52,385 nucleotides of DNA from Rozella allomycis CSF55 (GCA_000442015.1 KE560603.1:1-52385), one strand, 5' to 3'. Counted from the stretch's first letter, positions 1 through 52,385 are shown. Translations and numbers: made by a program. The notes: a model not told the origin generated them from the letters alone.

Positions 1-106
1 GAATTCCGGTATTTACTTTCTTAACGTCAGTTGTAGAAGTGTTGTCATTAGTAGGTAATGCAGATGCTGATATTGCTCCGAGTACGAGTAAAGTGCACAA
101 ATTCAT
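1..106 (-). CDS. 5' part of a predicted secreted protein (truncated by window edge)
   Basis: ATG at 106 reads MNLCTLLVLGAISASALPTNDNTSTTDVKKVNTGI and stays open to the edge. Looks like a signal peptide (ASA|LP) followed by an N-x-S/T site. Confidence 0.55.
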   Translation of the reverse strand, partial: MNLCTLLVLGAISASALPTNDNTSTTDVKKVNTGI

Positions 107-851
107 GAATATGTGGCTCTACGGAAGAAACTATATTTATATTGATATGATATAAATTCTGTTTATAGAAACTCGTATCATCTATTAATAGAAAAAAACT
201 AATCAAAGATTCAAAAGTTACTTGCAATATACGATTCCAAAACTACTGAAACCGCGACATGCATTCAAATTGTTTTTCCCGTGTCATAAGATCGTCGTCG
301 CAAATACAGCCAATAAAAGAGACAGCGAAAAGTATGATTCTCATGATGTCTCTTTTATAGGTGGTTATATTTGTGAGGAGGATTCAATAGTTTCGAAAGC
401 GTAATTAATACAGGTAGTACATTTTTATGTGGTCACTAAAGCTAAAATACTTATTTGAAATTTCGAAAAATCAGTTCAACCTATCACGAAATAAAATGGT
501 TTGGTAATGGAGAGGACGCTGGCATTTTCAAGACTTTAGGTCTAGTAATGCCGTGTTCAATCAGTGGATGCGGTTTATAAAGCTTGATTTCTTAGAATTT
601 TACTGGAGGGCTTGGTTTGATTCTAGTCTCTAGATTTTGACGAATGGATTCCCCTTCCTTAAATAATCAACTTTGGTTGATATATTAAAAAAATTAATAA
701 ACAGTAAACAGTTTAAGACCACAAAATCTAAAATTCTTCTTCAATTGATTCAATTATTATTTATTGCCTTCTACTGCGTATTAAGAAATCTGGCTAGAAA
801 CTATTTAAAAATATTAATGAAAATAATGTATCAAATTTCTAAAAGAATTTA

Positions 852-3800
852 TTAAGGCAACGACAATAAAAGTGCTGTCCCTCTCTTTATAAAGAAATCC
901 GCATCAAACTGCCCAACCTTCAAATCCACAGCAATAACAAACGACGGTCTATCTTCCGATCCTGTTCTTACAGGGTAATAATAAACAGGACACGTGTAAA
1001 CTCCTTTAACTGCCTTCTTCTTTGCCTCTACCGGCTTAAAATGGATAACGGGCATTGGCGTCACCAGCTCCATCGGTCTCGGCTCCTTTAAACAATTAGC
1101 CTTTTTATCCCAACTAGCATTACGAATAAACAATTTGTATACCTGGCGCCTTCCAAGTAAACTCCTTGCACGTAAATGCCGTCCTTGGGAGCCCCTTGGA
1201 TATGCGAGTCATCGTCGGTTTGTTGCACAGAGAATTCCCAGGTGAGCATATCGATGGGAATATTGTTCTTTCTAGCTGATTTCTGCAAGACAGCTGTTAG
1301 AAACCCACAGGGGAATGTGAACGCACCCAGCCAAAAGAATTTAGGCTCGTTTCTATATTAAACAAATTAATGATTGGTACCCTTTCGACCAATTTGAGAA
1401 AAAGTCTATCCTTTGAATCAAATCTCTAGTCCAAGCGCCCAAAGGTTTCAACGACGGATAAGTTTTCGACCAAGCTAATGGAACAACTCCATTTGAAATC
1501 GCCAAGTAGACTGCTTCAAGATCAGAGTTTATAACAATCAATCCTTTCAGACCCTTGCATAATTCATTCAGTGTTAATCTAATGATATCCAGCAGGTTGT
1601 TGTATCTTTTGATTTCCTGCAACAGAACCACATTGATCGGTTGAATAGCTTCCGCTTTGATTCTCTTGCATGTTTGGTCATAGTCGATATTTTCAGGAAT
1701 TTGTTTCAGCAGTTCGTTTGAAATGCTCAAGACTCGTTCTTCCCTCGATTGACCGACAAAAGTAGAGATTTGCGGCTGAAGAGAGATTAATGTTGTGAGG
1801 AGGTTGTTTGATTCTTTGATTAGGGAAGCGATATCAGCGTTTGAATGTTGGCCAACCACTTCAGGTCGATCGAAAGCAGGCCACGATGAGCAAAAGTCTT
1901 TAAACGAAGATAAATCATCGAAATCGGGAATGTAGTAATTTTGAATTGAAGAGAGTTTGAAATTTTGGGTTGAAATTGATTCTTCAGAAAAGTATGAATT
2001 GATGTAACTTTTCAGGACCCTTCTGTCCCATTCATCAGTAACTCTGCCGCCATAGTTGGCATCAGCAATTAAATAGCGGAGAGCATCCCATGGAACATTT
2101 TCATATTCATTTAACAGAGAACATAAAAGATTTTCTGAAACTTCAAAATCAGAGTCATTGAAATCGTATGGAACATTGTAACCCAAAGACAGAAACTTTC
2201 TTCTTTCTAGTAAAACTGAATGATAAAAGCACAAAGAAAACAACAATTTCCTGTAAATTTTTGGTTTTTGGCATTTTTTGAATTGTTGGTCGTCGAAAGA
2301 ATTAAATAGACGCAGAATATTTGATTTAATGCCTTTTGGTGGTTCAGTTGTTAGTTTAATTGACGCTTGCAGTATAGAAATTGGAAACGACGGATTTGGA
2401 GAGCTTGAAAGCCACAGCCTGAAATCTGGATGAATATTTTCTTGTGATGACATTTGCTCTATAATCTTTTCCAGTGTTGGCATCCAACTAATAGACAAAT
2501 GACAATTAGCTAAAAATATCCAGTTTCCAAGTCTGATTGCATCCTGAATCAACCTTAAAGCTTTAGGTGTTTGTCCTTGTCCCAGTGATAAATGGTAGAA
2601 ACGATCATTCATCTTCTTTTTGTTAGCCAACGATGAAATAATAAAAGTTGGATCAACCCCTGGCGATATAATAAACAGAATTGGCGTTTTGCAATTTGAA
2701 TCTAGCAATGTATCTTCAATATCAATCAAAGGTGGATCAATGTAATTTTGTCCCAGATTATTAACAATGAATTTCTGTGCACAAAGAATGAATCTATCTG
2801 GACGCAGAGATCTAATTATTAAAATTCGTTGTAGATCTGTCAATTTACTATCCCAATCCCCAGGCAATGGTAATTCTTCAGGTTCAGGGTTCATGAACCA
2901 ACTTTTCCATTCTCTTTCGTTTTGTTCCAGAGAAGAGATGAGAGAATTGAAGATTGTCATTTTATTTAATTCAGAAATATTATCCCAAGAGTTTTCATCA
3001 ATCCAATCAGAGCAAGGGTTTGGTAATTGAGTGTCTCTGTCAATTACATGGCCTCCTCTCAATAAGAAATCAAATTCATCTTTATTTAATTTATCTGCGT
3101 ATTCAAGTATTTTGCAAGTCATTTGAAAAGAGAATAGCAATTTATGTTTACCTACAATTTAATATGAATAAAATGTTTACCTATAATCAAATACAACTAA
3201 TATCATTACCGAATAAACTCTTGCATACATTCTTGTAGACAGAAAAAGTGTGATAATCATTTAAATTAGCAATCCTCTCATTCAAATCATCACTCTTNTA
3301 TGTTTACCTACAATTGAATATGAATAAAATGTTTACCTATAATTAAACATAACAATTATTTTTACCGAATAAACTCTTGCAGACATTCTTGTAGACAGAA
3401 AAGGTGTGATAATCATTTAAATTAGCAATCCTCTCATTCAAATCATCACTCTTTAAACTCTTCTGAATACTCTTTTCAAACAATGAAATATAAAAATCCA
3501 AAGAAAACTGATACATTGAATCCACAGAATTCAAATCATTCAACACAAAAAATAAAATAGAAGCTCTTTGTGCACATGATCTATAAGCTTCACGAGCGAT
3601 ATCAATTTTGATTTCTGTTTGTTCACTAACTTTTAATTGTCTGGCAGCCTCTTCAGCTGTATGTTTGGATGACTGTAGAGCATTAACCAACTTTTCATCA
3701 TCTAGAATTGATCCATGTGCGTTGGCTAGAAGATTTAGAATTTCGTCTTCTAGTTCTAATAATTTCTTTTTGGCGGCTGCAACGTTGATCACTAGAGAGT

Positions 3801-6800
3801 CTTTTTGTTCTTCCAACTCTGGTTTCTCTCTTCTCACCACGATACCTTTTAACATGAAATATGATTTAATTTACCTAGTAGTTGATCTTCTAATCCTTTT
3901 TCTTTGACAGAAAAGTTTATAACACAAGTTTTAGAACAAATTTCAGGTGAATATTTTGGATTTGATAGTCTAGTAGTTAGATACAGTTTAAACTTGGGAT
4001 CAAATTCAATCTCCTTGTCACCTTTTCTTAACAAAAAGTTTTAATTGTTACCTAGTTTAACCAATATACTTATGGTTACCTAGTTTAATGAATAGAGAAT
4101 CCCCCCGTTTGATTAAATCTTTATTCAAGATTGGATCAATGCTGGAATCAATATTCTCTCCAACATTCTGCATCAAGACTGGCTGACCTATAGGAATAGA
4201 AAATTCAAACTGTTTTAATAAATCAGATTGTTTGGCATCAATTATTTTTAGATTGTTTTCCAATTCTAATCTTTTAATCCATTTATTAGCTTGCAATTGT
4301 GGGTCAACAATCAATGGCCACCTCTTACCTTGATCATTTCAAATTTAATAGATTACCTATATCGATTTAAATCTCTTAGTTTACCTCGTTGAATGATAAT
4401 CGCATTGTCAGTTGAAAATGAATCAAACGGCAACCCTTTAATAATCCACTCTCTAATATCAGTAGAATTACCAAGCCAAGTAGAAAACTGAAAATCAACA
4501 GAAAATGGAATCTCCAACTGCTTCAACTGTGGAATCCAAATCTGATTAATCAACTTGTTTCTATAAATAGAATTAAATGGACCAAAATATGATAAAACAG
4601 CTGAACTTATCAAACAATCTCCAGGCAAACATTTCAATGACTCTTCATACTTTTTAATAGAAGATTCCCATCGCTCCTTTTCACCACTTAAACCAGACAC
4701 CAATTGTTCTGCTCTCTTTAATTTCAATTCAGTTTCTTCTGAATCTTTCTTCAGTTTCTCTTTCAACTCAACCTTTTCATCATATTGTAATTTCAACTCA
4801 TTAACTTTGAACTGAATTTCATTCAACTTGTCTTGCGCTTCTTTCAACGATAGTTGCTTCTTTTCTAAAGCCTCTTGCGCTATTCTCAATTTCTCTCTCT
4901 TGGGCGCTACTTGTCTAAAAATATTCCCATAAGCTTCCATTGCTCTAACCCACAAACAAAGCGATTTAGCTGCTAGTGAAACTCTGCCAATTATTTCTGG
5001 ATTAAAGTTTTCATCCAAGCAAATCTGTGAAATCTTTTTCAATATTTTATCTGAAATGTTGTCCTTGTCAAAGTTTATTAATGTTTTTATAAAATTTGGA
5101 TTTCCTAGCTGTCTTTTAGCTTCATCCCACGTTGGTTCACTCTTTTTCAGTATCATTACAGCTTCCATGACTTTCTCTACCAACGCTGGTGGTTTTCCAT
5201 ATGATTTAATTTCACCTTTTTTAACATTAAGTTTACTTGATTACCTATTTCACTATGATCTATTTTGATTACCTAAATCTTTTTTGTTTAATCCTTCTAA
5301 AGCTTTCAATGCAGAATTCAGTGCAGGCAACGCTTGATCTAAATCAGTTTGAGCGGCATTAGCCACCGCTCTCACTTGTTCTTCTTCAACTTTTAGTTTC
5401 TCACTCCTAGTAGCGACACTTCTCGCTTGGTCATCAGCTTCTCTCTTTTGTTGCACTATAATAACAAGATAATCTTCACATTGTTTTTGATACTGCGCAA
5501 CTTGCTTCTTGCTAGAATCTAATTCTATTGATATCTTTTCAACACTCTTTCTTGTATCATCCAATTTACTCAAACCGCCTCTCAGCTTGGTTGCTTGTTT
5601 TCCAATCTCTCTTCGCTTTTTATTCAACAATGTTTGATAAACTTTAACCAATTCTAAATAATTGATTGGTGTAACGTAATTCTTTCTCTTCAGTTCATTG
5701 TACATTATATTAGATTGATTAATAATTGAAGTATGAATATTAACAAACATTTGAGCAATACCTTTCAATATGGTTTAAGTGCAATGTTTACCTAATGATA
5801 TGTTTAAACTAATAAGTTTACCTAATAATAATAACTATAATTCTTTTACCTTTCTTTAGTTGATCTTGGTTGATTTCAATATTCTCTAAATATTTAGTTG
5901 AAACTTCCAAGAGAGCATCTTCAGGCCATTCACTAAACCAAATACTTGTAGTGCAATTAACAAGAGAAGGAAACATTCTCAATCTATTTCTAAAATTATC
6001 TCCAACTGGACTAGCACAAACAATCACATTCAAATTCTGCTTAACCTTGTTGATGAAATAATTATAAATGCCATCTAGATTATCAGAAACTTGCCCAATT
6101 GAATTTTGTATTTCAGCAACTTCTTCCATTGTAAACAGATTAGGAACATGCCCCAGACTCAAGATATTACTCAAATCTTCCATAAACAAATCATTTGTCA
6201 ATTGAGTATCAGTCAACAAGAACACTGTCTTTTTCTTTTCAATCCCACATTGCCTTTCAAACACTTTAAATTCTTTTACCTTTATTACAATTAACGTAAT
6301 CTAATTTACCTAGATTACATTAACCTCTTCAAATTACCTGAACAACTGTTTGATGTCTTCTTTGAATTCTTCAATTCTATAATTCCTCGTCACTTCAATT
6401 TGATAAACAGCAGCATTACAAACATACGCCGCCAATTTAGTCAAACTTCTTCTCCCACTCCCACCTAATCCAATCAACAATCCATTCCCCTGCGACAATG
6501 TAATAATTCTCGCTATCCTAACAACATGCTCAATAACATCTCTAAACAACACCAAATCCAACGCTACTGAACCAGGCTTTTGATCATGTTCATTCATCTT
6601 TTCTTCTAAATAATTCTACCCATTCAACCAACCAATTCTAATTACTTTAAGTTTGGAAACATCTTCAATCTCTTGATAAACAACCCTGCTCTCCAAACTA
6701 TTAAAGTCTCCAAACATTGGAATCCTCTTGTCTCCACACAACTGCTTTATAGTAGACCCAAAATAACTATTCAACTTTTCATCAACCAGCTTATAAAACC

Positions 6801-9800
6801 ATTCCCTATCATTAACATCAACAAGTCTATCATTAAACACTCTATACACTTCATGCACCCACAGCTTGGTAAACGATTCCTTTGAATCATAGAAATCCCT
6901 ATTAGCTCTCAACAACCCTTCCATCACATTAAATCTACAACCTTACCTTGGAACACTTTGGAAATGTCTCTCAAACTAAACAAATAATGGATTTTCGCTG
7001 GAGTCGGTAACAAATGCTGAGAAACAATATTGTAAATATCAACACTCGCACTCGTCATTATATCACCCAATGGTTTCACCTGCTCTTCAAAATCTTGCAA
7101 TTTCTGGTTAATAATCGTTGAATAGATTCTAAACAATGAAGACTCATTCGGACTCGTCATATTAATCACATTAAACCTAGACTGAAACCTCTCAGACAAT
7201 GTGTTTCTAGCACCCCCTGGTTTAGCCATCGCACTCAACAATACAATATCAGTTAAATACTTAATAGACTGTTTCTGCAGATCATAAACAAATCCATAAT
7301 CCATCCAATGCTTAATCAACTCCAACGGCTGCTGACTCCCAAAACTATCCTTCTTGGGCATATTCAAATCATCAATAAATATAGTCAATGTCTTTCCACC
7401 AGCCGGCACATAAATATTCTTTGTTCTCTTTTCCATCTTTGACTCGAATATACTCTGCACAGTCTCACTACTAGTTTGCGCCGACATGTTCACTACAAGA
7501 AAATTATTGATATTCATATTCTGTATAATCGACGTCTTGCCAGTCCCAGACTCTCCAACCAAAAGGACTGGATACTTGTTCTTGCACAAACTGTTTATCA
7601 AAAACTCATTTCTCTCGGTATCAATCGTCGGCACAAGTATTTTATTAAACGGAATACTCGTACTATACCGCCATCCACTCGTAATCTTGTCCTCCCAGTG
7701 ATTCCACTGCTTCTTTTCTACATTCACATAATACTCATAAACAGTGTCCTTGCTGGGAAACTGTCCTTCCAGCTCTCTCAAAAACATATCAAAACTGGTT
7801 CTACTCGTCTCTGTCAATGATCCACCAACACTCCATATCAAACTAAAGATAAACCACATTTCAAACAGTTTATAATCAATCTCGCTATAATCTATCCCAT
7901 TCTCTTTGGTAGAAAATGAATCAAACAAATTGCAAAATGATTTCACACAACTGGCTTCATCAACTTTAACTATTTCAGAACAGTTTCGTTTAAATTCTAT
8001 CGCTGGTTTAATATACTTTTCAACCAGTTTACACAACAACGCTGCCACACCAGAATTATCCTTTTCACTATTCAATTGATTATCCCTCTCAACTCTATCT
8101 CCCTCTCTCTCTCAACTCTATCTCCCTCTCTCTCAACTCTATCTCCCTCTCTCTCCCTCTCAACTCTTTCTCCCTCTCTCTCATCACTCTCCTGACTCTT
8201 AAAACTCTTCTTCCTCTCAATCCAACTATCAACAACCGGCTTCCATCCCAAATCCCCAACATCATGGTACACCATGCCCACCCGACTCACAGTCGCCGGC
8301 GACGCAGCCTCCAAATTATCAACCTCAAACACCAGCGACACCTGCTCAGGCAGCCCAATTCTATCTCCATTGCTCAGCGTCAGTATCTTGTTATCATCCA
8401 ACACCGAATTCATAGACTCTATCCACAACGTATCCACAGGTCCATCCAGCAAAACCCACTTTTGGTCCTTTTTATCATCCAAACACACAGATTTCAACAC
8501 ACTAGACAACACCCCGTCGCTCCATTCGTTCATCGAATTGTACTGGCCATACAAAGAGCCTAGCGACATGCTCTTGGGATTTATACTATACACTCTAACT
8601 GCATTATACTTTTCTGGATACTGTTTAGACAGTCTATTGTACGCGCCCTGCAGCACCTTCCACACAGTTGATTTGCCAGAATTTGAGTTTCCAATAACCA
8701 TAACACCATGTCTGATAATCTTTATTTCATGCAGCTGCAACACCTTGTTAATAATAGACTCTTCCAACTGCAGATTGCTAGCGGCCATTTCCTCCTTGAC
8801 AGCCTGGATCAGAACACTATTGTCTTGCTGGCTGATTTCAATGCCTGGAAACAGATCATACAAAATACCCATAAACAGTGGAACATCATCACTAGTTAAT
8901 TTGGGAATATTCATATCTTTCAACGAAAGAAACAAGACTATATCATCGGGTGCATTCATATCCATTCTCTTGCGCATTCCAGCTGTTCTCAAAGCAGACG
9001 TTAAACTTCTCAACCCATAATCATAGTGTGACTGTTTAGACAACTGCTGCGTAGCCAAGCGGTACAGTGAATCAACCTTTTTACTCAATACTTTGGTATT
9101 AGCAAATCCTTCAGCAAACAAGACAATTTCGGCAATGTACGCAGAATCAGGCAACATCATAGCAACTGGCCTGAACAAACTCTTCACATTATCAGGCAAT
9201 TCACTTCTTCCAGCGTAAGATGGATTCATTGTAATAAACACAGCTGCTGAATGCTTTAGTTTTATTTCTCTATTCTCAAACACAAATGTTTTAGCTCTTC
9301 TAGAAATAGCAGTTAAAATACAAGATATTTGCAATGCTACAACTGATAAAACTTCAACATCGACTCTATTGAATTCATCAAAACAGCTCCATGCGCCAGT
9401 TTGTGCTAGACCAGCGAATATTCTTCCCATTGATTTGTAGTCGAGACTTTCTGAACAATTTATTACGAGAACAAAATAGCCTAGTGCTTTTCCAAGATCT
9501 TTGACTGATTCTGTTTTACCAGTGCCTGCTTTTCCTTGTGGACTTCCACCTCTATTTAAATTCAAAGCGGTTGTTAAAGTCATGAAGCATCTATCAGTCA
9601 ACGGTGTTATAACCAGCCTTCCACTATTACCTTTATAACAGTATAAAATAGTTGATTACCTAAGTTAATCTTAATTGTTTCTCAATTACCTAGATATTCA
9701 TAGCCATATTGGAATGTTGCATTGATTTGCTTGATAACACAATTATCAACTTCTTTATCCCAATAGAATCTCAATTGACTTGACCATTCAAAAGCATTAA

Positions 9801-12800
9801 CTCCACTGCAATCATTTTTGTACATTCTATCAATAACATCTCTAGAATGAACTTCAGTTGTTATTAAAGCAACAAGCTTTTTCCTCTCAACTTTATTCAA
9901 TGGAGATTTAACCAACTCTGCCAATTTCTTCAAATTGCCTTTATTAAAAGTATTAAAAGAGATTACCTAGTTGTTTTCTTTTTAGTTCTTTCAATGCCCC
10001 CTTTTCACCCTTTTCAACATCTAACAAGGCTCTTGTGCAGTCACTAGTCCAGTTGATTTGGCCAGCTGTTATTAATAGTTGACCAGGCCAATCTTTTAAC
10101 CATTTATCTCTCTTCACTTTTTTGAATGCATTTAAAGTTCCCAGTAGTTGTTTCCGTAGAGTTTCTTTCATTTCATTTTCAATCTGACCCAACCAAACTT
10201 CCACCGCACCTTTTGCATGGATACTAAATAAATGTTACCTATATTTTAACTCTTAAAACCCATTTACCTTCTATTAATACATTCTCATTGAATGGAACAT
10301 ACTCACCATCTTCAGAATACATTCCAATCGCTTCAATAACCCTTCTCATAGAATTACCACCAACATTAACCTGCAATCTATACAGAGAATCAAAACATTT
10401 CTTCAAATGCGGCTGAATAGCATTCGGATCTTTATTCTGCCCCAAAATAATCAACAAATCAGAATCAGACACAAAAGAAAATCTAGGAAACGCTTGTCTC
10501 TTTGTCTCCAAAAACATTGAAAGTGATTTCTGAATCTTCTCCAATTGAACATTCATATTCTTTAATTTATTATTCAAATCTTTTTCATGAGTCGCTCTTA
10601 AAACATTCTTGTCTTTAATCATCTTTTCCATGATTTCTTTCCAGTTTTGATTAATTTCATCAAACACTGATGATTCTTTTGGCAATTGTTTTCTTATATC
10701 TTCACTAGAAATGAAAATGTTTTCTAAATACATCCACTGCTTTTGCACTTGAAGAAGCAATTCTATTATTTCCATTATATTCGATAATGTTCTCTCCCAA
10801 TGATCAACTTGCGATTGGAATGGTTTGAAATATTTAGACACTTTAAATCCACTTAAAGTCAATTGATTGTCTTCTAGTAATTCACTTATTGAATCTGAAC
10901 TTGATAGTTTGAAATACCCCTTTTCATTCTTGAATGGCACAATCTCCAAATCTAATTCACTCCACGCCTTTTTAATATTCTCTATTCCTTGCTCAATAAA
11001 CAATTCTTTAGATGCTGCTTCAGACATTACATTGATTTGATCTCCATACTGATCCAAATTAATCTCTACAATCTTTTCAAGCGTAAAATCTTCTTGTATA
11101 TTCCTTCCAGTTATCTCTCTCAATTTGTCCCAATGGCGTTGTCTCAATGAATTATTCTTCAAATCTTTCAAAATGGGTATCACTCGCTTCATCTGATTCA
11201 ATCTCTCTTTAATCGACTGCCAAATATCCCACTCTTTCAAATTCAATTTATTATTTCTCTTTTGATATTCATTTATTATATTCTCAATCGTCTCTATTTT
11301 CAATTCATGAAATTTCTGAATCTTCCATTCCTTCCATTTCTCATTAAATTCTTTATTCAATTGCCACACATTCATCAGATTATCCAAACTAGTCGCTATA
11401 ATCTCTATATCCTTGGATCCCTGCTGCTCAATCTTAAACACACTCAGTCCCTTTTGCAAATTAATCTCCAAATTAGCCATCTGCTTCACTTTGCTTTTAT
11501 ACTCTTCAATCATCTTAAATGCTTCTTCAATCTCCACCTTCACACTAAAAGGTCCATTGTTCATCAAATCTTCTTTCAATACATTAACATTCTTATTAAA
11601 CTCATCAATAGAATTCATCAATTCAGTTTTAAACTTTAATTTATACTCTTTCAACGTCTTGTCTGATTCATTCATTGTTATTTGAAACACCTGCCACGTT
11701 GTAGGCAACAACTCCAACTGATCCTTTTCTTCTTGCTTTATATTCACATCCTATTCAATATCAATTTGATTCTACTTACGTATTTCTCTAATATCTGGTA
11801 CATTTCTTGGATCGGCTGAAACTGTGATTCAATACTCGCACAATCCATCTTCAACTGAGCAAGCAGATTCAAACTCTCAGACAACTCATCCAAAGTAGTT
11901 GGAATCCTCTTCAACTTTTCTGTATGGTTAACAAACAATTGATGCAGATTCTTCAACTCGGAACTCGCATTGTTATTCAGCAACGTTGTCAGTTTATTCT
12001 GCCACTGATTACAATGCGCTACCAGCGTATGCTTCAATGGAGAACAATCCAATCTAACAAAATTAACACTCGTCAATGTTTCTTCCTTTTGTGTATTGTT
12101 TGCTACTTCAGTGTATCTGTTAATATCAGACTCAAATGTTGACATGGCTGGCTTCAACTTTGCATATCTTCTAATAAACGCATCCTTATTAATCTCCCAT
12201 ATCTACTCAAATATTTAAACTATGCTTACTTCCTTGTATGAATCCCAATTGTGGATGTATTCATTACATTTAACAACATTGTTACTCAATCCATGCTGTA
12301 TATTAGCCAAATGTTTCAACATCTCATCCTCCTTGCCAATAACCTCATGAATCGCTTCTCTCTTGTTATCAACCAGTCTGGGTATCACAGAAATACTAGA
12401 CACAAACTCTCTGCTCAGTCTAGTCACTATTTCTTCCAACTTTTGCAAACTGGGATTAAATTCAACTTTTTGTTTCAATACAACTTCAACTTTAAACAAC
12501 GCCTGTATCTCTGACGGCGCTTCATGGTTCCTACTCTCTCCATTCAATGCATTAGACAACTCAATCAACGATCGTCTCACTAAATGTCTCAACGCTTCCT
12601 CCACCCACAAATCGATTCTCGTCACATAATTCATCCACTGCTCATACACCTCTCTTCCATCACTCTTAAACACTTCAAAACTACTCTCAACAATCTGCTT
12701 GATATTATTATACTCTTTCAACAACTTGCTCTTTATTCCATTCAAATGCATATTAATATACTCTTCAAATTCACTCAACTCGTACACCTTCTTATTCTCA

Positions 12801-15800
12801 ACAGACCACATATTCAACATTGACATATTCTCACAGCTCTTTTGTATTTTATTACTAGACTCCATAAACTCTGCTACTATCTTTTGCACATCATGCGCAT
12901 GCTTCCTACACTCTTTCACAAAATGATCCGTTATGCCTTTAGACGACCACGTTAGATTACTCAACCCTGGATTAATCTTTCTATCCAGAAATCTTATCCT
13001 CTCTTTAAACAACATATTCTCCTCGGGCGTCAATGTATCCAACACTGAATTATAGTCTCTAACAACAAGCAACACTGAATCCCTCAAGATTCGCAACTCT
13101 TCCTTTTTAGTATAAATCTCTTGCACTTGGAATGGTATATCACACTTCAGCTTTTGCCAATAGTAAATCTCATTCATCATTCTAATCAAATCCTTATCAA
13201 ACTTCATGTCCAGTACATTAACCCCCTTTCTCTCCATCAACGGAGTATCCAACTTTTCCATCACTTGCACAGGCAAACTCGATATCCAATCACTATGCGT
13301 CTTGGTCACATAATCTTCAACACTCGAATTAAACGCTTCATACAATGCCTTGGCCTCTTCTGCTATACTCAACTTTGGCATATAGTCCATATAATTGTAT
13401 ATCTTCATACTAGGACTCACCCTCTTAACTATAGATCTGGCCCATAGTGCTGACCCTGCAAAGTCTGGATGGAATCTCATAATCTCTGGCGCCTTTTTCT
13501 TGGTCTCAAATTCATTCTTTGCATTAGAAATCTCCATGTACAACTTTTGAAACACATCGCTAGTCTTCTTCTCAACAGTTCTCTTGATCGCATCCCTCTT
13601 TGCCAGTCTACTAAACGTTACAAGCAAATACGTTGATGCTTCCACACTTGGACTCGTTTCAAAGGCTGAAACTATAACATTCTGCATCATCACTTCCAAA
13701 TCTTTAACGCCAAGTTTAAATTCAGAATATTCATCATGCCATTTAGTTGCCTTTACATCCAGTATATGCTTCTTATTCTCCCACAACAAATTCAACTGGC
13801 GCTCAAATGCCCTTTCAATGTCTTCTAAACTCTTGGCTGTCTCGGGCCCTTTAGTGCCTCCAAACTTTGGTATCGGTAGCTTTTCTCCATTGACTTGCTT
13901 TCTTGCAAACTGCATTTGACCTGTTATTATTTAAATCTTCTCGAATTACCTTCACATACTTCCAACAAGTCTCTACATCTCTGTACAAATGCATCAATTT
14001 GGGCAAATATACTACTCTCATCAAAATCCCACGGCTTATTGGTATTTTTTGTTACCAGCATTGCATTCCTCTTGTAAATATTCTTCCATGACTCTCCGCA
14101 AAATATACTATCATTCAACACTGCAACAGCTGAATGCACATTCCCCTTAAAAATAGACTCCAATGATATTCTTGATGTGCATCTGTTAATAATCTCATTG
14201 CTTATCTTTCTCAATAACCCTGTCAATCTCTCCCGTGTATTATAAAACCTTGAATTCAACCAAATCAATCTCACAAAAAACAATACTTTTTGGATTATCC
14301 CACCAACATTCTTTGCTTCTGCATTCGCCAACTCTTTACATGGCTCAATCAACGTTGACAAAAACTTTAAATTATCCTGTGCCTGCAACAACCCATCCTG
14401 AATCAAATTAGACAATCTCATAAACTGCTCCAAATATGATGATTTACAACTTTTCATCACTTCCAATATCTTTTGCACTTCAGTTCTATTCAACTGCACA
14501 TTAATTCCACTCAAATCAGCACACCGAGATTTCCAAAATTTTATTTCCTCCAGTGGGCCACTCGTCTCTGATGCCTCCGTATTATGCTGATTATTAACAA
14601 CCTCCTTGATCTGGCGCGTCCAATGCAACAACAGCGATTCCAACCTCTGGACAACATCTTTATCCTTTGAAACTAACTCAATCTCTTCAATCTTCTCCTG
14701 CGGTACATACAACACAGTATGCCCTTCCACTTGAAATGTGGTATCAGTCAAATACGCCATAAATTTATGCAACTGACCGCTAAAATCCTTACGAACACTT
14801 TCAGGCCACCCTTCATTATCCAGAAAAATTGGAACAAATATGCCACTCATCAGTCTCAATAAACTATGCAATGCATCACCCGTAACTGACCCAAATTGAA
14901 CACGATCAGAAAACTCTTCAACAGTCACAGGCTTTTCATCATTGTCTCTCACAAAAAACATCAAATGATCAATTGACGACTTGGGAACTGTAGATCCAAC
15001 ACACAACAACATCTCATCATTAACTTGATGCACATAAGCCACGATACGGTGCGGTCCCCTGCCCATAATAAAATCTGTAACATCAGACTCGTGACTCTCC
15101 TTCCACATAAACGGCTTGTAATCCGTTATAATCAACAAGGACTTGAAATGCTCAATCACAGGCTTCACATCAAACACCTTTGGTTTTTCAGGAATTTGCA
15201 CTCGAGACTTTGAACTTGCAGATTTTAGCTTCTCAGGTTCAGCCAACATGTTCCCACTCGAGTCACTCTTTAAATCATTCTTGGATTCTTTCGGCACTAA
15301 ACTACCTGCACTTGTGCCATTTGCTCCCGACAATGATTCTTCGACATTGTTCTCCACTTTAGCAGTTAATGAACTTCCATTGGAAATAACACTCTTCGAA
15401 TCATTCACATTAGTTTTTGAGCCTAGTTTCTTTTGTCTAGGATTCGTTCCAACACTCGGCTGAGATGGTGGTCTTGGCTGCAATGAATCACGAGAAACAG
15501 ACTTGTTGGACAAATTCTGGGATTGGGATCTTGAACCTTTAAGATTCTTATTGGATCCCATGGACTTTTCGTTCACACTTGGTCGCTTTCCACCGCTGGA
15601 GGCTGCAACCGTATTGGCCTCTGCTACAGGTTCTACAGCCTAATTTTAGGATATAATTGAAAGAATTACATCATTTTTAATGTCTTCCTTGGTCTCATGT
15701 TGGTCATTAGTGTTGCCCTTGGTAGCAATCGACGCCTTACGTACAGACTCCTGTCTTTGGTCGACAATTGACGTTTGCTCATTATTTTCACTCACAATAC

Positions 15801-15852
15801 CTAGCTGCTCTGGCTGGGGAGCAGGAATAGGGTCCTGATTAGTATCACTCAT
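852..15852 (-). CDS. DNAH2: Axonemal dynein heavy chain, DNAH2-like (inner arm I1/f beta), 18 introns
   Basis: Exon ORFs join into tail (DHC_N1/N2), AAA1 (GKAGTGKT, CFDEFNR), AAA2 (GNSNSGKS), AAA3 (GESGTGKT), AAA4 (GLGGSGRRS), stalk/MTBD, AAA5/6 and the C-terminal YTCPVYYYP...KRGTALLL. Single introns: 1114-1142, 1353-1380, 3846-3874, 6616-6645, 6918-6946, 9939-9966, 11751-11779, 12203-12229, 13921-13949, 15640-15669. Stacked introns: 3152-3209, 4022-4079, 4329-4384, 5216-5272, 5762-5849, 6254-6337, 9631-9689, 10210-10267. One apparent frameshift near 8100 and an N-joined duplication at 3143-3453. Confidence 0.93.
3143..3453. repeat. 155-bp imperfect direct duplication flanking an N (probably two haplotypes joined by the assembler)
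   Basis: 3143-3297 and 3299-3453 are near-identical and separated by n at 3298. The two exonic differences are synonymous. Confidence 0.85.
8084..8182. repeat. GA/CT-rich tandem repeat (~21-nt unit) encoding (E/R/G/D/V)n inside dynein
   Basis: Repeated ctcaactctatctccctctct units, translated as EREGDRVEREGDRVER. Confidence 0.85.
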
Positions 15853-15857
15853 GAAAT

Positions 15858-15881
15858 TGTAAACACGAAATTTCGCGCCAA
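15858..15881. promoter_or_regulatory. Forkhead (GTAAACA) and E2F (TTTCGCGCCAAA) motifs in the 66-bp dynein upstream region
   Basis: Both motifs are read directly in the short gap before the dynein ATG. Confidence 0.4.
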
Positions 15882-15918
15882 AATATTAATTAAAAAATAA
15901 TATGGTATTTCCAGAAGT

Positions 15919-18839
15919 TTATTCATGCTCATTCTCAAGCTTCTCTTGTAATTTTGTTATGTATTCGTTGAAATCGATATAGTCGATAAAACTGTCTGGT
16001 CTCTGGTGAATGGAGAACCTCTTGAGTAATACTTGGGCTTCTTCTTGAGAAATTTTTAGGTTGTTGTTGCAAAGCACAGACACAAACTGGTTTTGTGTTA
16101 TAGTGCCTTTTAATAAATTAATTTAATGTTACCATTGTTAATTCTATCGTAATCTTCAAAAACAAAGTAGAGATCCATCCTTCTTTGGCTCAACTGTGTG
16201 GCTAGCCTCTTGCTACAAGAATCTAATATCGCGTTTTCTTTATCATCTAGTTCGTATGGAGGATCTCGCAAGTTTGCGACGAAAGCTGGAGGCTCTGCCA
16301 ATGGGTTTTGCTCCAAATTATCAATCGTAAATACTGACTCTAAATCATTGCAGAATTTCACATAGTCCACAAATCCTCCCTCTTGAGTGTATGGCAAAGT
16401 CAATATATCTAGCTTTTCTTGCGTATTAGGGTAAGCATGATGAAAAACTCTTAGCGCCCTTTGAAAATCATGGCGATGAATTTTCCCGTGTCTCAATGGA
16501 TCGAAATCTTTCATAATTTCACGAAAACTAAATCTTTCAGTCTTTACACGCGACTTTAATTTGTTCATGACATAATCAAACGTGATTCTATTGTTTCTAT
16601 TCTCGGATCGTCTCTTCTCGGGATACATGGGACTTTTCAAATAAGGTATCTGCACCCTCTTTTGATCTCTATCGTCATCTTTTTTTATAAAGCTTACGTG
16701 TTTATAGTGGAAAGAAAAGACAGATAATCAAATCCATCGCAATCTTCGTGAACTTTTCTAAGTGCGTTAAACTCTTCCTCGCTTAAAATAATCTTCCCGT
16801 ACATTAGGCTCTGTCTGGCTTGCGACACACTAACATGTCCATTATTGGATTTGTCAAAGTCTCTGAAAAAAGGCTTTAATATAACTGGTCTTCGACGCAA
16901 TGTCTCATGAATTTTGGCCATGGCCGAATTTACATGAGCCTTTTCCTCTTCACTTAACGTAAATAATGCTTGCTGATGAAATTCGTGTATATTTGCGGCC
17001 ACATTATCGGAAAACACACTGTCCATTTCTTGCGCAAATTCTTTCCATTTGCACGATTCTGGATGACTTTTGTCTTTATATTTCTCGACCAGAGCTTTGG
17101 CTTCATTGCTGTTCAATGGAAAACCCATTCTTCCAATACCTCGAATAAATTCATCATGAAGAATAGAGTTATGACGAAGCCTATCGCAGTCAACAAAAAA
17201 CTCTTGAACACGAATTCTTTGTTTATAGACGTAATGTTTAAGTTGGTTTAGTAGTTTATCTAAGTCAATTTCGGTAGTATCACTGTGAGTTTTTTCTGGC
17301 TGTTTAGGTATTGAAGGTAATTGATCGTGATTTCCTTCTATTAAACGAAGAAATTCATGATAGGTCACGTCACCGCAATGATCTTCATATTTTTTGAAAA
17401 GAATGAAGAGATCATCCTCGGCTATTTCCAAGGATAGCATTGACAAAATTCTACTTAAGTGTGATTTTGTGATCCTTCCGGTATGTCCTTGACCCTTTTA
17501 GGAGTAAGCACATTTTTTTACCTTGTCAAAATCGGCGAAAAATGATCCAACAGAAATTCTTCTCTTTTCAATTTGCTTTCTTAAATCTTTTATTATTTCG
17601 TCAAATCTTTTTTCTTCTTCTGGTGTTAAGCTATCATGAATATGTAGCTGTTGCAAAAATTCCCGCGAAGGAATCTCTGGCTCGGATAGTGGGGAATATT
17701 CCAAATGAGCTTTTGTAAAAACTGGATACAAGTAGGATGAATATATTTACTAGTATCGATGTTGTCACAAAACTTTCGATACATTACTCTTCCGTTTTTA
17801 TTGTACGCTTGACAGAGAACATTAACTTCTTCGGGGTGTAATTCCAAACCAGCCATATGCAGGGCACTAGCAAACTTATGTGCGAAAGTAAAATCACGCT
17901 TACTTGATGCGTAGTAATAAGATTTGAATTTAGTTTGTCGTAATCTCTGCAGAATTCAAGAATACGGATTCGTCTTTTGTACACAACTGTATGAATTGTG
18001 TTTGCGGGTCTTACTCTTTCTTATTTTATCTTCCACGTATACTGAATCGATTTGTTCGGGTAATTCATCTTCTTCGAGTAAAATATTTTCTGTTCCAATT
18101 GGAACATGTGCGTTTTTATGATGTTGACCTTTGGAATGCACAGCACGATATTCATGGGTCATTCTTTCATGAGAATTGTTCATATCTAAGTCTAGACGAA
18201 AATAATTCACTTGGCCTCTTTTCTCGTCAAGGTATAGTTTCAACAATTCCTGCGATTCTTTTTCCGTGAATAAATTTTGAGGGAGACTCCTAAGAAACTA
18301 TTTTACACGTATCCTGAAATTACCTGCCCTATAGTAACGTAACCATTGTGGTGGCGATCAAAATCTCGGAACCAAGATTTTAGATTAGCTCCGTGATGCT
18401 TAATCCATTGATGAATTTTTCCAAATGTTGGTTGCATTTTGACAGCTGCCTCTTTTGAAAGACCCGAGTATCCAGTTTCTGTGCCATGTTGTTCACTTGG
18501 GACACTTAAATCCAAGTTTTCGATAGATTCTATGAACCGGGAATAAATAATCTTACGCCCATCAAAATCTCTTGCGAATTTTTGGTAGTTGATCAACCCA
18601 GTCTTGGGACTGCAATATCTTTTCATGATAGAGTTAACCTCCTCGTTTGATAATCCTGGTCCTTTTTCCATAACAGCAGCTAGACCTCTATTGAATTGGG
18701 ATGCGGAAATGCAGCCTGAATTCAACTTGTCGAAATCCTTGAAAAAGTCTGCTGGTCTTCGTCTTAAAAGCTTAACATGTGATTTAATCTTTAACTCTGC
18801 GTCTAGAGAAATGTTTAAAGGAGTAATTGAATGCAACAT
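15919..18839 (-). CDS. Multi-EF-hand protein, EFCAB6-like (probably ciliary)
   Basis: Repeated F-x-D-F-D-x-x-x-x-G-x-I/V EF-hand pairs (FFKDFDKLNSGCI, WFRDFDRHHNGYV, FFRDFDKSNNGHV, FEDYDRINNGTI) across exons joined by 26-30 nt introns. Stop TAA at 15919-15921. Confidence 0.75.
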
Positions 18840-18910
18840 TATGTCCTTGGTTACGAATTAATTTATTGATCATGATACTTAAACCCTGGTACGCATAGGT
18901 CACAACTTAA

Positions 18911-20621
18911 ATGGATCCAGCACGGTTCATGGTGGATGTGAGAAATGTATCAAACGAAGATTTAGATCAACTAAAATTAATATATGAAAAATATTGCTCA
19001 AAAGATGGGACTATGAGTTTAAGCAGTTTCATCAAAATGCTCAATGAAGGCAGTCCTATCACAGAGGAGAAGAAAGAATTGAGCGAAAATCTCTATGATG
19101 CAGCAAAGAAATGGAATCCAGTGGCTAATTTTAAAAACTTTGTTGAACTAGAAAGTGAATTACGACACCCATTCTCAATCTACTTAATGGCCTTTAGATT
19201 TCTAGATAATGATAACGATAATTACTTGTCTTGCAAAGACATGACGGATTTGATGCTGGTTGAATACCGTAATATTTTGATGGGGCAATTGGCCTACAGT
19301 ACCAGATACAGTTATGATGCCTTTTTGATTCATTTAAATGATTTATTTAAAAAGAGATTGTTTCTCAAGTACTCTGAGATAGATGATAGGGGTTTAAATT
19401 ATGTTTCTAAAGAGAATGCGTCAAAATTTCTGGACGTGACTTATCCAAACTTGCCAAAGGACGAACTGGAACAGTATCTTAAAGGAGTAGAGACGTTTAA
19501 CTTGGATGAATTCGTTTCAATGAATTTGAAAATACTTGCAAAACATCCAAATATTACATTAAAAGACAAAAATAACGTAAAATCAACGATCCTGAAGAGC
19601 GCCCACAGCTTCTTTCTTGGATCTATTGCTGGTGCGATTGGAGCTACCATCGTTTACCCTATTGATTTGGTGAAAACAAGAATGCAAAATCAAAGATCAA
19701 TTAAAGGAGCTGAAGTTTTATATAGAAATAGTCTAGATTGTTTTTTCAAAGTTGTCAAGAATGAAGGACCACTCGGTCTTTATCGGGGACTTGGTCCACA
19801 ATTAGTTGGCGTGGCTCCAGAAAAAGCAATCAAGTTAACTATGAATGATTTTATGAGGTCAATATTAAAGAAAGATGACGGTTCAATATCATTGCTAGCT
19901 GAGATCATAAGCGGTGGGACAGCGGGTGCTAGCCAAGTTATATTTACCAATCCTTTAGAGATAGTTAAAATAAGGTTGCAAGTCCAGGGTGAATTAGCCA
20001 AATCTCAAGGCATTTCTAGACAGGGCGCTATAAAGATTGTCCGTCAACTTGGTTTTAGAGGGTTATACAAAGGTGCTAGCGCATGCTTACTACGAGACAT
20101 TCCATTCTCAGCTATTTATTTCCCTGCTTATTCAAACATAAAAAGGAAGATTTTTAAGGAGGGAAACGAAGGGAAAAAGCTATCACCAATTGAGCTACTT
20201 GTTTCTGGGGCACTAGCTGGTATATTTTTTACAAAAATGATATAGGAATGCCTGCTGCTTATCTCGCTACTCCAGCTGATGTAATCAAAACAAGAATACA
20301 GGTTGAGGCAAGAAAAGGACAACAAGTCTACACAGGAATAAGAGACGCTATACAAAAGATTTTAAATGAAGAAGGTAATACTTATAGTTATCTTAAACAG
20401 GATTAAAGGCGTTTTTTAAAGGAGGACCTGCAAGAGTGTTGAGATCTTCACCCCAATTTGGATTCACTTTGCTCAGTTATGAAATCCTTCAAAGATTATT
20501 ACCGATTCATAAAGAGCATAAAACTATTGTATCAGAACAACAATTAAATTCACCTTTTGCTTATCAAAGAGCTATTCAAACAATGTATGATGCGCATTAC
20601 TATTTGTTAAATAAATCATGA
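18911..20621 (+). CDS. AGC1: Mitochondrial aspartate/glutamate carrier (Agc1/aralar-citrin family) with N-terminal EF-hand-like region
   Basis: Carrier motifs [25 protein letters not shown] and [11 protein letters not shown], plus [10 protein letters not shown] and [10 protein letters not shown]. Two short introns. Confidence 0.9.
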
Positions 20622-20648
20622 GAAAGTAAATTTTATTTCAAAAAATAT

Positions 20649-22401
20649 TCAAATTATATTTTTTCTTTGTATTAAGTTTTTAATGGAGCTTTTTGGAGCT
20701 GACAGCTTCAAAAATGGATGGGCAAGTAGTTCCGTTGCGTTGGGCCTTTTTGAAACATCTACAGTCAAACACGCGTCTAAGAAGCTTCTAAAAAGCTCTG
20801 ATGGTCGTGATGAATCTCTTAATTTAGGCTTCCCGTTGGATGCTATCATGTACAATGCTTTCAAAGGTTCCTCGTCAAGATATGGTGGTTCGCCTTCAAG
20901 CATCTCGATGGCCATTATACCTAAAGACCAAATATCGACTTTCGCTCCATATTTTTGTTGTCGCACAACTTCAGGAGACATCCAGTAAGGAGTTCCTACT
21001 AATGTTTGTCGCTTTGCTTTTTCGGCTGATAGTTGTGCACAAAATCCAAAATCAGCTTTGTTAAAGATAACTTTTCTCATTACTTAACTTAATATTTCCA
21101 TCTTGATCTAGCAGAATATTATCACTCTTGATATCTCTGTGTATAATATTCCGACTGTGTAAGTATTCTAGTCCTTTCAGCGTTTCAAAACAAATAGTTG
21201 ATATTTCAGGCTCGGTAAGCTGAGATTGGCTATCAATTAAGTCAGTCAATGATCCAGCATCCATATATTCCATTACAATCCAAAGTATCTGATTAACCAA
21301 GTATGTTTCAAACATATTAATAATATTTTCATGTCTACATGCTTTCATTGTAATAATTTCATTAACCGATAAATTCTTTTTAGGTTGCTCTTTTAGATCG
21401 ATCTTCTTAATGGCCACCCTTTTACCAGTGGCCTCACTTCGCGCAACGTAAACAGAACCGGAGGCACCCTGCCCTATTCTCTTCATTTGCGCATAAAATT
21501 TGTTTGGATCGTCTCTTGAACATATCTCTTTAAGTACATCCAACACCTCATCGTCTCTTAAAATAGAGACACGTCTATCAGCCACAATACTAGGAGACGG
21601 CAACTCATCATTTTCTGAAATTCTTGAATCTACGTTTTTTCGTGAAGATGGAATATCATTGATAGGTGGCACAGGCCTAGATGGGGGTAGTGGTCGAGCT
21701 GGGAGCAGTGATGGAGGTTTGACACTCGGTGCCTATATTTGATTACTTAATGAAAATTACTTCCTTCATAGGATATTGAGATTTTTGTGGCAGTTTTGGC
21801 CTGTGAGGGGTTGGCGGAGAAATTTTATGCTTTTCAACCTTTTCTGGAGTTTGAGTTTCATCATTATTTCCAGCATAATAATTCAAAACATCCAGAACAG
21901 CTTGTGGATCTTTCTGCATATCTTCCTTCGTTAGTTTACTCCCAATTAAAATATCCTGCCATTGCTTGGGAAGGTTTGTAAACTCTCCGGATGCTTCGTC
22001 AAATCCAACATGAACATTTCTTTTTACATTGCTGATTTTAGAAATACCAACTCTATTGGCCCTCTTTCCAAGCAGAAATAAATGTATACCTTGTATATTT
22101 CATCCATCCATGCGTACATGTCCGTTTCAGTTTTGCAACTGATGTACATATCACCGCGCGAAGAACATTCAATTTTGAAGCAAAACTCCTTTTCTTCAGT
22201 ACGTGTAACGTTCTTTATGGATGATAGTGATATTATTTCACTTGGACTAGTGTGAGTATCTGATTTATAGAAAAGCAAGAGGTTCTCATTTAGCATCATA
22301 AATTGACGTGTCCAAGACGAAAATATATTTGAGATGAAATTTTTATCGTTGTCTTTAACGCTCACAAATCCTTTACGTACTATTGTATCTCCCCTATACA
22401 T
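20649..22401 (-). CDS. CLA4: PAK/Ste20-family kinase with PH and CRIB domains (Cla4/Skm1-like)
   Basis: N-terminal PH domain ([11 protein letters not shown]...WMDEIY) and CRIB-like HVGFD. Kinase motifs [20 protein letters not shown] and GTPYWMSPE. Confidence 0.85.
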
Positions 22402-22527
22402 AAGTGCGATACGGTGGCTTATCCAATCGTACAATTTTAAATTTCCCGCGATATCTATATCGATTGTCTTTAATTTGATCGAATGTTCGCATTAAAATTT
22501 AAATGAAATTCAAATTCAGGTTATATA

Positions 22528-23140
22528 CTAAATAATACAATTTATTGTCTGCTGTTGCAACTCTTCTAAAAGATTTGTGAGATCACATGCATGGACGTGA
22601 AGATCATAATTTACAAGCTTCATAAAGTCAAACTCCATGCTGGACACATCTGCTGTATTGAAGAGCCCTGCTGTCCATTTTGAAACTCTTCCTGGTGTTA
22701 TAGACAAATCAAGAATATCATTATAGTATTTGGCACTTAAAATAACGCAAGCAAGAAAAATCCTGTGAAGTGTATCATAACCACCTTTTGCATTAGCCGG
22801 TAAATAGTATTGCAATCTTTTTAGGTATACCATGATCAAAAGAATATGAATGTTTAATAATCTGTGACTTGATATAAAGGAAGAAATGAAGAATGTTAGA
22901 TTGGGCAGCTCTGTTCTGTATTTGCACAATGGATTGGAATATGGTAATACTTCACGAATTAATCGTTCTAAAACTCCTAATTCATATATAACAAGGTTAA
23001 TTATTACTATAAGATTGTGGATGTGCTGCATCGTACGGATATAGGTACCATTCTGCTAATGGTGATTGTGGAGGGGTATATACAAGGTATGGGTTGTAAT
23101 GGGGAATGGTCTCATTGTAAATAGAGAGGGGAGCTAGCAT
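22528..23140 (-). CDS. Pho80/Pcl-like cyclin
   Basis: Cyclin box YLKRLQ...HRIFLACVILSAKYYND...SMEFDFMKLVNYDL. One 31-nt intron. The start codon is a best guess. Confidence 0.75.
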
Positions 23141-23274
23141 TGTTAATGAAGGTACTAAGCCAGAAAAACGTGCGGAGCGTGTATTCGATATAAACACGTG
23201 GGTTTAATTCGGGACCTGAAAATGGAAAAATTGCCAAGTTAAAGTTAAAATACTATTATGGAAATTTTATTAGG

Positions 23275-25235
23275 CTAAATTTGTGGAGTGTAGAAATAAT
23301 TGAAATCCATAATTAGCAAGAATGTGTCGAAATATGTGCTTAATTCATAGTCATCCAAATTTTGCTCACCTCTGACACCTTGAAGAGTTCGAAGTATATA
23401 GCTTTGATTCGTTTTAAAATCCTAGTATTAATTTAAAGTGTAGCATACGACAAAGTAAGTTTCAATCATTTGTAGTGAAGGATCTTCCCTGTTTTCTAAA
23501 ATGGCTTCAATGTTTGGTTTTGAATTTAATTGCTTAAGAACAAAGCAGTATCTTTCAATTAGCATTAAAATTTGGAGCAATGTTGGATAAATGGAAGGTG
23601 AATCAATAAAACACTTTTTCAATAAACTATCTAAAAACATGGTATGTCTAGATAAAACAGTTTCAAAATCATTGTTAAATTCTTGCAATAATTCATTAAA
23701 GTGAGTTTCAATCACAATCGCCTTAAAATAACTATATTGTCAAGTTACATGCATGTAATGCTGTAATGCAAGAAGGAAATGCTTAAATATCATGTGCACT
23801 TTAAGTATAAAGTCATATGATTCCAAATGTGAAAAAGGGAGACTCTTCCTTAGCGGACAATTCCAATTTTGGTTTAAAGAAAATATTAAATATTTAATTT
23901 TAAACAACAAATGAAATATTTTCTGGTAATTTCTGATTTCTTTCGACCCAAAGACAACGGAGAGTGGCGAGCTCACATTTGCTTCAAGAGAGAAACTAAA
24001 AATAATATTCTACAAAATTACGATTCATCTTTCCATTCTAAACTAAAGAAACTTGAAAATCTTTCATGTAACGCAGATGATTGCTGTAGAGACGAGATCC
24101 AAGAAAATGAAATATTCACTGTTCTGTCGTTATCGCTTTTAGAAATGTTATCGATTAAGGTCTGATAAAAATCGCCGTTTCCAAGCAAATAAAAACTTTT
24201 AAATGACTGTTAATTATTACACAAGCAATTTACTTTGAAGCAATAACTTAAGTGATGTTCTTTTTCAAAAACTTCGAATAATGTCACCGAACGTTTCTTT
24301 CTTAACATCTCTATTGTAGAATCAAATTTTAATCTGTTAAATCCGGAATCAGGAATATTTTGAAGCAATCTTGTAATTTCACGAAAGTCATCATCATTTT
24401 CTGAAGGTGTTAATTTAATAGACAATTTACTATGCACTTCTCTTTTTGCATTCATTATTTGAGAAGCTTTTCCAATAAAAAGAATCTTTCGCAACGTGGA
24501 ATCAGAGATGAGGTTCGACGACAGTTCTTCAGAAACTTCAAATGCATCCCATCTATTATGATTAAAACAAATCATTTACGGATCTGATATGTTATCTACC
24601 TTTCGAATAAAAAACTCATTGTATGGATCTTTTAATGCACCGTACGCTAGCCATGGAATCAATTGCTTCAAAAATACCATCAGCATCATTTCCTGAATTC
24701 TATAACAATCAATCACAAATTCTACTCCAAATAGTAATTCTTATATTCATTAATGCCAATATCAAAATTTTGCCTTATCACATCCATGAGCTTGAAAGAT
24801 CGCAAAAGCGTCCCGCCTTCAACTAGTTTCACCAATGTGTCGAAAAGCATCATATACTTCATTTAAACTTTTAATAGTTTTTACCTTTGAGAAATAGTGC
24901 TTGAAAAAAGTTAAAGGGGTGGATTGGCCATTACTCTCAGCAGCACCTAACAAAATACCTTTTTCAACATTAACGATGTCAGCTTGATACTCGTAGAGTT
25001 TCTTCTTTATCCATCTGGCGAATACAGATATGTAAAGGCTGTTATGATTGTCAGATGAAAAGACTCTTAATTTTAAATACTGAGATCCGACGACTGAAAG
25101 TGATTCCAAGAGATTCTTTTCCGATAAATGAAGGTGTTCTGCAAATATTGGACTTATTTGAAAAACATTTTGAGAATTCAATGACAGAATGTCCCCTTGA
25201 AAACCTGTTAAACAAAGAAGGAGTTCATGGAGCAT
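23275..25235 (-). CDS. TUBGCP4: Gamma-tubulin complex component 4 (Spc97/Spc98 family)
   Basis: N-terminus MLHELLLCLTGFQGDI matches the GCP4 start. Also KILFIGK, YLLGNGDF, YQKIFHLL and C-terminal LLIMDFNYFY. Confidence 0.8.
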
Positions 25236-25497
25236 TATGTAATTTTACGAAAAAATTTAAAGTGCCTATGAATTGTAATGAGCGAACTTTTAAAATCATC
25301 AATTAGACAATTATATTTTATTTTTTATTTTGTTACAATAATAATTAGAAAATCCATATTTGCATATTCAACATGTCAAGCAATTCATCAGGGTGAAATC
25401 TGCTAAAATCAACGTACATCACAACTTATATGTCAACAACTATCATTCATAATTTTTATAGTTACCTTATCAAAGTACCTGGAAATCTGAAAATTCA

Positions 25498-26201
25498 ATG
25501 TATCGACCTACAGTCAGCCTGTATTTTTTACTTTTGATTCTGGCTACTATCTGCAACGCAGTTAAGTTTGATTTATATGCCTACGACAAAACTGACCCTC
25601 GAAACGAATATTGCCTCACTCTGTACGTCGGAAGCGACGTCATGGTTAGTGGCTATTTCAAACCCTCTAAAGGATTCCACATGACTATAGACGCATATGT
25701 TTCAGATGGTACCTCTCAAATTTGGTCCAAATATGACCTCAAAGATCAAACCAACTTTTCCTTCCGCACTCACGGAGAACCGCGAGACTACAAGTTCTGC
25801 ACTAAAAACGTAATGGAAAATGGTAATAAATACATTATGTATTTTCAATAAGGATATAGCTCAGGGCCTACTATGAAAATACAAATGGAGCTGATTGTTG
25901 AGACAGGTTACGATATGTTTGAAAAGCCCAATGCAAATGAAAAAATTAAGCCTATTGAAGAAGAGTTGATTAGATTAGAAAGTGTGATGGCCAACATAGT
26001 TGATACTCTCAGCTATCAAGAACAACGGGAAGTTAAGTTAAGGGATACAAATGGTAAATGTAAAATTTCACGTTAAAGTCAGAGTCCACAAATGAACGAG
26101 TTAAATGGTTTAGCACTTTATCTCTATTAACCCTTTTCGGGCTTGGGGTTTGGCAAGTACTGTATTTGAAGTCGTTCTTTAAATCAAAGAAAATATTATA
26201 A
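25498..26201 (+). CDS. p24/emp24 cargo receptor, delta type (Erv25/TMED10-like)
   Basis: Signal peptide, GOLD domain, coiled coil and LRDTNESTNERVKWFS...WQVLYLKSFFKSKKIL*. Two short introns. Confidence 0.88.
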
Positions 26202-26230
26202 AGATTTTCTTTTAAAGAAATTAAACATTT

Positions 26231-26545
26231 TTATTCTTCCATTAAGTTTTCATCGATTTCGCGAATGTAAAGTACGTTATTACAACGGATCAAAACCTCT
26301 CCCAACATACCGCAAGAGTTCCCATCCATATATTCCTCAGCATTAGCAAGCTATGATATATGAATTTAAAACATCTTACTAGTATATTCATGTAAGAATC
26401 AAAGGATTGTAGGAGACCTTTGTATTCCTGTCCCCATTTTAGCTTTACAAGCAAAGCTTTCCCTTTATTACTCTCAAGAAAAGGCTTTGGATTTATTGCG
26501 ACAATTCCCCCCTTAGTATTATGAAGAAAAGCTTCTTACTGCCAT
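26231..26545 (-). CDS. SNRPF: Small nuclear ribonucleoprotein Sm F
   Basis: Missing from the ORF track. Hand splicing (2 introns) gives [85 protein letters not shown]. Confidence 0.93.
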
Positions 26546-26696
26546 TTTAAAAGATTCAAGCCACCAGTAAAAGTACAAACAAAGTTAAATTCTTAAGTCG
26601 CGAGTAAAAAGAGTACATTTTAATTATCAAAAGACAAACAATTATCAGTTGTTTATTTTTTCGAATTACAAAATTGATGGATTAAAGAACAAAAAG

Positions 26697-26768
26697 GGGC
26701 TCCGCCGAGGATTGAACTCGGGACCTCTCACACCCAAAGCGAGAATCATACCACTAGACCACGAAGCC
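26697..26768 (-). tRNA. tRNA-Pro(UGG), intronless
   Basis: GGCTTCG/CGGAGCC acceptor stem, A box TGGTCTAGTGG, anticodon loop TT-TGG-GT, T loop GTTCAATC, followed by a T5 Pol III terminator. Confidence 0.95.
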
Positions 26769-26840
26769 TTGATATTCAAAATGTCGTAACTAATTAATAC
26801 TCAATCACCGTTCGTATCTAATTCATAGGTATTTTTCCGA

Positions 26841-28475
26841 ATGGGCGAATCATCGGTGCAACAGTATTACAGCACAATATTCTTAACACTCACGTTATCA
26901 GTGTTATGTTTTTTACTGGGGGATTTTCAAAAAAGAAAGCATTTTAAGTACTTTCCAGAAACAGCGGGAACTGTGTGCATTGGGATCTTAGGCGGCCTTT
27001 TAGTAGAGCCAATCTTAAAATTGTATGACTTTAATCATGATATTCAAATTAATGCAGAATTCTTTTTTCTTGTATTGTTACCGCCAATTATTTTCGAGGT
27101 ATTCCCATGAAAAGAAAAGAATGTAGGCAGGATATTCAATGAAACGAGTAAATTTTTTCAAGAACTTCGGAATGATATTATCACTAGCATTCATAGGCAC
27201 AGCTTTTAGTGCATTCGCTACAGCTGCCCTTGTTTATCTTGCAGGAATGATTACATACCCCGTGTCTTTGTTGGAAGCTTTCACTTACGGGGCACTGATA
27301 GCAGCAACAGATCCAGTAATATTATCATCAATTTTTGATATAAGGTTTCAGTGTTAGCTACATTGTCATCCATTTCAGTGGATAGAAATTTGTACATTTG
27401 TGTGTTTGGAGAATCAGCGTTAAATGATGCGGTTTCTGTTATTCTCTTCCGTTTAGCACAGTCTTTTGCCCACCCTGACTTTCATTTCAGCACTTCCACC
27501 TTTTTGGCAACAACCTTTTTGGCGATTGGGGTGTTTTTTGGTTCCATGGTATTGGGCTATTTTCTGGGGATGGTTCTTTCGAAACTTTTAAAACATGCAA
27601 AGTTAAATCATGAACCTCATGTGGAGGTGATTATGATGTTTGTATTTGCATACCTCTCGTATATAATTTCTGAATGGCTTCACCTCTCTGGAATAGTTGC
27701 TATCCTCTTTTGCGGTATGTCTACGACACATTATGCGTCTCACAACTTTTCTGATGAAGCAGGAAATCTAGCCAAAGGATTCCTTAGAGTATTAGCATCG
27801 CTTTCCGAAACAATGATATTTGTATATTTAGGGCTTGGTTTGGCTGCATTTGGCAATGGTGAGACAATTTACAACTGGGGCTTTATCGCTCTAAGCATAG
27901 TAATAATCAAATATTAATTAAATATAAAAGGTTTCAATATTGATTGCAAGATGTCATGTGTTCATTATTGCAACAATCGCTAATGTGTTTCGATCAAAAC
28001 AAAAAAGGATGCCAATGAACCAACAAGGATTTCTTTGGTATTGCGGTTTGAGAGGCGGTATTTGCTTTGTCATGGCTTTGCAGCTTACAGAGAACGACAA
28101 TTATCGACCAGAATACACCAAAGTTATTCTTGGAACAACACTAATGACAGTTTTCACGACTATTATATTTTTTGGTGCGTGGACAGTGTCGTTACTGGAT
28201 ATTTTGAAATTGAAATTAACCGAAGAACAAGTAAGGCAAGCTGATGCCAAAGTCGAAGAAACGATCGGAACACTTACTAATAATCCAACTATTGTTAGCT
28301 TTATAAAGTCTTTTGACAAAAAGTATACAAAACACACATTACTTATGACAGGTACCTGAAACCATTTCTTACAAATCGCCGTTACGGTGATGAAATAATT
28401 CCGGGCATTCCTAGAAAGCAAACTGTGGAACAAAATGAAAATATTCAGTTATCTAATAATTTCTCGGAAATCTAA
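26841..28475 (+). CDS. Na+/H+ exchanger (CPA1; Nhx1/NHE8-like)
   Basis: FFFLVLLPPIIFE, AATDPVSVL, VFGESALNDAV, LSGIVAILFCG and WYCGLRGG. Four short introns. Confidence 0.9.
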
Positions 28476-28549
28476 TAAAGCTCTCGAAACCATAAGTGAT
28501 AAAATGTTTCATTTTTAAAAAATATTTATAAACCCCTGTCATAGCTGCC

Positions 28550-28746
28550 AGCGATCTTACTCGCAAGGATCATGTATATAGTACATAATCCCGTCTTAGT
28601 TTCCCAACTTAGACGCACACTCAACCCAGGATGACGAGGCCTAACCTCATTTGTACTAACGTGAGGCGTAAGACTTGTTCTTTCGAAGATCCATTGTCTG
28701 ACCTACTATAGGTTAGACTACGTGCAAATGGGGTAGTCTGACTGGT
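28550..28746 (+). ncRNA. U3 snoRNA
   Basis: Box A'/A (gatcttactc..aggatcatgtatatagt), hinge resembling fungal U3, box C' (ggatgac), box B (aacgtgagg), box C-like (cgaagat), internal hairpins, box D CTGA at 28738-28741 and a terminal stem ccag/ctgg. Confidence 0.85.
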
Positions 28747-28855
28747 GACTTCCTTTTTTTAAAATTTTAATAGAGTGCACCTGTCCTAAAATAAGTCATC
28801 TGAATGGAAAAGGGGTAAATTTATCATCAAGCTATGTTAGTGAAAAGAATCAAAT

Positions 28856-30676
28856 TTATTGATCTTCAGATTCTTGATTATTCTTTTTTTTGCCTTTTTT
28901 CTTCGGTTGTTTTGCTTTCTGTTTTGATGTTAAGAGTTGCGCAGTAAATTTTTTCAATGTTTCTCGATCAGGCACTTCTAATGTATCATTATCTACCGAT
29001 TCTTCATCTGGAATATCATAATTTCTAAATCTTACCACTTTCTACACAGACTTCAAATTCATTTGGTTTCAGCTTCACTCTCGTGTTTTGTTGTGGAAGC
29101 ACTTGGGCCAGCTGCAGGAAGCAATCTACAGGCTGCTAAATTGAACTTAATTTAATTTTCAATACCTCAATCGTTTCCTTTTCTTTTACGTGCGAATAGA
29201 TCTCTTCTAACTTATTCGAACATAATTCCAGCATTCCAAAAACATCGGATTCATCAAAGGTTGATGCAACTGGTACTTGATTAAGAAATGCCAAAGTGGT
29301 GTCATTGTTGCGAGCCTTAAAATAATATATATTTCTGATTACTGCTGACGGTGCATTTTCAAGTCTATCAACAAGGTACTTAATGCCAGTTTTAAGATCC
29401 GCAAGAACATTTTTGACTTTATCATATTTTGATTTTGTCTCCAGAAGTTTAACAGAGTTTTCTTTTATATGTTCTTGAAATTCCGTAATAGTTCGTTTGC
29501 AATGGTTCATCTTTTCTTCGCTTGCTATCTTTATTTCATCAAATTGTTTGAGCGTTTCCTGTTTCTTTTCCTTTAAGTGATGCAGATTTCTTTCAGTTTC
29601 ATCTTTTAAGTGAACGAGTTGGGCCTTGGTTGCCTGTTGCTCCTCAAATTTTTGAAGCACTTCATGAATATTGCTTACACCCATAGCATCTTTGATTAGT
29701 CTCATAACTTCTTCGTATTCACGGAGTCTCTTATCTTTTTCTGGGTCATTATTATCAATTTTTAGAGTTTCGTCAGACTTTTCTTCGCTCGCAAATTCTT
29801 CAACGTTATTGTCAGTTTTAGGTAATCGATCAAGAAAACTAGATTCCTCTCGTCTTTGCCTGACTAGATCGCGTTTGGTTTGTAGTTCCTTCTCTCTTTG
29901 CTTCCTCTCTTCAGCAATCTGTTGCTCTAATCTTGATAGTTCATTTTTAGCCAGATCCCTCGCATGGTTCGCATCTTTACTCAGCAGTTCTAGTTCGGTA
30001 ACTTCTGTCTTCTTGTTTTTGACAGTACGTTCGAAATGCATAATTTGATTGTCGAAAGAGAGACGATCCTCTTGAAGCTTTTTTACAATTTCCTCGTATG
30101 TTCTCTTAACAGATTGAGCCTCGTTATATTTTATCAATGCTTTGTCTAACCTATTTTCCAGTATCTTGATTTCCTAACACATTTTTCAGTATTTAATTAC
30201 CCTGTTGTGCAATGAATTGCCTTTTAAAGGATCAAAAGACTCAATTTCATGAACAGTGTAGGCTAAAGACTTTTTCAAATCTTTGAGTTTATTTTCCTTG
30301 TTCCTAACATCTGCTTGTAGTTCATCATATTTTTTATGCATTTCGCACAACTTTTGATCTGCCTTTTCTATGTCACTTAATTGTGCTTGGCTAGCATGTT
30401 GCCGTTCTAACTAAAACATTGGTTTTTTTCCGATCCTACCTTTTTCAAATGCGCTACTTTCTCTCTAAGGTCTCTATTCTGATGTCTTAAAAGCGCTATT
30501 TGATCTTTATTTTGTCGTATAGCCCATTGGCTTGTTTCATAATATGCTTTCCTGTCACCCTCTATTTATGTATTGAATCATAGCAGCTTACCAAGTAACT
30601 CAAATCGTAGCTTAAGATCATGAAGTTCTTCCTCGAGTACAGCTGTGCGGTCAATATCTTTAATGGCAATCGGCAT
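28856..30676 (-). CDS. CCDC151: Outer dynein arm docking complex subunit CCDC151/ODAD3-like
   Basis: Spliced N-terminus LRFELLEGDRKAYYETSQWAIRQNK, then KILENRLDKALIKYNEAQSVKRTYEEI, a long coiled coil and a C-terminal VPDRETLKK. Confidence 0.85.
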
Positions 30677-30756
30677 CTCCCAAAACAAACAATATTGGTT
30701 GCTAAGAAAAAAAACAATAAAAATCATTTGACAAAACGCAGTCTTTATTAAGAAGT

Positions 30757-32226
<1,470 letters not shown>

Positions 32227-32327
32227 TTAGCCCCCTATATTTTAAGGGGGAGCCAATCATGGTGTGGCTTAGCCTAGAAATCGACGCAATGCAATCGATG
32301 TCATTTTGATAAACTTTGTAATTACAT

Positions 32328-34062
32328 TTATTCAATCAAGCAACTCTTTCCAGTCATCTCTTCTGGAATTGGAAGGCCCATAATATCGAGGATAGTTGGT
32401 GCTACATCGCATAAAGCGGCTTCTTTGTTGGCGGAAAATTTTTTGTCTAGGCTAGTCATAATAAATGGAACTAAATATTATTTTGCAATGAATATTACCC
32501 GGTGCTGTCGTATGTGCTTTGTGAGGCCCGCCATCATCATCTATCATCTTTTCAGCATTGCCGTGATCAGCGGTAATAAAGAGTACATAATCATTTTTCT
32601 TACACGCGTCATATATTATTCCAATGCTTTTATCTTTGAAGCAAAAATAATCCGCGTACCTGTTGCCTCAACACCTTTGATTGCGGCTTCATAGATTCCT
32701 GTATGTCCTACCATCTAAATAAATCAAGACGTTGTATTTTACATCAGGCGGGGCAAAATTGCACATTATAAAAGGATATTTTCCTTCGGTTATTGCTCTC
32801 GCGACACATTCGGCGACGAGAATAGCAGACATTTCAGGCTTCAAGTCATAAGTGGCCACATCTTTCGGGGAAGGGATCACTTGCCTAAACTCACCCGGAA
32901 ATTCTTTCTCAGTGCCGCCATTAAAAAAGAATGTAACGTGTGCATATTTTTCCGTTTCCGCGCAATGGAATTGTAATATATTGTTTTTGGACAGCCATTC
33001 TGCAAGAACATTATCCATAGTTTGTGGTGGAAACAAAAGTGGGAAAGGATAATCGGCTTTGTATTGAGTCATACATGATATATGTATTTTTTTAGGTTGA
33101 GTTTCGGAAACAAACGGTAGAGGATTTATACCGAACGCCTGAACTATCTCTCTCATTCTATCCGAGCGATAATTAAAAAATAGAACTGCGTCATCGTCTT
33201 TGTTTTGCTTTAGGCAAAATTTACCTTTGACCACACCATTTTTATCGACTATGATGGGCTTTAAGAATTCGTCGGTTTCCTTTGATGCATATCGTTTTTT
33301 AACCGTCTATCATTAAAATAATGTCTAAATTACTTCTATAGGATTGTCCGTGAATTCGCCTTCAGCTCTAACAAACCCATCGTAGGCCAATTTTATCCTG
33401 TCCCATCTGTTATCACGATCCATGGCATAGTAACGGCCGACAATAGTAGCCAGTTTTACATTATTATTTAAATGGAATTTCAATTGCTCCAAATACAAAA
33501 CTTGGCAAAATCTCAAGCAATTAGTTACCTGCATTTTCTGGTGCGGTATCCCTACCATCTGCAATAAAATGTATGAACACATTTGGAACTTTAGCCATTT
33601 TCGCGCATCTAATTAATTCATACAAGTGATTTTGATGCGAGTGAACACCTCCGTCGCTTACTAGCCCAATGAGATGTAATCTCCCAGTTCTAGTGTTTGC
33701 GTGATTAAATACCTAAAAAAGGTCAAGAGAAACCCTACATCTTGTAAGCAACTATTGTCTTTTAGAGTATCATTTTTAATCGCTAAATCAATTCGTACAA
33801 TGTCCTGTAATTGAAAATTTAAAAATCATACCTGATAGACGATTCGGCCTGCGCCGATATTTAAATGGCCAACTTCACTATTTCCCATCAGACCGTCAGG
33901 TAAGCCAACGGATAGCCCATGTGCGTTTAAAGTCATGGACGGGTACACCTTTTGAAGTTTGGACATGACTGGAGTCTCAGCATTTCTTATTGCATCACCA
34001 ATTTTGGAGGTATTAGGCGAAACACCCCACCCGTCAATGCATATGAGACAAACCTTTTTCAT
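32328..34062 (-). CDS. gpmI: 2,3-bisphosphoglycerate-independent phosphoglycerate mutase
   Basis: [67 protein letters not shown] and [11 protein letters not shown]. Several short introns. Confidence 0.93.
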
Positions 34063-34098
34063 GTCGCCAAGGTGTTGTGAGCGGCTGAGACCTGAGTC

Positions 34099-34837
34099 AT
34101 GGCAGCAGATTCCGTTATCAGCCTTCGAGGATCAGCGGAAATTATCACAGAATTTTTTAGTAAGAAAGAATTTGTTTAAATTTCAGACTATAGCGTTAAC
34201 AGGTAATATACTGTTTGTCTATGCCCGCAGTATCCTCTTCCAGAGGGGAATATACCCTCCTGAAGATTTCAAAAAAATAAAATGCTACGGGCTTTCTCTT
34301 CTTGTTAGTTGTGACAGTTCTCTACAAGCATATCTAAGCAAAGTGATGGCCCAACTCACATGTAATGTATTTTAATTTGTCCAATATGAAAAGGCTGGTT
34401 AGAACAAAAAGCATTACAAAGATTTGTCCTTGTTTTATCAGATATAGATAGTAGGCATGTAGTAGAGAGATGGCAATTTGATGTGTTTGTAGAAGATTGT
34501 TCCAATAATACTAGTATGCTTCTTTTTATCAAAAGATGAAGATGGAAAAAAGCTCGAAGAAATACGGAAGGAAATCCAAGCTGTTATTCGTCAAATTACG
34601 GCTTCTGTTACATTTTTACCCATTCTTGAAGGAAACTGTAAAAGAACGTATTAAAATTAATCAGACTCGTTCGATCTGTTGGTTTATACAGACAAAAAGA
34701 AAACGACTGAAATTCCGGAGGAGTGGGAAGATTCCGATAGTCGATATGTGCAAAATGCCGATCATGTGCGTTTAAGATCATTTTCTACATCTTTTCACAA
34801 AGTTGAGCCAACAGTAGCGTATAAAGTAACTATTTAA
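34099..34837 (+). CDS. MAD2: Spindle checkpoint HORMA protein Mad2
   Basis: ISLRGSAEIITEFFNYSVNSILFQRGIYPPEDF, VVERWQFDV, IQAVIRQITASVTFLP and LRSFSTSFHKV. Includes a 16-nt micro-exon. Confidence 0.92.
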
Positions 34838-35063
34838 TTAATTATTTTGCAATTTTATGATTTATTTACAGTGGTAGCGTCCTCTTGCACTAGTCTCGTG
34901 AATTGCCATAATAACAATATTACAATTCATTTTTCTGAAACTGTTCTCGTTTTGTACTGGAAGAAACAGACATGGCATGGTTATTTCTGTGCGACGTTTT
35001 ATTTACACCTGCCGGCTCGTTAGATAATTGTTGATTAGAACATTGTTTAATTGGTTTATGAAA

Positions 35064-35762
35064 TTACCTTTTGTTGTCAACGATTTCTCGCTTTCCTGAA
35101 AACACAACACCCATGTTGCTTTGATTTGCACCACCATGTGACCCTTTGGTCAGAAAAGTAGGCTGACTTTTGGCACACCGCAATTGCTCTTCAGTAAAAG
35201 ATATTTTCAAAAAAGAAATATGTGAATCCTTACTCTACTTTCAGACAATTTTGGGCCTATAAACGGCCCCTGAAATCCACATTTTTGAGCATTTCTTGAA
35301 ACTGAGTATAGTGCATCAATAACCTGAAAATGAGATACGAATAATTTACTGCATTCATATTTTTCTTTTCATAAAGGTCTATTGTTTGAAAAAGTTCTTG
35401 TTTAGGACAACCTAGCCGGTCACAAGCTAAAAGGAATTGATTTATGTTCTCCATCTTCTTCAAATTCCATTAAATTCGTACTTGTTTAAAAGGCATGGAT
35501 GATTTGGTAAACTTGGCTGAATTAGGTATAATTCTATTTATGAGCCTTTTAATAATGTTGTGAGTGATTACGCACACAAAATTTCACCACTTTTAAGTAC
35601 GCTGTGCAAATCGCCGTTAGGTAATTCTAAACCAGTGACAATAGCAATCCAAGTTTTAACTTCATCCTCTGTTTCAAAAACATGGCTTTCGTTATTTTTT
35701 ATCGGTATCGCCTCCTTTTCCGAATGAAAAGTTGGAGATACAATGTTTTGCTGTTCTGACAT
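35064..35762 (-). CDS. Calponin-homology protein (transgelin/Scp1-like)
   Basis: LKSGEILC, MENINQFL, ELFQTIDLYEKKNMNAV, FTEEQLR and a calponin-like repeat GSHGGANQSNM. Confidence 0.8.
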
Positions 35763-35879
35763 TGACAATTTTTCAGAATTCTGAATTTCGGCTAGGCAAA
35801 ATTGAACAAAAAGGAACCAATTGAATCATAAAGCATTTTTATTTAAGAGTATTTTTCTTCTCTATTATCCCGTTAGACG

Positions 35880-36047
35880 TTAAGAAGAACTAAAACCCCT
35901 TGACCTTGCGTAGACCCCCAATGCCGTGAAAAACATTACGACTACTAGAAAAAAGCCCAGAATAGATGCGATAATATCACCGGCATTTGCAGAAACAAAA
36001 TTGCAAAATACAACAAGCAGCACTAAAGCAATATTTCGAGAGAGCAT
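35880..36047 (-). CDS. 55-aa small integral membrane protein, SMIM30-like
   Basis: Below the ORF-track cutoff: MLSRNIALVLLVVFCNFVSANAGDIIASILGFFLVVVMFFTALGVYARSRGFSSS. Signal peptide plus one TM helix, with the AGD-x-IA-x-x-LG...LGVYAR-x-R pattern of human SMIM30. Confidence 0.75.
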   Translation of the reverse strand: MLSRNIALVLLVVFCNFVSANAGDIIASILGFFLVVVMFFTALGVYARSRGFSSS

Positions 36048-36144
36048 AAGGAAATTGGAATTTAGAAATCTCCAAACTCAAAAATAAGCTCCATCAGATA
36101 TTTTTCCAACATGAGGCGTGGTTTAAGTAATTCGACATATAGTT

Positions 36145-36712
36145 ATGACTCTGCAAAAAGATAACATGTTCGCCAAAACTCCTGTGCTTTCAATTGCTGC
36201 TCATTTGCTTATAGGATTTTCAACGGCTAAGATCGCAAAGAAAAGATTGTATCCATGGTATAATAATCTCTACAAGCCTACGTAAGCCGATTATTTTTTG
36301 TTTTTACAGGTGGTTATTGTCGGCTGAAAAATTCACGACTTCATGGGCTGTTATTTATTCATTGATGGGTATTTCGTCATTTAGGATTTTTAAATCATCC
36401 CATGAGTTAAGGAATCCTGCGTTGATCGCTTATGCTTCCCATCTACTACTGAATTTTACTTGGATGCCCACATTCTTTGCTTACCATAAACTCGGTCTAT
36501 CATCTATTATTCTGGTGTCAATGACTAAGTGCTTATCAGTATCCCTAGCGCTATTCTATTTAATCGACCCGATTGCTGCTTATTGTCTATTACCATATGA
36601 ATTATTTTCTATTTATGCCAGTATCGCCAACATATGGATTTGGAAAAAAAATAAGGACAAGAAAACTATTTTAAAAGAGGAGTTTGAATCTATGAATCAA
36701 GACGAGGAGTAA
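36145..36712 (+). CDS. TSPO: TspO/MBR translocator protein
   Basis: WYNNLYKPTW, WAVIYSLMG, LNFTWMPTFF and LLPY. One 28-nt intron. Confidence 0.8.
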
Positions 36713-36730
36713 TTTAATAAACAGATCATC

Positions 36731-37728
36731 CTATTTGTTTATTCTAGAACTTGACATATTTAAGGCCATAGTAGAAGAAAAGTTGTCTTCCTTCACAATT
36801 TTGAATCTTCTTAAATGCATGTATATATATGCAATTAATGATATCACAGTTAAACAACCAAAAACAATTGAAGCCACCACATACGGTCTAACAATACTAT
36901 TATTACATGAATCGTCAAAAGATGTAAGTCCCATTCGACAAATAGCATTTCCAATTTCACCGTTGTAAGAAACAGCAGAAAACGAACATATGTCATCGGA
37001 TGCCGTGAAGTCTCGCCAATCAAGATAGTAGTTGATCCTGAAAAATTGAGCCGTGTTTGCCGGAATTCTGACATTGTGTATAGTCACATTTCTTAATGCT
37101 TGATAGTCTACTTTAGGACAATTTGGTGACATGGCAAAACTGATTCCGTAGCTAAATTCACTTCAATTTCCATTAGCTTACCCACTATTAGAAGAAAGCT
37201 CCAAAACAATATCTACGGGACTTGTGGTATCTCTAATCTCATAATCAACTGCTAGGAACACATTCCTTTTGTTGTAACTTGGACATTTGCCTATCCTTAC
37301 AACACCGCACGATTCTTATTTAAAATAACTCAATATAATTACCGATAATTGATAAATTTACTTCGGAATTGTAGTCATAATTTGCTTTCTTAATGCAAAT
37401 AAATATTTACTCCATGACCTAATTATTACTTCACGTGCTGGTTTTATAAGGCTAACTTTAAAATATATGTATTGATCGAATTCTTTTTGAAATACATGTA
37501 TTCTTTGTTTTTCGAATGATACTGCATTCGAAGTTGAATTAATGTAAAAATCAAAGTCGATTGAATTTCTAGGCACAAGGTAGGTGAAAGTAATGTTAAG
37601 GCCTTCATGTATAACTGGCGGAATTTTTGAAACCAAAGTGATATTTTGACCTATAATTATGATTGTAGTGCATCACCTTCCAAGAAATTTAGTACTAAGG
37701 CTAGAACTACACACGCAAAAGTTACCAT
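36731..37728 (-). CDS. Single-pass type I membrane protein of unknown function
   Basis: Signal peptide MVTFACVVLALVLNFLEG, a Cys-containing ectodomain over 5 exons, then TM VVASIVFGCLTVISLIAYIYM followed by HLRRFK. Confidence 0.6.
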
Positions 37729-37771
37729 GAAAACACAGAGTGATTTGTTATTAAAGTTATTTTATTTTTTA

Positions 37772-38651
37772 TTAGTTATTGTCATTGGGATTTTCAAGTG
37801 AGGTTGCAAAAATACTTTCAACATTATACTTCTTCAATTTAAAGTAGTCTTTTAGAAAGCTGATTCCGCAATAGTTCTGTAACATTGAAAAAAATATAAT
37901 TACTTTAAAAATTTGGAACATTATAACATAGTCAGGATTTTTTAAATCAATATTGTAGTGATCCCGGACTAGTTCGGCACTCATGGAAAATATCTCGTCT
38001 TTCGAAACCTTATTGCATAATCGTATCTGAGGAATAAAAGCAAACTAGTACAGAATATATATTAAGATCTACCTTTTTGGTCATTGGTTCGTCTAAATTT
38101 GATTCTCGGAATCGTGTGTATTGTGTTTTTAAGGTGTCTTTAATTTCAGACATTTCCGCTCCGCAAATTATATCAATTGGAATCAACCTCTGTATAAACC
38201 TGGAAACATTGCCATAGAGTAGCTTTACTTTGATGTCTTCATTTTGGATTCTTCGATATCCCTCAAAATCTTGAAAACAAATTCGCTGGGCAATATACCA
38301 TCAAATTTTATTCGCAAATACGACAGTGCTTGAATGTTCAAATCATGTGGGACAAGATAATCGATTTGCTTTCTTCTAGTTTCCTGTTCCATGTCGGCGG
38401 CAAATGCTTCTTCAAAAGAAAGCTGTTTCTTCTCTTCTGGGATTTCTGATTCTTCTTTAATATATCCAAATTTGTTCATGTACTATATATTTTAGCTCAT
38501 TAAAAGTTACTGTGGAAATGAGGCTTTTGAGATCGGATATTGCTTGTCTTTCTTTGTTTCTAGGACAAGATACAAAAAATCCTTTTGATCCTTTCGGAAT
38601 CGCTTGTGCATTTTGAATATATTTTCTCTTCTGGGCCTTGTCTTTCGCCAT
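37772..38651 (-). CDS. TAN1: THUMP-domain tRNA acetyltransferase adaptor Tan1/THUMPD1
   Basis: GFFVSCPRNKERQA, RLIPIDIIC, HYNIDLKNPDYVI and CGISFLKDYFKLKKYNV. Confidence 0.8.
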
Positions 38652-38816
38652 CTAAGCCCCTGAAACTGTCACGAGTCAATTAAAATCAATGTAACTGAAT
38701 TTTAGAAACAAAATTACTCGTCAAATCTAAATAAAAACGGCCTTTTATCATTGAATTTTCAGTATTCTGATATCCTTCTCTATATTTGGTAACGGTTAGT
38801 GTAGTAAATTTCTGAA

Positions 38817-40943
38817 ATGATTTCTGTGCATGATTCGTTAAGATTGTAAGAGCGAAAATTACAGGAAACAAGGTATATTAATTCAGAAACCATAACACTT
38901 GAGCCAGTGTATGATGATCCCCGAGCTCCAAGCGAGTCATTAACGTTTTTCAGAGAGTCTGGAAGATTTCAAATAAATGGTATTATGTTTATCAATAAAT
39001 TATAGCGCCTGCATTACACTTAGATCAAAGAGAGACAATAAAAACAGTGTTCGGCATACTCGCAACCTACAGACTATTTTCTGGTAATTGATACAGCAAG
39101 TTTAAAAAAAGGTGATTATTTAGTCGTGATAAGCGAAAGAAAATTGTTAACGACTATAGAGAATCATAGAGTTTATGAAATAACCTGTGCTGAAGTGATT
39201 CGCTTGGCGAAATCTGTTTCTCACATATCTGATCAACAAAGAATGGATGAAGATGAATTTGTTGAACTTTTGAAAATGCATGTTAATAATGGAGGTATAA
39301 TCTATTCCCCAACATACGAAATTACCATGAACATGCAAGAAAGATCGAAAATTAGCAATAATAATGATCCGCTATTTAAAAAAGTAATTGAAAGGCATTT
39401 ATTGTTAGTAGATTGATGAAAGATTCTGTTGGAATTGGAATGGAATTCAACCTCTTATTCAAATGTGTGAACATGGAAGTGATGTTTCAAGGTTTATAAT
39501 TCCATGCATTCATGGCTGTAAAGAAATTAACATTTAATTTAAATAGTTGTTGAGAAAATAAAGATTAATATCCGAAATAGCGTTGTGGACTATTTTTTGA
39601 TATCTAGAAGAGGTTGGAAGAGAAGTGGTAAACGATTGTATGTTGTTTTATCAAGGGACCAGATATCATTCTAGAGGGGTTGATGAAAACGGAAATGTTT
39701 CGAACTTTATTGAAACAGAGCAAATTCTTTTCTATCAAGGCAATGTGCATTCGTTTGTTCAGGTTCGTGGCTCCATTCCACTTTATTGGGAACAACAAAT
39801 AAACATAAAATATGCACCCAAATTAAATGTTTTGCCAATTGATAAAGCCGTAGAACCCTTCAAGAAACACTTAAGTGATTTAAAGTCAAAATATGGCAAA
39901 GTGGTGTTGGTCAATTTAATTAACGGTCGAGGATATGAAGGGCCTTTGGCTGAATCTTATAGAACGTTGTATGATAGTTACGAAGATAAAAATTCGGTCA
40001 AGTAATAAAACACAGTTCACTTTGTTAGATACATCCACTTTGATTTCAACAAAGAATGTGGAAAGCTGCGATGGGACCGATTGTCTGAATTAGATGAAAA
40101 GTTGATAGAATATTACAATTCTTTCAAGTAAATTTGATGTATATTCTTCATTAGATGGTTCGCTAAAAATGAAAACAAAGTTGTCCAAAATCAATCAGGA
40201 ATCATTAGATCCAATTGCATTGATTGCTTGGATAGAACTAATGTAGTTCAAAGCATTATTGCAAAGTCAATGTTGAATAATATTTTGAAAGAATTGAAGT
40301 TGATAGAGAAAAATGATTCAATTGATAACTACAGTGACATTTTGTGTTCTTTCAGAAATAGTAATTCAATACTTTTCAAAGTTAGAAGTCTGGGCTGACC
40401 ACGCCGATGTTTGTAGCTTCCATTACTCTGGGACTGGAGCATTGAAAACGGACTTTACAAGAACTGGCTCACGAACCGTCATAGGAAATTGGAATGATTT
40501 CACTAATTCAATTACTCGTTACGTCAAAAATAATTATTTGGATGGAGTCCGCCAAGTAAGGTTTCCTATTTATTTCAACAACATAGGACTCCATTGACTT
40601 CTTTCTTGGGAAATACAAGGTCAATCATATGGTCCCTTCACCGTTTCTCAAAGATAAAACGCCCAAACCATATATAGTAATGCACAATTATTAGGTAAAA
40701 TAGAATATTGTGGTTCTTTTCCTGGCATTCCTATGCATCATGTATCAGCTTTTGATATCAAGCAATCCTGCATTCATGAAACTCATATTTATAGCTATTT
40801 TTATTTTTATTTTAAACAACACTTTCAAAAGTATTATGCGAGACAGTCATGACTATGTTAATTTCCCCAGACTAGTACCACTGCGTTATCGTTTAGATTC
40901 CTTATTTGAAAATGAAGCCAAATCATATTTAAAATATAAATAA
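38817..40943 (+). CDS. SAC1: Sac1 phosphoinositide phosphatase
   Basis: GTRYHSRGVDENGNVSNFIETEQ, QVRGSIPLYW, catalytic RSNCIDCLDRTNVVQS, YSGTGALKTDFTRTG and two C-terminal TM helices. About 11 short introns. Confidence 0.93.
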
Positions 40944-41012
40944 AAATGTAAAAGATTATTATTCCCTTTATCTGTCTAAAAGAGTTTTGGCGTATTTGAA
41001 ATTTGACAATTC

Positions 41013-41626
41013 ATGACTTTCCAAATACGACAGGTTTTCAAGCGTTGCTATTCCAATAAGGGCGCTGCCGCGATTCAAATAGAAACATTGAAAAGAAAAC
41101 TCCAACTGAATACTGAAGAAGGAGGTCAAAGGCTAATTGAAGCGACTAAAGCTGCACAGGAGGCATGTCAAAGAGCTACACCACATGAGCACGTTCACAG
41201 AGTCTTTCTCAATTGTTTCATTAAAGACGGTCAATTCCCCACCGAGGAGTTTATTAATATTAACCGAGCCCTCAAAATGAAATACCAAGTAAATCCTACA
41301 AACCCTTTTGCATTAGGTTGCAAATCCTATTCAATTGGCTATCGATAGTGTAAAGCCAATTGTAATGTTTAAGACTCAAAGGGGTAAGAACAATCCAATC
41401 CCCAATATATTAACATATAGAAGACAAATGTCAATAGGTACGGTAGGCCCTTACAAATATATTAGTGGCATCGTGGATCAAGGAGGCGATCTTAAAGCGA
41501 AGAAAAGGGCAAGTTAGATTAATTTCGTTTGAGCAGGCACTGATGAGTGAACTGTCAGATATATTGGATGGCACTAGTAACCTATACTCTAAGAGATATG
41601 AATGTCACAGAGGAGGGGTAGCGTAA
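41013..41626 (+). CDS. Mitochondrial ribosomal protein uS7m (Rsm7-like), divergent
   Basis: Presequence-like start (VFKRCYS). Splicing two 28-nt introns gives FLNCFIKDG...AIDSVKP...RRQMSIVASWIKEAILKR...LMSELSDILDGTSNLYSKRYECHR. Confidence 0.7.
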
Positions 41627-41653
41627 TTCGCTGCAAGATTTATTTAAATGAAT

Positions 41654-42366
41654 TTATGAATTTGAATTCCATAAAGATTGACAAAATTCCGCAGAACTTT
41701 GTGAGTTTTGAGCTGTTATCAAGTTTCCATCCTTTACGACGTGAGATTCAAATGCTGGGCCAATACGTAACTTTGCCCCGCGCACCTTCAAATCATTTTC
41801 TAAATCCAAAGTTATATATTTTCTGACATCTATAATGCAATTTTCATATATTTACCTCTCAAATCATTCTCTTGATTCGTGGCACAAGTCACTTGCTTTT
41901 CATGTACTAGAGATATCTTATTCTTATCCACAGCAGCCAACAATCCGAATACACCATGCCCGATAGCGCCAATAATTTTATTATTTGCTACAGAAGTAGA
42001 AACAAATTTTCCTAATTGCGCGTTTCCGGGGAAATCGACAGATGCGCCTAACCCGCCAACTAGTACGACAGCATCATACCCTGATCCAATACTTATTTCA
42101 TATAAAGGAATCGTCTTTCTTAGTTCATCTAACAAGTTTGAACTGCTTAAAAACTTTCTGCACACTTCATCATCATCGGCTTCTTGAATTGTAAACGGAT
42201 CCATTCCACAAGGTCCTCCCAGTACAGATGCTGGAATGAGTTTGGTATTATATCTGACCGCAAAATCATACAAATATGCCACCTCTTTCAAGTCAAACCC
42301 GGTTTTGCGTTTTTCTTTTCCACCAACACTTGTTGCGTTAGATAAAACCACTACTATCTCTTTCAT
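41654..42366 (-). CDS. DJ-1/PfpI (class I GATase-like) protein lacking the catalytic Cys; GATD1/Hsp31-like
   Basis: TGFDLKEV, YDAVVLVGGLGASVD, GAIGHG, and a second exon with HVVKDGNLITAQNSQSS. Confidence 0.82.
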
Positions 42367-42439
42367 TATAATTCCTTTGAATGCAGCCGAATATACATAT
42401 TTTTGACGTCTTTCACTAATTTCGATATTTCCATTTTGA

Positions 42440-43291
42440 ATGGCACCTACTTGGATTCCCCCCTTTAGATTTAGCTTCGTTCAAATGAATGTGTATCGTG
42501 GAGGATATCCCAAGGAACGGAATTTGCCATTTTTAAAGAAAGTAAAGTTGCTTTCTTTTGCCTAAATTTTGCTAAACATCAAAACCATTATTTCGTTGAT
42601 TCCAGATGAACCAGTCGAATACCTTCAAGAATTCGCAAACGAAAATAATATAAGAATATCTTTCATTCGGGTAGGCAAACCTAAAGATGCAATGACACTT
42701 ACACCTGATATTGTAACTTACGTGCTTCAAGTAAACCAATAAGTTTTTTAAAAAACAGTTGCTGATACACCCTGAAAATCTTCCTGTTTATCTTCACTGT
42801 GTCGATGGGAGGTTGAATACTGGGGTGATAGTAATGAGCTTGAGGAAACTCCAAGGCTGGTCTTCGTCCTCGTACATCAACGAATTCATTAGGTAAAATG
42901 ATGCTAATTAGTTCATAGAATTCTAGATGTACCTGATATAGGAATTGAAGAGAACGAATTTATGGAGAAGTATTGTCCAGAAATAGACCTCCCATTTGAT
43001 TCTCTGCCCGATTGGCTTTGGGGTGGTAAAGTTACATTTCAAAAACACCCATCTTTTAAAATAAGACATATCAATACTTTGTTAGTTGATAATTCTAATT
43101 TCAAGGAACAAAAAATGACTGAAAAAGAAGAATATCAGAAAAGAATGCAAGAATTGTTGGAAGATACTCCAAAAGAATATGCGATGTCAGATATTGAAAA
43201 TTTTTCTCAAGGTGTATTTGAAAGAGAAGATGTAACTGAGATATCAATGGCGATCCACGCATTGGACTTGGAAGGTTTGAAAAAAAATTGA
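42440..43291 (+). CDS. OCA6: Oca6-like atypical (pseudo)tyrosine phosphatase, Siw14/OCA family
   Basis: WIPPFRFSFVQMNVYRGGYPKERNLPFL, PVYLHCVDGRLNTG, LRKLQGW, PDWLWGG and a C-terminal ALDLEG. Confidence 0.8.
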
Positions 43292-43707
43292 AAATTGACA
43301 GTAAATAAAACTTTTATTGTAAATAGGATTATTGCAGTTTATTTCTATTACTCAATCTGTTTTGAATAATGAATATCACACTGTTTATCAAAGGGGAGTA
43401 CTAAAAAATAAATGCATTTGAGTAGAAAAAGACTTGCGGTAAATTTAATCATAGACAATTCCATTCCTTGGACTTTAACCGCTTGGATGAATTTTAAATG
43501 GAAATATCTTCACAGCTCTCTTTGGTATGCCGAGCGTTCAATAAACGTTGAAGTTATTTCAGAACAACACCCGTAGAAAGTAATGATGAAAATTTTGGAG
43601 ACCGTGTCAGTGTATTGATCAATAGTTTAGTTCAAACAATAATGAAGTAATTCAGGCACATAAGAAAAAGCGATATTGTTAAAAAGACTATTGATAGCAA
43701 TGGTTTA

Positions 43708-44140
43708 GAAGTTGGGGCATCTTATCACTGTCCGATATATTTCCAATACCAGAGAATGGAATGCTTTTAACTAATTCATCAAAGCTCAAACTTGAGTTAA
43801 ATTTTGAAACATATTCTATAAATATAACAAGAAAACAAGAAAATTATTAACGTTACATGAATGTAAGAGCTTGCCGTTCATAATTTATGCAATAGAGTAG
43901 ATANGGAAGTTGGGGCATCTTATCACTGTCCGATTTATTTCCAATAACAGAGAATGGGATGCTTTTAACTAATTCATCAAGGCTCACAGTTGAGTACTGT
44001 TTCATTCAAGGGTGTTAAATTGATACATATTCTATAAATATAGCAAGAAAACAAGAAAATTATTAACGTGTACATGAATGTAAGAGCTTGCCGTTCATAA
44101 TTTATGCAATAGTCTCTATCAGTTTACAATAGAGTAGATA
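43708..44140. repeat. ~200-bp imperfect direct duplication flanking an N (probably haplotype duplication)
   Basis: 43708-43903 and 43906-44140 are near-identical apart from SNPs and two ~20-nt indels, with n at 43904. Confidence 0.8.
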
Positions 44141-44308
44141 CATTAATAATTAACTAGTAATTGCAGCGAAAGAGTTTTTGTAAAGCATTTTCATTTTACT
44201 TCTTATATATGACAATGATATACACAAGGTCGAACCACACCAGATTTGCAATCCTTTTTATGACACTTTATTTCTATTCTTAACCAAAATTCGTAACTAG
44301 GCGACTGA

Positions 44309-45595
44309 ATGGAGAGTTTGGCATTGTCGCTCTTCATAGCTGGAATATTCTACCAAGTAATACGAATATGTATTTTCGCTGTATTTTACAGGCGTAAAAA
44401 AGATCCTATTATACAGAAACGACATCCGGAACTAATAGCCGTAACGTTTGTTTGCGATGTAATTTGTTCATATGCGATAGTAATCGGCTTGGACGCTCCT
44501 TCCCCTTATGTACCGTGCGTAATTCGCTTAATAATGGTTGGTTTAACGGGTCCCTTGTGGATTTTCAGTTACTTTTTGAGAAGTGTTCATCTTGTGTATA
44601 CTTACTACATTAATCAAGCAAGGCTGAAGCTAAATACAGAAAACTCGCCATTAAGATTGAATCAAATAGAAATTTTTATTTTTAGGCTGTTTGCTGAAAG
44701 AAGGGAGTTGAAAACAACTACAACAAAATCAATTATCCCCGAGAGTCAAGTGTCTAATCCAGAAATGGCAGTGAACGCTAAGAATTCTTCTGGAATATCA
44801 ATTCAAGTACTTAGAAAGATATTGCTAAATTTTATTATCATTCAATTTATCGTTACAATCATTGCTATCGCTGTTAACTCGACTAATTTGTCATCATCAT
44901 GTGCTTCTCCCATGGTATTCTTACCTACATTAGTATTAATCGTTTTAATTCTAGTAGGGATACCATTTTTTCTGTATCTAATAAGAAATACGAAAGATAG
45001 GCTCTGGGTAAGAGGTGAAATAGTTATGTCTATGACCGCGTTTGGTATCATTTATGTTATATATCTTCTATCTTCTCTTCTCTCTTCTCTTCGCTTTCTT
45101 AGGCTTCCTGGAGGCACTGGTACATGGGTTGTTATTGCATCAATTCTTACTTTCTGTATTACTGTTGTCACTCCACTATACTTATCATTCTTTCCACAGA
45201 AAATATCCACTTCACGCGATACTGATATTTCTTTTGATAAAGTCCTTGAAAATCCCGAATACTTTGAAATGTTGAAAATTGAATTGGCTGGCTCTTTTTG
45301 CATGGAAAATGGACTTTATTGGGAAGCGTACAAAAAGCTGAAATCGGAATATGTTCCTGAAAAAATTAAAAAGCAATGTTGGTATATACAAAAACATTTT
45401 ATCGAAACTGATAGTCCATATCAATTAAACCTCCCAGCTGATGTGATTGGAAAAGTCACGAAAAATATGCAAGAATCCAAATTCTCTGAAGAAACATTTG
45501 CACCGGTAACAAAAGAAGTTTACAATATGATGGCTATGAATACATATCCATTATTTTTGCAAAAATATAGAAAGGAAATTGAAAATCATATATGA
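44309..45595 (+). CDS. Seven-transmembrane RGS-domain protein (GprK/AtRGS1-like architecture)
   Basis: Seven hydrophobic segments followed by an RGS box (FDKVLENP...FCMENGLYW...FIETDSPYQLNL...YNMMAMNTYPLFL). Intronless. Confidence 0.85.
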   Translation: MESLALSLFIAGIFYQVIRICIFAVFYRRKKDPIIQKRHPELIAVTFVCDVICSYAIVIGLDAPSPYVPCVIRLIMVGLTGPLWIFSYFLRSVHLVYTYYINQARLKLNTENSPLRLNQIEIFIFRLFAERRELKTTTTKSIIPESQVSNPEMAVNAKNSSGISIQVLRKILLNFIIIQFIVTIIAIAVNSTNLSSSCASPMVFLPTLVLIVLILVGIPFFLYLIRNTKDRLWVRGEIVMSMTAFGIIYVIYLLSSLLSSLRFLRLPGGTGTWVVIASILTFCITVVTPLYLSFFPQKISTSRDTDISFDKVLENPEYFEMLKIELAGSFCMENGLYWEAYKKLKSEYVPEKIKKQCWYIQKHFIETDSPYQLNLPADVIGKVTKNMQESKFSEETFAPVTKEVYNMMAMNTYPLFLQKYRKEIENHI

Positions 45596-45848
45596 GATCG
45601 CAAAATTGTTGCTTAATTAAATAAATACAGGTTCTATTATTTGAAATTTTAAACATTATTCAGCAAATGCATGCTACAGTTATCAACGCGTGTTAATATG
45701 TAATTTATAACCTGGCAGGATGTTAAACTATACATTGAGCTATAATAATGTTATATAACTTCGAAAGGTAATTGTTTACCTTATTCATTGGTAAACAAAC
45801 TTTGATTAAACCAATCCGTAAAGTTTAAAACATTGAAACCTAAGAAAA

Positions 45849-46752
45849 ATGCATGAATACTCTAACTTACGCCGAAATTCATTACCGATTATACCCGATT
45901 GTTTACGAAACGACCAAGAGATTTCAAGGCCAAGCCCACAAGACCCAAAATTACAAGCCGCCAACCACGTTGTTGAATCAACACAATCGCAATTCTGTGA
46001 CACTTGTGATCTTGCGACTAGTGTATTTTCAAGGAAAAACGAAAAAGAAGGAAAGAAGTTTAAAAAGCTAATTGCTTCCAATTCTCCTCCGTGTTGTTTA
46101 AAATGCTACCCTTTGATTAGGATAATGAAACAAAATGCATACATAGTTGCAGAAATTGAAGCGGAAATAGAAGACGTAAGAAACAAGACTCGGGGAGGAG
46201 AAGTTAGGAATACAACGATAAGTAGGTTTTGTAAATTCCATGAAAATAGAGCGCTATGCATCTTTGATACTAAGTATGTGGGAGCCACAACTGGAGAAAT
46301 GTCCAGAATCTATTCATAATCTTTGTTCCTTCATGAAATGTATGGTATCAAAATTTAAGAGCTGCTTCATTACGCTTACACATACAATTTTATTGCTTCT
46401 TAGACTAAAAATGATTGACCCAGAATACGATTACATGGATGGATGTTCTCAACGTCTCTTTTTTATAATTCATGTTATATCTATAAAATACTTAATTTTC
46501 CCCTTTCACACGCCTCAATTCTTTGCGTCCTTCGATTTGTTCACCAGGGAAGAAATAGTTGAGATGGAAAAAGATCTTCTCGTGGCTCTGAATTTTAGAA
46601 TCAGTGTTTCATTTTCTGAATTATCGCAATTCTTGATTTCATTCTTTATTTCAGATTGCCTTGTTCCTGACTCGAGCCCAATTTTGGACGATGTTTTTGA
46701 ATTTGCATTACGAAGAACATGTACTTCTGAGGATTCAGTAGTTCCACAATAA
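45849..46752 (+). CDS. Pho80/Clg1-like cyclin-fold protein
   Basis: A 28-nt intron (gtagg...aatag) joins the two ORFs. LLLLRLK...GCSQRLFFIIHVISIKYL...EIVEMEKDLLVALNFRISV. Confidence 0.7.
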
Positions 46753-46787
46753 AAAATAGAGTAGATTATTCTTTAAATATGTTAAAT

Positions 46788-47627
46788 TTATTGATATTCA
46801 GCAAAAAGTATTTTCTTTTGCCAGGCCAGTGACCTTGGAGCTGGATGAGCCAAGGGCTTTGGTGATTGAACCGAATTATTTTTTAAATTATTTAGATTCC
46901 TGATGACAAAAATTAAATATAATTACGCATGCGTAATTGATCCATGAATTAATGAAGACACAGACAATAGGTGCAATGGATCCAGATTTCCTTTAGCTTC
47001 TTCAAGTAACTGGTCGAGTTCATATGCAGTCAATATTCTGTTCTCATGATTGTTTGAAACGGTAGCATTTTCATCGTTAGATATACTGAAACTAATTGTT
47101 GACATTAGTGGATGGGTTGATTGCGCGACTAATTTCCGTTGTTTTCTTAAAGATTTTTGCATCATTGAATTCCAATGATTTTTAATGGCATTGTCAGTTC
47201 TTTGGTAAAACTACATGGTGATTATACCTTCCAGGCATGTAAGAGGCAATCTCAGCCCATCGGTTACCTAGCCTTTGATGTAAGTTAATTAATAATTCTT
47301 CTTCCTCGGTTGTAAATGGTCCTATAAATAAATAAAGTCGGTTTTGTGTACCCTTTTTTATCTTAGGATCTAAATGATTATGCCATCGTTCGCGGCACTG
47401 TTTCCCGTTGCGATAACCAAAAGCCATTGATATTTTATTCCAATGCCTGGGACCATATTTATGTACCAATTCAGTTAAGAGGTCATCTTCCTTGATTGTT
47501 TGTTATGAAACGGGATTACCGTTGCGGTCCAGGATCCTTTGACGGATCTGTTTTTAATATCTTTTCCATCGATTAACACGTTGTAATTGACTAGATTAGA
47601 TGGTGTTCTGGGTGGACTTATTGTCAT
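46788..47627 (-). CDS. Myb-family transcription factor (two Myb repeats)
   Basis: KGSWTATEDDLL...YGPRHWNKI...GKQCRERWHNHLDPKIKKGPFTTEEE...[25 protein letters not shown]. Confidence 0.88.
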
Positions 47628-47774
47628 CGGAGTTGATGTTGTTATTACAAGGGATTTATTATTTGTTTATAAAATTAATGGGGACAGCGTATCTTGATTT
47701 GGTGTAATTGTTGTAAAAATGAGTTGTGAAACGTGACATTTGTAACTTGAAATTTCACAAATAAAAATTTGGAC

Positions 47775-50161
47775 ATGGCACCAAAGAAAGGCAACAAAGA
47801 AGCGGCCCAAGTTGCCGATAATAATGAAATTAGACAAGCAGTAGTTATTGCGGATACCTTTGATACGATGTTCATGCCTTTAACGCTACATAGACCTAGA
47901 GTAACTTGTTGTGGAGGTTTGGAATAGTGTTTGATGCCATTATGTAATGTACCAATAATCGAATATACTCTTGAAGCACTTTCCAGTGCTGGAATACAGG
48001 AAATATTTATTTATTGTAGATCGCACATAGAAATGATAAAGTCATACTTACAGTAAAAAGGTTTTTGCGAACGAGACAGGTCGTCAAAATGGAGTCAACA
48101 AAATGCAATAAAAATCGACATCCTCATCTCAAATAGACTGCGCTCTGTTGGGGATGCTTTAAGAGATTTGGTAAGTTGATAAAATGGAAAGACAAAAGGA
48201 TTCTAGAGGGTTAATAATTGCAGATAAAAATCCATTTTTATTAGTTCATGGCGACCTTGTAACAAACTTACAGCTAGGAAAAATATTTGATGAGGAAAGG
48301 TAATAAGTCTTAATGGAAGAAATGAAGTGCCAAGATGAAAAAGGACCCCAATTGCATAATGACTATGATAACCATCCCAGCATTGTCTACGCATCCTTTA
48401 AGATCCTTTAATGATTCGGCAGTGTTTGGATACGATTCAAAATCCAATCACTTGATTTTTTACGAGCCCATTAAAATGAACACAAAGAGAATCACATTTA
48501 ATGGTGAATCTTTGGCTAAACACCCATCTTGTAGAGTTAGATTTGATTTACTTGATTGTCAAATTGATATTTGTTCAAACGAAGTAAATGTATAGTAAAA
48601 TTAGTAAATAAGGTTTTGGCTCTTTTGACTGAAAATTTTGATTATGGGGATATTAGAAAGGATTTTGTCCGGGGTGTTCTTCATTCAGAAATTCTTGGAC
48701 ATTCAATTGCGATCCACATTGCAGAAGAAGGATATGCTACAAGAGTTCGTTCTAGCAGACTTTATGATTCTATCAGGTAATGTTATTGATTAGTTTTGAT
48801 GTAGCCGTGATTTAATTCAGCGATGGGCCTTTCCTGTTGTACCGGATTTGAATCTATTTGGGAAAACCTCTTATTCATTTAAAAGACCATTTGTTTATCT
48901 TGAAAATGATATTTTTCTAGCAAGGTAAATATAGTTAATCGATTGTAACAAGAACTAGTGTAGTGCAGCGTGGGTCGATGATTGGTTCAGGTACTCGTCT
49001 TGGAGAAGAAACTGTTATAAAAGAATCTGTTCTTGGCAGAAATTGTATGATTGATAGAAATTGCAGCTTGAATTCAAGTTATTTGTTAGAAAATATTCAA
49101 GTTGGAAAATTTTGTTCAATTGAAAGTTCGATAATTGGTTCCAACGTTATAATTAAAGATAATGTTACAATATCACGCGGTTGTTTGATTGGAGATAATG
49201 TTATTCTTGGGGCAGGGGTTACGCTAGCCCCATTTACGAAAATTTCAAGTATCCCGATTAAAGATTTAAATGAAGAATTTGTAAGCATGAAAATAACTGA
49301 CCAGTATTCTTAGTATTTCTTTTAATAAAGTTTTGATGAAAATAGTTTTGATCAAGAAATTGTTGGATTAGACGGGAAAGGATTTTCATGGGAAAAAGAT
49401 TCTTCAATTAAAGAAGACTCTGAAGCTGGAAGCATTGAAGATGAAGAAGTTAATTTTAATTCGATTGGATTCGAATCTACAAAGAAAGTTGAAGAAAGTG
49501 ATTCAGAAACTGAAGATGAATTTTACGATGATGACGATGATTTTGAAGAAGGTATCTTTTACAAAATAATCTCATCAAAGATGTTATAAAATCATTTAAA
49601 AATAAAATACAAGATCTAATTAAGATCGCTATTGAGAATGGGCATGATCCACAGCACGTGGCTGTTGAATTGCAAGCATGTAAATTGGCAACTGACGCAA
49701 AGCAAAATCAACTTTTAACATCGTTTTATGATTGTCTAGACGCCATAATATTCACTCTTGTTCAGCTGATTGATGTTAATCCACAGCCAAGTGCTTTATC
49801 TTCTTCTGTGAAGTCTATTTTCTCAAAATGGGCACCATTAATTATTCGATTCACTGCTTCTGCTTCTGACTCCCACAGTCTTATCGACATTATCATGGTA
49901 TCGCATATATTTTTTCCAAATATTTAGAAACATTTCAATGATAGGAAACTAATAAAGTCGTTCTGGATCGCTATTTACACTTTATACGAAAATGACGCTT
50001 TGAATGAAAATATTGTTCTTGAATGGTACAATGATGATAAATGGAGCCATGTGGATGCTTCCGCTGTAGCGGCAAGAAATGAACTGTCCAAGTTTGTTGA
50101 TTGGCTAGAAAACGCTTCCGAGGAAGAATCTGAAGATGACGATGACGATGACGATGAATAA
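47775..50161 (+). CDS. GCD6: Translation initiation factor eIF2B epsilon subunit
   Basis: QAVVIADTF...PLT..RPRCLMPLCNVPIIEYTLE, DLLDCQIDICS, the ENFDY motif, a hexapeptide-repeat (LbH) region and a W2 domain ending FVDWLENASEEE. Confidence 0.92.
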
Positions 50162-50196
50162 ATTAAATTTACATCCTTTACTTTGCATATTTATTT

Positions 50197-50210
50197 GTTT
50201 CCTTGACAAC
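50197..50210 (+). promoter_or_regulatory. RFX X-box-like motif GTTTCCTTGACAAC
   Basis: Close match to GTTNCCATGGCAAC, ending 6 nt before the ATG of the CCDC34-like gene. Confidence 0.45.
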
Positions 50211-50216
50211 CCTGAC

Positions 50217-51176
50217 ATGCCTACAATTTCAGACGACAACTTTTTTGCAGACGACGAAAGTACTATTTGTTCCACCACCGATTCATTAAGAGATACCGTT
50301 AATTATTTCAAAGCCAACTATCCAACACATGTAGAAATAGTTCAATCAAAAAACGGCAAAGGTAGATCCAAAAAATCAGTGTCATTGAACAGTTTCGCCA
50401 AAATAGAAGAATTAGCAAAGGCAGACATTGAAAATACTCAAAATGCTTATAACAGTTTTCTACAAAGACACCATAGCAAAAAACCTGTACCAATAGAGTC
50501 ATTCGCTATAGAAAAATCACAAAAACATAATAATTCGATTAAAAGAAATGGAAATGAACCAATCTCAGAAAATTTATCTAATGCCTTAAGCCAATTGTCT
50601 CTCGACCAAAAAGAAGCAACTCAGGAAGAATGGTTACGTAAAAAGGCTAAAGAGCTAGCCAGAAAGAAATTCGCAGAGAGAAAAAAAGCAAAATTAGAAC
50701 AACAGTCTACAGAAAATAATTTAAAAAAGAGAAAAGAACAATGCGATAAATCCTTCTCCCAATGGCTTGAAAAGAAAAATAAATCAGGATACATTGATCC
50801 AGTTAATACTTTCGCAGTTCACAAGAAGGATTGGATAAGTGAACGCTCAAAAACAGATAAACTGAAAAAAGAAAAATGTGCCGCGAACAATGTGATTGAG
50901 GCAATGCGAAAATATTCAACTGGTGGTTTGAATGCATTAACCTTTATCAATAAAACGAAGAGTATCACGAAAACAAAGTTTACAAGGAAAGAAAGATCTC
51001 GAAAAGAATTCAATGAGTCTTGTATTGTTGACACGGACTCACCTATTTGCCCCCCTAGTCTTTGGCGTGATAGACAAAGACTGACTACCCAACTGCCAGA
51101 ATATTGCAAAAAATACCCTTATCTTGTTCCAAATGCGAATTGCGATAATTATGTTCCTATAAATAAAAGTGGCTGA
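50217..51176 (+). CDS. Coiled-coil protein, possibly CCDC34-like (microtubule/ciliary)
   Basis: Intronless ORF with EEWLRKK and FSQWLEKK Trp repeats in a K/E-rich helix. True start is probably 50217, because the ORF-track start overlaps the GCD6 tail. Confidence 0.55.
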   Translation: MPTISDDNFFADDESTICSTTDSLRDTVNYFKANYPTHVEIVQSKNGKGRSKKSVSLNSFAKIEELAKADIENTQNAYNSFLQRHHSKKPVPIESFAIEKSQKHNNSIKRNGNEPISENLSNALSQLSLDQKEATQEEWLRKKAKELARKKFAERKKAKLEQQSTENNLKKRKEQCDKSFSQWLEKKNKSGYIDPVNTFAVHKKDWISERSKTDKLKKEKCAANNVIEAMRKYSTGGLNALTFINKTKSITKTKFTRKERSRKEFNESCIVDTDSPICPPSLWRDRQRLTTQLPEYCKKYPYLVPNANCDNYVPINKSG

Positions 51177-51211
51177 ATTTAGGATATTTCTAATTTACAG
51201 GTTTACTGGAT

Positions 51212-51808
51212 ATGACTAATCCTCCTTTCCCAACAGAGTTTTACGAAATCATAAAAACCAAATGGCCTGAAGACGGCGAACATATTTTGGCAAGTTACGA
51301 TGGCGATGGAATCTGGGTTTATCAAGCTTACTGTGACAAAATAGCTGATTACGCTCTACAAAATCAAAAATTTTCTGGATGCGATGATTTTAAGTTATCC
51401 CGCATGTCTTGGATAAAGACAAATTTTCTTTGGATGCAATACAGATCTGGATGGTGCACAAAGCCGAACCAAGAGAGATGCTTAGCTATAAAGTTAAAAA
51501 GGAGTTTCTTTGATCACATAATTACAAACGCTGTAAGTTCTAGAGCTTTAAATCCGCAGAGAGAAGGGAAGAAGGATGAAATCGTGCGCCTTCAATGGGA
51601 TCCAGACCATGATCCAGAAGGGTCTCCGTTAACAAGAAAAGCTATACAGCTCGGACTCAGAGGAAACTGTTTAAAAGAATACGCTGAAGGGGGGTACATT
51701 ATCGAAATCTTTGACATGACCCCGTTTGTCAAATCACAAAGACAATACGCGATTGCCAAAGAATATAGATCTCTGAGAGTACCAGCAGAGAAAGTCATAA
51801 TAAGATGA
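51212..51808 (+). CDS. DUF4291 family protein
   Basis: VYQAY, RMSWIKTNFLWMQYRSGW, QERCLAI, VRLQWDPDHD and RKAIQLGLRG. Intronless. Confidence 0.85.
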   Translation: MTNPPFPTEFYEIIKTKWPEDGEHILASYDGDGIWVYQAYCDKIADYALQNQKFSGCDDFKLSRMSWIKTNFLWMQYRSGWCTKPNQERCLAIKLKRSFFDHIITNAVSSRALNPQREGKKDEIVRLQWDPDHDPEGSPLTRKAIQLGLRGNCLKEYAEGGYIIEIFDMTPFVKSQRQYAIAKEYRSLRVPAEKVIIR

Positions 51809-52347
51809 TTAAGATATTGAGTAACTACAAAGATGAATAAATATTGAACAAATGTACCCGCCTTTTCATATCTCTTCAGCAGTGAGTTATGACTTATGAG
51901 GACAGTCATCTGTAAACAATTTTCTTGTTCGGTGTAAAAATAGAGTCCTTAATGAGAACAATAAACATGAGTAAAAAAGTCCTCATCGGCTTAAACAGCA
52001 AAAGTCATCAAACATAACTTCAAACTATAATTCAAAGTCGTTGTTCACTCCGACATAGACATTTATGCCTCCGATAAAAGTTTGAAATTTCTAATGCTTT
52101 CGAGGAAAAATAGATGCTGTTGATAATATTTCACAAAAAGAGAAACATATCTTTCATGTGCACTAAATGTCTAAATGATGCTGTCCGCATATTGTCACAA
52201 AAGAGATTCATTGGCCTATGCAAAGGTTTCCTTATATAACTTAAATCTTAATCCTCGTGTCATAAGCTTAATGCAATGTACAACCCGTGATCGTTATTGC
52301 CCTTCATATTTCCAATCATAGTTACGAATCCCAAATGTTAACTTCGA

Positions 52348-52385
52348 CTAGCGGTTGTACTCGCTTCGCTCGCATTAAAAAACTG
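52348..52385 (-). mobile_element. Possible Helitron 3' terminus (element continues beyond the window)
   Basis: The minus strand reads GCGAGCGAAGCGAGTACAACCG-CTAG|T: a GC-rich GCGAAGC mini-hairpin 11 nt upstream of CTAG followed by T. Confidence 0.4.

Follow-up and report, generated by a model that had tools for sequence, protein, structure and literature searches.

Eight intron positions in an axonemal dynein heavy-chain gene of the parasitic fungus Rozella allomycis CSF55 were found to be occupied by two or three complete introns placed end to end, with an exon of zero length between them. The individual units are 26–30 nt long, start with GTAA and end with AG, the whole arrays (stacks S1 to S8) measure 56–88 nt, and the internal joints between units read AG|GTAA in 10 of 10 cases. 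This stack architecture is real and far from chance. A fairly probable explanation, in our view, is that tiny introns gave rise to tandem copies of themselves at AGGT microhomology and that splicing now excises each unit separately. The analysis of the stacks covered one gene in one 52-kb window of Rozella allomycis, the window being the whole stretch of DNA that was studied (KE560603.1, positions 1–52385; 52,385 nt).

Dynein Gene and Architecture of the Stacks

The homologues of the gene harboring the stacks (Table 1) carry the names dynein axonemal heavy chain 2 or I1 beta. When translated with the standard code, the gene showed exons of 395–601 codons as long open reading frames, which ruled out a changed genetic code and a ciliate origin; a dicyemid or myxozoan origin was excluded by a 99% match to a named Rozella protein. 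The NCBI Rozella allomycis protein P0241, which is a predicted gene product and not a transcript, matched the gene with 100% identity over 1159 residues, and its mapping reached position 855. A metagenome scan for relatives yielded 15 loci, comprising the intronless orthologues L001–L005 from other organisms and L006–L015 with long introns; a close relative with tiny introns was not present among these 15 loci. Comparison of the X12 metatranscriptome with the locus gave six pieces of 31–112 nt and 90–95% likeness, which correspond to conserved exon parts, cover none of the stacks and are uninformative on expression of the dynein gene.

Table 1. Positions of the dynein gene, its intron stacks and single introns in the window.
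Feature	Position	Strand	Remarks
Axonemal dynein heavy-chain gene, DNAH2 / inner-arm I1-beta type	855..15885	(-)	5' end approximate
Stack S1, two units 29+29 nt (10267-10239, 10238-10210)	10210..10267	(-)	phase 1, exon context AG|GT
Stack S2, two units 30+29 nt (9689-9660, 9659-9631)	9631..9689	(-)	
Stack S3, three units 28+30+26 nt	6254..6337	(-)	
Stack S4, three units 28+30+30 nt	5762..5849	(-)	
Stack S5, two units 28+29 nt	5216..5272	(-)	junction colinear with L001-L005
Stack S6, two units 28+28 nt	4329..4384	(-)	P0241 omits exactly 56 nt
Stack S7, two units 28+30 nt	4022..4079	(-)	P0241 omits exactly 58 nt
Stack S8, two units 29+29 nt	3152..3209	(-)	inside 156-bp duplicated segment
S8 second copy, 29+29 nt	3308..3365	(-)	inside 156-bp duplicated segment
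Single intron, 30 nt	15640..15669	(-)	
Single intron, 29 nt, AG|GT context	13921..13949	(-)	
Single intron, 27 nt	12203..12229	(-)	
Single intron, 29 nt	11751..11779	(-)	
Single intron, 28 nt; one allele 1 nt shorter	9939..9966	(-)	
Single intron, 29 nt	6918..6946	(-)	
Single intron, 30 nt	6616..6645	(-)	
Single intron, 29 nt, AG|GT context	3846..3874	(-)	
Single intron, 28 nt, GTAC donor	1353..1380	(-)	
Single intron, 29 nt, GTAT donor	1114..1142	(-)	boundaries from P0241 mapping gap

The coordinates and unit lengths that a preliminary description of this DNA had given for the eight stacks were exact in all eight sets, with GTAA and AG ends at every unit. The eight dynein sites are thus real, but the list lacked the twin stack at 3308–3365. 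A scan of both strands for one unit directly followed by another (GTAA, 26–32 nt, AG) returned 12 matches, all of them in the dynein gene and on the minus strand, and none on the plus strand. For the dynein region, 500 dinucleotide shuffles gave on average 0.066 and at most 2 adjacencies, compared to the 12 seen, two of which stem from an assembly duplication.

A branch-like TTAA motif located 5–18 nt from the 3' end was present in 13 of the 18 stack units, compared to 5.5 expected, and the branch motifs YTRAY and TRAY were not enriched in these 18 units (5/18 versus 4.4 expected and 6/18 versus 7.9 expected, respectively). S3 contains a 16-bp hairpin spanning the joint of units 1 and 2 (z = -4.33); the other stacks (7/8) folded no better than shuffled sequences. 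A non-coding RNA hidden in the stacks was also considered and rejected, as Rfam gave zero matches at E values up to 1 within positions 3000–10400.

Single Introns in the Window

The other introns of the window, about 43, were all single and 26–32 nt long, and stacked introns were absent from the 33 introns located outside the dynein gene (0/33). The earlier claim of a narrow range of tiny single introns was confirmed as such, but the range extends to 32 nt rather than ending at 31 nt (26–31 nt claimed). Forty-two high-confidence single introns were chosen by eye from the candidate list, and all counts depending on them carry this choice; the lengths in this hand-picked set (n = 42) were narrowly and unimodally distributed near the minimum. 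Intron candidates with GTAA donors in the window had their length peak at 26–30 nt.

Exon Context and Similarity of the Units

The stacks differed from the single introns in the sequences at their borders; neither this difference, nor the likeness of neighboring units, nor the assembly duplication at S8 had been noted in the preliminary description. At 7/8 stacks, but only at 4/42 single introns, the exon downstream began with GT (p = 2.4e-5), and an upstream AG| plus a downstream |GT were both present at 6/8 stacks versus 2/42 single introns. Direct repeats of 3–8 nt flanked the stacks, and this junction microhomology averaged 5.25 nt, compared to 2.1 and 1.5 nt for single introns (Mann-Whitney p = 2.4e-5).

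Adjacent units were on average more similar to each other than non-adjacent ones (mean scores 0.9 and -1.37, respectively), the effect being modest (permutation p = 0.009). Neighboring units were alike in S3, S4, S6, and S8, and those of S1 and S2 were below background similarity. A family of near-identical units was not seen among the non-adjacent units within the window. An origin of the units from flanking exon sequence was weakly indicated (mean score 7.9 for cognate and 7.2 for non-cognate pairs); scores of at least 10 against the flanking exon were reached by 4/18 units, with 6.7% expected.

Protein Restored by Removal of the Stacks

Removal of all units led to a gap-free alignment with the intronless orthologue L001 at 9/9 junctions compared, and to 100% identity with zero gaps to P0241 across S6, S7, and S8. 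Judged by homology to L001 and the predicted protein P0241, nothing from the internal joints is left in the mature message. Of 34 combinations in which units were retained, 33 ran into an early stop. The earlier statement that the protein returns only upon removal of every unit holds for these 33 combinations. The exception is the 30-nt middle unit of S4: if it is the only unit kept, the frame stays open, but 10 residues that are absent from the orthologue would be added.

The preliminary description had interpreted the arrays as tiny introns in head-to-tail order whose removal is governed by a ruler of about 29 nt. In agreement with its observation on the exons starting with GTAA at 3151, 4328, and 9630, no AG was found in them that would end an intron of 24–34 nt. 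Altogether, an AG at 24–34 nt was absent from 4/4 post-stack exons starting with GTAA or GTAT; the 3/3 post-stack exons starting with GTG have an AG at 26–30 nt. Although it is conserved coding sequence, the exon following the intron 3846–3874 begins with GTAT and contains a CAG at 27 nt, indicating that length and GT/AG alone are insufficient to define an intron. The head-to-tail arrangement with zero-length exons was retained, and the ruler of about 29 nt turned out to be too simple in view of this one counter-example.

The Stacks in Independent DNA

Several stacks were recovered in contigs from other DNA sequencing runs. S1 was unbroken in contigs of X1, X2, and X6. S2 was gap-free in the X6 contig 8233–11197; X1 and X2 contained a second allele of this stack, in which one unit is 2 nt and the other 1 nt shorter, resulting in 28+28 nt. 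S3 was gap-free in the X6 contig 5868–6935, S4 in the X2 contig 5302–6048 and S7 in the X2 contig 3460–4331. For the S4 region, an X1 contig omitted 39 nt within the stack, and an X6 contig was 27 nt shorter somewhere within 5260–5897, which hints at length variants of S4. S8 is part of a tandem duplication of 156 bp with an N at position 3298, and the duplicated piece is absent from the public Rozella protein. The two copies of S8 differ at 10 positions, seven of which are located in unit 1, one in unit 2 and two in the exon; the splice signals are free of differences, and there are no indels.

Origin and Removal of the Stacks

Our preferred model starts from an ancestral tiny intron located between AGGT(A) direct repeats (exon ...AG|GTAA...AG|GT... 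exon), which would have undergone exact tandem duplication by slippage or unequal exchange. Since every copy would be an entire intron, a duplicate of this kind would do no harm. The similarity of neighboring units may point to such a tandem duplication as origin. A separate splicing reaction would then excise each unit across the zero-length exon, whichever of the units goes first. Removal of the upstream unit would bring the AG of the exon to the GTAA of the next unit. If the first unit is recognized as an intron, the next one must remain a working intron, and the internal AG|GTAA joints would therefore be kept intact. On the basis of these sequence features, we infer that the stacks are removed one unit at a time.

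Assembly artefacts, in the form of falsely duplicated introns, could in principle give a similar picture, and the falsely or allelically duplicated 156-bp segment with its N around S8 is a case in point. As a general explanation this is extremely improbable, because the units within one stack differ from each other, the three DNA runs mentioned above come from different studies and span S1, S2, S3, S4, and S7 without gaps, and the public protein model requires removal of exactly 56 nt at S6 and 58 nt at S7. With respect to the origin only, the units might have been inserted singly, by reverse splicing or as introner-like elements, at AG|GT proto-splice sites instead of being copies of their neighbors. 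Insertions would pile up at an intron boundary because the boundary itself is an AG|GT proto-splice site, and this process would equally predict the AG|GT context at 7/8 stacks. The dissimilar units of S1 and S2 fit it too, as does the comparison with the animal locus L010, in which none of the 9 compared junctions clearly matched an intron where checked (S4 was 2 codons off), so that the positions may be lineage-specific gains. The greater similarity of adjacent units (p = 0.009) and the lack of a near-identical unit family in the window argue against insertion one by one, which we regard as improbable.

As to removal, each stack might be an ordinary intron of 56–88 nt that is removed in one reaction from the first GT to the last AG, the internal joints being leftovers of duplication without a role in splicing. 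Introns of 50–90 nt are normal in most fungi, which counts for this possibility. It leads to the same final mRNA, and the colinearity with L001 and P0241 therefore fits equally well; the coding 27-nt GTAT...CAG segment shows that length is not the sole cue, and the 16-bp hairpin at the S3 joint could reduce the distance between the outer sites and shorten the effective length of that stack. We nevertheless consider one-step removal rather unlikely. All ten joints are intact despite the lack of detectable similarity between the units of S1 and S2, which argues for selection on the joints. Furthermore, none of the 42–43 other introns exceeds 32 nt, 13/18 units have a TTAA motif of their own, and the branch site and AG emerging earliest are normally the ones used. 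Removal unit by unit is consistent with both the joints, intact even where neighboring units lack similarity, and the distribution of the TTAA motif.

A more far-reaching proposal is tentative, and we consider it possible but somewhat doubtful. Splicing in Rozella may be limited to introns of about 26–32 nt and in this sense be quantised, and introns flanked by AGGT may duplicate and delete exactly like the units of a minisatellite, with polymorphism in unit number between strains and one reaction per unit. Introns would then be gained by a route not described so far, in the form of arrays of whole introns with zero-length exons in between.

Should the units be spliced singly, no smaller example of recursive splicing than the stacks would be known, and they would be a natural experiment on a tiny-intron spliceosome whose length range is limited at both the lower and the upper end. 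The AG|GT repeats together with the similarity of neighbors provide a concrete and testable mechanism of intron multiplication, namely exact tandem duplication, which bears on the long-standing question of the source of new spliceosomal introns. Rozella belongs to the sister lineage of the microsporidia, and the stacks therefore bear on the miniaturisation of introns toward reduced genomes. In annotation practice, stack sites will be called wrongly by gene finders whose short-intron model is fixed.

Comparison with Known Systems

The literature searched contained no description of tandem arrays of tiny introns, in line with the preliminary description, which knew of none for ultrashort introns, and the arrangement of the stacks seems to be undescribed. 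Narrow length ranges below about 32 nt and reduced signals are shared with the ultra-short intron systems of Paramecium, Nyctotherus, Stentor, microsporidia, myxobolid myxozoans, and Dicyema (PMC13644364, PMC5014332; as far as the available text of these sources extends). In contrast to the Rozella stacks, tandem arrays are not mentioned in the available parts of the texts on these systems. The accessible part of one study (PMC6349667) gives a pair of putative introns of roughly 30 nt for Rozella S23, and that of another (PMC8042348) gives fungal intron medians of 29–197 bp.

Recursive splicing with zero-nucleotide exons resembles the stacks in that a 3' splice site adjoins a 5' splice site (AG|GTAA) within the intervening sequence, so that excision of the upstream portion brings the exon next to a further 5' site. 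It is known from long introns of vertebrates. According to the sections available, it also occurs in long introns of Drosophila (bioRxiv 10.1101/006163) and in two cases in Schizosaccharomyces pombe, where a 336-nt intron is described (bioRxiv 10.1101/226894). These known cases concern very long introns, from 336 nt in S. pombe to kilobases in animals, with one or few ratchet points, whereas in Rozella each segment is a minimal intron of 26–30 nt, the arrays span 56–88 nt and eight of them occur in one gene. Stepwise removal is supported by RNA evidence in the known recursive cases, and the Rozella stacks are known from DNA.

The stwintrons of ascomycetes are complex intervening sequences as well, which are excised in successive rounds of standard splicing and presumably originate in part from intron duplication (PMC8469720, PMC7138796, PMC9024468; available portions). 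The donor, branch site or acceptor of the outer intron of a stwintron is split by the inner one, whereas each Rozella unit is complete and placed next to its neighbor. Interrupted outer signals were not found in the stacks, as each unit has its own GTAA and AG and its removal leaves a complete neighbor. A further parallel concerns the origin of introns. In the Rogers model, introns are reportedly gained when a tandem duplication in the genome extends over an AGGT site and the duplicated exon segment becomes a first intron. As in this model, AGGT direct repeats are located at both ends of the segment in the stacks, and the message is restored once the extra copy is spliced out. The segment duplicated in the Rogers model is exonic, whereas the repeat unit in Rozella seems to be an already existing intron, the duplication of which results in arrays.

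Dynein gene and neighbouring features

The eight stacks, intron sites at which two or three tiny introns (units) abut, lie in a single long gene that is read in the standard code and whose exons of 395 to 601 codons lack TAA, TAG and TGA. The proteins matched by its products are axonemal dynein heavy chain 2 and inner-arm I1-beta heavy chains, and an NCBI dynein protein of Rozella allomycis (P0241, 1315 residues) is 100% identical to its exons. R. allomycis is a flagellated parasite and sister to microsporidia. A nearby ORF shows 99% identity to 'mitochondrial carrier [Rozella allomycis CSF55]', and the two protein matches assign the window to R. allomycis or a strain very near to it. Further genes of the window encode tubulin, ODAD1, a kinase, iPGM and a Na/H exchanger. 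The spaces between protein-coding genes also hold a U3 snoRNA gene (60 bits, E 1e-10) and a tRNA gene. Plus-strand GC skew is strongly negative (-0.26 to -0.43) over 4000-16000, coinciding with the dynein gene, whose coding strand is C-poor and G-rich. Within a GA-rich repeat of ~21-27 nt encoding ...EREGDRVERE..., the dynein frame shifts by one, the cause being an assembly error or a polymorphism in length; DNA contigs of sequencing runs X1 and X2 break there, and that of run X6 is 35 nt shorter, which would restore the frame. A single N at 43904 is the second one of the assembly.

Coordinates of features in the window
Feature	Position	Strand
Dynein gene	855-15885	-
Stack S1	10210-10267	-
Stack S2	9631-9689	-
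Stack S3	6254-6337	-
Stack S4	5762-5849	-
Stack S5	5216-5272	-
Stack S6	4329-4384	-
Stack S7	4022-4079	-
Stack S8	3152-3209	-
Second copy of S8	3308-3365	-
Tandem duplication, 156 bp (N at joint, 3298)	3141-3455	
Single dynein intron	3846-3874	-
Exon sequence after this intron	3819-3845	-
Hairpin in S3 (units 1 and 2)	6280-6337	-
GA-rich repeat	8075-8190	
Mitochondrial carrier ORF	18911-20245	
tRNA gene	26697-26768	-
U3 snoRNA gene	28551-28746	+

Architecture of the stacks

Re-examination of the sequence bore out all eight positions and the unit lengths claimed in the preliminary description, and the presence of stacked tiny introns in the dynein gene is confirmed. Every unit starts with GTAA and ends with AG, position -3 is never G, and all internal joints (10/10) read AG/GTAA. 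When both strands were scanned for a GTAA...AG unit of 26-32 nt followed directly by a second one, 12 matches were obtained on the minus strand, every one inside the dynein gene, and none on the plus strand; 500 dinucleotide shuffles of the dynein gene region gave a mean of 0.066 and a maximum of 2. Two of the 12 matches come from the 156-bp duplication, which holds S8 twice. A TTAA motif at 5-18 nt from the 3' end occurs in 13 of 18 units, where shuffled interiors predict 5.5, and among single introns in 20 of 42, where 12.6 would be expected; neither YTRAY nor TRAY was enriched in the 18 units. Each unit looks like a complete intron. The first two units of S3 can form a 16-bp hairpin that is centred on their joint and carries the internal GUAAA in its loop (minimum free energy -15.4 kcal/mol, z -4.33; 0/200 shuffles fold as well), and the remaining seven stacks folded no better than shuffles.

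For comparison, intron candidates were collected where ORFs of at least 40 codons were joined on both sides and read-through was blocked. Candidates with a GTAA donor numbered 6, 9, 9, 5 and 5 at 26-30 nt and between 0 and 4 at every other length in the 18-45 nt range. From the candidates, 33 single introns outside and 9 inside the dynein gene were chosen by eye, excluding rows antisense to exons, alternative acceptors and non-GTA donors. In this hand-picked set all 42 introns measure 26-32 nt (donors GTAA 35, GTAT 6, GTAC 1). Stacks occupy 8 of 17 dynein intron sites versus 0 of 33 elsewhere in the window (p 4.5e-5), or 8 of 18 when a tenth single dynein intron, found by mapping P0241, is counted.

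Protein restored by removal of the units

Removal of all units leaves the reading frame open across every stack site. The spliced model aligned without gaps to L001, an intronless metagenomic orthologue, at 9/9 junctions compared, and its match to P0241 extends over 1159 residues, likewise gap-free. In the intronless orthologues L001-L005, the counterpart of the S5-S6 exon has no interruption and continues on both sides. P0241, which is a prediction and not RNA, requires removal of exactly 56, 58 and 29 nt at S6, S7 and the single intron 3846-3874. The earlier claim that the conserved protein is restored only when all units are removed has one exception among the 34 combinations of retained units: 33 give a stop within 33 codons, and the frame stays open when the middle 30-nt unit of S4 is kept.

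Stacks in DNA of other sequencing runs

Three DNA-contig runs were compared with 3460-16000; the window may itself derive from one of them, the best match, so that X2 and X6 count as the independent runs. Gap-free contigs from different studies span S1 (X1, X2, X6), S2 (X6), S3 (X6), S4 (X2) and S7 (X2), and no joint deleting a stack or unit was found in these runs over this region, as expected for DNA. A second S2 allele has 2 nt fewer in one unit and 1 nt fewer in the other, giving 28+28. At S4, a 39-nt piece of the stack (5765-5803) is missing from one X1 contig, and one X6 contig is shorter than the window by 27 nt at some place within 5260-5897, the region with S4; these differences may reflect unit number differing between haplotypes. 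The copies of the 156-bp duplication are 92-94% identical. P0241 skips 214 nt at S8, equal to 58 + 156, and therefore lacks the duplicate segment; the duplication probably represents two alleles that the assembler placed one after the other. Between the S8 copies, unit 1 has 7 differences and unit 2 has 1, with 0 differences in signals and 0 indels.

Proposed splicing of single units

The S2 allele lengths, the S8 copy differences and the starts of post-stack exons are hints of constraint on each unit. Four post-stack exons start with a usable donor (GTAA in three, GTAT in one) and lack any AG at 24-34 nt; an AG at 26-30 nt is present in all three that start with GTG. The preliminary description had proposed a spliceosome that measures ~29 nt and removes the stacks unit by unit, an interpretation that is partly supported. 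A pure length ruler has a counter-example: the exon following intron 3846-3874 opens with GTAT, with a CAG 27 nt along, and this look-alike of an intron unit is conserved coding sequence (GIVVRREKPE), which speaks against such a ruler. Most likely, unit 1 is defined as an intron by whichever 5' site, branch motif and AG emerge first; taking this unit out would bring the AG of the exon against the next GTAA, and the reverse order, with unit 2 removed first, would work equally. Alternatively, a whole stack of 56-88 nt could be excised in one step. Since the internal joints have remained intact in diverged stacks, we infer that single-unit splicing occurs often enough to be selected.

Origin of the stacks and comparison with known systems

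Two patterns are new here, the AG/GT exon context and the likeness of neighbouring units. The downstream exon begins with GT at 7/8 stacks versus 4/42 single introns (p 2.4e-5), the upstream exon ends with AG at 7/8 versus 15/42, and both hold at 6/8 versus 2/42. Direct repeats across the outer boundaries are 3-8 nt long at stacks (mean 5.25), compared with means of 2.1 nt for single introns of the dynein gene and 1.5 nt for the other single introns (p 2.4e-5). Nine AG/GT sites in the dynein gene, at stacks and AG/GT junctions, are all in phase 1 and split a GGT glycine codon; the L001 residue differs at 3 of 6 such sites compared (S at S4, Q at S5, E at S8). Adjacent units within a stack are more alike (mean score 0.9) than units of different stacks (-1.37; permutation p 0.009), a likeness arising from S3 to S8, with S1 and S2 scoring -7; units are weakly similar to the exon sequence that flanks them. 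The repeat context and neighbour likeness together suggest that the stacks arose when an intron lying between AGGT(A) repeats was duplicated exactly, in tandem.

The literature searched yielded no account of tiny spliceosomal introns lying end to end, and the Results of PMC13644364, a study of the shortest introns in animals, make no mention of arrays. Rozella introns of about 30 nt have been noted (PMC6349667), and fungal intron medians in one study range from 29 bp upward (PMC8042348). S. pombe (bioRxiv 10.1101/226894) and Drosophila (10.1101/006163) provide documented cases of recursion with zero-length exons. The Rozella stacks are akin to two known kinds of system, recursive zero-length-exon sites and intron gain by tandem duplication.
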